NCBI GenBank assembly: GCA_907165135.1
Contig: OU015566.1
Coordinates: 6,138,001-6,202,000, forward strand
DNA: 64,000 nucleotides
Reading direction: 5' to 3'
DNA from: Oikopleura dioica
Lineage: Eukaryota; Animalia; Chordata
The translations under genes and the position numbers were made by a program. This document shows positions 1-64,000 of the stretch, piece by piece. Positions within the stretch are counted from its first letter, which is position 1. Each line of letters starts with the position of its first letter. The notes beneath the pieces are model-generated. The model did not search any database and had not been told where the DNA came from. It worked only from the letters and a program-made list of their open reading frames with translations.

Positions 1-801
1 GAGAAAACACTGTTGAGTCCAAAAGTAAAAGGTTGTGTCGGGATCATATGGAATCATTTTGATTAGATTCAGTCTGTATCGCATTCTTTCCTCGGTCTCC
101 TTTGCAAAAGATTTCTTGTCAAATATCGTTTTTGTAACTAGCCGTACAGTGAGCATGACAATGTTCATTTCTTGCTCATCAGAAATACTCTCTTCGGATG
201 ATTCTCTCCGTTTCATGATTCGTCCATTTTCTCGTCCGAAGTAGCTTCTGCAGTTTCCATCAATTACTTCCCTATCACTTTGACCGTTACCATAAAAATC
301 ACATATATTCGCCGCTTCATCATCAGTCACATTTATTTGCGCCGTTGTTTGGGAAGACGAATCCATGAACAAAAGTTCATCCCCGATTCCAAATTTGAAC
401 TTCAGTATTGACTTCAATTCTTCTTCAAACTTTCAATCGGATATATATTTTAGAATAAAAATTCGAATTTACCCAACTGACTTCAATTTCTTCAGCTTGC
501 CAGACAGTCTGAAATCGTGAAAGAACTCTGTTCATTCTCTCTGCTCTTGAGTCCGCTTGGAATGACCGAGCTAGAAGCAACAAAAGTAAAAATCGCATGA
601 CTTCACTTGATTCTCTAAAAATGAGAATGACAGCTGACGAAACTCCAATTTGTTGAAGGTGTGTAGGCCGGTTACTCTACTGCCCTGATTTTCAAAAGCT
701 GCAGCCGGAAATTCAGCGTTTCGATGACAATTGAAGTCTTGTTTGAATGATAACAACTTAATTATTCGGAACAAACCGAGTTGAAAGAGACCGATGAACA
801 A
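1..801 (-). CDS. Multi-exon hypothetical protein, runs off the window start; 5' end uncertain
   Basis: Minus-strand frames join across short GT-AG introns: SVIPSGLKSRERMNRVLSRFQTVWQAEEIEVSW | FEEELKSILKFKFGIGDELLFMDSSSQ...ICDFYGNGQ...YDPDTTFYFWTQQCFL, open to position 1. No family recognised. Confidence 0.45.
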
Positions 802-950
802 TGATTTCAGAGAGAACTTTTCTTGATTATATATTATAATTTATAATAAAAAATCAGCATCGAATAAATTTCTGTCAAGGCTCAATTTTAAAATATATTC
901 TTAATTATTTTCTTTTATTATCCGTCAATATATATAAAAACTTGCACCGT

Positions 951-1460
951 TCATACGAATAACAGTTGCACAGAATTATTTCTAAACCAAGAAAGCGCAG
1001 AATCTTTCCACGAAGGAACGAGTTTAACAGTATTTGCCGCGTGAACCATAAACAGTAAATATGCCTGACTCTCTGGAGCGAGTTCTTTTCCAAGCTCAAG
1101 GACTTTGTTCAGAGGATCAGTGTTTGAGGAACAGCTTTTCATCGCCAATTCAAAGTCGTTGAAAACAGGCTCGAACTTTTCATCCTCAGTGATTTTTTTC
1201 AACCCGGAAACAATATCGTTTATTGCGTTTTCTCTTGAATTTTGTTGATCCGGACCGTCTGTGACGGAAATCCCCATCTTTCCTCTTTCCTTTCTTTTCG
1301 GCTTTTTCTTTGTTTTCTTTTTCGTTTTTATTTTGCCGCAGAAAAAGTTCGGCAGGCAGCTCTTTTTTCCATTCTCTTTGAGAAGCTCAGTTATAGTCTC
1401 TTCAGTATCAGGTGCCTCGCTCATCAGAAGCTCTTCAAAAAGTTCAGCTGACGATTTCAT
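951..1460 (-). CDS. Hypothetical protein (169 aa) with a Lys-rich basic patch
   Basis: ORF track; AG acceptor (ttgaaag) just upstream of the ATG; KIKTKKKTKKKPKRK patch. May have an upstream exon at 1500-1700. Confidence 0.5.
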   Translation of the reverse strand: MKSSAELFEELLMSEAPDTEETITELLKENGKKSCLPNFFCGKIKTKKKTKKKPKRKERGKMGISVTDGPDQQNSRENAINDIVSGLKKITEDEKFEPVFNDFELAMKSCSSNTDPLNKVLELGKELAPESQAYLLFMVHAANTVKLVPSWKDSALSWFRNNSVQLLFV

Positions 1461-1783
1461 GCGCGTTTTTCTCTTTCAATAATTTTGCTATTGAGTAAGT
1501 CTTGTTACTGAGTCTTGTGATCTACGACTGTAACTTATTTCCAAGCGTGTTTTTTGTGTGTTTAATTACGCACGAGACTCGATGGAAAAAAATCCACACG
1601 CTCTTGTCACGGTTTTTCTTCATAAAGTCAAACAAGTCTTCAAACGAGGCCTTTACAATTGAACAAGTCGTTTCTTCAGCCTCTTCTGAAGAACATGAGC
1701 GTTAAAATAGATATTATTTATTTACAAGTTCCTTTTTGCATTTGTGCAAGAAGAAAGAACTTTCAGCAGAAGAAAAGAAGCAT

Positions 1784-3720
1784 TTATCCAAAGTAATTAT
1801 GCAAAGGCTTCTTTGCAAGCTCTTGGCTCACTCGTTCTTCTTCTCTTCTTCGCAATTCGCGCAAAAGCACTAGAAGAGATTAGAGAAATTTTGAACAGGA
1901 AACTGGCTTACTTTTGATGGCTGAGCTTTCACTTTCGGATCCAGATAAGACCTGCTGGCCGACGGTTGGAGGCAAATGGCTGGGGTCGGCAACTCAACTC
2001 AACATGTTGAGTTGAGTAAAGTTGAGTTGAGTTCAACTCAACTCAACTCAACTTTGAAATTTCGGTGTTGAGTTGTTGAGTTTTTGAGTTAAGTTGAGTT
2101 TTGTCAAATGAAAATTGCCTAAAGAATCACGCAAGTTCTAGTGTTTCTCTTCAAAGTATTAAATTTATGAAATTATTAATGTTTTTAATTAAAAATATGC
2201 TTTTTTCAATATTTCTGCTTATTTTACTCGAAATTTGACATAACCAAAAAACTCAACTTCACTCAACTCAACTCAACTCAACTTTGAGTTTTCAAAAGTC
2301 GAACTCAACTCAACTCAACTCGAGATTTTGGTGTTGAGTGCCGACCCCAGGCAAATGGCCGGTAGCTAGGGCGGGTCCGTCGACCTCGGAAATTGATGAT
2401 AAGGAAGCGTTATCGTTTATAACTTCGTTTTCTGAAATTGGCTATTTAAAATTTGGGAGAAAGTTGATGACATTACCTGCTGGGGCTTCTTTTGCCTCAT
2501 CATCTCCTTTTTCGCTTCCTTGAAAATATGAAATGACTCCTTTCGAAATTTCTTTGACCAAAGACGGTTCGTAATTTTCCACTTCTCCTTCACTATCGGT
2601 CGAGTCGGGCTCGGTAGAAGAGCTTTTCGCGTTGCTGAATCTTCGGGCAGAAGGAGGGAGTTTTTCGGAACTCTGGACGAGGGAGACGTTGTCGCCTGTG
2701 ACGGCTTTGATGATGTGCAGTGCGACGAGGGATAGATCGGAGGTGAAGTTTCGGATGTAGCGGAGGAGCGACTCGATGATGTCATAAACTAAAATATTTT
2801 TTAGAAAAAGAGATAAAGCTGTTTTGAACTTGCCAATTGAAATAATCCGAATAACGAGCTGAATCGTGTACAAAACCAAAACCGCGACACTGGAGCAAGA
2901 AATAATCGCCACGCGAAAAACGGTCCAAATCACTTGAGCTATTTTCTTCGCCACTTTGATCGAAAAATCCAGCGCTTGATCGGAAAACGTCTTGGTCGTT
3001 TTCGCAACGAACTGGCCAGCATCGAGGGTCATGTCGACGGCTTTGAGGGGTAAAAACAGTTTTGGGTTTTTGGAACTCAAAACTGCTTTAAATACCCCTG
3101 CCTGGAATGGCCGAGCGGTAGAGGAAGGTGTGCTCGGTTTCGAATTCCGAGTCGGAGAGCACTTTCATGTTCAGTTTTTCTTGAGCTAAACAGAAGAAAA
3201 AATAAGATTCGCCCTTTTCAAGCTTATGAATTTTACCTTCCCGAATAGCTTGTTTTTTCTTCCTCATTCTTGATCCTGGTTTATCAATGTAAGAATCGAC
3301 GACCTTCTGCTCATCGAGAATTTCCGGCAGCTTGCGCACCCGTTCGCGGATATCGCCCTGCCCAAAGATCAGCAGAATAAAGTCTTTTAGCAGACTGGAG
3401 AAGATCAGCCTCACTGTCATTATCAACGCGGTTTTGGTGTCGTTGAAGTAAAAGTTTCTTTTCAGAAAGTCTTTTTCAAGGTCAGAAATTTTCAGGAAAC
3501 TCGGGTTTTTAAAGGAAGTTTATAAAGATTTTTCTGCCCGTTCCTAAAAGCCATCTTGGTCTTGTATTGCGCTTGAAAAACAGCATGCGAGTAGGTTCTT
3601 GTTCGCCCACCAAAAAGTCAGATATGAAGCACGAGTTGAGAAATATTATAAGTACAATCGAGGCGTGTATGCTTTTATGCAGAGGCTTGACCACTTTTTT
3701 GCCTGCTGCTTCCACTTTTC
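1784..3720 (-). CDS. Multi-exon hypothetical membrane protein with a MITE inside a late exon
   Basis: ORFs 3509-3715, 3088-3426 and 2442-3080 (hydrophobic segment VAIISCSSVAVLVLYTIQLVI). After a short intron the frame reads ENEVINDNASLSSISEVDGPALATGHLP, is interrupted by the MITE, resumes PTVGQQVLSGSESESSAIK, crosses a 42-nt GT-AG intron and ends MLLRELRRREEERVSQELAKKPLHNYFG*. Confidence 0.6.
1980..2350. mobile_element. hAT-like MITE filled with (AACTC)n/(GAGTT)n pentamers
   Basis: TIRs ctggggtcggca...tgccgaccccag; direct repeat ggcaaatggc at 1971-1980 and 2350-2359 (a 10-bp TSD, or an 8-bp TSD gcaaatgg if the terminal C/G belong to the TIR). Confidence 0.85.
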
Positions 3721-4044
3721 TAAAAAATGATCTTTCTCGAAATCAAGGAAGAAAATTGAGGCAAAACCTGAAAGTTTCTGATTTTGTCGGAATTAATTTT
3801 TTGAGTCCTCGCATTTTTTCTGAAATCATCTTCTTCTTTGATTTATTACACGGCAAATTTTCTTATTTTTCGTGGTTACTTTCCACGGCTCTTTTTAAAA
3901 CTGACTTATTTTTGGGAGAAGTGAAAACAACAACGGGGGCTCTAGAAACTTTCAGAACCACAAATTCGCATTTTTCATCCAAAAACCTAGAAAATACGAC
4001 ATTTTCAGCGCGTAAGAGAGTTTTTTGCGAAAATTCTTCGCTCG

Positions 4045-4182
4045 GAAACCTGTGTAGAAAACCTGAGTCAGGGTCTGAAAGATCTTTAATGAAAAGTCGG
4101 CTAAGCTTTTTTAAAAAAGCCGCGAATCGGTTTTTCATTAAAGATTTTTCAGACCCTGAGTCAGGTTTTCTACACAGGTTTC
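4045..4182. repeat. Hairpin / inverted repeat with ~51-bp arms (probable MITE remnant)
   Basis: gaaacctgtgtagaaaacctgagtcagggtctgaaagatctttaatgaaaa pairs with ttttcattaaagatttttcagaccctgagtcaggttttctacacaggtttc (about 2 mismatches). Confidence 0.85.
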
Positions 4183-4634
4183 TAAGCCCCGGGGAAACAT
4201 AGGAAGACTTTTTGGTCAGTACTTTTGATGGTCAAAATCTCCGCTTGAAATTAGCTGAGAAAGTAAAACTCATTCCAATTTGTGAAAAACAAATTCCCCA
4301 GCCTTTCAAATCTGTTTGCGCAAACATCGATCTTGAATTTCGCGCTCTCCCAGAACTCCAGAACTATTTGCATAGCCAAAGTAGGAGCTCGCTATCTGGA
4401 ACTGCATCTTTCATACCTTGGCGGGGTATCTTTCTATTCACTGTTTGAATTTGCAATCATGATATGCGCGCAGCTGGATATCGCAGCGCACAAATTTCAA
4501 TTTTCGCGCAGCAGATTTTTTCGTTGAACTGACGCCCGGGGGCGCTATCAGCACTCGCCGCCGGGTATTTATGCCGCCCCCAAAAGCGGAAATAGCAAAA
4601 TCAGTAATTACACAATCAGAAATCGTCATCAATT

Positions 4635-5974
4635 ATGACTTACTCGACCGAATCTTCTTCTTTTTCCGAGCAAGTTCTCAGCGGACTCGTTCCTACTACC
4701 GAGATTCCTCCTATTTGCACAACTCCACCAGCAGCCATCAAAATTGAGGTAAAGTTCAGAGATATTTCTCCTAGCTTTTTTGAAAGAAAATCATCAAAAA
4801 GCCGCCTGCGGCTGCTTAGCACAACTAGAATTAATAATAGAATCAACAATGTTGAATAAAAACTCCTTTTTCTAACCATCTTTTCTTTCAGGCAGCGAGC
4901 TACTCCTGCGACTGGGTAGAACACGGCGCGGAATGCAACCTCGAGTGGCCAAGCATGGCGGAATTCGTCGAGCACGTCGTGGAACAACACATGATGGAAT
5001 CTCCAAACGGCGAGTACTTCTGCTTCTGGAACAACTGCCCCCGCTTCGGAACTCCCTTCAAGGCCAAGTACAAGCTCGTCAATCACATGCGCGTCCACAC
5101 CGGCGAGAAACCCTTCAGCTGCAACACTTGCGACAAGAGCTTTGCCAGGAGCGAGAACTTGAAGATCCACAAACGAGTCCACACTGGCGACAAACCCTTC
5201 ATCTGCCCACATCCAGGTAAAAACTCAAAATTGAAAATCAAATTTAAAAATCAGGGAATATTTTCAATATTCTTATTTTTTCTTTCTCTCAAAATTGTCT
5301 ATTTCAGGTTGCGGCCGCGCCTTCTCCAATTCTTCCGACCGAAAGAAGCACCAGAACGTCCACCAGAAAGGCGTACTCATGTGCCCGATTCTCGGCTGTG
5401 ACCGAAGCTACTCCCATCCTTCTTCGATGCGAAAACACCTGAAAACTCACGGCGCAGCAGCGAAAGGAGTTCCTCTTCCTCAGCGAATTCTCGAAGGAAG
5501 CAGCCAGCTCAACCAACAGATTCATCAGGTAAAAATTTCTCCACCTCTTTCGCATTATAACAATCGTTCTAGGGAATCCAGAGCCTCGTCGACCCAGCAT
5601 ACCTCCACAATCAGCATCCTCCACATCCACTTCAGCCGATGGGCTCTCCTCACTCAGCCGGCTCCGGCTCTCCTCCTCCGTTTCATCCCTTCCCGCTCTA
5701 CCAACACCCAGCCAGCTTCATCAACACTTCGGCAGACTCTGGCCTCGCCTCCTCGCCAAACCAGTCGATGGGTTCTCCAGGCTCGACCGAAAATCAACCT
5801 CCTTACTGGACTCCTTTCCTCAGCGAGCTGAACTCTGCCGATGCCCCTCCTGCAGCTCCTCAGCAGCAATTCCCCTTCTGGCCGGTTCCAGCTCCAGCTC
5901 AGCAGATGAACCATTTCTGGCGAAATCTTCACAACCACAGCAATGGCGAAACGACCGTTCCATCCGTCTACTAG
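4635..5974 (+). CDS. zic: Zic-family C2H2 zinc-finger transcription factor (5 fingers, 4 exons)
   Basis: Spliced translation gives [10 protein letters not shown]...[89 protein letters not shown]: diagnostic Zic finger sequences. Introns at about 4749-4890, 5218-5307 and 5529-5571. Confidence 0.93.
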
Positions 5975-6328
5975 ACAGCTCATCCTCCGAAGCCTATTTA
6001 TTTTTTATTCTAAACCTTTTTTTTTCTATCAAAAACTGCCATTGATATATTTTCCTTTTATTTTCGTCTTTCTTCATTTTCTGTAAATAATTTGATCAAA
6101 AATATAAAATCCGAAAAAAAGCCAATTTGTAAAAATTTATTCTTTTCTCCGTTTTCCAGATTTTTTCCAGCAGGCGGAGGACCTTCCGCGCGCTCCCATA
6201 AAAAAGAGTCCTCCGGCAGTTAGAGATGAGAGAAATCCAAGAATTTATAATTTTTAGATTTGATGATAGTTTTTACCTGTACGATCATAGATATAGAAAA
6301 AATTTTTAGAGAAAATTGTTTTAGAAAA

Positions 6329-7466
6329 ATGGGAAGAGTCAATGACAAATTGCGCTGGGTCAAAAGATATTTGAAGAGGACTGGTAAACTAAAGACGCTT
6401 GTAGAACTGGACAAAGATATAAAAGAAAAGCTAAAGAAAGGTTCATTCCGGTTATCTGCGTAAAAATAAGCGCTTTTAAGACGACAGGGAATCTTCCAAG
6501 CCCAGCTTCAAGATTACGAAGAATCAGGATAGAAAGAATAAAGAAGATCGCCATGAAAAGAAGGATAAGCAAAAAAGGGAGAGGGTCGACGAGTCACTGA
6601 CTGATAAGAAGCAGACAGGTTGAAGAAGCTCTTCCTTCTTATTTCCATTAATTTTTTTAGATGATAACAAGCCAGTGAGGCTGAGTTTTACGATACAGAA
6701 AGCGCCAGAAAGAAAAAAATTCGAGTTTGAGCCAGCTAAACCGAAGAAAAAAGAGTTGAAAAAGGATACCGAAGAGCCTAAAATTGTCACCATTCCAAAG
6801 GATTTTAAGAAGATTGCCAAGAAGTTTGGACTGCCGCAAGATCACCTAGAATTCTTCTATGAATACAGAGAATCATTCAACTGGGAAATCAAAGAAAAAA
6901 TCATCGTTCATTGCACCGAGCCTGGTTGTAAATTGAATGTCAATAAAGCCGAAGGTTGTCTGACTGACCATATGATCTCTGTTCACAATTATACAGATAT
7001 TCCTTGTGGAAAAACTGACTGTTCATACATCGCTTTTTCTCGGAAGAACTTAAACTTGCATCATTGTCGTTTTCATGGGCACGGCCAGATACCTTCAAAA
7101 TTTGCGAGCTTTTCTTGTCCGATTCCCTCGTGCAAAATTGCTTTCACGGATAGGAAGAATTTAAAAGATCACGTTAACACTCATAAAAATATAGTATATT
7201 CTTGTAACTTTTGTCCTTACCGCGCTGTAAAGTATATTTGTTTGTTCTCTCACCTAAAATCCCACTTCAATATCAAAGATTTTGAGTGTGAAATTTGTTC
7301 TCGTCAATTTAAATCTCTTAGCGATTTAAACAAACATAAAAATTATACCCATAATACTGAAGGATTTCAATGTAAACACTGTAGCTTTACAAGCCAAAAA
7401 CACCGGGCCTTTATGGAACATGTTAAATCATGCACAGAACGGCTCAAACACTCGAGACTTCTCTGA
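6329..7466 (+). CDS. Multi-C2H2 zinc-finger protein with a possible LisH-like N-terminal helix
   Basis: Three exons joined by short GT-AG introns; repeated C-x2-4-C...H-x3-4-H units in ORF 6675-7466; N-terminus LRWVKRYLKRTGKLKTLVELDK. Confidence 0.85.
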
Positions 7467-7527
7467 TCAGATTGAATATATCGATAAAGCATACTTTTTA
7501 AAAAATATCTCAAGTCCTTTATTCAAG

Positions 7528-8301
7528 ATGATCGTATTCGTACAGTCGCTCGCTTTATGTCTAATCTGCATCTTCGCTCTTGAGAAATCCCGCCAAGTGT
7601 AAGTCCTTCCTCTCAACTTTCCATTCTTTAACTCTTCTAGTGATGTTTTGCTTTCAAAGCAAACCCGCCAACAGCTAGAATTCCAATCTGGCGTGGGTCA
7701 ACTTCGCTTCGAAATCTCCTCTCTCGAGAATGAGATTTCAAAATTGACAGAAAAAAGCACCCGCTGCGACGAAAATCTTCGTTCTCTGAAGAAAGACAAT
7801 GAAGATCTCGTTTCGAAGCTCAAGAAATCGTGTCTCAGGTGTCAAAAATCAAGAGCAAGATTGGAAAAACAACGATTTCGCTTCACTGTCAAAGTTTTTG
7901 TCCAAAAAGAAGTTCCTCTTCATCAAGGAAAGTCTCAAAATCTCTCATTGCAAAAAAAAGTTTGTCAAATTTTGAGCCTTCAAAAAGAAGCGCTAGAATC
8001 GCTGGAATCGCGCGTTTCCCAGCTCCGCCAAATCGCTCTCGAAGTCGAAAACGACATTTTGAAGAAGTTTACTAACCTGACCCATAAGCTGCACAAAGAA
8101 AAGTCTTCGCACATTCTCCTCAATCAAAAAAGCTGTCCTCTCACCCAAATCTCTTCAACTAACAAAATCAACCAAAGTCGCCAAAACGAAAATTCCGAAC
8201 TCCCCGACTTTGCCTCTGAATATTGTGGAGCTACTGTTATTAAAGAAAAAGGAACCTACAAAAGCTTTGGGCTTGGAAGACTCATGCTAAGGAACAGTTG
8301 A
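7528..8301 (+). CDS. Coiled-coil protein with a hydrophobic N-terminal signal/anchor
   Basis: MIVFVQSLALCLICIFALEK, a short GT-AG intron, then the heptad-rich ORF 7648-8301. Confidence 0.65.
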
Positions 8302-9427
8302 TATATTTTTTTATTTCCAAAATTTGGACATCAGAATCTCTCTTTCCATTTTCAATCAAGAACTCAATAATTTTTCTCTGAATTCAGCCATGTGAAACTG
8401 CAGGTTCGCGACGGTGGTCGCCTCGCCCAACTCAATTTTTGAATTTCGAATTGAGAACCGGGTTTATTTCCTAGTCCGATGTTTAACAGTGTTATAGTAA
8501 TTTTTTCAGCCCTCTTTAGGGCTCGTTTCTTTTCAACTAAAAAAAAGCTCGCCTTCGCGCTTCGCTTTGAATCCTGACAACGCTCCTGGAAAATGCTGGC
8601 CCTGCCGACCACCATGCGAGCTGGAACTTCATCTTTGCTTTCCTACAGTTGTTTCCGCCTTTACTGTTCATCACATTCCTCAGGCGATTTCTCCAAGTCC
8701 TTATGGTCAAGGCTCAAAACGCAAAATTGATTGATGGATCTCTCTATCTCTAGAATTCTTTAAGCAACAAAGTTTTGAGCCCCGAAAAGAATCACATCTG
8801 CGCCGCGGGAGATTAAACTTCACGTAAGTAATTCCACCTTATCCGCCACTTACGACATCAACGGCCCGTCGAGACAAACCTTCCACTTTCCTCACCCCTT
8901 TTCAAAATCGGAGAAAGTTCAAAGCGTCAAATTGACGTTTTCGTCAAATTGGGGTCATCCAGAAGTTGCTTGTGTTTACAAAATTGATATTCACTGACAT
9001 TGTTGACATTTTTTGCCTTTTTTTAATTGTTTCGCTCCAGTGTTGTTCCTAAACTGCCTCATTTTTTCCTATCAAAAAGGACAGACGTTTCTGCCTTACA
9101 GCGAGAATTGAATTTGTTTGCTTTAGCTTTTCTTCTGCAAATATCCCAGAATTCAGAAAAAAGTCAACTTTTAGTCAGTGAACTTAAATTAGAAATCTAA
9201 ATACTTATTTTTAGCTTTTCTGATTTTTTTGTCTATTCTTTCCTATCTTTTGTGCAATAAAGGCGCATTATTTTCAACCTCTTAACAATACAAAAAAATA
9301 GGACTCCAGCGCGATATTTTCACTAAAACACCTCATTTTTCAACTTATTCGCTTTATCATCATTTTATTTAATTTTAATAGACCAAACCTCGAATCAATT
9401 AAAAAACCAACCCTATTTCCTTTCAGA

Positions 9428-10317
9428 ATGGAGCAGACACCACCGACCAACAATTTACCTCAAGCTGCTTTGCTCTATTCTGTTTCTCAGTCGAAAACGC
9501 CGCTCTGGCAATTCGAGCCAGAAGCAACCGCCGAAAAGAAAGAGCTGCCAAAGAAAGGAATGGCCAAGACCTTCCACGAAAAGCTCTTTGGCCTCGATTT
9601 TGACCGCTACATCAGCGAAAATGCCTATGATCTTTTTCGGCCAAAGAATGGAGCGCCCGTGGACTTTCTAGTTGCGCTCTATTCCGCAGCTTGTTCGAAA
9701 AGATTTCCAGCGATCTTTTGGAACGACTCGGATCATGAATGGTTTCTTGTCAATTTTCCACTGTAAGTTTTTAGTCCTGGAATAGCAGTTTTCTATGGCT
9801 CTTATAGGAAGAGTGCTTCTTTGAGATTTATAGCCAATCAAAAGACCCCATTCTTTATCTGAGCCAATAAAAAGCCAGCATTCTTTGTAGCAGCCGATCA
9901 ACTACCATCCTAGGGTGTCTGATTGGCCAAATCAGAGAATACTGGCTTCTCATTGGCAAAACCAAAGAATGAAGGTTTTTAATGGCTGAGAATATCCATA
10001 GAATGCTCATTTTATTCAACATTCATTCGGAATGAATCATTCCAACATTCATCTTTCAGACTTGGACGATGCTGCCGCTCTTGCTCTCCAACAGGAACAG
10101 CAGAAATCGACGCCTTCAAACGCTGGATGGAAGTGATCGGCTTTCATCGAGTAGAAGAAGCAGAATTTCCCGGGCCTCATCTTTTGCGTTCTTCCACCCA
10201 GATTTCAAAGAAAATGAAGTTCTTCTTCTCGCCCGACTCGTCGAAAAGCGCAAGAAAACTGGTTGCGAAGAGAATTTGAATTACATCGACCAAATTTTCA
10301 AATCTAATCGACTCTAG
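9428..10317 (+). CDS. Divergent HSF-type DNA-binding-domain gene with one apparent frameshift
   Basis: tttcag|aATG start. FLVALYSAACSKRFPAIFWNDSDHEWFLVNFP, intron ~9764-10058, then AFKRWMEVIGFHRV and FHPDFKENEVLLLARLVEKRK, resembling HSF motifs SFVRQLNMYGFRKV and FQHPCFLRGQEQLLENIKRK. The last two motifs are in different frames (shift near 10170-10180). Confidence 0.65.
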
Positions 10318-10460
10318 CTCCTTTCATTTCGCATCTTCCCTTTTTAATAAACTTCAAAGCCTATTCTACACTGAAAAATACAAGAAAATTCTGAAACAAT
10401 CATTTGGAAAATTTGATCAATTAAAAAAAGTATTGAAAATGAGCTTCTTCTTGAAGACAA

Positions 10461-11369
10461 ATGGCGGCGACGGACAACAAAGTTTCTGTTGTCCTGCTCG
10501 GGCTGGGTGGAGTCGGAAAAAGTTGCATCTGTTTGAAATTGACGCAGCCAAGCCAGGAAATTCCACATGAGCACATCATAACGCCCTGGACAGACACGTG
10601 AGTAAAATTTGAGGAGATTCTTGAAGGGCGATCTGGGCTTGGCAACCTGTGTAGAAAATCACACATTTTCAGCTTTCAACACAGAGTGTACCTGCGAAGA
10701 GGAAAATCAGTGCTTCTGGAAATCGACGACACTGCCGGCCAAGAGGAAATGCGAGCTTTATCCGAGGTCAAGCTCGACAACAAAGATGCAGGCTCGTTTT
10801 CAAGAGCTATTTTCTGAAATTCGGAAAGGCAATTTGTTTGAAAACGAGGGAAAAAGTGATTCTAGTGCTCTCGCTAAGCGACGAGGAAAGTTTGGACACG
10901 GCGGCGAGATGGTTCGAGAAAGCAAGAGAGAAATATTTGAGGACCCAGAGAGAGGCGGCGCAGCAAGGGAAAACGCCCAAGAAGAGCAAAGGCGTCGAGA
11001 GACCCTTGCCAATTGTTGTAGGAACGGGTATTTACAAGCCGGAGTGAATTCGATGAGTAACAGGGCTTTTCTTTCCATATAAAATTGCTAGTGATTGAAA
11101 CCTTGCTTGAAATACCCGCGAAAAAGCCTGTAATAAATGCGATCTGAGTGGGAACGAAATCAGAGTCACCAGGGAAACGATTTCAGAGAGGATACAGATT
11201 CCTGAGAATCAGGTGCTACCCCTTAAATCTCCATTCTTCATTCCCTTTTCTTCAGATAATTTACACGTCAGCAAAGACGAACCAAAACGTCGAATTATTG
11301 TTCAAAACGGCGGCAGAGCTTGTCCTGAACACTGGTGCAAGAGACAGTCATAACTGTATGATAATGTGA
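10461..11369 (+). CDS. Ras-superfamily small GTPase with CAAX box
   Basis: G1 GLGGVGKS, G3 DTAGQEE, G4 NKCD, G5 SAK, C-terminal CMIM*. Assembly needs a GC-AG intron (10792-10856) and a GA-AG intron (11022-11126) plus two GT-AG introns. Confidence 0.88.
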
Positions 11370-11738
11370 TTATTATATGTGTATTAATTACTAATATTAT
11401 TAAATATGTACAAAGCGACCGTTGATGCTATCTTTTCTTTTACTACAACTTATTTTAACAATTTCAACTTTTAACCCATTTTTGAAATTCCATCTTCAGT
11501 TAAAAAAACTTTTCTTTGAACTTTTAATTTAACAAAAATTTAAACTCTCTTTTAAATTATCACTCGTGCCTACCAGGTAGTCATGAGGAGCTAGAACTTT
11601 CAAAGGGGACTCTCCCTTCTTCTATTCTAGCGTGTTCCCTTCTGCGCCCGAATCCAAAAAAGGGTTCTTTCAATCCAATAATGAAATCAGCAAAAAATAA
11701 GCCTCCTTTTAATTCTATGAAAATCGTTTTTTCAAAGA

Positions 11739-14086
11739 ATGGCTCGGACAGGGCAAACAGCTCGTAAAAGCACGTATGGAAAAGCTCCACGAAAACAGTT
11801 GTCGACGAAACCAGCTCGCAAGACTGTTTCGGGAACAGTTTCTCAAATTGCTCGGGCGGCAGTGACGATGCCTGAATTGAAAGAAGAAGGACAGCTTGAA
11901 TTAGATGATGATCGCAAAAAAGTCGAGTTGGAAAGCGAAAAAGGTACAGTTTTCAGTTATCCAAGCTTTTTGAATTTGTGAATAAGGGATTGAATCCAGC
12001 AAAGAAGAGACGAAAGGGCTCAGCGTTTCTGGCACTGTTGACGATGAAGATGACGAGCTGATTGTAATTGGCGAAGTAATTACCGGCAGTCGTTGCAAGC
12101 AGACAGCCCGAAAAAGCACTGCAGGAGCAGCACCACGAAAAGAACTTGCCACAAAAGCAGCAAGAAAAAGCGCACCACGACCTTCTCAAATTATTGAAGT
12201 TGGTCCTGAAGTTATCGCTGCCATTGCTCCAGAAAGTGAAATCGTCGACAGGCCAGTTGAAATTGATGATGTTTGGGAATGGTTTTCAAAAACGAGAACC
12301 CGAGCGACTGGTGAATCCGGCGAAAAGATTCGCATAGGTATTCTTCATCTTTTTTTGATTCCTCAACAAATTTTCGGCAATTTAGATGAGGAAGATTATA
12401 GAGCGAGGAGGAAGATCGTGCAAGATTATCTCTTGCAGAAACGATTGTTGAAAAAAGCGGCTCGGAAATGTGAACCAGATACAGATAACATGTATGGATA
12501 TATTGAAGACAATGATTCTCAAGGTAAATTTTTCCCAAGATTTCTTGACTAAAAATAACTGAAGCAGTCGAGTTATCTCCTGAAGTTGTCGCTGCCATGG
12601 CTCCTGAAAGCGTTATCGAGGGCCGAACGGTTACAAACGAGGATGTGCGCGATTGGTTTATGAAGTCGGCAACTCGATATTTCGAAATTCGAAGGAAGAA
12701 GGCCAAAGAAATAACGCCAGGTTTGACTTTTGAATATTCGACTCTTCAACCGGCTTTTACTAGATGACAAAGACTTCACAGCACGGAGGGAGGTTGTTCT
12801 GGATTATATAAAAGTGTTGTCCGTAAGAGCAGCGCGGCATAGACGTTTAATGTGCTGTTATCGTCCCGATTTGACAGGAACCGCAACCGCTAGAAAAAGC
12901 GCACCGTGGGAACCGTCGATTCGACCACCGGAAAGTTTGAAGCCAAAGGTTCACAATTTTACAAAGGTATTAAACCTGCCTTTGTTCTAAAATGAACATG
13001 AATTTCTAGAGAAAAATTGTTGTTATTGAAGAAAATAGCCCGAAAAAAATGAAGAAATACGCCGAAACAGTTCGAATGCATTCTCTGATAAAAGAAAAGG
13101 GGTTCAAGATTGAAGACGGTCATTTCATCGCTAGGTCGACTTGCAAGTACCCAGTTGTGAAGATAAAACTTGATTTGATGGATAAAACACTTTTGAAATC
13201 TCTCTTGAAGAAAAATGATTCTGCTGTGGTTTTGGAAGCGGCGAAAAAAAAGTTGAATGAAGAGCAGATCAACGCTGCTCTGAAGAAAAGGAAGAAATCT
13301 ATCTCATCTCCCTGCATTCCAACGACGAACATAGCGAAGGACACAGTGGAGCAGTTGCAAAAATCGCCTTTTTTGACTCCCGCATCTCCAGGAGAAGAAA
13401 AAAACTCTACTGAGCCAGCAACTTTTCGTAAAAATGAACCCCAAACTTCCGAAAACGAAGAGTCTACTGCGATCTCTTCTTCTTCCTTGATTTCGTCGCC
13501 GATCACAACTGATGAAACTGCAGAGAAAGATTCAAATCTTCCAAAGACTAAAGAATCGCAGCAGCAACGAGCTTCTCCTTTAGTTTCTGCATCTGTCTTC
13601 CAGGGAGTTCCAGTTGAACAACAAAGCTCTATAGATCCAGCATCTTTGCCGCAGCACCAACCAGCTTCTCCTTTCATTTCTGCATCCAAAAAGATAAAGG
13701 AGGAGTCAACGATTGAACAACCATCGGCGGTTAAAGACGAACCTGACGAGCAAGAGCCAACATCCCTTCCCGCACTTTCTCCATTTTCCTTTAAACCTCA
13801 AGCTCCCATAAAACAGGAAGCCTACGCAGATCAGCTGTCTCAGGTTAAAAATGAACCTCAAGAACAAGAGCCAACCTCGTTTCCCACAATTTCTTCATCT
13901 TCTTTTACAGCTCAAGCTGCCATAAAAAAGGAAGCCCCCGCAGATCAGTCGTCTCAGATGAAAGTTGAGCCTCAAGAACAAGTTCTTCTGCCTCCAAAAG
14001 AAATACTCATGCCTTCTCGAAAACGTCACATGAAGGAAAACCCATCCGAAGACAATCCGTCAAAGAAACCAAAAACCTTCAACTGA
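11739..14086 (+). CDS. Histone-H3-tail-mimic protein, copy 1 (no histone fold)
   Basis: Starts MARTGQTARKSTYGKAPRKQLSTKPARKT; internal [27 protein letters not shown] at 12097-12177; further AARKCEP and TARKSAP. About 5 short GT-AG introns (first 11944-11986) link the exons in frame to ORF 13049-14086. Confidence 0.85.
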
Positions 14087-14422
14087 CCTATCAGACAATT
14101 AAATTGTCTTCCTCAAAAAGTTCCCCCATTGTAACACTGTCTTTGCACTAAATATTTTTACTGATTGAAACATAAATTATGTAACATAACCATTTTATGC
14201 CTGTCGAAACTTCTTGTACATAGCCGTCCGAAAAAACACCAATGCCTCCATTTTTGCCAGACCTGACTTCAACATTTTCTCGTTTTGCTTCAAACAGTTC
14301 CTGATTGAACTTCACTTATTTTGAAGCCACTTATCTCCGAAACCTTCAGAGTTTTCGCTGCCCAAATCATTTTTGAAGAAAACTCCCACGATAAAAAATT
14401 TTTAAATCTCTTCGTTGAAAGA

Positions 14423-16350
14423 ATGGCTCGGACAAAATGTATAGCTCGCAAAAGCTGTGGGGGACTAGCTCCTCGAAGACAGTTGGCGACGAAAGCAGCT
14501 CGCAAGACTGTTTCGGGAACAGTTTCTCAAATTGCTCGGGCGGCAGTGACCATGCCTGAATTGAAAGAAGAAGGACAGCTTGAATTAGATGATGATGTCA
14601 AAAAAGTCAAGTTGGAAAGCGAAAAAGGTACAGTTTTCAGTTGTCCAAGATTTTTGAATTTGTGAATCAGGGGTCGAATCAAAAAAAGAAGATACGAAAG
14701 GGCCCACCGTTTCCGAAACTTCTTCCAGCGCTGTTGACGTTGAAGATGACGAGCTGATTGTAATCGGCGAAGTTATTACCAGCAGTTGTTGCAAGCAGAC
14801 AGCCCGAAAAATTGAAGATGATGATTCCGAAACTCATCCGGAAAATGCTGAAGGTACATTTTCTCTAATGTTTCTTGAATGAAAACAACTTTCAAGAAAA
14901 AGAATCTGAACGCGAAGATTCAGCTATCCCGCCCTCCACAAGAGCCGCAGTGAAAAGCGCGCCAGCTATCTCTTCTGAAACAGTCGAGGTATCTCCTGAG
15001 GTTGTCGCTGCCATGGCTCCTGAGAGTGTTATCGAGGATCGAATGGCTACTAATGAGGATGTGCGCGATTGGTTTCTGAAGTCTGCAACTCGATATTTTG
15101 AAATTGAAAGGAAGTTGGTTTTAGAACTAACACCAGGTTTGATGATTAAATGTTCAATTCTTCCACAGATTCTTTATTAGATGATAAAGACTTCGTAGCA
15201 AGGAGGGAGATTGTGCTGGATTATATAAAGGAGTTGTCCGTGAGAGCGGCGCGAAATAGACGGCGAATCATTTGTTTTGCTCACCCTTTGACATGGCGTA
15301 TCACTAACAGGAAAATCGAATACTTACCGTCAATTCCACCACCTCCTCGAAGTAGTTTGAAGCCAGGTGTTCACAATTTTACTGAGGTGCTTAGGTGGCC
15401 GCTGTAAAAAGGAACTAACATGCACTTCTAGGGAGACATTGTTGTCGTGGATGAAAATAGCCCGAAGGAGAACGAGAAATATGCTTCAACAAATCGAATG
15501 AAAAGTCTGATTGGCAATAGGGAGTACAAAATTGAAGACGGTCATTTCGTCGCTCGGTCAACTTTCAAATACCCAGTTGTGAAGATAAAACTTGATTCGA
15601 TGGATGAAACACTTTTGAAATTTCTCTTGACGAAAGATGATTCTGCTGTGGTTTTAGATGCGGCGAAAAAAGTTTTGAACGAACAGCAGATCAAGGTTGC
15701 TCTGAAGAAAAGGGAGAAATCTATCTCATCTTCCTGCATTCCAACGACGAACACAGCGAAGGAAACAGTGGAGCAGTCGCAAAAATCGCCTTCTTTGACT
15801 CCCGCATCTCCAGGAGAAGAACAAAACTCTAAAAATCCAGCACATTTGGCTAAAAAGGAACCTCTAACTTCTCAAAAGAAAGTGTCTTCTTCCTTGACTT
15901 CACCGCTGGGGTCAAAAATTGCTGGTAAAAACGAGGCTCAATCTTCTCAAGATCAAGAACCAGCGGTTACTCCCGCAATTAATTCATCTTCCTCGATGTC
16001 TCAAACAGGTTTGGATTCCGTCTTTGCCCTCATTTATATTTTCCAAACTAGGCTGGATGTGTACTGCCGTGAACCAGGATGGAAAACCATGTGGCCGTGT
16101 TTTCCTCGACAAAGCCGACATTACTGTACATGTCGATCTTGGCCACAAAGACAGCAAACCGGAAAATATAGCCAGGGTTATTATCAGAAAAGCTCGGGAA
16201 CAGAAAGAATCATCATCTTCTTTGCTTCCTGCCTTTCCAGAACAAGTACCAACAAATTCTTCCTTTATTCCAGCCACAGAGCGAAAACGATTCTCGATGG
16301 AAAATCCATCGGAAGAAAATTGCCCAAAAAAGCCAAAAACCTCCACATAA
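14423..16350 (+). CDS. Histone-H3-tail-mimic protein, copy 2 (internal deletion; C2H2-like finger at C-terminus)
   Basis: Starts [29 protein letters not shown]; same intron positions as copy 1; lacks the first repeat domain; last exon (after intron 16009-16051) encodes CTAVNQDGKPCGRVFLDKADITVHVDLGH. Confidence 0.8.
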
Positions 16351-16699
16351 TTTAAGCTGTTTGAAATTGTTTTCATTTACAAGCGATGGGCCTACTATTT
16401 TTATTTACTGAAACACTACCATTTTTAGCACTAAAAGATGCCTTAATTTTTTGCCAGACCTGACTTCAAACTTCACTCGTTCCTTATTGACCTGTTCCTC
16501 ATTGAAATTCATTTATTCCAAAAGCTCAAAATTGAGTAAATCTCTCGAATTTTTCTCGTTTTGCTTCAAACAGTTCCTGATTGAACTTCACTTATTCTGA
16601 AGCCACTTATCTCCAAAACCTTCCGAGTTTTCTCTACCAAATCCTTTTTGAAGAAAACTCCCACGATAAAAAATTTTAATTTCTTCGTTTTTAAGAAGA

Positions 16700-19011
16700 A
16701 TGGCTCGGACATCGCAAATAGCTCGCAAAAGCTGCGGTGGACTAGCTCCTCGAAGACAGTTGGCGACGAACGCAGCTCGCAAGACTGTTTCGGGAACAGT
16801 TTCTCAAATTGCTCGGGCGGCAGTGACGATGCCTGAATTGAAAGAAGAAGGACAGCTTGAAATAGTTGATGGTGTCAAAAAAGTCGAGTTGGAAAGCGGT
16901 CAAGGTACAGTTTTCTGTTATCCAAGCTTTTTGAATTTGTGAATAAGGGATTGAATCCAACGAAGAAGAGACGAAAGAGCCTGGTGTTCACGGGACTTCT
17001 TCCAGCGCTGTTGACGATGAAGATGACGAGCTGATTGCAATAGGCGAAGTAATTACCGGCAGTCGTTACAAGCAGACAGCCCGAAAAAGCACTGGAGGAG
17101 CACCACCACGAAAACAACTCGCCATGAAAGTAGCAAGAAAAAGCGCACCATCACCTTCTCAAATTGTTGAAGTTGATCCTGAAGTTATCGCTGCCATTGC
17201 TCCAGAAAGTGAAATCGTCGACAGGCCAGTTGAAATTGATGATATTTTGGAATGGTATAGGAAAATGGGATCCCGAGCCCTCGAGGTTCTACGGAAGAAT
17301 TTTCTTGCACAGACTACTGAATCCGGCGAAAAGCTTAGCCCAGGTATTTATCATCTTCTTTGATTCCTCAACATATTTTCGGCAATTCAGATGAGGAAGA
17401 CTTCAGAGCAAGGAGGAAGATCGTGCAAGATTATCCCTTGGAAAAAGGATTGGTGACAAAAGCAGCACGAAAAAGTGCACCAGCTACAGATCATATTGAA
17501 GACGATGATTCGGAAACTCATCCGGAAAGTGATGAAGGTACATTTTCCGATTATTTCTTGAATAAAAATAACTGAAGCAGGAGAGGTATCCTCTGAAGTT
17601 GTCGCTGCCATGGCCCCTGAAAGTGTTATCGAGGGTCGAACGGTTACAAAAGAGGATGTGCGCGATTGGTTTTTGAAGTCGGCAAGTCGCTATTTTGAAG
17701 TTGAAAGGAAGTTGGTTTTAGAACTAACATCAGGTTTGACGATTAAATGTTCAATTCTTCTAAAGATTTTTTATTAGATGACAAAGACTTCATTGCACGG
17801 AGGGAGATTGTGCTGGAGTATATAAAGGTGCTCTCCGTGAGATCGGCGCGGAGTAGACGTCCAGCATGCCGTTGTCGTCCCGATTTGACAAAACTCGTAA
17901 CCCCTAGAAAAATCGAACCGAAGTGGGAACCGACGATTCGACCACCTCCTGAGGAAAGTTTGAAGAAAGGTGTTCACAATTTTACTGAGGTATTTAACTA
18001 ACCTTCGTATTAAAAGTTAGCATGAAATTCTAGGGAGAAATTGTTGTCGTTGATGAAAATAGCACGGAAGAAATCAAGAAGTACGCCTCAAAAGGTCGAA
18101 TGCAAACTCTGATTAACGAAAACCGAAAAGGTTACAAAATTGAAGACGGTCATTTCATTGCTCGTTCTACTAAAAGATTCCCAATTGTGAAGATAAAACT
18201 GAACTCGATGGATAAAAAACTTATGAAATATCTCTTGGAGAAAGATGATTCTGCTGTGGTTTCGGAAGCGGCGAAAAAACTTTTGAATGAACAGCAGATC
18301 AACTCTGCTCTGAACAAAAGGGAGAATTCTATCTCATATTCCTGCATTCCAGCGACGAACAGAGCGAAGGAAACAGTGGAACAGTCGCAAAAATCGCCTT
18401 CTTTGACTCTCGCATCTCATGGAGAAGCACAAAACTCTACCGAGCCAGTACCTTTTCGAAGAGATGAGCCCCTTGCGAAAACTTGTGAAATCGAAGAGAC
18501 TACTGCGATCTCTTCTTCTCCCTTACCGCCAATCAAATCTGATGAAACTGCAGAGAAAGATTCAAATCTTCCAAACATTGAAGAGTCACAGCAGCAGCAA
18601 CAAGCTTCTCCTTTAGTTTCTGCATCTGCCTTCCAGGCAGCTTCAGTTGAACAACAAAGCTCTATAAATCCAGCATCTTCGCCGCAGCAGCAACCAGCTT
18701 CTCCTTCTATTTCTGCTTCCCAAGAGATAAAGAAGGAGTCAACGATTGAACAACCATCGACGGTTAAAAATGAACCTTACGAGCAAGAGCCGACCTCCCG
18801 TCCCGCACTTTCTCCATCTACCTCTACACCTCAAGCTCCTTTAAAACAGGAAGTTTCCGCTGATCAGCCGTCTCAGGTGAAAATTGAGCCTCAAGAACAA
18901 GTTCCTCTGCCTCCTAAAGAAATACTCATGCCTTCTCGAAAACGTCACATGAAGGAAAAGCCATCCGAAGACAACCCGCCAAAGAAACCAAAACTCTTCA
19001 ACGACAATTAA
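16700..19011 (+). CDS. Histone-H3-tail-mimic protein, copy 3
   Basis: Starts [29 protein letters not shown]; internal [27 protein letters not shown] and [11 protein letters not shown] (17456-17488); exon structure parallels copy 1; ends with ORF 18100-19011. Confidence 0.85.
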
Positions 19012-19338
19012 AATTGTCTTCCTCAAAAAGTTCCCCGATTGAAACATTATCTTTGCACTTATTATTTTTATTGATTGAAACATTACCATTTTATGCCTGT
19101 CGAAACTATTTGTACATAACCTTCCGAAAAAACACCGGTGCCACCATTTTTGCCAGACCTGACTTCAACATTTTCTCGTTTTGCTTCAAATTGTTCCTGA
19201 TTGAACTTCACTTATTCTGAAGCCAATTATCTCCACTTAAAACCTTCCGAGTTTCCTCTACTCAACTCCTCTTTGAAGGAAACTCCCACAATAAAAAGAC
19301 AAATGAAATCTTATCTTATTTCATGTTTTGCCAGTAGA

Positions 19339-19837
19339 ATGTTGTGTGAGTTGAAGAGAGGGAAGATTTGCGTCAATTTGATACGGCGAAGTAGTCTCAA
19401 AACAAGGTACTCTCTCCCTCCTCGGCAACCAAAGTCAGTCAATTATCTTCCTTTCAGCAATCCTATGATCAGAAGCACCCCAGAGCCGACGAAAATCAAG
19501 GCGCATCAAATCGCCACGCTGAACCGCTTCAATCTCCGTCCATATCCTCAAAAGTACCCGGCGCTGATCGTCCGCGGCGATGGAAGTACTTATCGAGTTT
19601 GGAGCACTGAAGAGCCCCAGGAAATTGTCAGATTTCCAATTGATGTTTCCAACATGTCGGAAATGGATAGAACGCGTCTTTTGAGGTTGAAACTTACAGA
19701 AATTTCGCTTTTACAGTCATTTTAGTAAACGATACGGAAAACAAGTTAAAACTCGAGTTGTTCAAAGCATTAATGTCGAAGACGAAGATGATCAAGAAGA
19801 AGAACTTGGCGATTTTTCGGACTATGACCAGCGCTAA
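19339..19837 (+). CDS. mrpl55: Mitochondrial ribosomal protein L55 (mL55/bL31m)-like
   Basis: IATLNRFNLRPYPQKYPALIVRGDGSTYRVWSTEEPQEIVRFPID resembles the MRPL55 core (YPVLLVKQDGST...EP...MPID); basic N-terminal targeting-like peptide; two short introns; acidic C-terminus. Confidence 0.75.
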
Positions 19838-19883
19838 TTTTGACAAATTCGCTGTCTTTATCTTCAATAAATCTCCTTCTTAA

Positions 19884-20620
19884 GGGACCCAGTTAGGTAG
19901 ATTTAGGCGCGGGTTCAGACGCTCCCTTGATGATCTGTTCTCAAGATTTTTTAATTTTTTCTTCTGCAAATCATATCCTTAGACTCTCAGCTTTCATTTG
20001 CTGCTTTCGAAATTTTTATACGGCTAAGAGTTTTGTCGCTAGAGCTGAATGAAGTTTATTAACTTCAAAAGCTATCTAGTCCTACAATTTTGATTTTACC
20101 GAATCAAAATTACTACCAGTAGAAAGCGGAGAAAATTCTCTACAAATCCCACCTAGTGTGCAATTTTCAGGTCAACACTGATTGTAATCAGGAAGCGATT
20201 CTTGGAAGTACTTAGCGCGGGCTCAGTGGGAATCCATCGCAAACAAGCCTTTTGAGCGCACTGTGACACGGTGCGCGCGCTAAATTTGGTTCATTTGAAT
20301 GATTATCAGTTTCTGTACGCCATTTATGACGACAAGATAATTGCACACTAGGTGGGATTTGTAGAGAATTTTCTCCGCTTTCTACTGGTAGTAATTTTGA
20401 TTCGGTAAAATCAAAATTGTAGGACTAGATAGCTTTTGAAGTTAATAAACTTCATTCAGCTCTAGCGACAAAACTCTTAGCCGTATAAAAATTCCAAAGA
20501 CAGCAAATGAAAGCTTAGAGTCTAAAGATATGATTTGCAGAAGAAAAAATTAAAAAATCTTGAGAACAGATCATCAAGGGAGCGTCTGAACCCGCGCCTA
20601 AATCTACCTAACTGGGTCCC
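19884..20620. mobile_element. TTAA-flanked foldback MITE with ~282-bp TIRs (Kolobok/piggyBac-like target)
   Basis: ttaa|gggacccagttagg...cctaactgggtccc|ttaa; arms 19884-20165 and 20339-20620 are near-perfect reverse complements; ~173-bp spacer. Confidence 0.92.
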
Positions 20621-20780
20621 TTAACATTGCCGAAAGCGATGCTATTGAAATTTAATTAAACAATCAACAATCAGCTTTGATTGGAGAACTTTTCGCTTCT
20701 TTTTATCTTTCCAGCTTAGATTCTTTTAATTGCAGTTGAAAAATGCAGGTTTCTGAGGTTTATTTTTTGAAGAAAGAACA

Positions 20781-21764
20781 ATGAACTCGAGACAGGACGA
20801 TAACGACCCGTATCCTTATCAAATCGACGAGAAAGCGAGGGATGAGAAAATGTGGAAGCTGGTCATTCCAGCTCGGAAGCGGCTGGAAGGGATGAAGACC
20901 CAGAAGTCAGCGCTTTTGGAGAAACACGATGATCTCAAAGACGGTGAGATTACTTTTCATCCCGTTTTTTAAATCGATTTTCTCAGCCTGCATTTTGAAG
21001 TATTACAAAAGCTACCGAGTCGCAGCGGAGAGGGAAAAATGTCCTTACAAAGAAAAATATGCAAATATAGAAGATGAAAATCTGCAGTTGTCCGAGAAGT
21101 TCTTGGACAGCAAGAATGTAACTTGGTCGGCGATGAATAAGGAGTTGATAACTGTGAGAATCAATGATTTTCATTTTGCGCCGAAAGTCAGAAAACTCCA
21201 GCCGATTAGGTCAGAGAGGCATATTGCCGTCTTGCACGGGCTTCATGCTCAAACTAACGCAGGTGAGCCCCTTATCTTTAGGGTCGAGTTGTGACTGTAA
21301 TCTTTGCAGACATTCAGTCGGTCTTCGAAAGCTCCGATCAAACTGGCACGCTGAATCAGATCCTTTTCGAGCGAATGCGAATTCACCGCGTCTTCGATTC
21401 CGTCAAAACCAAAGAAAACTCAAAACCTGCTAGGATGAGAAGGGTTCGCTTTCCTGATGCGCAAACAGAAACCTTCGAACAGCACAACACGCGAAAGAGG
21501 GACTACACGGACATGAGAGCCAATCACACCCTAAAAAATTACCACCTTCATTTCAAGGTTCATTTCAACAAATTTTAAATTTCAATTTTCAATTGGCTTT
21601 TTAGGAAATAAGCGAAATCTTCTCCGCAGAAAGAGGCCAAAAACGCGACTTCTCCAAGTTCAAATATCCCGGCAAACCGTCGAGCCATTCTGAGACGACT
21701 TTCTTCAATTCGAAAAAGGAGCTTCTCGATGGATTCAGAGGAGGAAGAGGAATTCCGGACATGA
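20781..21764 (+). CDS. Multi-exon hypothetical protein containing an RVxF motif
   Basis: ORFs 20781-20972, 20929-21294 and 21291-21578 join through short GT-AG introns; RMRRVRFPD; final exon ends SMDSEEEEEFRT*. Confidence 0.6.
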
Positions 21765-22413
21765 AATTTGGTCGCTTTTCTGGAAAGGACTCTATTTTAA
21801 AATTTCGCTCGAGCTAGGGCGGCCTAAATCTTCAGATGATGTTGCCTGAGGAACTGTTGGTTTCTGATTGGCTGATTGCCCCCCTAAAAGTACCTCAAAA
21901 TGCCCAGGACCTCTAAGTATTCGCCCACCCTAGCAGCTTGTGGAAACCTTCTTAAAATAGCAAAAAAGATTTGACTTCAAAAAGTCAGGATTCAGTCGCC
22001 AGGGATCGCCAAATCCTTTCCGATTTATTGAGAGACGCTGGAGCCAAGAACTCAAATTTCCAACTCTCAGCCGCTGATCGACAAGCTGTGAACGAGCGAA
22101 AGGAACGGTTTCTTTCCAAGCCAGAATTGAAGCTCTTGAGAAAATTCGGGAAATGAAACCCTTGAAAAAGCAATGGGAAAATAGCCAACGACTCAAACGT
22201 GAGAAAGAACACCGAAACAACCATCAATGGTGACATCTGTAAATTGTTAAAATACTGCCTTTCAATATCTCTTTTCTCATTTTAAGATGAGATTCTTCAC
22301 CTCATAAAAGACATGTTCTTTTCCATCCAATTTTCTGCCTTTCACAAATGTGTATTTGAAATTTCATTTTCAATTTTCAGTTTCAGAAAAATCGAGATCG
22401 AAAATCTTCCTTG

Positions 22414-24270
22414 ATGGCAGTTCGGAAGCGTGAAAATGCTACTCAAAAGAGCAAAAAGCTCGTAAAAAGAGAGAAAATTGAAGATGACTCTACTCCTTCC
22501 AGTCCTAGTTACGGCAAATACTCCGTCTTGGTGCTCGTTATTCTTTCGCTTTTCCTCTTGAACCGATCCGAACCGGCTCCGAAAGCAGAGTCTACGAGTC
22601 GTTTTCAATCCGGCCCAGCGATCGTGACAACTTGGAAAGGCGTTTCCCGGGAGTGGGCCGAAAGTTGGATCAGTTATCACGCCGCTCTTGGATTCACTCG
22701 ACTTTTTATCTTCTGGGACTCGCCGGAAAACGATAAAGAAACAATCGCCTGGCTTGATTCCGACCCTGCGTATTCCTGGGTCGTTGATAATTACTCCCCC
22801 GACGATGAATACAAAAAGCGCTTTTGGATGCCAAACGAGGAAAGCGACGACTTTGAGCAGTGGGTTCTGCCTGCTTACGGCGTTCACGCGGAAACGGAAA
22901 TTACGGCGAGACAGAGCTTGTTCGCCGCTCGAGCAGCTCAAATTGGACTCAAAGAAGGCGTTTCATGGTTGTTGCACATTGACGCGGACGAGCTCTTCTG
23001 GGTTGATGAGAAGGAAGCGAGTGGATCAGCAAAGAGAATTTTTGAAACGCTTTCGGATAAGAGGTTTACTCATGCGAGCTTTATGAACGACGAGATTTTG
23101 CCGGAGACGCCGAATTTTGAAAATGATCAGGTTCAGGGATTGAAATTATTTTCCGTTAAAATTTTTTCAAAGCTTCCAAAAACACCATTTCATCAACGAA
23201 CGCTTTTCAAACGCAGCTCCTCAGTCACTTTCGATCAGCAATCGCGCTCCGTCGCTCAAGAATGGAAAGCCGAGCATGATGGAGTCAATTTTTTCATGGG
23301 CTACATGTGCGGAAAAGGAGCCATCAATCTTCAAGAGTGGAATCTCAGAAATCCAGGAGCGGCGGTCGTGCCACAACATGTCGTTCGTTTTGCGTAAGTT
23401 TCATTTTCTCTTTCCCTTTATTAATCAAAATACAAGCTCTGATTATCGAAACCTCGGCCTCATCACGCTCCTGAAACAACTCGGCATGTCTTACGAGCAC
23501 TTCGATGTGCCAGTTACGAATTATCAATCAGCAGCGCATTTTTACAAAGCAAGAATCATCCACTACATCAACTCGGACTTGGACTCAGCCAGATCGAAGT
23601 TTGGATTCCGGGAAAAGTTCGACTCCAAGATTTTCGATGCCAAACTCGCCACTGCTGAAGAAAGGGAGAGATTTGATTTGTGGAAGGCGAACTGGACTGA
23701 AGAAGAAGGAATGCCGAGTGAAGTTTATTACAATAACATGTGGAAGGCTGTCCAGGTTCGTTTGAAATGGATACTGTGGGGATCACCATGTTGTCTCTTA
23801 TTGGCCCACGTTGATAAAACTTGCTTCTGATTAGACCACAAACCCTATAAATCGAGACACGCTTGATTAAACCCCCTAAACCCGCTAAGAATTTTTCATT
23901 TTCAAAAGTTCTTTGCTGACAAAAATTTAAGGAGGAAAAGAAAACCGGCAAGAACCAAGCAGAACTGTACTACAAGAAAACCTCCCTCGTCAACCCGAAA
24001 AAGCTCAACCGCTATCTACAAACGGGCGCAATTTACCGCAACACTGACATCCGCGACTACCTTCTCAAACTTTCCAAAGAGCTCCATTCCTCTTCAACTC
24101 CCGGAGAAGTCCTGAAAGAACACAACTCTCGAAAATCCTCATCGAAGCACAAATATCACGGCTGCTCAAGAGGGCCTCATTTTCAATGCGATCACAAGGT
24201 CAGTTTTGAATTTATTAGAAGTGTTGAAGTCGGACGATGTTTTCTCTTGAAAATTTCTTGTCGTCTTTGA
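22414..24270 (+). CDS. Type II membrane glycosyltransferase, KOBITO1/ELD1-like (GT2/GT92-related fold)
   Basis: TM segment YSVLVLVILSLFLL; WISYHAALGFTRLFIFWD; RQSL; SWLLHIDADELF (DxD); PFHQRTLFK; NFFMGYMCGKGA; IIHYINSD; LYYKKTSLV...LQTGAIYR. These follow the motif order I recall for plant KOB1. Introns at 23131-23172, ~23395-23436 and ~23756-23929. 3' end approximate. Confidence 0.75.
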
Positions 24271-24304
24271 TCGGGTCTCTTCCTTGATTTCAATACTAAA
24301 ATTT

Positions 24305-25075
24305 TTAATAATCAACTGACCCGAGTCCTACTGGGCATCGTTTCGCCGATTTCAGTAACTCGTTCGCGCATCGCTCGCACATTTGGTGCCCGCAAACCGA
24401 AATGCAGCACTGATACTTGTCCGTCAAATTGTAAGGCTCGTTGCACTTCCCGCACATTGGCCTCGTCGTCAGCCTTTGAAGCTCTCGAGTTTCGTTGTCG
24501 ATCGATTTTTTAAGAGTTTTTGCTTGTCTTGTTTTTTCGCTTAGAAATGCTTTCAGCTCATTTATTTCTTGCTGGAGCAAGTTTTGTTTTTTAGAGCATT
24601 CTTGATTTCGATTGAGTCGGGCCTGGGAGTTGTGCGTGTTGCTTTCTGCTTCGTTCAGAATGCACTGCTTTATGTCAGTTGTCTTGAAAAGGGGCGAGTT
24701 ATCGATATTTTAAAGGCCTTAGATCGCGTTTCTTACTATTCTAGGAAGGCCTTGATTTATTAAATTCGCCCCAAGCCATAATGTCCTTGAAATGATCCCT
24801 TTTCCCCCATCGCTCAAAATGCTTGTTTCCTTTTTCAAAAGCTCGATTATTTCATTGGAAACGCTTTTCAGCTCTTCAAGAGCTGCCATTTCCGCGGTTC
24901 TCTCCTTTATCTCACTTTCAATCGTAGAATTTTCATCCTTCAACTCTTCGTAGCGCCGGAAATCGCTGAAAAGAGCCTCTTTTTTCTTCTCTATCGAGTT
25001 GATGCTCGAATCAAAGACCGACTCGATCTCATTCTCGCTCAGAGAAACAATGTCAAAAGAAACTGTTCGCGACAT
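24305..25075 (-). CDS. Coiled-coil + C-terminal RING-finger protein
   Basis: CGKCNEPYNLTDKYQCCISVCGHQMCERCANELLKSAKRCP (C3HC4-like), preceded by coiled-coil exons; final exon not resolved. Confidence 0.75.
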
Positions 25076-25604
25076 TGAAGATTTTTTCGATTAAAAATGA
25101 AATCTGCCGGCCGATTTAGAAATTAGAAAAAGTGCTGATTAAAATATTCAGGATTGCTGTTTCCACTTGCGATCTCCCATGTTCACTTTCGAAAAACGAC
25201 TGCTTGGCTACATCAGATACGACAGTTTCGAATGGTGGAAGAAGGGCATCACCTGGCCGCCTCGTTCCCAGCACTAGAACTTTTAAAAACCTAAAAAAGA
25301 GCTGCTTTATCCGTTTATTACACATTTTTCTTTGCCAAAAATGATTGTGCAATCACTTCGACTTTCTGTATTTCTGTAATGCTAAAAAATAGTTCTAAAT
25401 AAAAACTCACTAGTTCGGAAAACCTAAAAGTACGAATCTTCTTTTCAATAAGATAGATTGGTGCACCTCTGGTTTATAATTATTAATTATAAATTTTTAA
25501 ATAAAAATTAAAATAAAAAGGAAGTGACGTGAAGGCCGTTTTTTTTAAATTCTTTGAAAATATTTCTTTCTCGTCAGGGTTGTTGTTTTTTGGTAGAACA
25601 TAGA

Positions 25605-27460
25605 TTATTCTTGAGGGAGAATGGTGATATTCCATCTGATGTAGTACTCAGTGCCAGGCGCGTCGGGGTTTTCGCTCTTTCGGGCTTCTTGCTCTTCTTC
25701 TGTCTCGCCGCATTTAATCTCACCGTCGTTTTCATTTGGCTCTATGTTCTTCATGGAGTAGAGCACTCGACCATCTTGCTGGATGCAGTCGGCATTGGCA
25801 CGTAGAGGAATGGTTTTGTCTGAAAAGAAAATGAGAAATACGCAAGAATCAAGCACAACCGTTTTTGGTGATCCAAAGTTTCCACTCGTCTCTTTTGCTG
25901 TTGTCAAAACTGGCGATTTTGAGCTTGTATTCTCCCTCGGCTACTTCGTATTCTTGAGTGCGCATGAATTTCAAATTGAAGCTCTCGACTCCGTCCGAAA
26001 TCGCTTTCAAAATCTTCTTCGACTGAGCGTCCGAAAGACCGCCGGAAAGACGAATGTCTTTGCTATCGAATCCATAGTAGCTACCGTAGCCTTCTTTCCA
26101 AATGTCAGGTCGGATGAATTCAGCGCCTTGAGTTGTCGCTTCAATTCTGCGTTTTCGTCAGCGAGGGTGTCATTGACAACTTCCAGAGTCTTTGTTTCGT
26201 CGAGTGAGAACTTCATGTCAGCCGGCTCAACTCGGTTTTTCAGCTGTTTGACGAGGCTTTTAATCGACCCGTGGTTCATCAAAAGAGAAGCGTTCCCAAC
26301 TCGATCTTCAAGATTTTCCTTCAGGCAGCAGTTTACGAGAGCTTCCATTTCTGCTTGAGGAAGCTTTGACGGAGTCCGTTTGTTTTGAATAATGTTGTTC
26401 CAAGTAGCCGGAGGATGTTCGCCTGCGAAGGGATTTTCAAACGTACAAAGCATGTGGAAAATAACGCCCATCGACCAGATATCGCGTTTGAAAGTCACGT
26501 TCCCAGTGTCAAGCCGTTTGAAAGTTTCGGGAGGATAGAAGTAATCGCTGGGTCCTCCAGTCATTCCGCCAGAGCAAATGTGCAGGTCGAGGATTTTTAT
26601 CTAAAACCAATAAAGACCAAACATAAGAATCATTTGCTTGCCTTTTTTCCGTCAGCAGAAATGAGGATGTTTTCAGTGTTGAGTTCTTTGTGAACTTGCT
26701 TTTTCTTTTTGTGCAAGTAGTCTTAGAAAGGTTATGTTTCGAAGCAAATCAAGAAAGGCCTACCCATTGCGAAGACAATTTGAGCAGCAAGTCGGAGAGC
26801 ATCGTTTTCCGACCAGATGCCGTTTCCGCTTGTTCCACTGCCGCTACTTTTCAGGCTGCTCTTTAGCGTGCTTTTGAGGGTGCTTTTCATGACTTCACCA
26901 TCATCGTCATCTTCTCCCGCAGCTTCTTCCTTCTCTCCTTCTTCGTCAGTATCGTCGTCGTCAGAGGGACTCTCAACTAATGCTCAATTACCAATGTAGC
27001 TTTAAAAACTAAATCTTACGATCTTTCTTCATATTCGCTAGAAATTGCCCGAGATCTCCTCCAGAAAGATATTCAAGAATCAATCCTCTGTATGGAACGC
27101 TATTTGGACCGGTAAAAGAAACATCGTCGAGCAGTTTGACGATGAATTCATTGTTCATCTGCTTCAGAAGCTTGACTTCATCCTCGGTATCGGATTTGAC
27201 CTTTTCGCTCAGAAGGGCAATCGCTTTCAGTATCTTTAGCTCCCCAGCTAACAAAAAGTGTCAAAAAAGGAAAAAGAATTAATCTACCGAAGGTCTTATC
27301 CTCCACAATCCAGTAGAGTGTTGATTCTCCTAACTTCGCCTGCCTCAGTTCTCTTTATAAACATTCAAAGACTACTGCTAGAACTGCTATTCGATTTTGC
27401 CTGTGAATCTTTCCTGATACATTTGTAGCGATTGCTCGGGCCGAACTGAAAATTTTCCAT
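25605..27460 (-). CDS. Protein-kinase-fold protein, predicted pseudokinase (NEK-like scaffold)
   Basis: LKILKAI (subdomain II), EVKLLKQMNNEFIVKL, LILEYLSGGDL, HKELNTENILI (in place of HRDLKPEN), IKILDLH (in place of DFG), YFYPPE, DIWSMGVI; acidic/Ser-Gly insert at ~26760-26990. Confidence 0.8.
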
Positions 27461-27899
27461 CCTCTCTTTCTCTTTTTTTAGCAAAAATGCGTTAGCGAGG
27501 CTCGGTAGTGTTATTTGAAGGGTAACCAATGCAAATAATTTCTGTTTGAACTAAGGATTCTCAAGACATGCAAAGTTGACGTCACATTTCCAATTTGCCA
27601 CATTTGATAGAAAATTTGTTCAGTACGAGCTGAACTTTCTGCTGAAATAATTTCTCCTTACGTTTTCGTTTTCTACTTTCAGGTGTATCCATTATTCCAC
27701 TTTTCAGAATAGCCTTTTCTTGTTTCTGAATTTGACTCTACTATTTAATTCTGATCCATTGCATTGTATTACAAGTCGTTTCAAAGTAGCATTGGCAGTC
27801 ATTAATTTTTGATAAGCATTTGAATAGAGGAGAATGCTAAAATAGAAGCATCTTCTCAGAATTCATTCTAAGATGCTTAATGCATTTTTACTTTTTCTT

Positions 27900-30800
27900 T
27901 TTCTTGAGAGAGTTTCTTCATCCGCTCAGCCAGAAATATTGACAGCTGATATCTGTTCTAGCGGCGTGAATCATGAAGTTGGTTCTCCAGTGATAATCAC
28001 GTGAGCTTAATGAAAGAAAAAAAAATAATTTCAGACTGAAAATTCAGCTCTCCAAACTATCCAAACAACTACAATAATTATCATGATTGCAAAGAAGCGT
28101 TTAACTCAACGACAGATGGGCTCATGTTTGTGCTCCTTGATTTTAACGTTGAACACGCCTATGATTGGGTGCATTTCTTGGATTCAAGTGGCAGTACTTT
28201 TTTGACGCTCACGGTTAGTGTATTCAACAATTCTTATTGTCCGAAAGCTAAAATTAAATTAAAGGGCGTCCAAAATCGAGCCCCGATCTGGTTTCAGATG
28301 CCAATAGTAAAACTTCGATTTACAAGTGACGTGGATACCACGCGAACTGGATTTCAATTTCAAGTCAATAGTCTCATAAACGGTAAATTTGAATATTTTG
28401 CGGCTCATGGGAGAACATTTACCCCGCACCCCCTTGTTGCAAATTTCTCGGAAAAAAAATTCCCCCGCGAGTTGCACAGAAGGCTGCAAAGAGCTAAGAG
28501 TTAAATTCAAGAACCCGGCTACCAATGCTTCAATTGCGACTGCTTGGACGGTCTCATGAAAGTGGGCTATATTTGCGAGGAGATTCTTGAGTGCGAAGAC
28601 GAAATTAACCCTGTCTGCGGGACGAATTCGATTTGTAAGGACGTTTTTACGAGTTTTGAATGCTCTTGCGGCGCTGGTTTTATTCCAGCGACTTGCCAAG
28701 GGTACCAGGGCTGCGCAAATTTTGAATGTATCGACGTCGATGAGTGCGTTCATGATCCTTGCGTCGAGAATGCGATTTGTGAAAACACCATCGGAAGCTA
28801 TACCTGTGAATGTATTGACGGCCTCGTGATGATCGAAGACATCTGCGAAGAAATTTTCGAATGCGAAGAAAAAATCGACCCTGTCTGCGGGAAAAATTCC
28901 ATTTGCAAAGACATTTTTGCGAGCTTTGAGTGCACTTGCGCCGCTGGTTTTCTCGAGGACACTTGCCAAGGCCATGAAAACTGTGCGACTTTCACTTGTT
29001 TCGACGATGATGAGTGTACTGCTGATCCCTGCGCGGAGAATATGCACTGCAACAATACCCTTGGCAGTTTTGACTGCTTTTGTTTCGAAGGAATGGAAGA
29101 AATTGGTGGAACTTGTGTCGATATTGATGAGTGTTCTGCAATTATCAATCCATGCAGAAGCCATTCTGCCTGCAAGAACACGCACAGGAGCTATGAATGT
29201 CACTGCAATGCTGGTTTTTCTGGTGGTTTTGCCGGGGATCAAGCAATTGCTTGGACTTCAAATGCGATGATATCGATGAATGCTCTATTGGAGATCATCT
29301 GTGCGATGAGTTCTGCACAAACACTGTTGGGAACTACAGTTGTTCTTGCGATGTTACCATGCGTCAAGTGGGGCTGTTTAACTGCGAGGCTGTGATTTTT
29401 AACGGGCAAGATTTATTAAATATGGACGAAGACGACTTGAAGATATTTTTGGAGAATGAGCTCATTGTCATCGAAGAGAAGATTGAAAGCGCATTGAATG
29501 ACTCAGAAGCTGCGGCGGAAACGATCAGCGAGGTCTCAGCGAGAACAGAGAGTTTGTTATCGAACTTGCTCGCGCCAAAGGTTTCAAATGATGATTTTTT
29601 GAATAAAATCTCCTCTTCCAGAATCGATTTACTCCTAGAGTCGAGTGAAAACATTGTTAACATAAGAAAAGGTCTTGTTCATCTTCTTGAGTCCATTTCC
29701 GCCGAGACAAAGTCCACTGATTTTCTCACGATTGGAGAAGACATTTCGACTGGGGTTATTTTGGGAACGTCGAGAACAAAGGATGACCCAATTATCGCTG
29801 AAATAAAAGCCAACCCGTTTATTTACTCTGAAGACGATTTGCGACTTGGCAATAATGTTCTCTATTCAGCCAATTTTGATGGCCAAGCATTGGTCATCTT
29901 CGATCAAGAAACTCAAACAATAGAAAAAGAGATTTTAGCTGGACGAGGCGAAGTGCTCCGCTTCAATCTTGAAAACAAGGAAGACTTTTTCCTCTTCTTT
30001 GATGTTGACGAAAATCATCAATTTCAAATATTTGTCGATTTCTGGTACGAGCCTGACCCAAAACTCATCTCTTACCGGCATCACGTGATCTTGCCGGTTT
30101 TCAAAAACGAGTCGGAAATATCATCGACGTTCTGCTTCGGAGATCGATGCACTGGGGAACCATTCGGCCTCCATTTCGATGAGAAAGAAATCAACCTGTG
30201 TTTTTCAAGGCAAAAGTGCTCAATTTTCGTTCTTCTCCAATCTTTCTCGACCGAAAAGATGAGTGTCAAAATCTCCACACTCTCTGGTTCCTGTGTTACC
30301 GATAAATTTCAAAGCTGGAATAGACAGTCTTGCTCTGTAAGAAGCGATTCAAGTCGCGGAAAAATCAAATGCTCTTGTGAAATTGAAAGCAGAGACAAGA
30401 TAACCTCAAGGTTTGGTCAATACGGGACGATTGCAAATTACAGCTCACTAATTGTGAATGAAGTTCTAACAGTCAGTGTCAAGCTATTTCCGATTTTATT
30501 CGTTATTTTCTGGATAATATTGATTCTCCGAGCCCGAAGTCTCGACCGACTGCAGGAGAAAGCGAGTATTCTGCACCCACCCGCGATTTTAGGAGACTTC
30601 AGGACAGCCAATTATTATATAATCGAGATCGACACGAGATTTTCTTTCAGTCGCGCTCCAAAGATGCTCAAAATCGAGATCTTCTACGACGACCTTTTGG
30701 GTAATTCGGACCGAGTTGATTTTTACCTGGGCTCAAGAACGAAGCGACTCTTCGAAAACGGACGCTCGACATTGTTCCTTTTGAAGAGTCCAATGATGAA

Positions 30801-33392
30801 AATAAAGAGTCTGAAGCTGTCCGTCGACTTTCATTCAGAACTAGAAGCAACTTTTTTCCCACGAAAAATCTCATTCTTCATAGTCCATTCCTTTCCCGAG
30901 GAATATTCGAAAGGACGGATTAAGGACATCGCATGGCATGAGTCCACTGTTACTTTCGATTTGGAAGATGAAATTTCAGTCATGAAAGCAGATCGCATTA
31001 CTTCAACAGAAGTCCACCTAGAATCTCCTCCTTTTCAACATGAAAGTCTTTTCGAGCGATTTTTAACGAACAATCATTGGCTCGGACCAGCGGCATCGAA
31101 AAGACAGACCGAAATTTCAAACTCTTCCAGGGTTATTTTCGCGTTTTTACCTCTTCTTTTATCGATCTTTTTGTCCTTTTTGCTTTTTCAGAATACAAAT
31201 TGGATTGCGGAAAAAATCGTTTCTCCGAAATTTCTTGTCTTTGGGCCAGTTACTTTGTCGACTCTTCAACTGCCTGTTTTATCGTTGGAGATTTTATTAT
31301 TGACTGTCCAATTTTTAAGTCGGCCTTTATTGTTAAAAATTCAAAGAAAATTAATTTTCGTGGCCAATTTATTTATATTTATTGGTTTAATTTCTATGGC
31401 TACGATTATACTTGTTCGACTTTCCTCCCTTAGAAAAGGTTCATTTCTTTGTAAATTTTCATTCAATTACAACAAATTCGAACCAAATTCTAGTGAAATC
31501 AATTTTGAGTTATGGATGACGACGAGCTATTTCTTCATATTTGCTGAAGTCTTCTTGAATCCACTCATCGTCTCTTTTGTGATCAAAAGAACCGAAGCGA
31601 ACAAGCAGGAGTTCATCTTTCTCAGGAAATCAGAAGAATACGAACAAGGAAAGTACACAGAAGCGACAAAATCCTTGCTTGACCGAGCAGCGATAACAAA
31701 ACTTGTCTACGCAGCAAAGCACAAATTGGACCTTACCATCACTCTTCGACGCTTTTTCTCTTATTTCTTCCTGACACTGAGTCTTTACGGGCTTTCAACA
31801 GTCATCGTCCCGGCAGAAAAATACGATGTCGACAAAAATTTTCGCGATAAAATTTCCATTTTCCCGGGAAAAACTCAACTCAATGTGGAATCTGCTTGGA
31901 ATCTAATTCAAGAAGAGCTTTTGCCGCTCATCCACGCTGGCAACAGTAGCAATGGGGAAATTCCAAGTCGAAAAGATAAAGCTTTTGCTCGAGACAGCGT
32001 CAATTTCCGACTTGGGCCTTCGACTCTCGAGCAGCATCGAGATCAGTGCGGCTTTTTCACAAAATATTGGCAATTTCAACCAAACGCGACGCAAAGGACG
32101 ATGCAAAAAGTGCTAAAATCGCCACTTTTAGCTTCCTACTTTTCCGAAACCCAATCGTCCCTTTCTTCCGACATTTTTCTCCAGGCTCCAAATAGACTTT
32201 CCTCGAACAGTTGCAAGTTTACCGCCGACCTCGGCACCTCAAAAGAAAGTGCTGAATACATGATCAATTATTTACAAGAAAACGCTTGGTTCGATCAGGA
32301 GACCAAGCTTCTCATCTTCGAACAAAGCTTTTTGAACATGAATATCAACTCTTTTCTTAAACTTCGGGTCGTTTTTGAATTCGTCGATGGAGGCGCGATA
32401 CTCCCAACTCTGGCAAGGCTTAAATACTAGAATAGTTGGTGATCATAAGAATCGAGATCTTGAAGGAAAGCCTTCTGAAGAATATTCAGCAGCTCAAAAA
32501 CACCGAGTTCTCTGACTACACCTTTTCTCTCAGCCTCACGATTTTCGTCGCCCTCCTTTTGACTGAAACAATAGAAATAATCAAAACCATGAAAAATCGA
32601 CAATGGAGCTTCTTATCATTCTATAAAACTATTTTATTCGCCCTAGATGTTACCATTCTCGTTTTTATCGTCCTGAGAGCGCATTACCTCTCCGAAGGAA
32701 TTGCAAATTTCGTTCTCGATCCAAAAGGCTCCCCAAAATTTTCCTCCGTTTTCTTGGTGCAGCATCACTTTCTTTCTCTCGTGGCGATTTCTTCGTTCCT
32801 CCACAGTTTCTTGCTTATTCATATTTTGTCGACTTTGAATGCCGTTGGACGTAAGTGATTTTGGCTGCTTCCTTTTGAATCGTTTTTAGAGTATAAAAGC
32901 ATCCTGAAACAGCTGAAAAAAAGCCTAGCTCCGTTTTTAATGATGCTTTTGCCGATTCAATTTGGACTTTCTTCCGTCATTTTTATCATTTTCCGCTATT
33001 CTTCCTTTATTTTCCGGTCCCTTTTGAAGACTTTTTTCATCATCATCTGGCAAGGATATTTGAAACCTTCAGGTAAAAGCGACCAAAGTAACTCATTTCT
33101 ATGTTGGCTAGATATGAGGATAGAAGTTGATCAACTGTCAGATCCGAATTGGCGGTTTTTGGCGCAATCAATCTATTTCGCCTTGAATCTGTCGATGATG
33201 TATTTGACGATGAATGTGATTGTGGCCATCATTTGCGACACAAACCAAAGCGTCAGGGAAGAGGAACTCGAACTCGACTGGCTCAGTCTCGTCGCCAACA
33301 AATTGAAAAAACTGAAGCTGCGGAAAGATTTTTTCTCGGCAAAAAAGTTTTCTGGTCAGAGAAGAACGAAATATGAAAAAGATCCCGGCTGA
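27900..33392 (+). CDS. Polycystin-1-like (PKD1L/REJ-type) protein: CUB, Ca-binding EGF repeats, GPS, TM, PLAT, multi-TM channel region
   Basis: FSSPNYPNNY...FTSD...GF (CUB); repeated DIDEC EGF units; WNRQSC...IKCSC (GPS); YYIIEIDT PLAT start; ENAWFDQETKLLIFE polycystin channel motif. One frameshift at 29227-29230; 5' end not resolved. Confidence 0.82.
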
Positions 33393-33570
33393 ACAATTTT
33401 ATAAAAAAGAAATACTGCAATAAAATATTGATTATCATAAATATTATAAATTAGAAATAAAAAACAACACGCTGAAGCTGGGTTGGGCTTTGTTATTTTG
33501 TGCGCATCCCAGCTCGTAGAAATCTGATTTTTTTTTTGGTATTTATTTTCGATAAAAAGTTCATAAGACA

Positions 33571-34308
33571 TTAGAACCCAAAACCACAGCCATCAATTTG
33601 CGCAGATACCCAAAAAGGTAAGGAACCAATTTGTAGATCATCGTGAAACCACAGCTTCGCGTGCACGGAGTGAATGCATGGCTCTTTCCAAAACCAAGAA
33701 TCAGCGACGCCTTTAAGATTATTGCAAATCGAAAGGCCGTTTTTATGCTGATCATCGTCGCATCTATATTTACTTCGGTTCCACGGAAGCCCCCTATAAC
33801 TGTAACACTGATCATGTGACAGACAAGCGGCTTCTAAGTCGTCGATGATGGGACCAGAACACCAACGCTCCCACCAACCCTTCGGCTGCCAATCGCCATG
33901 GGCGGAACATGCTGGCGGTGTTCCGCACCTAAATTTCATTTCAAAAGCAGTCAAATTACGAAAAAACACGATTTGTCAAAATTTCAATCTTACTCTCTCA
34001 GGACATAATCTTGCAAATCATCACTGGTGAAGAAGTCACTCGTCCATGATCCATCTGAGAACAAACATCGACCGTCTAGTTCGAATCTCGGGATGTAAAT
34101 GTGACCTCCGTCTCCACAGTACCATTTTACCGAGGAACATCTGTTGCCGCCAGTTGGAGCCGGAGGGTTTGAACAGGCGGAAACGACTTAATGTTTTTTA
34201 ATTTTTTTTCGAACTTATTTTTTTTTGGCTGAAATTTTATTTATAATTGAAGCTAACTTATCAATAGTGAAAAACCTTACCTTGGAAAATAATAAATAAA
34301 TCTTTCAT
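33571..34308 (-). CDS. Secreted protein: signal peptide, CCP/sushi-like module, phospholipase-A2-like domain
   Basis: MKDLFIIFQVVSACSNPP...WYCGDG...C...GSWT; then WCSGPIIDDLEAACLSHDQCY, matching the sPLA2 D-x-L-D-x-C-C-x-x-H-D-x-C-Y active-site motif. Confidence 0.65.
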
Positions 34309-34469
34309 TGTTTTAATGTTGCTAAACTTTTCCCGCTTTTAAACAGTAGAACTCCTCAATAGCGCCACTCCGTATTTTGGCGCACGCGGTCTTTTCGCAT
34401 AAAAATTTTCGTTCTTGACGCTGTCCTTCGCGTATAAAAACCGGCGATTTCTAAGATTGTTAAGAAAAG

Positions 34470-35864
34470 ATGATTTTCTCTCTTTTATTCTCTGGTACTA
34501 ATGCTCTCTACAACGAGGAGTTCGTCGGAACATGTAATGCGCCGACAACGCTTGATTTCCAAAAGCTCAAATTCATCCCATGTAAGTTCGAAAAATTTTT
34601 ATCAGATGCGATGACTGCTATTTTTTAGGGCAAATAGACTTTGAGTCTCCGTGGCTGAAAGTTTCGAACCCAGTTTCTCCAGAAGTCAACGAGTTTTACT
34701 TGGATGAAGGCATCCGAGATGACATGTGCTGGGGAATGCGCTATTCGATAATGAATAACGTAAAGGAATGTGTTTTTATATCACATTTTCATGTACGAAA
34801 AAACTTAACTGTAGTTTTGAGATTGATTGCTGAGTTTTTTGATTGTGAAAATCAACACATTTCAGTTTCACTCAAGAAACTTGGGCGGGAAATTTGACTT
34901 GTACATCCCAAAAGAGATTCCAGACTGGATGAGTGTCCGTTGCACATCAGAAGAAAAAGAACCGTGTACTTCCTTCGAAATTCAATACTGCTGCCCATCC
35001 ACATTCGACAATGATGAGGAACTTGAAAAAGCTGAACGACCTTTCCCTGTCTTCAATTACGAACAACAAGGGAGTTGTTCAGATGGCGCCCTACAATTCG
35101 AAAACGACGGGAGTTTCATCGATATTGATGGTTAGAAATTTCTCATAAGGAAATTGAGAATGACATTCTTTTCAGACGACAGCGAGTTTTTAAGCCATTG
35201 GTTTGAAGCAACCAACCCAAGCTCCCCAGAAGTAAATGGTTTATTTTTCAACCCAGGTACAAGGCGAGACATCTGTCGCGGAATCAGACTCAAAAACATG
35301 GGATACGATTTTTCCTCCTATCTTTTTGGGGGCGAAAAAAATGTCACGAGCGCGACGCCAGATTGGATGACCGTCAGATGTGGTGATCCAAACTGCCATA
35401 CTTTCGAAGCGAAGTATTGCTGCCCGGCATTAGAAGAGCTCGACAGTAGCATTGTCAGGCCTGATATTAAACTACACGATTCAATCAAAAAACTCGTCGA
35501 TACGATTACCAATGCTCCAGAAATAAAGCGAGGCAGATTCAAGAACAGAATGACGCAAAAATTGAAAACAATCAAGGATGTTTTGCTCGTCGATTTTTGG
35601 AACAGAGCAAAAGATTGTTTTGCTGAGTTTTCTGCTCCTAAAAAGTAAGTTTTCAATTAGATAGAAAAGGAAAAAGGAAATCTGTTAAGTCTTCTCGAAT
35701 CCGGAACAACAGAAGACGAGATTCGCAATTCATTCACAGAGATAAGGTCTTGGATCGGGCAGTTCAACAGTCGCTGCGATGACAAACCTTCCAAGTACGC
35801 AGAAAAAATGATTCAAAAAATGACAAAAGAAGAGAAAAAGACGCTGAAAAGAATAAGAAAATGA
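34470..35864 (+). CDS. Secreted protein with two WxxW/CysD-like Cys-rich repeats and a helical C-terminal domain
   Basis: Signal-like MIFSLLFSGTNA; repeats SPWLKVSNPVSPEVN...PDWMSVRC...CTSFEIQYCCP and SHWFEATNPSSPEVN...PDWMTVRC...CHTFEAKYCCP; short introns. Confidence 0.7.
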
Positions 35865-36476
35865 TTATTTGATGTGCTTCTTACTGTTTGTAATAAAGTT
35901 TCGAAACTTATAACATGTAAAAATTGAATTATATTTTTTTTTAAATTTGAAAATTTCGTCAAAATCACGATTTATAAAAAGAATAAATACAATTTTCAAA
36001 TCTAAAAGGATGGTGCCGAATAAATTAATATATATAATTCTGAATCTTTGTTAACATCCTTTACATCGGCTCGATCCGCGCTGCCATAACCCGTTTTTCA
36101 CGTAGACATAATATCCGAATGGATTCAGATTTTTCAAAAACTCAAACAGATTCGTATTTTTTGGTTCCTCTTCGATTACCCGAAAGGAAAGAGAATCGGT
36201 AACAAAGGACTCTGTTTAAACCGCGTGTTTCCTTCAAATGACATTTTCTCCTTTTTATGTTATCAAAATCCTTCGAAAATTATATGTTTTTGTAAAGAAT
36301 CGTCTGTTCGACGGTTCCTCTGATTTAGATTTTTCTTTTATGCATTTCAAATATCATTATTTTAATTATCATACAGTATTGTAAAGAGTAATGAATAAAT
36401 TGGCGCGCCAACTAGTGCCCGCTGAGCCGTAACCCAGTCGATAGCATACTCTCACCATAAGTTCACGCTCAGTTTA

Positions 36477-36635
36477 GGGGAGGTGTCTGGAACCGACAAA
36501 AAATTTCGACAAATTTTGCGTGGAAATTTTCAACCAATCAGAAGCCTTAATTCAGCAAACCGGCCAATCAGCAGCCGAGTAGCCGCCTACGCAAAATTTG
36601 TCGAGATTTTTTTGTCGTTTCCAGACAACATCCCT
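36477..36635. mobile_element. ~160-bp hairpin MITE carrying CCAAT boxes, copy 1
   Basis: TIRs ggtgtctggaaccgacaaaaaatttcgacaaattttgcgt / acgcaaaatttgtcgagatttttttgtcgtttccagacaac; internal ccaatcag twice. Confidence 0.8.
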
Positions 36636-37370
36636 CAGTTAATGGACCAAACTAAACTTTTATCCCTTTTACCTCCATCTTTTAAAAATTTTCATATGTC
36701 GTAGCTACGCTGAGTTGCGGCAAAAACTTTTGCGCTCGATTTCAAGTGTACATAAGTACTCGAAATACTCGGATTGAGATTATGAGACTCAACTCATTTG
36801 AAAGCACGTTGTCTCTTCTACAAAAGTTACGCTGTGAGATTTCCAAGAATTGTATCCATCGAACCTGTCACAAAAGGGTCCGCAAATAAATCAATTTATA
36901 CCATTGAAAACCTCGCAAGCTCAGCTTTCAACTGGCAAGTTAGAATTTTACCATTTAAAATGGTACATAGTAAAATTTACTTGCAAATTAGAAAAGGTAC
37001 AGAAGCGACAAGACGCCGCGTCACTGCTATTTTCTCGAATTACATGCATCCGTATGTATCCAACTTTGCGTTTAGAGCTACTGTTGTGAGCGAATATGAC
37101 ATTTCTCCATAGCAAATTCAATTAGAGAGTACATGCAGATACGTGGAACCCTTATTTGAGCAGTTTATTGCGTTGACAAATTGAGCTATCGTATTTCTTT
37201 TCGATAAAATTTTGTGTTTAGATGGGCAAAAACTAAACTAAAAGACAAATTTTTGTACCGTGTGCATTCAAGCGTTAAGAGCAGAGAAGAAGTCCGCAAA
37301 AAACAACAAATTTGAGCTGGCTTGGGCACATTTTTAAAGTTCAAGTGAGGTTTCTTTTTGTACAATAAAA

Positions 37371-37529
37371 GGGGTGGTGTCTGGAACCGACAAAAAATTT
37401 CAACAAATTTTGCCTAGGCGACTACTCGGCTGTTGGTTGGCCGGTTTGCCGAATCAAGGCTTCTGATTGGTTGAAAATTTCCACGCAAAATTTGTCAAAA
37501 TATTTTTGTCGGTTCAAGACACCTTCCCC
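37371..37529. mobile_element. ~160-bp hairpin MITE, copy 2 (inverted relative to copy 1)
   Basis: Same TIRs; interior is the reverse complement of copy 1. A partial third copy starts near 52453. Confidence 0.8.
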
Positions 37530-37663
37530 AAAAAGGCTTCTGATTTGATTAAATGATGGAAACTGGACTCTTATTGGTTGAAAAGCTTTACACCTCACAA
37601 AAAAATCAAATTATGTGCCCAACCCAGCTCGAGAAGTGTTCATGATTACGTTTTATTTAAATA

Positions 37664-38306
37664 TTATCTTGGATTATTGAATTGAAATGTCTGCTTTTTA
37701 GTCGGCTTTTCTGGCAGCGACGATGTCGTGTTCTTGGTAGGGCTGTTTGACGCCAGTAGTTCGTTCCCGGACGCCGAAGATGTCGTTGTCTCGGTGAGAC
37801 TGAACTTATTTTGAGAAGAAAAAAAGGGGGTTGAGTTAACCTGGATTGCTTCTCGTTTGCCCTTGTTGATGGGAGCTTCCTTGGCAGCGTTGATTTCTCC
37901 TTGGTGGAAAATGTCGGATTTCATGTGAGCCGCGGACTTGGTCGAAATTCGCCGGTCCATCTCGCCGGTGCCGTTGAAAAAGTCGCTATTGAAAGTTTAC
38001 TTTTCTTTGCAAATGATCAGGCAAAGAATGGTGAGTTCGATGAGTCATCAAATGAAGTCTCGGAGATTTTTTTAGGCATCTGAAAATACCTATTGAAGTT
38101 GTTGGATCGAGACATTTCAATTCTGAAGTTGCTTGAGTTTGGATTTGTGATTTTCTGAACTGATTTGCTTTCTGCGAATTTTGGCGAAAAATAAATCGGG
38201 TTCTAGAGAAAATAAATTTTTCAAAAAATTTTTTTTTGCGATATTTTGCTGTTTTCGCGAAGAAAAAGCTCGAAAACAGGCTTATTGTTGGTGAACTTTC
38301 CTCCAT
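37664..38306 (-). CDS. Multi-exon hypothetical protein
   Basis: ORF 37986-38306 plus downstream frames RRDGPANFDQVRGSHEIRH... and NDIFGVRERTTGVKQPY..., separated by short intron-like T-rich gaps; no family recognised. Confidence 0.4.
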
Positions 38307-38521
38307 GATTGCAATTCGACTGCCCTGTCAATTGAAAAGTGTAATTGATAGTAGCTGCTAATACCCATTCTTGATTTATTGCAGCGCTTGAGTCAGGATA
38401 ATGAGATCGCAGGTCTCCCGCCTAAGCTCTCCTCTGACTACCTCTTGCAGCGCTGAAATTATCGCAGCGCGAAAAAAGTGTTCTTTGAACGTTGCGACGC
38501 AAAAGAGAATAAGCACAAAAT

Positions 38522-39452
38522 ATGAGCCAGGCCGTACTTGACCGTAAGTTCATCTCAGTTTTTCAAAAAAAATTTTATTTTTTGGCAAAATTTTGGTTCC
38601 CTAGCCCTAAGCCTTATGTAAATAATGAGAAAATTTTAAATTTTTGCTAATTTTTTGATATAAAAAAATAAAATATTTTTGACGAAAAATGTTAAAATTG
38701 ACGAATCATGAATGACGATTTCGTATCTTTTTATGCAGAAAATTCAAAAATAAACAAGGTTTTGCCAATTTCGTCATCATTTTTAGAATCATCAAAGTTA
38801 ATTTTCATTTAAAAGAAATATTGACTTTTTTAAAAACTGGCTTTCCTCCAACTTTCAAAGCAACCTAAGATTTCGTTAAGAATGCGTTGCTGCTTTTGAG
38901 CTCTTCACCAAGGACACAACCGACCAGCTCCTTGGCGTTGCTGAGCTCGATCTGGTTCTCCGAGCTCTTGGCCAGGAACCCAACCCAAAGGAGCTTGGAG
39001 AAATCATGCAGGGATACGGATCCAGTAAGTTATATTCTCCCTCCGCCCCTGTTCAAGTGTTGATAAGAGTTCGGCAAGATGAACTTGGACGACTTCCTCG
39101 AACTCATGCAGCAGCAGATCCGAGCGAACACCTCCGACCGAAATGCTGACTCTCTCCCCGCCGCCACCATTGCCTTCTTCGCCGAGGCCTTCCGACTTTT
39201 CGACAAGGACCAGGACGGATATTTGAACATGGACGAACTCAAGGTATTCTCCATTCAAGCTTCAAAAACCTCAATTTTCAGAACGCTCTTTCTCTCATCG
39301 GCCAGGACGGCTCTGCGGAAGAATTGATGGTCGCTTCCGACGCCAACAAGGATCACAAACTCGACTTCGACGGTAACAGAATTTGCCTTGAAAGATAAAT
39401 TGAGATTTATTTTTTAGAATTCGTCGAGATGATGAAAGATATCGATGTTTGA
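38522..39452 (+). CDS. Calmodulin-like EF-hand protein
   Basis: Spliced: MSQAVLDQCVAAFELFTKD...LVLRALGQEPNPKEL...GKMNLDDFLELM...EAFRLFDKDQDGYLNMDELK...DANKDHKLDFDEFVEMM. EF3 and EF4 canonical, EF1 and EF2 degenerate. Confidence 0.85.
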
Positions 39453-39627
39453 AAAATTTGTGAAAAATAAAGAACACCTGGACATTCGAAATTCCACTAG
39501 TTTTTACGAAATTGCTTTCTAATATAACTGATTTTTTATAAAAAAAAATTTAATCAAAAAAGAAAAGAGAAAACAAAGATTGGATAGATTGAACAGATGA
39601 CTTAAGCCAAGAGAGCTGCGAAAAGCA

Positions 39628-39873
39628 TCAGACTGATGCCATCAGTGCAGTTGGCAGAATCATCGAAGCTGCTGAGCTTGACCCTCCTTTTGAGCCCCCA
39701 CTTGGTCCGCTTGGTCTACTAGGTCGGCTAGGTCGTCGTCTGCGTAGCTCTTTGGACAAGTCTTCTTCGTTTTGATATTCATTGTCCGCATTTGGACCGA
39801 TGGATGCAGTCGAATTGTCAAAGAGAACGGCTTGGCAAGCGAGAAAATAGAAAAAGAAAATGAGAAATTTCAT
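39628..39873 (-). CDS. Small secreted propeptide-like or GPI-anchored protein (81 aa)
   Basis: Signal peptide MKFLIFFFYFLACQA, acidic spacer, RRRR, (R/G)PS repeats, SSSAAS, hydrophobic tail. Confidence 0.6.
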   Translation of the reverse strand: MKFLIFFFYFLACQAVLFDNSTASIGPNADNEYQNEEDLSKELRRRRPSRPSRPSGPSGGSKGGSSSAASMILPTALMASV

Positions 39874-40475
39874 TCTCGATTGGATATAGTGAATAGTTTT
39901 TCAAGAGATTCAGACTTTATACTTACTGAAAAACAATGGATTTTCCCTTTTTGAAAAGTCTCCATGGAAAGCCGGAAACTATTCTGCTCCAAGCTGAGCT
40001 TTCTACATTGTAGAACTACAATCAATGGAAGATCCAACAAGTTACTGTATTAGGAGAATACAGATTTCTGACGCACAAAAAAACTACTGTCGCTCTTTCT
40101 ATCCTCGGGCGTCGGAGGGAAAAATCAGGATCAACGAACTTTCTCAAAATTTTCAACAAGCTCAGGTTGCCGAGTCGACAATGCATAAATATGACGCCAT
40201 CAAATTATTGCACTGTAAAACATGATGCACCTACTTATCAATAAATTTTTATTCTTGATAGCTGTGTTGATAGCCAGTTAAGATAGCCAAAAGCGAACCT
40301 CGCTTGCGTCGTCAAAAATTGCCAGAAAAGCTACAACCTTCTGACATTCAGAAAAGAACAAAAACGGAGGCGAAACTATCCAAGAGTAAGCCAAGCAGTC
40401 GTGACTATCATTCCCATAAAGCGTTTTATCCTTTTTCTCCCGGAAAATCTTTCTCTCTCCGCGAGCTCACTCGCG

Positions 40476-43400
40476 ATGGTCATCGAAGAAGAAAACGAGA
40501 CAACAGAAAATCCAAATTTCCATACGAGAATCCAGGTTACCCGAATTTGAGCTTATTTAATAAAGTTCAATAATAGTGCCTTGACTGCGACTGCTTAGGC
40601 GTTCTGAGACAAAAAGGCAAAAAAGTTTTTTTGATGCCCGTGGAAGTTTTGACTACTCGGAGCATCCTTACTCAGGAATATGATGTAAGAAAATTGGAAA
40701 AGAAGAAAACATGGAAGAAAAAGGTCACTGCGAAAATGAGCTTGGAGAAACACGGAAACGCCACCCAGCCACAGCAGTACAGCTATCTTACTCTTGGCAC
40801 TGTTTTCTGGGTCACTGTTATTCTCATAGGTACCTCTCGAGTAATTTAAATATCTAATTTTACAAGCAAACTTCGCTTCCTTGAAAAAATCGCGCGGCGC
40901 AACGACTTTTCTGACGTCGAGCTGTCACCGAAACTACAAGAAATGCGTTAAAACTTCGTCAATGGACTTTTGCGGGCATTTGATGAAGCAATGCCGTGAC
41001 ACCAAGGAGTTTATCCTTCCTGAGCCGGTTTCGAAGGTCGAGCATGTCAAAGCGGCGCCTCTTACTTTTTCGGAGGAAGAAAATGAAGTGAATCTCCGCC
41101 GCTGTCAGAAGAAACGCTTTTACGACCAAAAAGTGTGCCGCCATCTCTGCTCAAACACGCTGGTTTTGAAATCAACGAGGACCAATCCGATCACGCCCTG
41201 CGAGTCGATCTGTTTTGGGCTGACTAGAAGCTTCGATTCTGCCGGGGAGGTCTGTCCGTTTCAGAAATACTGCTCCAAAGGTTGTCCTTGTCCTCATTAC
41301 GAATGCGAGAAGTTGGAGTCGCCTCAAAAACTTGTTCCAGTCTTTGATCTCCGAAAGTCTGAAAACAGTTCAACGCCAATCGAGTCAACTTCAACTCAGT
41401 CGACATCAACTGTGTCAACTTCGACGACTTGGTCAACAACATGGTCTTCAGCGCAGTCAACATCAACTTGGTCGACTCCAACAACAACAATGATAACATC
41501 TCCAATTACCATTTCAACTCAGTCAACATTGTCCTTGATCAACTCAACCGCTCAATCAAAGGGGAGCATAGGGCTTCCAAGTAGTAGTCAACTTGAAGCA
41601 CCAAACTTTGCGATTTTTCTGGTCGATTTCAATGGACAAGAGCGGCCAAGAGTGACAAATGCCTCAGACTTTTTGTTTTCTTATGAACGGTTTTGCTTAT
41701 TCGATGATGACTCATCATTGATGAGGGAAGCTCCTACAAATTAGGTTAAATAATTTTCGAGTCCTACTATTATTTACAATCATTCAAAACTAAAAAGTCA
41801 ATTGGTGTTACCTTTCTCAACGGGGAGCATTACTTGGTCGATGCGATCGGAAACTTGATGAGAGTGAAAGAAACTGATGCTGCTCCGATTATCATTCCGA
41901 ACCAACTCAAATATGTGTAAGTGAATATGTTATTCCGATTATTTGCTAGATCTCATGTTCAAAAAAATAAATAAAGATTTTCTGATCTAAAGAAGTCAAG
42001 GCCCAGATAATTTTCTCGTTCTAAAGAGGCCGCTTCGTTTTCCACTTTGGGTCATCGATTGGAACCCACCACATTGAGATTCGCATGAAAGACAGGGACA
42101 GCAAGATCTTTCCGGTCGTTGTTATTTGAAAACGGTCGAAATTACACAATTTTATGATCACAAAGAGGCGCTATTGCCTTTGAAAGCAAAGTTTTGACCG
42201 GTAAAAGCGCCCCAAGCGAGAGTCAAGACAAGTGCTTCTATTACGCGCCGGATTACAATTTGAACAGATTTGAAACGGCTCAAGGTAAGGATAAGCTCCT
42301 TTAGTTTCGTTTAACATTTTTGAGGCTGGATCGCGAGCAACCACTTCAACGCTCGAACTTCCTCGGTCAGCTTTGGCGGAACATTTTATCTGATGAGTTT
42401 GAGACTCGGCAAAAAATGGATAACCCTTTCAAAAACGATTGCCCTGAACTCGATCCGATCAACGGAAGAGTTGAATAAGGGCTGGAGGAAGGAAGAGCTA
42501 GCGATTCCTGCAACTTTCCGCGACTTCGATCCTGTGCACGTGATTCCTCTGGAATGGATTTGAAAGAAACTAAACTCGTTCTGTGTGATTTTCTTTGAAT
42601 CCAAAAAGACCGACCTCGGTCAATTGATGCTTATTCTCGTCACTAGAAGCATCGCCCTCTCGAACACGCAGTACTCGATTTTACTTGAAAAAGAAGGGAA
42701 ATTCTTGACGCTTGGGAGCGAATGGATTGGGTCCTTGATCAATTACGAGCGAGAATCGCGTTGTTTCTCTGGTTTGTACGCTCCGAAAGATTACGCTTAT
42801 TCGAATGAATTCGGAACCAACAACGACGAGTGCGAGTATTTCATCAATGGCTTCATCAACAACGATCGTATTTACCTCCAGAATATCGTTTTCGACACGA
42901 CTTTTGAAATTTATTTCGACTTCGGAGAGGATCTTCACTTTAGTTAATATGGGAACATAGGTTCTCTACGGGCCGTAGACTACGGCAAATAGAATCCTGA
43001 CTTATGGTCCATAACTCGTGTAGCTCTAGATAGTTGATCCTCCTATGAGATCACATCGAGCTTGATTTCCGGCAACAAAGTGCTGAAAACAAAATGCTTG
43101 TGACTAGCAACCCGTATTTCGAATTCCACAAAGATGTCTTTCCGTACTTCGCGAAAAACGCTGTAAAAAATCAAACCGCGTTTCCGCAATCAGGCGAGGC
43201 TCTTGATCAAAGAAGCATAATCATTTAGTCGCAAGTCTTGACTAACGGCGATAAACAGAACCCAAAAAGCAAGCAGTTTGTCTCCTCCCTATCCACTGGC
43301 AATTCTACCCGATTTCCCCTTTTCGTCTTTCAATGAGTCCTTATTCCAAATTTCTTCATTCGAACTGGACTTTAACGTAACGCAAAAACTCTCTTTCGAC

Positions 43401-44480
43401 ATAAAGCAAGGAGTCTTTACATTAGAATCTTAAAAAATATTTTATTAAAATTCAGATTTTTATTGAAATGATATTCTTGACTCTCAAAAGACCAAATCTT
43501 CCCTTAGAAAAACTGCGAAAATCCTGGAATTTCGATCTTACAATGAAAAATCGATCATTGCAGTTGAAACTATCGAGAAAAACTCGATTGCGATTTCATC
43601 AGACTTTTTCGAGGAATCGATCATTTTGGACGATCCGTTAAACACGAATTGGAAATCTATTGAATTCGTGTTCCAAGTCGAAGAAGACTCGCATTTTTTC
43701 TTCGTCCAGAAGAATGATGATGATAAGATCGCTAGAAGACAAATGGACAGGCTTCGAACGATGGGAGAAAAGAGAATCAGAGTTTTCAAATTCGACGACG
43801 AAACCGAAATTAAAAATGTTTTCTTCTTTCAAAATCGACCGAGCCTGATTTTCGTTATCTTATCCAAAGCAACTGAGTTACCACATCAATCTGCTCTGTT
43901 TGGAGATGGTTTCATAAGCGAAGATAGAAAAATAATTGTTCCAACGATTCTTGAGAATAAAATCTACGAATCGAAAGCTGCTCTTGTGAAAGGCCAGTTG
44001 CATCTTTTCGGCGGCTATCAGAGAGCAAAGCTAGTAGACAACTCTTTGAAACTCCTTCTTGACTTTTTTAGATTATTATTCTTGATGGATGCGAATTGAA
44101 GCTTCTCCCTATTCGGCTTCAATATAAATATTTTTTTGGAAGCGCGGTCCTCTCAATTTTGAACGGAAGTCAAGGTTCTTCGCAAGAAAATATCATTTAT
44201 AAGTTATAAATTATAACACTTTTCAGCTCTTGTTTGTTTTGATTCCCCAAATGACAAGAAATGCGAGATTTTTAACGGCACTGCTGTTGAAAAACTCGCA
44301 TTCGAACCAAAAGAAGGGCATTGGGACGGTGGACTTGGTCATTTTAAAGGGAAGCCAACAGCAGTCGGCGGTCAGAATTATCCTTATACGAACGAAGGAT
44401 ACACGGAAACCCTGACTGAAAATGGCTGGAAAAAACTACGTCGTCATCCAAGGTTATTTCTTATTTGCGAATTTTTATTG
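40476..44480 (+). pseudogene. TM + Cys-rich (CPxxxxCxxGCPC) + Thr/Ser-rich + Kelch-like propeller gene, paralog A; in-frame TGA at 42561
   Basis: MVIEEE...CLDCDCLGVLRQKG...TM; CPFQKYCSKGCPCPHYEC; ALVKGQLHLFGG, CEIFNG, PTAVGG, TETLTENGW Kelch-like blades; exon-for-exon similarity to 52739-58819. Possibly intact if unrecognised introns remove the stops. Confidence 0.6.
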
Positions 44481-44744
44481 AGCATGATTCAAGAGATATA
44501 GATAAGGTCTCCACGCAAATAAATGATCAAATTGGGAGCAGTTCTTATTGTGGATACGATTTTTATTGAAGATTTGGAATAAGCAGCTCAAGATCTTCAA
44601 TAAGAGGTGTTAAACTTTTAAACTCAGATATACTAAGAATTATTTTCCAGTCTATTTTCTTTTCAAAACACTTTTCTGGGCCACTTCCGGTTCAGCACCA
44701 TAAATGCTTGCGGTGCCTACTGAAGTTTTTCACTTCTTCAAGAG

Positions 44745-45563
44745 ATGGTGAGATTTTTGCAAGATTCAAAGGACAATGCGACCGATACTCCGGCGCTGAA
44801 CAATATTCCCGTCAGTGCTTTGCTCGCACTGATCAACGCTAGGTAAGTTTTTCCGATAAAGTTAATTGATTTACGATTAGTAATGTGACCATCGTCGAAG
44901 GAGACGTTGTCCCTGTCGCTGACGAAGAGGAAGACGAGCATGTTTACACCGCGAAGAGCGCAGCGGAAGTGCAGGAGATGTTTCAACTGGACATGGAAGC
45001 TATCAAAGCTGGTCGCAACGCCGCTCTGAACTGGCACAATGACAAGCGCAACCTTCACGAAGGGACTGGCCCTATGACAGTATGACATATTTGGCTCTTC
45101 TTTTCTCACTCTTAAATTTTCAAGCTGAACAAGCATGCAAGCAGAAAGGCGCAAGCTTGGGCGGATAAAATTGCAGCTGGCGAGGAGTTTGGTTACGATC
45201 CCGAAAATACGTATGTATCTCGTTTTGAAAGGCACCGAAAAAGAGCCTTTTTAGACTTTGCGGAGAAAACGTCGTCTTGATCCACATCAATAACGACCTG
45301 GACTACATGACCATGAACGATTTCGAAAATACTGGAGAGGAATGCGGGACAGCCTATTGGTAGCTTTACCCAGGCAATCTGGAAGTCGTCCGCAATTCTC
45401 GGCGTCGGAATCTCCCTTGAGAAAGACGGGAAATACATCATTGGTGGGCATTGTTTTCTTGTTGAAAGATAACGCTTTTTTAGTTGTTTGTCGCTACTTC
45501 CAAAAGGGCAACATCAGGGGCAGACGATCCGCGCAAATCGGAGCACTCAAGAACTGCGATTAA
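44745..45563 (+). pseudogene. CAP/SCP (GAPR-1-like) gene with internal deletion/frameshift
   Basis: AALNWHNDKRNLH, AQAWADKIA, CGENV, GSFTQAIWKSSAILGVG, VCRYFQKGN. The GEN and FTQ motifs are in different frames, and the AVxxWY segment seen in the paralog at 60 kb is absent. Confidence 0.7.
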
Positions 45564-45653
45564 TCAATTTCTGAATGAACTGAGTTCTTGAGAAAGACTG
45601 ACTCTGTACTTCAATAAAATTTGTTGTATCTCTAATTGTTAGTGAGTGCACGA

Positions 45654-46306
45654 TGTGTGTAAAAAACTTATCTGTTATAGACCGTAGTAGACGGTAGCTG
45701 ACTGCACAGCTACTGTCATAATGACAGTGTCACTCCTGTAATTAGGTCCTGCCTCCAGATAATTGCATTCTGAGTAGGCGACTCAATTATAGAGCGAATA
45801 ACCATCGATTTCTCAGGCTATAAAAACCCGTGATCTTTCTCACTTTTTGGTCTCTCAAAAAACTCTTGATTTTGAAATAAACAACTCTAGTCTTCACAGC
45901 CAAGCAGACTCTTCCTTGCCTCCAGATACAAGCATCCTAGGATATAGGTTTTTAGAAATAGAAACAGTCATATCTACACACTATATTGGTTATGTGTGAA
46001 AATAGCTTATCTGTGATAGACCATAGTAGACAGTAGCTGGCTGCACGGGTACTGTTATTCCTATTGTTAGGTCCTGCCATCAGATAATTGCATTCTGAGC
46101 AGGCGGACTCAATTATAGAGCTTATTACCATCGATTTCTCAGACTATAAAAACCCGTGAACTTTCTCACTATCTTGTCTCTCACAAAACTCTTGATTTGG
46201 AAATAAACAACTCTACTCTACTCAACCAAGCTGACTCTTTCTTGACTCCAAAGGCCAAGCATCCCAGTATATAGGCCTTAGATTTAGATACAGTCATACA
46301 TACACA
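45654..46306 (+). mobile_element. Two tandem LTR-like repeats (~325 bp each) followed by a PBS-like TGGTGAC
   Basis: Direct repeats 45654-45980 and 45993-46306 with tgtgt...acaca ends, ctataaaaa TATA and aataaa signals; tggtgactg at 46313. Confidence 0.7.
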
Positions 46307-46589
46307 CTATACTGGTGACTGAAGTTTACGAACCGCGCCTGCTGCTACTTGATAGAAAGGATAAGTGATAAAAAATTCGAGAGACCCAATTGAGTAGTAG
46401 TCCATCTTTTTATCGTATAATTAGGCGATTGGCCCCGGTTTATTACATTTCCGCTTATAGACAAATTAAAAGCGGCGGTTTTTTAGAAATTGATAGGGGA
46501 TGAAAGTTTTGAGACTCGATCATCCATCCAAAAAGACGCTCTTTTGCGTCAAGCTCTAGGAAAGGGGCGTAATGTGAAATGCATACTAC

Positions 46590-46810
46590 CAGTCATTTCT
46601 CAAGTTTGTTAACAGGGATAGAGCGCCGCTTGTTAAGAAACATGGGTTTGCCGAAAATAGATGGGCGCTCGCTAAGCCTGCCTTTCTCGGCTTGGAAAGC
46701 GGAGCTTCGCACCCCTTGTTAAGAAACTTGGGTTTTCCAAAAATAGATAGGGCGCCCGGTGTTAAGAAACATGAGTGCAAATCGGTGTTAAAAAACTTGA
46801 GAAATGACTG
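46590..46810. mobile_element. Small MITE with CAGT...ACTG termini (Tc1/mariner-like)
   Basis: 18-bp TIR cagtcatttctcaagttt / aaacttgagaaatgactg, followed by TA on the right; internal gttaagaaac...aaaatagat repeats. Confidence 0.7.
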
Positions 46811-47422
46811 TAACGCACAGGATTTTTGGAGCCAAGTGCGAATTCCACCTTGTTCCTATTGACATCAGAGATACCAAGGAGGATATGAAATATTCCCAAC
46901 TCCAAACAAGATTTTCGGCTGAGCGTGAAGATTACATGAAAAATTATTAAAATAAAATCACGCCAGAATTAGAAAACGAGGAATATTTCAAGAATATGCC
47001 TAATAACGAAACAAAATAGATCATTCAGGGTCTTGCAGCACTTGACACCAAATATTATTTATTTTTGGCGTACGCATACGGTCTTACTTTAGAGCCTGTT
47101 TAGAAGAAAGTGGTTCTGAGGGCGAATCAAGGAGAATCCCTAAGGGACAGCCCAAAAATAAAACAAGCCCTCAGACTAGAGTTCAGAAAACCCCCAAGTA
47201 CAAAATCAGCCACAAAACCAATCTGGACAAAAACGGGAAATAAGTACTCAACCTGGTCCAAGTTCGAAAATCGGAAATTAATCCCCAAATATTTCATTAA
47301 CTCAGACAAACCAAAAAATTTCGGATCAAAATTTTTAACAAATCAAATCAAGATACCGCTCTGAAAAAGTTACATAATGACACTTTTATGTTCCAATTTC
47401 AAAAACTCACTTCCGACTTTCG

Positions 47423-47830
47423 CTACCTCTCTTTTCTCACTTCCAATACCGCCGACAAAGAAGAAATTCTACTTGTTGCATCAAAAGTGTTGAAAACCAG
47501 CTCTAAAAAACATTTATTTTGACAACAAAGAAGAGTACAAAAAAAAGATAAATAAAGAAAGAAATGTCGGAAAGAAACGTCGACGTTGTCCGGAAGGGAC
47601 TTGTTCTCCTTGACGTCCAAGATGGTAGACGGACGAAGGGCGATTTTGTCCTCATTCTTATTGACCCAAGCACTGTGCTCATCGCCGTTAAAGACGATGC
47701 CAAGGTGCGGGCCAGATGGAGCAACGCGAGCCGAGCACAAGAGACGACCATTGTCGCTGATCGCGAATCCCAAATCGCTGGGTGGGCCCATCCTCTGTTG
47801 CTGTCTTCCGAATAAGAACAATCGACGATA
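47423..47830 (-). pseudogene. Exon-2 remnant of the LTR-associated small gene family
   Basis: GPPSDLGFAISDNGRLLCS...HLGIVFNGDEHSAW aligns with the 50.0 kb and 51.6 kb frames; fused directly to the LTR fragment. Confidence 0.55.
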
Positions 47831-47837
47831 ATGATAT

Positions 47838-47944
47838 GCTCAGAATGCAATTATCTGAACGCAGGACCTAATTATAGGAATGACAGTGGCCGTGCATCCA
47901 GCTACTGTCTACAACTGTCTTTAACAGATAAGCTTTTTACACAC
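47838..47944 (-). mobile_element. Partial LTR-like repeat, inverted
   Basis: Reverse complement matches the first ~110 bp of the 45654 repeat (tgtgtaaaaagcttatctgt...gataattgcattctgag). Confidence 0.75.
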
Positions 47945-48320
47945 TGTACTTTAGCCTCCTAAAGTTGTCAGCGAAATTCTACGAAGAATTTTGATCAAAT
48001 ATCTACTGAGTTAACGAATAGTGAGCTTTTGAAATCTAATTAAGCGCGAAAGGTGCTAGTTTCAGAGAAAAATGAGAATCTGCACGAGCTCAACTTTTTT
48101 TCGAGGAGCATTTTTCCGTTGTAATGCGTTTCCTCTTCGCTTTAATTGAGATCTTTGACGTTTTGATGAGGTTTCTGCATTTGATGGATGATGTTGGAAG
48201 TCCTGATGAGAAAATGTCGGTATCAGCAGGTGGCGGTGTAAGAAGTGTGCATAAAACTGCTGGTATTTTCTGCAGAATCACCACTTTCCGAAAAATTAAA
48301 CTTTTCCGAAAATCTTCAAG

Positions 48321-48761
48321 ATGTCTGAGCCAGCCACGAATAACTTTTGCAAAACGCTCAATGTAGCTGCTGACCTTCTTTTTACGGAGATGACGAAGCA
48401 TTACAACTTTCTAGAGGACTTGTCCAGGAACAATGCGCTCCTCATCTATGATGACACCGAGACGAGATACGCTGAAGTTTTCCAGGTGATTTTTCGTTTT
48501 TCTATTGATCTTGTTTCTTGAAATGTTTATCTTCAGGGTTATTCTGCCGACCGTGTCTGGAGTCCAGTTCTTTTGAGTCGTGATAGTTCCGTTAAAAATC
48601 CTCTGAAGGACTGGGTGCGCTTTCCGATGACTCAAGGGTATGTTCTTCTTTGTAACCCGGCTGGCAAGCTCTTCGTGAGCCAAGTAGGAGTTCTAGCGGG
48701 TCCGATTATTGCTTGCAGCTTCTGCAAGCACAACAACGGATGGAAGACGGGCAGCCACTAA
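48321..48761 (+). CDS. Intact two-exon member (~129 aa) of the LTR-associated small gene family
   Basis: Exon 1 48321-48485 (FCKTLNVAADLLFTEMTKHYNFL...NALLIYDD), GT-AG intron 48486-48536, exon 2 in frame to the stop at 48761. Confidence 0.65.
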
Positions 48762-48821
48762 TGATTCGACGTTTCCCGCCAAAAGGCCTTAAGAAATCAC
48801 TAGAATCAGCGAATAGGAAAA

Positions 48822-49070
48822 TCAAACCTGAATCAAGGCCCCGTTTGACGTTGGCTTCCGGACAGATTCACCATCCAAAATAAGCATCTCGTTGTCTTTG
48901 GCGTACCGGAGATAAAAGGGTTGAAGTTCAACGAGTTTCTTGAAGATCGCGTCCCCGACCTCGTTGAATTTCGTGACAAAACCGGAAGTTACTCGATCAC
49001 TCATTTGTCGTGGAAAAAGTCCTTGGTTGCCCGTGGAAATTCTTGAAAAAGAATGATTTCTAAACATCAA
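48822..49070 (-). pseudogene. Exon-1 remnant of the same small gene family
   Basis: FVTKFNEVGDAIFKKLVELQPFYLRYAKDNEMLILDG aligns with exon 1 of 48321; followed by a donor, but exon 2 is missing. Confidence 0.55.
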
Positions 49071-49419
49071 ACACGATATTTTATCAGCCTACGGAAGAAC
49101 GCCATCAAGTGGGAGAAGAGAGCTGCACCTGTTGTCAAAAAATCACTCTTCAAAAGACAAAATCTAATCAAAAAGCCAATCAACAAACGGAAGACCTTTA
49201 TTGCCACCGAAGAATGAAAAACAATTCTGAAAGATAAGTTTTGAAACCGTGCCAACCTAATTTAACCTCTGAACTTACCTTAGATTTTCCTTCCCAATTA
49301 TCTTTCCAATCAACGTTTCTTCCTTTATTACTTTCGCTAATCAAGCTGACTTGAATCTGCATTTATTCTGAACAAATTCCGTAGAAATTAGTTCTTTCCG
49401 TAAGGGGGTGGAGTAAGGG

Positions 49420-49790
49420 TGTAAAACTACTGTTGCTTAGCCTTAGCGTCCTGTAACCCGACTGTATCTCAGAAGGCATCCTTCTGATTAGAAAAAGGCT
49501 CTAAATTAGTCTCGTGCCTCGGGCCGAGCTAATTGCTGATTTCTCTGAACTTTGTCTCTCAACAAAATATCTTGATTTTTGAAATAAACAACTCTACTCT
49601 CCACTCCAAAGCTGACTCTTCCTTGTCTTCAAAGCAAAGCATCCCAGTATTAGGTTTAGCTTAGATACAGTATATTTACACCTATAGTATGTGTGTAAAA
49701 AGCTTATCTGTTATTGCATTTTGAGCAGGCGGACTCAACTAAAGAGCTTACTATCGATTTCTCAGACTAAAAAAACCTCATTTGCGTCAG
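49420..49790 (+). mobile_element. Polypurine tract + complete 261-bp LTR-like repeat + partial second LTR
   Basis: aagggggtggagtaaggg immediately precedes tgtaaa(49420)...tttaca(49680); the 3' half (gaaataaacaactctact...aagcatcccagtat) matches the 45.6 kb repeats; another tgtgtaaaaagcttatc follows. Confidence 0.75.
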
Positions 49791-49965
49791 GCTCAAGAAA
49801 AAGGTCGTTATATAAAATGTTTACTTACCCACAGAAAAACAACAACTTGCTGCAACCGGTCCTCTGAAGGATCCTGCAGAAAGACAGGAAAAAAGAAGAT
49901 AAAGAAAAACAGTTGGACAACAAAGAAGATATGAAGACGACGAATAGCTTCTGCAGCAGAAGTAT

Positions 49966-50459
49966 TCAAACCTGTGGACCCCAGACGACAGCGCTGGAAA
50001 TCCAGGCCTTGTTGTCGTCGTTGTTGCTCCAGGCATTTTCCAGATCGCCTCCATAAGTGACGCAAATGACGCTTCCTTTCTTCACTTTGTCGTCACTGGC
50101 AAGAAGACGGCCACTTTCTGACAGGATCAGATGGACTTCTGTCTGCTTGGAGCTAATGGGCATTACGTCTAGGCCCACGAGAGAATTGCTGCAGTCATCA
50201 AAATATTTTGACAAGCAGACAGGTTCTCACTACGAGTGGAAACTTTAGAAATGAGATAGATCGATTATTCCATGGAATGAAGTACCTTGTACACCATGCC
50301 TTTGTCGTCGAGGTTTTTCATCTCTCCGACATCAGAAATGACAATTTGATTACCGATGTTATAATCCCAGAAAAATGGTTTGATTTAAATAATCTTCGCA
50401 AAAATCATTTGAGCACGGTGGTGCATAGAATTCAGGAGCTCGTCTCTGAAATGCTCCAT
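49966..50459 (-). pseudogene. Two-exon member of the same family with a nonsense codon
   Basis: MEHFRDELL...MIFAKII*IKPFFWDYNIGNQIVISD, intron, then VHLILSESGRLLASDDKVKKGSVICVTYGGDL. PPT + LTR start upstream at 50864-50930. Confidence 0.6.
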
Positions 50460-50959
50460 TTTTCTACGGCTTAGTCTTGTGAATGATAATAATTTTCTCC
50501 AATATGGATAGTGATGACTTTTGGAAAATCAACCGTCATTTTTATCAGTCAAAGGAACAACGACATCAAGTGGGAGACGATAGCTAGATCTTTACCAAGA
50601 AAATCAAACCTTCAGAAGACGAATTTAATCATAAAGACAATCAACGAACGACATTATTTTATTTGCGACGAAGAGTTAGAAACAATTCTAAAGATGAGTA
50701 TTTAAAATCGTGCCAAACTAATATTTAAAGTCTGAATTAACCTTAAATTTTCCTTTTCAATTATCTTTCAAATCAACGTTCCTTCCTTAATTACTTTTTT
50801 TAATCAATGTCTCTTAAATCTTCATTTATTCTGAACAAATTCAGTAGAAATTAGTTCTTTCTGTAAGGGGGTGGAGTACGGGTGTAAAACAACTGTAGCT
50901 TAGCGTTTGCTTACTGTAACTCGACTGTATCTCATGATCGGATTGAGAATCTAAGACGT

Positions 50960-52090
50960 TGGTTTGGTTTACAAAGACTTTCCCTGACGGATTCGCTAGA
51001 ATAACTTAGCTTTCGGACATTTTCAAGACAGACCAATTTTTCAATGGATCTTCTTTAGATGAAGTAAAGCGCGATAACAGAACTGGCGACCAGATGGTAT
51101 CCGCCGATGTCCGGAAATAGTCCTGAAGTTCACGATTCGTAGAAAATGGAAAATATTCACCTTGAAGATCTGAGTGTTGTAATAACCATATTCAGTCTCA
51201 TCAAAAATCACGAGCTGATTATTGACGGCTCTTGCTTCTAGAAATAAGAGCTTTTCTTCATCTCCTCAAAAAGTATATCCGCGGCTTGATCTAATGTCTC
51301 AGCGAAGTCTTGGTTTCGAGTATCGCTAGATGACCGTGCTCGCCATCAAGCATTTGCGGTCATCGTGGTTGGACCAGCTAGATTCAAGGTCTCCCCCATA
51401 TGTGACGCAAATAGCGCTGCCCTTTTTCAACTTTTCATCGCTGGCAGATTTTTCTGTTTTATACAATTCTTCGTGTGAATTGAGATCCTTCTCCAAATTT
51501 GCAACTCCCGGAAAAGAAGCGAAGGAAAGAAATATAAGGAGAAATATTGAAGTTGGCCGGCTTGAAGGTAGCTAGTTCTCAAGATACTCCCAAATGGTAA
51601 AGGGCGCACACCGAACTTGTCGGCATCGTTGCTAGTTCAGACGCTGTGCTCTGTTCCGTTGTATGCGATTCGGATATGAGTCTCAAACTGATGAGTTCGG
51701 CCGAATTGAGCCTCAATTATTGTCAATAATTTATTGAGGAAGCGCCTCTCATTGCTGATCGCAAAGCCTACATTGCTTGTTGGCCCAACGAAGAAGTTTG
51801 TAGTCAAGATGGTGGGATTATTCGCCTTAGCGTCAAAAGGACTGCACAATAAAGGCAGTCATTCATTGGCCAGAGGGCCTCAAAGAAAATACGAAATCGG
51901 CAAAATCAAACCTGAATCAGGGCTTATGAGAAATTGGATTCCGTACTAATTCATCATCAAGAATCAACATCCTAATCTCCAACCTCTATGAATTTGGAAA
52001 CGAAACCCATAGATCATTCATGGCTCTGGGGCTTAAAGTCTTTGGTTGCCCTTGAGAAATTTTCGAAAGAAAATGATTTTGGAAACATCA
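50960..52090 (-). pseudogene. Two further degenerate members of the same family
   Basis: QDFAETLDQAADILFEEMKK at ~51250-51320; GPTSNVGFAISNERRFL (ORF 51637-51849); exon-1-like sequence at 51930-52090; degenerate PPT/LTR start at ~52219-52250. Confidence 0.55.
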
Positions 52091-53584
52091 TAAACGATAT
52101 TTACTCGCTGAAGTTTCCAACACTTTTTCTTCTTGAATTACTTTTTCGTATCAGCGTGTCTTAAATCTGCATTTTTCTCTGAGAAAAAAACTTCTCGTAG
52201 AAACTAAGTTGACTTGTTGGGTTTGGAGTATGGTGGTAAACAACTGTCGCATATTGTCATCTCGATGCATCGATATATCGATATATCGATCTTACCACGT
52301 CAAGTTTCCTTTGAGATTGAAAATGATACAAGAAAATTGATTTTTTTCCATAAAAAAAGCAATCAAAAGGGGCAAATTTAATTTTGAGAAAAACAAACGA
52401 GCAAAAAAATTTTTTGCTGAAAAATTTCTTGTTTAGGCTACCTTGCTATAAGGAGAGGTGTCAGAAACCGACATAAAAATTCCGACAAATTTCGCGTGAA
52501 AGTTTTCAACCAGATTTTTGATATTCTGGTAGGATTGAAAGCCGGAAAGTGAACTTTGAGAAAAACAAGTCGCTTCAATTTTATTTATTTTTTAGAGAAT
52601 GCAGTAGCCATCAATGACAGGCGTGATAAAAAGTACTGGGAATTGAGTTCTAGCAGTTTGGTTCGCAACAATGTTTATCCAAATTATTTCTTCTTTTGTA
52701 GAATTGAAATCTTTTAACGCTTCGAAAACAAGCAATTATTAGATATAATTAGATATAATTTCGACGCAATGACCTAAATCTATTTTTTGAATCGGAGAAG
52801 CCGGTAATTTTGAATTTTGGTAAAGCCCTGGTATGACATAAATTGAGTTTTCCAGAAGAATCGATGAGTGGTAAATAACACCCTGAAACAAGGTGAAATT
52901 TAATACCTTAGTGGAAGAACGACAAACCTCTAAGAGAGAGTCGATTCGTTTCCAGTTGTCGTCTTTCAATCGCCAAATATCTTTCAGATATCCATGTGAA
53001 ATAGTATTGATACCTCCAATAGTCAAAACAGAACCTGAAGGGAGTCCGACTGTAGAAAAAGACGCAATCCATCTTAATTATTTTCTAACTCTGTTTATTT
53101 TTTTTCTTACTTAGGATGTTTTTTTAAATAGATCCAGCCTTCTTCCTCAGTCAAAGTTTCAACTGCTCCTTTTGCACGAAAACCTCCGATTGCTGTCGGA
53201 CGACTGTTATAAAGGGTTAGTTGACCTTGCCAATGCAATGCTCCGAATTCAGAAGAAATTTTTTCGACTTTCGTTCCATCGAAAATCTCGCAGAATGTCA
53301 ATTCATCTAGCCAACTAAAACAGATCATTGCTTAAAAATAAGATGAAATAAGGATTGATTTCCTGGTGCACTGCACCTTTATTTCCTCCGTCCAGAGTTA
53401 TAACTCCGTGACCACTTTTATACTCGGAAATGAGTTGGACATTTAACTCGGAGAAATAGCATCCATCTAATCGGGATATCTAAAAATTTTTATCAATTTT
53501 CTCGAAATAAATTTCCTTACTCTTGTTATACTATTACGTCCACCAAATAAGTAAAGCTGATCTTTAACTAGTGCGTGTCTAGAT

Positions 53585-53976
53585 CAGAGTTGCAAATTTA
53601 GTCTTTTTTTGCTGAGCTGAGTAGAAATTTCGCTTGTTGAGCTGAGCTGAGCTGGAATTTTTGAGAAGTCATTGAGCTGAGCTGAGCAGAGTTTTTTGAA
53701 GGCTGTTGAGCGGAGCTGAATTGAGCACTCACAATTCTGAGCTGAGCTGAGCATGTTTTTACTGTAGTAAAAATGGCAAAATTGTGTGAGCTGAGCTTAG
53801 CTGGTTCTCTCATCATTGAATCGAGCTGAGCTGAGCTGACTTGTCTCAAAATTCATCGACTTGAGCTGACCTGAGCAGGTTATTTAAGAAATCATTGAGC
53901 TGAGCTGACCTGAGCAGATTCTCTTCTGAAAATTGCAGTCGCTCAGCTAGCTCAGCTCACTAAATTTGCAACTCTG
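53585..53976. mobile_element. hAT (Charlie/Buster-type) MITE filled with (GAGCT)n pentamers, inserted in an exon
   Basis: Perfect 18-bp TIR cagagttgcaaatttagt / actaaatttgcaactctg; 8-bp TSD gtctagat / gtctagaa matches the nTCTAGAn preference of Charlie-type hATs. Confidence 0.9.
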
Positions 53977-55231
53977 GTCTAGAATCTTCCGTATATTTGG
54001 AAACTTCTCTGTAATACCCAAAGGAGGGACGAAAGGATATATTTTCTACTGATCCATCCTTTAATGCGTATGGTGCGTAATTTTCTTTTTCATGTGGGAG
54101 AAGAACATTTATCTGCTTTGATTTGTCGATTGAATAAATAAAATTTTTGATTTTTGTGCTCCGGTCAAACTTGTAAATTCTGATTTTCTTGGCAGTTGTT
54201 GCCAAGTTCATTTCAATTTGAGATTTTTCTTCGCTTTTTTTCCCAAAATTCTGATCGAGTTTCAATTATTTTATCCGAAGACTTCGAAAATCTTTAAAAT
54301 CAAAATGTAACCGTTCCTCAATTATTTCAAGAACTGATGATTCCGAAGAACGATTTGTACTGAAATACAGTCCCAACTTCTTCAGCTTTTGTGAATGCAA
54401 TTTCAAAAGAGAAGGCTCAGCCTTCCGAAAGTAGTCCGAATCGATCCAAATCGACCCATTCCCATAAATCCCGAGATTTAAAAGAGCAGTTCCATCGAAA
54501 AAGTGAAATGCTAAAATTTCCACTTTTTTACGTTTAGGCTGGAAATCGATTGAAAATTCAAGATTTTCTGTTCCGTTGAGTTTGATTGGAATTGTTGAAA
54601 TATGAGTTAATTCTGCAAGCGAAGAAAAGAAGTTATCGGGTATAATTGTTGTATGGTACATGTTCGGGCGAGGAAAACGCAGTTGATTAACAGCATTCTT
54701 TGCAAAGAGAGGGAAGACATCGTCGTGAAAGGAAAAGAAGGGATTGCTGGTCACATGCATTTTCTTCTTAAATTTCTGTTGAACGAACTCGAGCTCGACT
54801 TTTTCTGTTCATGGGATTTTAAAAATAAACAAGTAAGGCTATCATTTCTCTGGGAGAATTTAAATCCTTTCCGAAAATAAATTCCACTTCAAAAGTAGTG
54901 TCAAAAATATAACTCTGAATGTAGATCTTTTCATCATTGATCAGCCCGTTTCCAAAATATTCACATTCGTCGTTGATTATTCCACCCGGAGATGTATAGA
55001 AAGGATCATCGACGAACTTTGAAAACAATTGTGAGAAGCAGATTGAGTGTTCTTCGTAGTCAATAAGAGATCCGACCCACTCGCTCCCGATCGTGATCCA
55101 GCCTGCACCTTCTACCTTTAGTAATACCGAGTACAGTGTATTTGAAAGTGCAATACTCCTCGTGACGAGTATCAGTAGGAGTCTTTCCACATCTATCTTT
55201 TTTCAGTTTGAAACATGATCGCGCAAATTAG

Positions 55232-55627
55232 GGTAGTAGGGGCTTTCATTCGAGCTACGCCCCCGAGACCCCTCAACTAAGGCCTAAACCAGGGGGTAGA
55301 AGGGGGTTAACCGACCACTGACTCGACAAAAACTCGACCATCGACTGACCAACGACAAATCTCAATGTCGGGTTGGGTAGGTACCGACCATAGCCCGGCC
55401 AAAACCCGACAATGTCGATTTGGTCGAGTGTCGACGCCGACCCTAGGCTCCAGGAGGCATGTAGTGAATTCGAGGCAAGCTCGAAGGATAGCCCCTCACT
55501 ACGAGCCAGGGCCTTGTCTCCCGGCCTCCCCCTAAGAGTTCTCACTCACTGACCATAACCACTTGCCCAGATTCTAGAGATATTGGATGGCTCGAATCAA
55601 AGGCTAAAATGGTAGCCCCTCTCTACG
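55232..55627. mobile_element. GC-rich insertion with imperfect TIRs inside an exon of paralog B
   Basis: Ends gtagtaggggctttcattcgagc / gctcgaatcaaag...agcccctctctac. Removing it restores IEIYS-LICAIMFQ, which aligns with paralog A NSFCVIFFE. Confidence 0.6.
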
Positions 55628-57185
55628 GAATATATTTCAATCCGTTTCAATGGGACAACATGGACGGGATCCATGTCTCTATATTCAGCCGGCAATTGAA
55701 TATCGTCTTTTCTCCATCCTTTTTCCAATTCTTCGTCTTTTCTGATTTTATGCAGGGCAACGGTAGTCGAAAGTGTAAGATACTTGTTACCAAGCTCAAC
55801 ACTCATCAAAGTAAAGACTCCTCTAAAGCTAACGGAAGATGTCTTCGCGTTGAAATGGTTACTAGCAATATGGCCCTGTGCTTCTTCAAATTTACCCGAA
55901 TTGAAATCGGGAGCATAGTAGTAGCATTTATATTGCCTTTTCGTTGGTGAGCTTTTACTGCTCAAAAATTTAACTCACGTTAAAATATCTTCAAATTTTT
56001 GAACGTTTCAAATGACAATGACGGCAAACACTTTTCTTCCCTTTTCTTGGTAGCGACTCTCAATATGGTGAGTTCCGATAGACGCGCCAAAATGAAATAC
56101 GAAATATCCCCTATAAAAAGTAAGCTTCGTTTTTTTGGGAAAGACATAATCTTATCAGGGACCCCATTTATGAATACTTACAATCTCCGTCTTTTCAAAT
56201 CATTAGCAATTAGAGTTGTACCATTATTTTCAACCACCATCAGATCTCCCCAAACATCTACCAAATACTGTTTGCCCTGAAGAAAAGTAGCACCGAATGA
56301 CTTTTGCGTTTTCTGGATCTTGTTTATACTGTTATGAAGTCTTATCTGTAAATTTTAAAACGTTCATAAGGGAAGGAAGTATGTGATGAGCTCATGTTTA
56401 CTGGCATAGTTTTCCCATTCCAATCGGATAGAATAATAGGATACTGCTTCCAAATGTCTCTACTTGACCAACGGTCAGTTATTAATGTTGCATTATCAGG
56501 AATGTCGTCTTGGGAAATGGATGTGGTGGAGTTGATCCGTAAATCAAAAACGGGAACCATCTTCTGACGAGAACCGAGCTTTTCGCACTTGTAATAAGGA
56601 CAAGGACAGCCATTTTTGCAGTATTTCTGAGTTGGACAAACGGCTCCTGCAGCATCGGAAGATCGAGTCAGCGCGAAACAGATCGCCTCACAGGACGAGA
56701 TTGGATCCTTCTTCGTTGATTTCAAAACCAGCGTTGCTGAACAAAGATGACGGCACATTTTCTGGTCGTAAAACTGTTTCTTCTGACAGCGGATGAGATT
56801 CACTTCGTTGTCTTCTTTTGTAAAAACAGCAGCTTTTTCTTCTTTTGCTTTGATTTCGGAAACTGGCTCGGGAAAGATGAATTCTTCTGTTTCGTAGCAT
56901 TGCTTCATCAAATGTCCGCAAAAGTCCATGGTGTTCGTTCGAACGCATTTCTTATAATTTCGATGGCAAGTTGAAGTCAGAAAAAGGGTGGAAAAGTGGT
57001 GACGAAATTTATAATCGACAAAAAATCTGCGATAACTTTTCGTCGCACGATTGAAAAATTTTCCACCCTTGTCAGGAAAGTCGTCTGGGCTCGAGATCTT
57101 TCCAATGATACCACATTGGCTTAAATTGTTTAGTCGACTACCTAGGTAGTGTTTCTAGGGGCTAACGGTCGGTCTAGTACTAAAG

Positions 57186-57577
57186 CTTTGACCGTTTTAG
57201 TTTTCAAAAATTCCACTTTCGGCCCGATTCTAGAGCCGGAAGTTGACGAATTTGTGAGTTTGGCCAACTTGTGACCTATCAAATTGACTATCAGAAGGTT
57301 CTCTATCATCTGAGAGAAGAACCAATGCCGACTGCGGTCAAATTAACCGCTAAAAACAAAAAGAAAAATCACAAATTTATGCCTTTTTTCCTAGTTTTGC
57401 CGGTCGGTTTGACCGTGGTTGGGATGGTTTTTTTTAATGACTTGAAGATAAGATGACTCAAAATCTTCTGAGCATCAATTCGGTGGGTCACACTTTGCCT
57501 TAATCCCTATATTTCGTCAATTTGCGGCTCTAGAATCGGACCGGAAGTGGAATTTTTGAAAATTAAAACGGTCAAAG
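57186..57577. mobile_element. Foldback element with ~65-bp TIRs
   Basis: ctttgaccgttttagttttcaaaaattccact...ctagagccg pairs with cggctctagaatcggaccggaagtggaatttttgaaaattaaaacggtcaaag. Confidence 0.75.
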
Positions 57578-57658
57578 TTCTTAAAATTTCCTACTGATTC
57601 CAAATATGTATGGTATTCCCGGTACAGAAAGACATACAAAGAGAAATAACTTCCTTAA

Positions 57659-58338
57659 GGGTACGGGTGTCGGCTTTCTATCGCCCGTAATAATATGATG
57701 TGGACAAAAACAAAGTATTTTATCGAATTCTACAGAAAATTTAAGCTCGAGTCATAATTAATTGTCAGCTGCTATCATTGTTATTTTACGAAATATGCTC
57801 TCATAAAAAATTAACGAAAAAAAATTTTCGGCTCAGATTTTTTTCATCCAGGGCTTTTTAGAAAGCTTAGAAAATGAGGATCATCATGATATTCTCGGTT
57901 TTACGTGAATCTGTCTAAAAACATTTTTAGAGCCGAAAATGTGTCGCTCAGTTTCAAAAAATGCGAATTTTCGGTGTAATAACAAGGATAGTTTTTTTCA
58001 AAAAATCAAATTCCATACGAAATGTAATTCAATCTCAAAATTCTCTTGACAAAATTAAGATCAGAGTCTGAATTTTCACATAAAAATATAAAAAAGGTAT
58101 GTTTACAGGCTCATTTCTTCGGAATTGAAGCCTCTTTTAGGCCCATTTTCACCATTTTAGGTCGAGATCACGACTTCGAGCCAATTTTTAAAACAAAAAA
58201 TCTTTATAAATCCAAATTTTCTCTTGACAAAATGTAGAACTAGGATGGATCTTTGCTCTTAAGTAGGCGAATTTTTTCTACCACTTCTATATCCCGAGGA
58301 ATTGAGCCCTAGTTAGAGCCTCGCCGACACCCGTACCC
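57659..58338. mobile_element. TTAA-flanked MITE (680 bp)
   Basis: ttaa|gggtacgggtgtcggc ... gccgacacccgtaccc|ttaa. Confidence 0.88.
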
Positions 58339-58949
58339 TTAACCTTAAAAAAGCACGTCTTTGTGGCCCCCTAATAAGGGGTCTCCAAAGGAAGGAAATA
58401 TTATCCAACAAAAAGATAATAAGATACGATTGTCTGAATCCGCCCGAATGTATTGAAGACTACCTATAAGCATAACAGTAATCCAAAAAAGAGAGCCAAG
58501 TCCCAAGTACATATTTTGCTGTTTATCCGTACCGAACCCATGCTTTGCCAGGCTAGCTTTTTCTGATACTTTTTTCTTCCATGTTTTTTTATTCTTTGCT
58601 TTTTCTATGTCAGCTTTTTGCGTATTTATGCTTCTCGTGGTCAGAACTTTTTGAGTCAATAAGACGACTTTTCTTCCTTTTTTCCTCAAGACGCCAATAC
58701 AGTCGCAGTCAAGGCACTGTCATATTTTATTACCGAATTCGAGAAGTAAAAATTACCCTGACTCTGGTAGTTTTGAAGAACGCATTCACAATCCGTTCAG
58801 TTTCTTCTTCGATTACCATAGCGACTGATCTCTAGGGAAGAAACTTAAAGTCTGTAGTTTTTTTTCAGAAAAAGCTCTTTTTTATGAGCAACCGTCACTT
58901 CTTGCTCCGACAGCCAGACAGGAGGTTATCCTGCCATTCTGAGTTTTAA

Positions 58950-59638
58950 GGGGTCCCCTCCCGGAATTTCAACTCTTCAGGACGGGTTCCTTTTTGGCAT
59001 ATTTAGATTCCTCATGTTTCGAGGATCATTTTCATGTATTATAGTCCCCCCTAAGAAACATCCAAACCCGAAATTTTCGTCTTCGAAAATCGCAAAAATG
59101 CATGTAAATTGTACTTAGCGTGAAATTCGTACTTTTTTTCGGATTTTCAATGTCATCAAAAGTAGACAAATAAGGGGTCAATGGAAAGCTAAGAATGAGC
59201 TGATTAAAAATTTAGTGACCGCACAAAAATTTTTGGCCATAATTCTGCGCTAGAGAGCAATTTTATGCCAAAATTAGGGTAAATATCGGTTCCTTAAGTT
59301 CTTCTTAAGAATTTTTTTTTCTTTCTTGGTGAATTGTGCTAAAGCTGCGCTAGAATTGAGGTAAGGGTCTAATTTGTCTATAAAAGAAGTTTTCAGAGAC
59401 TGTTGAAAGCTCAAAAAAAAGTTATTTCCACGCGAATACCCCCCTAAAACACGGTTTTTCAAGAATTCGTTTTTTTCAAAGGAAAATTTGAGGATGTTTC
59501 ACTATTTCAAAAAAGCTAAAGCTGCGCTAGAATTGCAATGAAGGGATAAACTTTCAAATGAGAGTCAAATTTTAAAAATCCATAAGGGAAAACGAAAGTT
59601 ATTTCCAAGTAAAGTTGGTCATTCCGGGGGGGGATCCC
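58950..59638. mobile_element. TTAA-flanked MITE (689 bp)
   Basis: ttaa|ggggtcccctcccggaat ... attccggggggggatccc|ttaa (18-bp TIR, 2 mismatches). Confidence 0.8.
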
Positions 59639-59835
59639 TTAATGTCAATTGCTTCGCTCTGCTTCTTTTCGAAAAACGTTGTACACGTCGGAAAAACTAT
59701 TTTTTATGTCCCTTTGCTTATCCTGCCAGCAAAATAACAGAGCAGAGTCAATTTTCCTCGAATTTTTTATTTCTTTCAAGGGAGAACCGGCTAATCATAA
59801 TGATAAGATATTTTTTTTCTTCTACTCTTCTTTTT

Positions 59836-61483
59836 TTACTCCCACTTAAGTCGATGAACGTTGTTCTTTCGCTTGAGATATTTATTGCTTCTGCTGGCAG
59901 AGTATCGGCAAACAACTAGAATGAAATCATAACTGTTACTCTAACTATTTCTTGATTACCGTAGACTGCTTTCTTATCAGCCGTGAGAGCAATCCCTACA
60001 CCAAGGCACTTCGCGGCTTGCCAAACCACCTGGATAAAAGGCCTGACGTCCAATCCATTTTTATTTCGCTTGAATTCCGTAACGTAGTTGTAGTTTTGTT
60101 CGCCCTTGTACCACTTCTCGACGGCATATCTTCCGAATTCCTCGAAATCTTCTTTGTTCGTAGCGGAGACCTCACCCGATATAATGATTTTGGAGATGTT
60201 TTGCCCACAAGCTCTATGAAAAAAAAATAAGAAAATAAGAAAGATTGAGATACTGATTCGGCTGATAAGTCCAAGGTGTATCAGGATTTGCTGCGAGCTG
60301 TTCGGCCCATGCTTGTGCCAGTTTTGAGGACTCGGGGCCAAGCTTAATTTGAAAGTTATTTTTAAGGAGGTAGTCCCTGCTTTGGAGAAAATCAGAATTT
60401 TGAAATTTTTTTTCCAGATTCTAAAAGCTCGTTAGAAAAGCTACAAATTTTGTATTGATCATTTGTTCCGAATGGAAGAGGAAAATCCCCAAAATCGGCC
60501 TTAAAAATTGAGATTTTGATGAAAAATTTCAAAAATTTGAAAATTTTTGACTATTTCATCCAAAGTTGAAGCGTTGTTTTGATGATTCTTGGTCTGTAGA
60601 TTATTCAAATAATAAATACATGGTCTTATATATAGGCTACATAAGATTAATCTTCTTCCAAAAACTCATTTTTTCAAGTTTTTCAGACCCAAGTTTTGAT
60701 CGATGGTATTACATAATGACTTTTTTGAGTTTCTTAATTTCGTTGTGTGGCAACTTAAGACGAGGAAATGAACTTCTTAAGAATATTTTTGGTTTTAATT
60801 TATTTTTAAATTTTAAGGGCTCTATGTGTGTTTGAAAATAGGCAAAAATGGCGATTTTGCTCGGGCTAGGTTAGAATATAGCACCCTAGCCCCTCGAGCA
60901 GCCGAAAAAAATATTTTTTGGGAAATGGCAACTTTAGAACAGCGTTCGACCTTTCTAACGATATAGTTTTCATCCTTCAACTTAAGCCCAAATTTGTGTG
61001 AGCGCTGTTCAAAAAATGTCAAGATCGCAAAAAGCAGGGACTACCTCCTTAAGGGCATCCACTTCAAAATCTGAAGAGTGAGATTTAAAAATTATCACCT
61101 CGTACTTTAGCTTTTCATGTCGATTTATTTTTAAGGGAGTAGCCAAGGCGGTCAAAAATTTTGTAAATTAAGGGTGTCTTGAAGATATCCGTGTCTGAAT
61201 ACTCGATTGATACTTACATATAAATCTTTGGTGAATCTGTGTTGGCGACGTTTTCCATTATGTTTAGCCAAGCAAGCTCGTCGTCCGGCTTCCAGAGCTT
61301 CTTCATCCATCTTCAGTAGGTTAATCACGTCCTCGACGTTCAATGTGGTGTCGACATTTGTATCCGCTTTTGTTGGCACAGTTTGTCCCCCAAAGGTGGC
61401 ACTAAAAATTTGGTTGATGTATTTTGATGTTTTTATTACCTTGTGGTGGTTTCATTCAGTTGCAAGCCAAGGAAATCGACCAT
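59836..61483 (-). CDS. CAP/SCP (GAPR-1-like) protein, apparently intact; MITE in an intron
   Basis: MVDFLG...ACLAKHNGKRRQH | LGPESSKLAQAWAEQLA | ACGQNI...AVEKWYKGEQNYNY...PFIQVVWQAAKCLGVGIA | VVCRYS; start inferred from the similar MVRFL start of the 44.7 kb paralog. Confidence 0.75.
60366..61048. mobile_element. TTAA-flanked MITE (683 bp) within a CAP-gene intron
   Basis: ttaa|ggaggtagtccctgcttt ... aaagcagggactacctcc|ttaa (perfect 18-bp TIR). Confidence 0.9.
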
Positions 61484-62654
61484 TGCAGAAAGCTCGTCAT
61501 CAGAATCGTTTCCGTCCACGACAGTTGGGTCTTCGGGGACGGTGCTTGAATCAATTTAAACTTCTGAAAAAAAAAGAATCGTGTCTTACTTTTCAGCTTC
61601 AGAAATCGTCATTTTCAAAAGCAAAAATCGAAGTTTTCACTCTTTTTGATGATTGAATTGAATAAAAATCGGACCGCTATTTGTTATATACCTTTGAACC
61701 GGAAGGGACCCAGATAAAATTGTTTTAAATAAAAATAGACAAAATAATAGGCCTTGGTATATCTTTCCGGGCAGACAGGAAAAATGCGACTCGAGGAATG
61801 CTCTGAGCTAAGCGAAAACGGAAAAAGATGAAAAAGAACTGTAGTTTGGAAGTATACAACTTCGCTAACCGAACCTGAAAATGAGTTCAAATCGAAATTT
61901 CAAATTTTGATATCAGTGGAAACTCGGCAGCTTATTTTTTCTTTCGTAAGGAACCTTGTTAATCTTGCCAAGAGTAGATCAATTGGAACCTTCAGTGTCA
62001 TATAAGGGTTGGGATTTCAAGAAGTCCGGCTTCCGCTGGACTGTCTTTTCACAATTTTTAGCATAGTCAATGCCTTATTTTTTCTCCTCAAAATTATTTT
62101 CTGGCTATTATCTACTTCTTTTGGTCGCCAAAAATTTAGATTTCCTCTGATGTTGAGGTCCCACAATGCAAATCTGGCACCTGCGATTGTTGTCAAAATG
62201 AACATTTTAGGAAAGTAAGTGATGAGGATTGATGATGAATCAAAAACTAAAAAATTGCAAAAGGGCGCTCCGATAGAACTGGGCCGCCCGTCACCCTGTA
62301 AGGAGGTCATTATGTAAAATTTCGAAAAATAGCTGCAGCAAATAACGATTCTTGATATCGTCAAGTGTCGATGAGACTCAAGTCTTCAGGATAAATAAAT
62401 CGTGGCGATAATTCGCTTTTATAAAAGCACAGATCTATCAAAAATTTCTCATGTTATAGCTCTGTGAGGGAATCTTTCGCGCCATCATTATAACGATCAT
62501 CAGATCATTAAAAATCCCTTTATATGGACTAGTTTCGGCCTATAAAGTTCTGTGGCCTCCCTCTATGCTATGGGTTTTTTGGAAAATATTATCCTAAGCT
62601 TACCTTTAAAGTGGAATAACTCCACCATCACTGATCGAGACGCCATTATTGACA

Positions 62655-62830
62655 ACTGAGAAGCCGGGACTGAGGTCTAAGAAGCTAGGATTGAAGTGAC
62701 GCTAGGATAAGCGTAATGAAGCCGGAATCGACGCTGGAGATGCCAGGATTGAGGTTTGAGCCAACAGGATTGACGTCTGAAACACTAGGATCGAAGTTAT
62801 TGAAGCCGGGATCGACTGTGGAGAAACCAA
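62655..62830 (-). repeat. Degenerate ~21-bp tandem repeat (heptapeptide-like on the minus strand)
   Basis: Recurring gaagccggga/ctaggattga units; minus frame reads GFSTVDPGFNNFDPSVSDVNPVGSNLNPGISSVDSG before shifting. Confidence 0.5.
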
Positions 62831-62912
62831 TAAAATACTGTCAGTCTTAGGGTCAATCAATTAAAATTAATTCACATCCCCAAGTTGGGGAAACGGCGAC
62901 TTGGGCGAGCGT

Positions 62913-63190
62913 CGGGGACTCGCAGTACCAAAAAGCTTTGGTACTGGCAGTACCAATTTTGGTACTGGGAGTACCAATTCCGGCTTTTCGGGTGATATTT
63001 TAACGAAATATTTCAGTCGGAACAATAGTAGGCGGGTGAATAGAAGTGCAGCCTGTCCGAATCAGTAAGTTTTTTACTACAGAACCCGCGGAGCGGGCGT
63101 TCCTGGCTGACTAGAATTTTGCCTTGCCAAAATTGATACTGGGAGTACCAAATTGATACTGGCAGTACCAATTGGTACTGGGAGTCCCTG
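62913..63190. mobile_element. MITE-like element with palindromic ttggtactg(g/c)cagtaccaa subrepeats
   Basis: TIR-like c(g/a)gggactc(g/c)cagtaccaa at both ends; no TSD found; flanked by aaacggc(g/a)acttgggc repeats. Confidence 0.6.
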
Positions 63191-63267
63191 GTAGCCACTT
63201 GGGCAAACGGCAACTTGGGCAAACGGAGACCACTCAATTTATTCCGATGAAAGAAGACTCATATGCG

Positions 63268-63578
63268 TAGGCCTCGGACGTAAAAAAGACGATTTTTTCC
63301 ATCCGGTTATCGTACAGGGACGCGAGTAGGCTCATTCAAAAGCTCTTAGAAAGAGCCAATAAAAAAACTGGGACCTCCCTCCCTGTTTCGAGTAATTTTG
63401 AAAAATATTTTTCCAAGCTTACCTTCAAACTCAAATAACTCGGAGCAGGGAAAGAAGGGTCCAATTTTTTATTGTTTCAAGAGAAAGCCCTTTAGCCCCT
63501 TTAGAGCTTTAAAATGAGCCTACTCTCGCCTCTGTACGATGACCGGATGATGCTGTCGGTTTTTTCGTCCGAAGCCTA
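63268..63578. mobile_element. hAT MITE
   Basis: ~70-bp imperfect TIRs starting taggc; exact 8-bp TSD catatgcg at 63260-63267 and 63579-63586. Confidence 0.85.
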
Positions 63579-64000
63579 CATATGCGGCCCGCATAATGCG
63601 GGCTAATGAACATTCCTCGGCAAATGACTGTTTTTTTCGGGCGAAAGCTTGTTTTAGTCCGTACATGTAATCAAACGGTGACGCAAAGGTAACAAAGGTA
63701 ACTCAAACTACCGTTTTTATCAAAACCAATGAATAATTTTCGCATTTTCACGAGCATCTCTTTGCGGCTTATTTCCGGTCTACGCGCGAAAATATACGAA
63801 AAGCCACCATCGAGTCTATTTTCATTGAAAACACTTTTATCTGGGTGGCTTCCTGTTCAGAAGGTATATAATCTTCGTATACACACTCCATATTTTCAAA
63901 AATAATCCGAGAAAACCGACCCTTTTTAGGCCGATTTTTTGAGAAAAATGACTGACGCGGAGACAAAGTAAGCCAGAAAATTTCCGAAAAAAAAATAAGC

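Follow-up and report, generated by a model that had tools for sequence, protein, structure and literature searches.

Three transcribed tandem genes in Oikopleura dioica encode histone H3 tails without a recognisable histone fold

The chordate Oikopleura dioica (OKI2018_I69) carries three adjoining, unnamed genes whose predicted products begin like histone H3, and the locus raises the question of what such proteins might do if the rest of H3 does not follow. We studied the cluster within a 64,000-nucleotide stretch of DNA (the window), and report that the genes are transcribed tandem paralogs encoding H3 tails without, by sequence, a histone fold, in which K9, S10 and K27 have been selectively retained.

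All three genes lie on the + strand with five introns each (41-48 nt, GT..AG), and the exon models (Table 1) agree with the annotation, the translations being identical to the NCBI proteins CAG5104860-62, in line with an earlier note that described three spliced host genes in tandem. The gene ids g1612-14 are absent from four supplements of PMC11067885. Copy 2 lacks repeat A and most of the internal tail. The homologous spacers, which share several repeat families, mark the tandem duplication unit; the spacer copy at 19012-19338 is located upstream of the mRpL55 gene.

Table 1. Features of the cluster; positions refer to the window and tail identities to residues 1-30 of mature H3.
Feature	Position	Strand	Details
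Copy 1 (chr1.g1612, 709 aa; model P0001)	11739..14086	+	exons 11739-11943, 11987-12337, 12386-12523, 12565-12720, 12764-12966, 13010-14086
Copy 2 (chr1.g1613, 569 aa; model P0003)	14423..16350	+	exons 14423-14627, 14671-14853, 14897-15136, 15181-15386, 15432-16008, 16052-16350
Copy 3 (chr1.g1614, 696 aa; model P0002)	16700..19011	+	exons 16700-16904, 16948-17343, 17391-17537, 17581-17733, 17778-17989, 18034-19011
Intergenic spacer	14087..14422		homologous to 16351-16699 and 19012-19338; repeat families D7, D8, D10, D13
N-terminal H3 tail, copy 1	11742..11831	+	23/30; K4G, K9, S10, K14, K18, K27, S28T
N-terminal H3 tail, copy 2	14426..14515	+	22/30; K4 kept, K14L, K18R, S28T
N-terminal H3 tail, copy 3	16703..16792	+	21/30; K4S, K14L, K18R, K23N, S28T
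Internal H3 tail, copy 1	12088..12177	+	25/30; K14A
Internal H3 tail, copy 3	17061..17150	+	24/30; K14A, T22M; K27 is lysine, not methionine
Third, partial tail, copy 3	17444..17500	+	H3 18-36, 68%, ARKSAPAT; tblastn E 0.007
Copy 1 counterpart of the partial tail	12436-12492	+	ARKC
Extra ARKSAP motif, only in copy 1	12889..12906	+	sequence
Degenerate K27-type motif before the copy 2 repeat	14944..14964	+	AAVKSAP; also in homolog P0009
Best-conserved family motif, residues 26-54	11814..11900; copies 14498-14584, 16775-16861	+	non-H3-like after K27; 28/29 identical to diverged homolog P0008
Helical repeat A, copy 1, ~residues 135-213	12186..12470	+	split by intron 2; helices in AF2 model
Helical repeat B, copy 1, ~residues 232-312	12565..12850	+	interrupted by intron 4 in the corresponding position; AF2, dN/dS
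Small alpha/beta domain C, copy 1, ~residues 352-450	13010..13315	+	pLDDT 70-86
Bipartite NLS-like motif	copy 1 14018..14074; copy 3 18937-18993	+	sequence
C2H2-like zinc finger, only copy 2	16060..16146	+	C-x9-C-x3-F-x5-I-x2-H-x4-H
Trans-splice acceptor AG, 4 nt before copy 3 ATG	16694..16695	+	loose end identical to the 3' terminus of the spliced leader of O. dioica, run X3

That the tails derive from H3 is supported by the five 30-residue stretches identical to H3 at 21-25 of 30 positions; tblastn gives E 1e-9 to 1e-10 inside the window. In six frames, ARK[ST] occurs 12 times in the 7.3 kb of the cluster vs five times in the remaining 56.7 kb. The counts of 6, 3 and 5 ARK motifs previously given for copies 1, 2 and 3 are right, but the motifs are not uniformly ARKS, since the N-terminal K27 site reads ARKT in all three copies, one motif in copy 1 reads ARKC and the third motif of copy 2 reads ARKI. 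In the AF2 models the tails, and with them the ARK[S/T] motifs, sit in low-confidence and probably disordered stretches; motifs of validated mimics also lie in disordered regions (bioRxiv 10.1101/2025.01.21.634156).

No histone fold is detectable by sequence beyond the tails. A Pfam search of the three proteins gave no histone match, the H3 fold scored no better against each of them than against shuffled proteins (p 0.31-0.64), tblastn with H3 gave no cluster match past H3 residue 44, and PDB sequence matches were confident only over H3 1-33. Searches with the AF2 models, whose mean pLDDT is just 45 and 64, brought up no structure reaching E<=0.001 or Z>=5, and a histone-like fold in a diverged sequence may have gone unseen. 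The earlier note, which had likewise seen no fold, took a stretch ending in PEL for a possible remnant of H3 residues 37-64; we reject this as a chance resemblance (p ~0.33; 38-81 other windows per protein score equally).

The cluster is transcribed, since contigs are spliced at some of its introns and one run bears the spliced leader on copy 3 (sequence in PMC6883708). Specifically, in contigs from two runs of one study (X3 and X4; index label 'DNA?' and possibly the assembly's own study) at least 8 of the 15 predicted introns are spliced out among the joints listed: intron 12721-12763 of copy 1 in X3, and introns 2, 3 and 4 of copy 2 and 2-5 of copy 3 in X3 and X4. Four RNA runs from 2026 (4-59% of each covered) placed 44-116 reads, which fell nearly all on flanking genes, at 85-95% identity, and hardly touched the cluster; these runs represent another lineage and are therefore uninformative for the cluster. 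The reading frames have stayed open, whereas in 5000 simulations of the same divergence under neutrality they never did, acquiring 10.3 stops on average, and coding indels are multiples of three in 6/6 cases vs 1/6 for non-coding ones (12 listed of 72). The earlier note would have been contradicted by missing spliced transcripts or by excess nonsense, and the data are in its favour on both counts.

Within the tails conservation is uneven: K9, S10 and K27 are kept in all six tails and position 28 always has a hydroxyl residue (S or T), vs K14 in one, S28 in two, K18 and T3 in three and K4 in four of the six. Comparing the same two tails of copies 1 and 3, none of 36 non-synonymous sites in ARKS/ARKT codons has changed vs 20 of 95 elsewhere (Fisher p 0.002), and in the four N-terminal tails including that of the diverged homolog P0008 motif positions equal H3 in 7/8 vs 6/22 for others (p 0.005). 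The motifs are thus conserved above their surroundings, as in mimic proteins, in sequences that are few and non-independent (copies 2 and 3 are alike and the outside homologs number one). The K9 motif is invariant despite amino-acid changes on both flanks, and it survives in P0008 even though 5-9/14 neighbouring positions differ there; A7/A25 are also invariant across the N-terminal tails. The dN/dS between paralogs is 0.62-2.2 for the tails and 0.66-0.86 for whole genes, and with tail values near or above 1 constraint is apparent only at the ARK cores and not across whole tails, which bears out only in part the selection on the tail motifs anticipated by the earlier note. At non-motif tail positions pN is 0.21 vs a pS of 0.08, which is not significant (p 0.12). 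In codons 27-54 synonymous change among the copies is nearly nil (0-1 in 21 sites), and gene conversion may therefore account for some of the conservation that the three copies show at the K27 site.

The segment best conserved relative to P0008 is residues 26-54 (its flanks are identical at only 5-9/14 and 4-6/14 positions), and as this segment is non-H3-like the core function may lie elsewhere than in the tails. Repeats A and B resemble each other with a score that none of 2000 shuffles reached, among the folded parts repeat B is under the strongest constraint (dN/dS 0.28-0.43), and an ARKSAP-like motif precedes every helical repeat. Domain C has homologs in P0006 (57%) and P0019 (39%); fold searches that covered this domain as part of larger models gave no known match. 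The NLS-like motif is kept in P0006 and even in the 39%-identical P0019, and the reading RKRH..KKPK given for it earlier applies to copies 1 and 3, copy 2 having RKRF..KKPK. The candidate finger of copy 2 contains the C2H2 ligand pattern C-x-C-x3-F-x5-L-x2-H-x3-5-H with a long loop (9 residues); all 12 of its PDB sequence matches are to zinc-finger-containing proteins, with single stretches that are weak, and Pfam scores are below cut-offs. Neither the finger nor the residue 26-54 motif appears in the earlier note. A PVVKI sequence (PxVxL-like) was rejected as an HP1-shadow motif, being in a predicted strand and absent from P0019.

The family may go back to an H3 gene whose tail was taken over by a lineage-specific protein, after which a module of K27-type motif plus helical repeat would have been duplicated within the gene, intron included, and the whole gene then in tandem. 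Diverged homolog fragments elsewhere share intron positions with the cluster genes. A word-index search for a named full-length homolog outside this assembly (lengths 330-2000, 389-1241 and 141-2000) found none, which is weak evidence of absence; atlas searches gave no usable match, and the sole locus among 236 candidates in a metagenome scan, L001, was discarded as a chance match in 57% GC DNA. A literature search returned no description of such a gene family.

Known H3-like proteins share some features with the cluster. G9a/EHMT2, GLP, SETDB1 (two mimic motifs), ATF7IP and DNA ligase 1 likewise have ARK[S/T] motifs that lie in disordered regions and are better conserved than their surroundings (bioRxiv 10.1101/2025.01.21.634156; PMC8166343); in contrast to G9a-type H3K9 mimics, which are short motifs in conserved enzymes and cofactors, the Oikopleura proteins carry whole 30-residue tails, up to two plus partials, with both K9 and K27 sites and no catalytic domain. 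With the H3 N-terminal mimicry proteins (H3TMs) they have in common a free N-terminus M-A-R-x once methionine is removed, and copy 2 and P0008 fit the pattern M-Z-R-X-K4 whereas copies 1 and 3 do not have K4; H3TMs match H3 over only ~4 residues and the Oikopleura tails match through K27 (Chen et al. 2021; PMC8166343). The free-N-terminus mimicry proposed earlier thus holds at K4 for copy 2 but not for copy 1 (G) or copy 3 (S). The histone-fold variants H3.2, H3.3, H3t.1-3 and CenH3 of O. dioica and its silent truncated H3sh, a fragment that sits in a histone cluster and is not expressed, have the H3 N-terminal tail in common with the cluster proteins, and long spliced tail-fusion genes are not described in the accessible sections of PMC3156773. 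The PIP box pattern is absent from the three proteins. PAF15/PCLAF resembles H3 at its N-terminus, as its Pfam name suggests. The corresponding domain, PF15715, scored E 0.28 and 12.4 bits against the cluster proteins, far below the gathering cut-off of 23.4. PAF15/PCLAF ('histone like domain'; PMC13752237) is also host-encoded and fold-less, but the Oikopleura proteins are 5-6 times longer, and its ubiquitin-type lysines K14/K18 are those lost in their tails; O. dioica is without DNMT1.

As K9 and K27 are kept amid a changing tail, the proteins are likely multi-site docks for silencing enzymes and their readers. From the sequences we propose, holding the case to be evenly balanced, that the proteins are nuclear adaptors whose ARKS/ARKT sites would be methylated by the host's own H3K9/K27 methyltransferases, with Aurora B phosphorylation switching reader docking, so that several methyl-lysine readers or writers could gather on a single molecule; the helical repeats, domain C or, in copy 2, the zinc finger might take care of targeting. 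The enzymes named in the earlier note exist in O. dioica, which has the H3K9 writers Suv39H1/2, SETDB1 and EHMT1/2, two EZH2, and, for phosphorylation of H3S10/S28, an Aurora B. Going by the models, the folded domains and the copy 2 finger would be more in keeping with an adaptor than with a mere sponge, whereas the expression of copy 2 despite loss of the internal tail speaks against the adaptor reading.

Alternatively, though we think it unlikely, the proteins could be a competitive sink that soaks up K9/K27 writers and readers off chromatin, possibly stored maternally or in the germline, and acting like EZHIP but as substrates rather than K27M inhibitors. Having several tails per protein is consistent with this, as are fast evolution and tandem duplication, EZHIP being similarly lineage-specific, fast-evolving and repeatedly duplicated; it also has an NLS and repeats, and its histone-mimic motif is conserved (bioRxiv 10.64898/2025.12.12.693809). 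That motif is K27M-like and inhibitory, whereas all six tails compared here keep lysine at positions 9 and 27, with methionine at the K27-equivalent position in none, and no homology to EZHIP was found. The spliced leader, carried by most maternal mRNAs of O. dioica, and the ovary bias of most K9 writers and both EZH2 point the same way, but the leader is also on many housekeeping mRNAs, e.g. that of the neighbouring mRpL55, and a sink would require near-histone abundance.

It is rather improbable, in our judgement, that the tails are basic patches of the DNA-binding, acidic-patch-binding or import type, which Aurora B would switch off through ARKS, lysine methylation playing no part. R8-K9-S10 and R26-K27-S/T28 conform to the Aurora consensus with the position 28 hydroxyl never lost, and acidic blocks separate the basic tails (in copy 1, net charges of +8, -11 and +7 per 50 aa); however, other basic residues (K14, K18, K4) were lost freely and A7/A25 are invariant in the N-terminal tails, a pattern that fits chromodomain or SET recognition better than charge alone. 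We give an equally poor chance to the tails being passengers, i.e. decaying relics in a young, weakly constrained chimeric family that functions through residues 26-54, the repeats or domain C. This would accord with the high dN/dS, the internal tail lost in copy 2, the decay forms ARKC, ARKI and AAVKSAP, individuals with chimeric or extra copies, and N-terminal and internal tails without a synonymous-codon link (8/19, 6/18 and 5/17 identical vs 6.3, 5.8 and 5.2 expected), but not with a K9 motif that is invariant between changed flanks and retained in P0008 despite its differing neighbourhood.

Whatever their function, these are expressed animal genes with entire H3 tails, several per protein, off the nucleosome and with selection focused on K9/S10 and K27, and anti-H3K9me/K27me/S10ph antibodies and tail-peptide mass spectrometry applied to Oikopleura could detect the proteins. 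If they are modified and bound, they would offer a natural test of histone marks working off chromatin as scaffold or buffer, and do so in a chordate that can be cultured and whose Polycomb system is reduced (SUZ12, PCGF and RNF1 were not found in the Oikopleura lineage). A bolder version of the adaptor proposal, which we regard as doubtful, is that free, multiplied H3 tails make up a class of animal chromatin regulators, that Oikopleura pruned a captured H3 tail to its two silencing sites, giving a soluble 'pseudo-heterochromatin' scaffold for stimulating or buffering the K9/K27 machinery and possibly for replacing those Polycomb parts, and that a similar design perhaps arose separately in a springtail.

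A tail without fold was found in 115 of the 157 proteins examined, mostly short fragments of ordinary H3 genes that were not counted as analogs, and P0018 was set aside because it appears to be a mis-predicted histone cluster. The uncharacterised proteins P0020 (Allacma fusca CAG7786926.1), P0026/P0157 and P0039, all of them predictions only, are fold-less and have three H3 tails each with acidic or low-complexity spacers; they are dissimilar to the cluster outside the tails, which points to separate origins, and P0039 has an additional SET-like domain (E 0.0018).

The gene cluster is real and, as read from sequence, would represent an unreported form of histone mimicry with a putative function. 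Exon models of the three tandem copies, derived from GT..AG sites, contain five introns each (41-48 nt), and when translated they give exactly the annotated proteins, 709, 569 and 696 aa long (copies 1, 2 and 3). Used as a protein query, exons 2-3 of copy 1 matched OKI2018_I69.chr1.g1612, g1614 and g1613 (accessions CAG5104860-62), whose records give no function or Pfam domain. Exons of a Ras-like GTPase and mRpL55 (E 4e-9) flank the cluster, all on the same strand. The duplication unit begins at the ATG and stops just short of the mRpL55 start, so that copies 2 and 3 are preceded by duplicates of mRpL55 upstream DNA, and since all starts have an AG-(AAG)A-ATG acceptor the cluster and mRpL55 may form an operon or be transcribed in operon-like fashion. 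Just past mRpL55 lies a 270-nt inverted repeat (arms 97% complementary, spacer 157 nt) that looks like a MITE-type element. Two zinc-finger genes are present upstream of the cluster. The window also has two cysteine-rich ORFs that are related to each other; a Pfam scan of one gave no match.

Features of the cluster and its surroundings (window coordinates)
Feature	Position	Strand	Remark
Zic-like C2H2 zinc-finger gene	4856-5828		upstream of cluster
Second multi-finger gene	6624-7463		upstream of cluster
Ras-like small GTPase gene exons	10455-11353	+	directly upstream of cluster; weak Pfam matches, best E 4e-4
Copies 1, 2, 3	11739-14086, 14423-16350, 16700-19011	+	chr1.g1612, g1613, g1614
Residues 26-54 motif	11814-11900, 14498-14584, 16775-16861		best-conserved part of family
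Divergent contigs	12327-18935		X3, X5, X6
Spacers	14087-14422, 16351-16699		homologous to mRpL55 upstream region
C2H2-like finger of copy 2	16052-16146		opens extra exon
mRpL55 upstream region	19012-19338
Inverted repeat	19904-20600		just past mRpL55
Cysteine-rich ORF	40845-41741	+
Cysteine-rich ORF	56345-57154	-

The host-encoded family is transcribed and spliced. The earlier note had named spliced transcripts as a check, and these were found in contigs from X3 and X4, two runs of one study carrying the guessed label 'DNA?': at least eight of the 15 predicted introns are skipped at the predicted GT..AG ends (at least one in copy 1, seen in X3 alone; at least three and four in copies 2 and 3, respectively), with 15 further joints beyond those listed. 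None of these joints occurs in runs X5 and X6, whose contigs read through introns, and these runs thus behave as DNA. In X3, the loose ends that precede 16694, 14419 and 19332 are identical to the 3' end of the 40-nt O. dioica spliced leader, as given in excerpts of PMC6883708. The 16694 junction agrees with an acceptor lying 4 nt ahead of the copy 3 ATG, and hence at least copy-3-type mRNA is trans-spliced; for the copy 2 junction the acceptor is missing in the window haplotype and present in an X6 contig before a copy-2-type start. Four RNA runs of 2026, from another lineage, gave no information on the cluster. Some contigs of X3, X5 and X6 diverge from the window by 10-13%, and some join parts of different copies, which suggests extra paralogs, recombinant alleles, or copy-number or conversion variants among individuals.

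The H3-like tails read in the earlier note, N-terminal in all copies and internal in copies 1 and 3, are borne out: compared with residues 1-30 of mature H3 (P0005), the N-terminal tails are identical at 23/30, 22/30 and 21/30 positions (copies 1, 2 and 3) and the internal tails at 25/30 (copy 1) and 24/30 (copy 3), and a recount gives the same 6, 3 and 5 ARK motifs. In agreement with the earlier note, no histone fold follows by sequence: Pfam gave no histone match for the three proteins, the H3 fold aligned to each no better than to shuffles (p 0.31-0.64), and the PDB gave confident sequence matches up to H3 residue 33 and no further. A proposed remnant of H3 37-64 scored at chance level (p about 0.33) and was discarded. 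AlphaFold2 models (3 and 6 input sequences; mean pLDDT 45 and 64) are disordered at the N-terminus, continue through two helical repeats and a small alpha/beta domain, and end in a long disordered tail; at this low confidence Foldseek returned nothing at E<=0.001, and comparison with 48,161 chains gave a best Z of 4.8.

In copies 1 and 3 the free H3 tail is followed by the residues 26-54 motif, an acidic block with a SIM-like stretch, a second full tail, helical repeat A, a partial third tail, another acidic block, helical repeat B, the alpha/beta domain C, and a disordered region that holds 4-5 more SUMO-consensus sites, before a bipartite NLS-like motif; we take the SIM, SUMO and NLS assignments from general motif patterns. 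Repeats A and B are homologous (0/2000 shuffles reach the score), an ARKSAP-type motif directly precedes each, and a phase-1 intron interrupts both at the matching place, from which we infer that motif and repeat were duplicated as a module within the gene. Copy 2 has lost the stretch reaching from the internal ARK to the end of repeat A and acquired an extra exon opening with a C2H2-like finger. A related version of this finger (C, C, F, H, H kept, by hand translation) occurs in loose ends of all four runs X3 to X6 and reads as sitting at another genomic locus. Residues 26-54, with a predicted short helix and no Pfam match, are probably a novel binding motif. Codons 27-54 are almost identical among copies, silent sites included, which suggests gene conversion.

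The genes are fast-evolving, yet their reading frames are protected. Between copies, dS is 0.17-0.48 and overall dN/dS 0.66-0.86, with 0.28-0.43 in repeat B and 2.2 (few changes) in the internal tail; all six listed coding indels are in frame, and when the 278 differences between copies 1 and 3 were simulated neutrally 5000 times, the frame never stayed open. The check on tail dN/dS raised in the earlier note was answered in two ways: whole N-terminal tails are near or above 1 (0.62-2.2), but K9 and K27 motif codons show no amino-acid change in 36 sites versus 20 in 95 elsewhere in the tails (p 0.002, on a small sample and with probable gene conversion over codons 27-54). Constraint inside the tails is thus restricted to these motifs.

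At K9 and K27, ARKS forms the core that SUV39/G9a/SETDB1, PRC2, chromodomains and Aurora B recognise, and K4, K14 and K18 are sites of activating or ubiquitin marks. The family retains the former set and sheds the latter: among the six tails compared, K9, S10 and K27 are kept in 6/6, K23 in 5/6, K4 in 4/6, T3, T11 and K18 in 3/6, S28 in 2/6 (with T in the remaining tails) and K14 in 1/6. O. dioica has Suv39H1/2, SETDB1 and EHMT1/2 (PMC5240408, part of the supplement) and lacks DNMT1/3; two EZH2 are present, with SUZ12, PCGF and RNF1 not detected, and Aurora B acts on H3S10/S28 (excerpts of PMC6681789). Validated histone mimics are methylation-dependent docking sites (bioRxiv 2025.01.21.634156, in part). 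The retained K9/K27 set, these enzymes and this precedent together favour multivalent adaptors, on whose ARKS/ARKT tails the K9/K27 machinery would dock, every step past transcription being conjectural; we give this about an even chance. That the proteins act instead as a sink for the same machinery seems unlikely, and somewhat less likely still, and equally so, are tails serving as kinase-switched basic patches, to which the kept S10 and the Aurora B activity are relevant, or as mere passengers, for which the whole-tail ratios and the unchanged K9/K27 codons point in opposite directions.

The Oikopleura proteins may work similarly to G9a/SETDB1-type mimics; they differ in carrying complete gene-derived H3 tails in several copies. 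Free-N-terminal mimicry, as proposed in the earlier note, agrees with the H3TM rule (available sections of PMC8166343) for copy 2 and not for copies 1 and 3. EZHIP, as its abstract describes it, is excluded since K27 is intact in the Oikopleura tails; PAF15 is excluded as well. So is a histone variant, there being no fold by sequence. The O. dioica histone survey (PMC3156773, in the parts available) lists no H3 other than fold-bearing ones and H3sh, which is truncated and silent. In line with the earlier note, full-text searches of the openly accessible literature found no description of such a family.

Using phmmer on 1.84 billion representatives we obtained 199 matches, five of which are homologous beyond the H3 tail, all unnamed fragments of Logan/ENA contigs: P0006 (57%), P0007, P0008 (cluster member P0156), P0009 and P0019 (39%). 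Word-based protein searches outside the own assembly gave no named full-length homolog. P0007, P0008 and P0009 enter apparent intron sequence at the window genes' intron positions and so probably derive from other Oikopleura lineages; the separation of O. dioica lineages dates to about 25 Mya (PMC11067885, in part). P0008 is identical to the residues 26-54 motif at 28/29 positions and retains both motifs, ARKS around K9 and ARKT around K27, while differing by K14I, K18R and Q19Y.

Unrelated predicted fold-less proteins with three H3 tails also occur among 157 proteins. The springtail Allacma fusca CAG7786926.1 (P0020, 299 aa) has acidic Ser/Glu spacers and no histone fold, a design like that of the Oikopleura copies with a separate origin. 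P0026 (with P0157; ENA contigs) has K9-centred tails and acidic spacers, and P0039 (ENA contig) joins a SET-like domain to its tails, possibly a writer with built-in substrates. LRGG is the C-terminal motif of ubiquitin; in the long proteins P0017 and P0038 an H3 tail immediately follows LRGG, and cleavage there could expose a free H3-like N-terminus. Single H3 tails are fused to unrelated domains in P0004, P0153, P0053 and P0132 (Logan/ENA contigs).

What the first reader, a model, noticed from the sequence alone, without database searches (positions are those of the whole stretch)
22414..24270. KOBITO1-like glycosyltransferase in a probable cellulose-making animal
Seen: a type II TM protein with WISYH..LGF..LFIF, RQSL, WLLHIDADEL, PF...TLFK, NFFMGYMCGKGA, IIHY and LYY...L..G.IYR in that order. 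From recall, these parallel Arabidopsis KOB1/ELD1 (WMFYHKVIG, KQSL, WILHLDTDEL, PF..VSMFK, NYFLTYGNGKS, VLHY). Known: KOB1 is needed for normal cellulose deposition in plants, and tunicates are the only animals that make cellulose, using a horizontally acquired CesA. Inference: a possibly horizontally acquired, now intron-bearing accessory factor for tunic or house polysaccharide synthesis.
Basis: partly seen in the sequence, partly recalled or inferred. Interest (0 to 1): 0.8.

Follow-up and report, generated by a model that had tools for sequence, protein, structure and literature searches.

The report
KOBITO-superfamily glycosyltransferase gene in a larvacean
This is a real, intact five-exon animal gene for a membrane-anchored sugar-transferring enzyme that is only distantly related to the plant protein KOBITO1, is shared patchily with jellyfish and a few protists, and has no demonstrated link to cellulose.

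Summary
The gene is longer than reported. It has five exons (22414-25277, 549 aa), including a hidden in-frame 42-nt intron. A 953-nt last intron holds an antisense RING-like gene. A transcript-like contig from a sister lineage is collinear across all four junctions.

The protein is a type II membrane GT-A glycosyltransferase. It passes Pfam Glyco_tranf_2_4, keeps an HxDxDE metal motif, and its ortholog's model is closest to poplar GalS1 (GT92, Z 16.5).

Real KOB1 blocks taken from a paper align to the same motifs. However, KOB1 scores 94.6 bits against the short, mostly bacterial branch of the family and only 29.7 bits against the branch holding this gene. So the two proteins share a superfamily; this gene is not a KOB1 ortholog.

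The gene's own branch is a fully supported "long-form" clade: larvaceans, scyphozoan jellyfish, Amoebidium and Chromera. No member of this clade could be assigned to an ascidian.

Larvacean sequences group with Chromera rather than with jellyfish, and animal monophyly is rejected (AU p 0.006-0.011). Horizontal transfer is therefore plausible but unproven. The cellulose role is untested, and only one phyletic hint favours it.

The parts
22414..23130 (+). Exon 1 (aa 1-239): cytosolic basic N-terminus, signal-anchor, first half of the GT-A domain
   Evidence: ORF and translation. N-terminus matches orthologs P0005/P0006. Exon end set by a 14-aa gap against P0008 and a GT at 23131.
22519..22560 (+). 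Predicted transmembrane signal-anchor (aa 36-49, YSVLVLVILSLFLL)
   Evidence: This is the highest hydropathy window in the protein. The ortholog P0005 is modelled with a helix at 28-60.
22660..23016 (+). Pfam Glyco_tranf_2_4 (PF13704) match, aa 83-201
   Evidence: E 4.3e-9, 37.2 bits, cut-off 27.5.
22975..22992 (+). H188-I-D190-A-D192-E193, the HxDxDE (DxD-type) motif, inferred to bind metal and nucleotide-sugar
   Evidence: H, D, D and E are invariant in 75 family members and are kept in the window protein. The motif aligns with HLDTDE of KOB1.
23131..23172 (+). Intron 1, 42 nt, GT-AG, in frame with no stop, so it reads through as ORF
   Evidence: P0008 and other orthologs lack exactly these 14 aa. 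The mRNA-like contig L003 skips it.
23173..23393 (+). Exon 2 (aa 240-313), containing PFHQRTLFK and the Y283-MC-G286-K287-G motif (23302-23319)
   Evidence: Y, G and K are nearly invariant across the family.
23394..23436 (+). Intron 2, 43 nt, GTAAGT...AG
23437..23755 (+). Exon 3 (aa 313-419), containing I354-H355-Y356 (H at 23561-23563) and the helical region after the GT-A core
   Evidence: The HY motif is nearly invariant.
23756..23931 (+). Intron 3, 176 nt, GT-AG
   Evidence: L003 joins 23755/23932 to within 2 nt.
23932..24198 (+). Exon 4 (aa 420-508), containing LYYKK...LQTGAIYR and the first Cys residues of the C-terminal module (from 24163)
24199..25151 (+). Intron 4, 953 nt, GTCAGT...AG, which hosts an antisense gene.
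   Evidence: Orthologs continue CDH[KR]|DCCFHLR.... L003 joins 24198/25152 to within 2 nt.
25152..25277 (+). Exon 5 (aa 509-549 plus TAG): DCCFHLRSPMFTFEKRLLGYIRYDSFEWWKKG, the Cys/Trp-rich C-terminal module typical of the long-form clade
   Evidence: L003 runs on into the 3' UTR up to 25370.
24305..25075 (-). Nested antisense gene inside intron 4: a coiled-coil ORF (24719-25075) and a Cys-rich RING-like ORF (24305-24580). It is not part of the glycosyltransferase.
   Evidence: ORFs. zf-RING_5 scores 27.1 bits against a cut-off of 27.9.

Best explanation
The locus is a single-copy, intact, five-exon larvacean gene. It encodes a 549-aa type II membrane protein: a short basic cytosolic tail, one signal-anchor, and a lumenal GT-A glycosyltransferase domain.

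Inferred mechanism: the HxDxDE motif, together with the later conserved His (HY), holds a divalent metal and a nucleotide-sugar. A conserved acidic residue (N225.E227) and the Y..GK loop contribute to acceptor or phosphate handling. The enzyme then adds a sugar to a glycan or glycoprotein in the ER or Golgi. By fold it most resembles GT92 beta-1,4-galactosyltransferases, so an inverting hexosyl (possibly galactosyl) transfer is the best guess.

The gene belongs to a distinct long-form subfamily, marked by an extra four-Cys/WW C-terminal module, within the family that also contains plant KOBITO1 and many ~330-aa bacterial proteins. It is not a KOB1 ortholog.

Shown here: gene structure, family membership, conserved motifs, fold of the ortholog, and phylogenetic placement. 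Inferred: catalysis, sugar specificity, location and substrate.
For: Gene model:
- All splice sites are GT-AG.
- P0008 (88% identical) is collinear across all junctions.
- Its 1289-nt contig L003 lacks all four introns and runs into the 3' UTR.

Family and fold:
- PF13704 is above its cut-off in this protein and in every relative tested.
- All 26 invariant or nearly invariant family positions are kept.
- The AF2 model of ortholog P0005 has pLDDT 91.2 and pTM 0.87.
- The best solved match is GalS1 (GT92): Z 16.5, 243 residues, rmsd 3.9, against the next best Z of 10.3; all the other listed matches are glycosyltransferases, mostly of the GT-A fold.

Secretory location:
- A hydrophobic anchor and four C-terminal Cys residues.
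- Clade member P0055 has a signal peptide and ends in KDEL.

Genuinely an animal gene:
- Neighbours are MRPL55, a protein kinase, and an EGF/polycystin gene.
- Introns are tiny and the last one carries a nested gene.

Subfamily:
- A 19-row clade with 100/100 support and a long stem.
- KOB1 blocks score 29.7 bits against this clade's HMM and 94.6 bits against the short-form HMM.
Against: - No enzymatic, localisation or expression data exist for this gene.
- RNA reads from runs with the same species label gave only 5 reads at 95-99% identity, which is no test. No RNA holder was listed.
- The Pfam GT92 model itself is not matched (E 0.18). The TM-scores to GalS1 are low (0.27/0.36), so sugar specificity cannot be transferred from it.
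- The structure model is of a 60%-identical ortholog, not of the window protein.
- KOB1 itself has never been shown to be catalytically active. The review PMC4001042 calls it glycosyltransferase-like, with no clear functional link yet shown.
Confidence: 0.75

Rival explanations
1. One reading: a KOB1-type accessory factor, horizontally acquired, that works with the tunicate cellulose synthase in making the house or tunic polysaccharide.
For: - It shares a family with KOB1.
- The nearest shape match in the ESM Atlas is a streptophyte cluster named 'glycosyltransferase-like At2g41451' (TM 0.55/0.58, 344 residues).
- Larvacean sequences group with Chromera velia (95/98 and 95/99), and the Chromera wall is mostly cellulosic (PMC9293442).
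- Animal sequences are not monophyletic.
- The oikoplastic epithelium expresses many glycosylation genes (bioRxiv 10.64898/2026.03.31.715263).
Against: - KOB1 lies on the short-form side of a 100/100 split and is about three times closer in bits to the short-form HMM, which is built mostly from bacterial proteins.
- Close homologs occur in scyphozoan jellyfish and Amoebidium. To my knowledge (untested here), neither makes cellulose.
- No expression data tie the gene to cesA2-positive cells.
- KOB1's own role in cellulose synthesis is indirect and unresolved.
Confidence: 0.1
2. A catalytically dead 'glycosyltransferase-like' protein that acts as a scaffold, lectin or regulator in the secretory pathway.
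For: - KOB1, the only studied relative, has no demonstrated activity.
- The conserved C-terminal Cys/WW module could be a binding module.
Against: - The HxDxDE, N.E, Y..GK and HY positions are invariant or nearly so across 75 sequences from bacteria to animals, and all are kept here. This is the conservation pattern expected of an active site.
Confidence: 0.12
3. The gene is not the animal's own, but contamination from prey or a symbiont in the assembly.
For: - Its nearest identified non-larvacean relative is an alga-like alveolate.
Against: - It has four GT-AG introns, two of them 42-43 nt.
- An antisense gene is nested in an intron.
- The flanking genes are typical animal genes (MRPL55, polycystin/EGF) on the same contig.
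- Orthologs form a clade of several larvacean-like lineages at 57-88% identity.
Confidence: 0.01

Closest known systems
Arabidopsis KOBITO1 / ELD1 / ABI8 (At3g08550), plus its green-algal homologs
   Same: - Type II membrane topology with a GT-A/DUF23-like domain (PMC4001042).
- Collinear motif blocks: [KR]QSL...W[IL]LH[IL]D[AT]DEL, N[YF]F..Y..GK and [VI][LI]HY.
- KOB1 blocks hit this gene's clade HMM at 29.7 bits.
   Different: - KOB1 is much closer to the ~330-aa short-form proteins: 94.6 bits, and up to 60% identity in block 1 against 37% to the window protein.
- It lies outside the long-form clade.
- Only 138 KOB1 residues could be compared, so whether KOB1 has the C-terminal Cys/WW module is unknown.
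- No functional link to cellulose is shown for this gene.
GT92 beta-1,4-galactosyltransferases, solved example poplar GalS1 (PDB 8D3T/8D3Z)
   Same: - Best solved structural match: Z 16.5, rmsd 3.9 A, 243 residues, well above the other GT-A enzymes at Z about 10.
- GT-A fold with a DxD-type motif.
- Chromera clade member P0053 is auto-named 'Glycosyltransferase family 92 protein'.
   Different: - Pfam PF01697 is not matched (11.8 bits against a cut-off of 23).
- About 11% identity, and TM-scores of 0.27/0.36.
- Donor and acceptor cannot be inferred from GalS1.
Pfam PF13704 (Glyco_tranf_2_4) short-form proteins, mostly bacterial, about 310-400 aa
   Same: - Same domain and the same invariant residues. 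These proteins also carry the helical extension ending in FYR....L..G.L.RI, which matches LYYKK...L..G.IYR here.
- The window protein scores 179 bits against their HMM.
   Different: - They have no membrane anchor and no C-terminal Cys/WW module.
- They are separated from the long-form clade by a stem of about 1 change per site with 100/100 support.
Streptophyte 'glycosyltransferase-like At2g41451' cluster (ESM Atlas)
   Same: - Nearest Atlas cluster by shape, similar in length (524 aa), aligned over residues 62-532 of the ortholog model (TM 0.55/0.58).
- From my own recollection, untested here, At2g41451 is a KOB1 paralog.
   Different: - No sequence from this cluster could be retrieved, so its place in the tree is unknown.

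Membership tests
Pfam PF13704 Glyco_tranf_2_4 (GT-A clan) | Score above the curated gathering threshold | tested here: met
   37.2 bits against 27.5, E 4.3e-9, aa 83-201. Nine relatives also match the model, all above the cut-off except P0005 (26.5 bits against 27.5).
GT-A fold metal-dependent glycosyltransferases | Rossmann-like GT-A fold with a DxD-type motif | tested here: met
   D190-A-D192 sits within the invariant HxDxDE motif. The AF2 model of the 60%-identical ortholog (pLDDT 91) matches GT-A enzymes only; the best is GalS1 at Z 16.5. The fold was tested on the ortholog, not on the window protein.
GT-A fold metal-dependent glycosyltransferases | Nucleotide-sugar-dependent transfer activity | not testable with these tools
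   Needs an enzyme assay.
CAZy GT92 / Pfam PF01697 (formerly DUF23) | Sequence match to the family model above threshold | tested here: not met
   11.8 bits against a cut-off of 23, E 0.18.
CAZy GT92 / Pfam PF01697 (formerly DUF23) | Structural similarity to a solved GT92 enzyme | tested here: inconclusive
   GalS1 is the clear top hit (Z 16.5), but TM-scores are 0.27/0.36 and identity is about 11%.
KOBITO1 family (plants and green algae) | Type II membrane topology with a lumenal or extracellular GT-A domain | tested here: met
   One hydrophobic segment at aa 36-49 after a basic N-terminus. KOB1 topology is taken from PMC4001042.
KOBITO1 family (plants and green algae) | The conserved KOB1 blocks align collinearly with significant score | tested here: met
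   The three KOB1 blocks from PMC10684911 Suppl. Fig. 2 align in order. blastp gives 33.1 bits and 37% identity in block 1. The long-form HMM gives 29.7 bits, E 1.3e-11 at Z=1.
KOBITO1 family (plants and green algae) | KOB1 is the closest relative (orthology or sister relation) | tested here: not met
   KOB1 scores 94.6 bits against the short-form HMM and 29.7 against the long-form HMM. Its best pairwise hits are short-form proteins. KOB1 lies on the other side of a 100/100 split. A position as sister to the whole long-form clade is not rejected (AU p 0.114).
KOBITO1 family (plants and green algae) | Required for normal cellulose deposition | not testable with these tools
   Needs knock-down with cellulose staining. 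The phyletic pattern gives little support.

The most novel reading that the evidence does not exclude
An ancestor of larvaceans acquired this long-form KOBITO-superfamily glycosyltransferase from a cellulose-walled, alveolate-like microbial eukaryote (Chromera type), independently of the jellyfish copy. It was then recruited in the oikoplastic epithelium to build or decorate the polysaccharide scaffold of the house. That would make it a second transferred polysaccharide-synthesis gene in tunicates, alongside CesA and the GH6 gene that has also been proposed as a transfer.
Probability: 0.1. Interest if true: 0.75.

Novelty: new variant of a known kind. Interest (0 to 1): 0.35.

Why it matters
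KOBITO1 is described as plant-specific (PMC4001042), and its biochemical function has been open since 2002. This work shows that it belongs to a broad family with about 1,900 clusters, mostly bacterial, in the exhaustive search.

A separate membrane-anchored branch with an extra C-terminal module exists in a few animals and protists. That gives experimentally tractable relatives for working out what this family transfers.

For tunicate biology, the gene is a candidate eukaryote-to-animal transfer, or else a striking case of differential loss. It occurs in a lineage already known for acquiring polysaccharide-synthesis genes.

For annotation, the locus shows two traps: an in-frame 42-nt intron that reads as ORF, and a terminal exon hidden behind an intron that contains another gene.

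Tried and rejected
- **RNA reads.** Reads from four RNA runs carrying the same species label were laid on 22000-25600. Only 5 reads mapped, at 95-99% identity, so this gave no test of splicing or expression in this lineage. Neither run search listed an RNA holder.
- **Retrieving full KOB1 with the word-index search.** An alignment query (A2) returned 4 proteins and was swamped by unrelated candidates. A motif-dense region of P0068 returned 9 bacterial-type proteins and no plant protein. Full-length KOB1 could therefore not be compared. Only the 138 residues printed in a paper's supplement were used.
- **Atlas feature searches.** These gave GT92-annotated algal clusters and bacterial GT2 clusters, but no cluster named KOBITO.
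- **PDB sequence search with the family profile.** No hits.
- **NCBIfam.** No hits.
- **AU test on the 103-row set.** It did not finish. It was replaced by 29-32-row sets.
- **Neighbour genes of the P0011 and P0057 loci.** No Pfam hits, so those organisms remain unnamed.
- **Contamination.** Considered and rejected; see the rival explanations.
- **Kong 2012 and Pagant 2002.** Neither paper is held in the library.

Full report
**Observation**

The start codon is supported by the N-termini of orthologs (MAVRKR in P0006, MGARKR in P0005). One hydrophobic segment (aa 36-49) follows a basic N-terminus, as expected for a type II membrane protein.

**Gene model**

- Orthologs end in CDH[KR]DCCFHLR[ST]PMFTFEKRL.GY.R..FEWW. 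That sequence is encoded at 25152-25277, behind a 953-nt GT-AG intron.
- The 14 residues VQGLKLFSVKIFSK inside the long first ORF are missing from every ortholog. They correspond exactly to an in-frame 42-nt GT-AG intron at 23131-23172.
- The final model has five exons: 22414-23130, 23173-23393, 23437-23755, 23932-24198 and 25152-25277. It encodes 549 aa.
- P0008, 88% identical, is collinear over aa 157-549.
- Its 1289-nt JGI contig (L003) aligns to the window in blocks that skip all four introns and run on into the 3' UTR to 25370. In a sister lineage the mRNA is therefore spliced as predicted.
- For this exact lineage I have no RNA evidence. Four RNA runs with the same species label gave 5 reads at 95-99% identity, and no RNA holder was listed.

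**Context**

The gene is single-copy in the window. Upstream lies a mitochondrial ribosomal protein L55 gene. Downstream lie a protein kinase fragment on the minus strand and an EGF/polycystin gene.

Intron 4 holds two minus-strand ORFs, one coiled-coil and one RING-like (zf-RING_5, 27.1 bits against a cut-off of 27.9). This looks like a nested gene.

The tiny introns and the marine metagenome and metatranscriptome relatives fit that, but I did not test the species name.

**What the protein is**

- Pfam Glyco_tranf_2_4 (PF13704) is matched above threshold; GT92 (PF01697) is not.
- An exhaustive profile search found 1,873 clusters at E<=0.001. In a 75-sequence alignment, W, H, D, D, E (WxxHxDxDE) and a later E are invariant. 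R-Q, N.E, F....FK, Y..GK and HY are nearly invariant. All are kept in the window protein.
- AlphaFold2 on ortholog P0005 (about 60% identical) gave pLDDT 91.2 and pTM 0.87. The model has a transmembrane helix, a GT-A core and a helical/beta C-terminal part.
- The best solved match is poplar galactan synthase GalS1, a GT92 enzyme: Foldseek E 9.5e-7, and Z 16.5 over 243 residues against Z about 10 for the next GT-A enzymes.
- I infer a metal- and nucleotide-sugar-dependent lumenal glycosyltransferase. GT92-like hexosyl (possibly galactosyl) transfer is the best guess for specificity, and it is only a guess.
- Clade member P0055 has a signal peptide and ends in KDEL. That supports a location in the secretory pathway.

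**Relation to KOBITO1**

No search returned a KOB1 sequence. Suppl. Fig. 2 of PMC10684911 prints three Arabidopsis KOB1 blocks: residues 208-253, 300-345 and 346-391.

I joined the blocks with X for the missing 46 residues and compared them with the family.

| Comparison | Result |
|---|---|
| blastp, best short-form proteins | up to 58.9 bits overall; up to 60% identity in block 1 |
| blastp, window protein | 33.1 bits, 37% identity in block 1 |
| KOB1 vs short-form HMM | 94.6 bits |
| KOB1 vs long-form HMM | 29.7 bits |

In trees, KOB1 sits with short-form proteins, on the other side of a 100/100 split from this gene's clade. A position as sister to the whole clade is not rejected (AU p 0.114), because only 138 residues are available.

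A review describes KOB1 as a type II protein with a GT-A domain and DUF23 (PMC4001042). That is the same architecture.

By shape, the nearest ESM Atlas cluster is a streptophyte family named 'glycosyltransferase-like At2g41451' (TM 0.55/0.58 over residues 62-532). From memory this is a KOB1 paralog, but I could not test that.

Conclusion: the two proteins share a superfamily, and this gene is not a KOB1 ortholog.

**Distribution and origin**

The gene's own branch is a 19-row clade with 100/100 support and a stem of about 1 change per site. All its full-length members share the C-terminal Cys/WW module. The clade holds:

- several larvacean-like lineages;
- the scyphozoan jellyfish Sanderia and Rhopilema, plus unnamed relatives;
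- the ichthyosporean Amoebidium;
- the alveolate Chromera;
- a few unnamed environmental sequences.

One jellyfish-like copy is intronless on a 1.4-Mb contig. No member could be assigned to an ascidian or any other animal.

Larvaceans group with Chromera and P0013 (95/98, and 95/99 after the two longest branches were removed). A clade of larvaceans plus jellyfish is rejected (AU p 0.011 and 0.006). This fits either transfer between eukaryotes or old paralogs with heavy loss. I put transfer at roughly even odds.

Larvaceans evolve fast, so model artefacts are not fully excluded.

**Cellulose**

The only hint in favour is that Chromera has a mostly cellulosic wall (PMC9293442) and that house-making cells express many glycosylation genes. 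Against it stand the jellyfish and Amoebidium homologs, the lack of any identified ascidian homolog, and the unresolved biochemistry of KOB1 itself. I give the cellulose-accessory reading about 0.1.

**Verdict**

This is a real and correctly spotted gene whose borders needed correction. It is an uncharacterised long-form branch of the KOBITO/PF13704 glycosyltransferase family. The interest is moderate and rests on the patchy, non-species-tree distribution rather than on any shown link to cellulose.

Noticed in passing
window 24305-25075 (- strand): Two antisense ORFs lie inside intron 4 of the glycosyltransferase gene. One is a 118-aa coiled-coil ORF and the other a 91-aa Cys-rich ORF with a near-threshold RING finger match (zf-RING_5, 27.1 bits against 27.9). 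They probably form one nested two-exon gene.
   Followed up: partly
window 23131-23172: A 42-nt GT-AG intron is in frame and free of stops, so exons 1 and 2 read as one 328-aa ORF. ORF-based gene calls would add 14 false residues.
   Followed up: yes
window 19201-19725 (+), 26007-26564 (-), 28544-32430 (+): The neighbouring genes are mitochondrial ribosomal protein L55, a protein kinase C-terminal fragment, and an EGF-Ca/polycystin-domain gene. This is ordinary animal gene content around the glycosyltransferase.
   Followed up: partly
P0055 (643 aa, Logan contig): A long-form clade member has an N-terminal signal peptide instead of a signal-anchor and ends in KDEL. It is apparently a soluble ER-resident version of the enzyme.
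   Followed up: no
P0180 and P0143 (979 and 989 aa): In these proteins the short-form glycosyltransferase domain (residues 1 to about 350) is fused to a C-terminal region. In P0180 that region reads like a GH13 amylosucrase/alpha-amylase domain. I judged this by eye and did not scan it.
   Followed up: no
ESM Atlas fold search, row 3: A 353-member cluster of about 306-aa proteins from Nucleocytoviricota (giant viruses) matches the model (TM 0.73 by the row). Giant viruses carry relatives of this family and could be vehicles for transfer between eukaryotes.
   Followed up: no
L001 3001-4617 (P0011, ENA ERZ25066852, 1.43-Mb contig): The jellyfish-type homolog is a single uninterrupted 538-aa ORF on a large contig. 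The larvacean gene, by contrast, has four introns.
   Followed up: partly
P0077 (Arcella intermedia, 474 aa): A testate amoeba has a type II membrane version that groups outside the long-form clade, yet its C-terminus carries a Cys-rich stretch (C..C....DCC) reminiscent of the long-form module.
   Followed up: no
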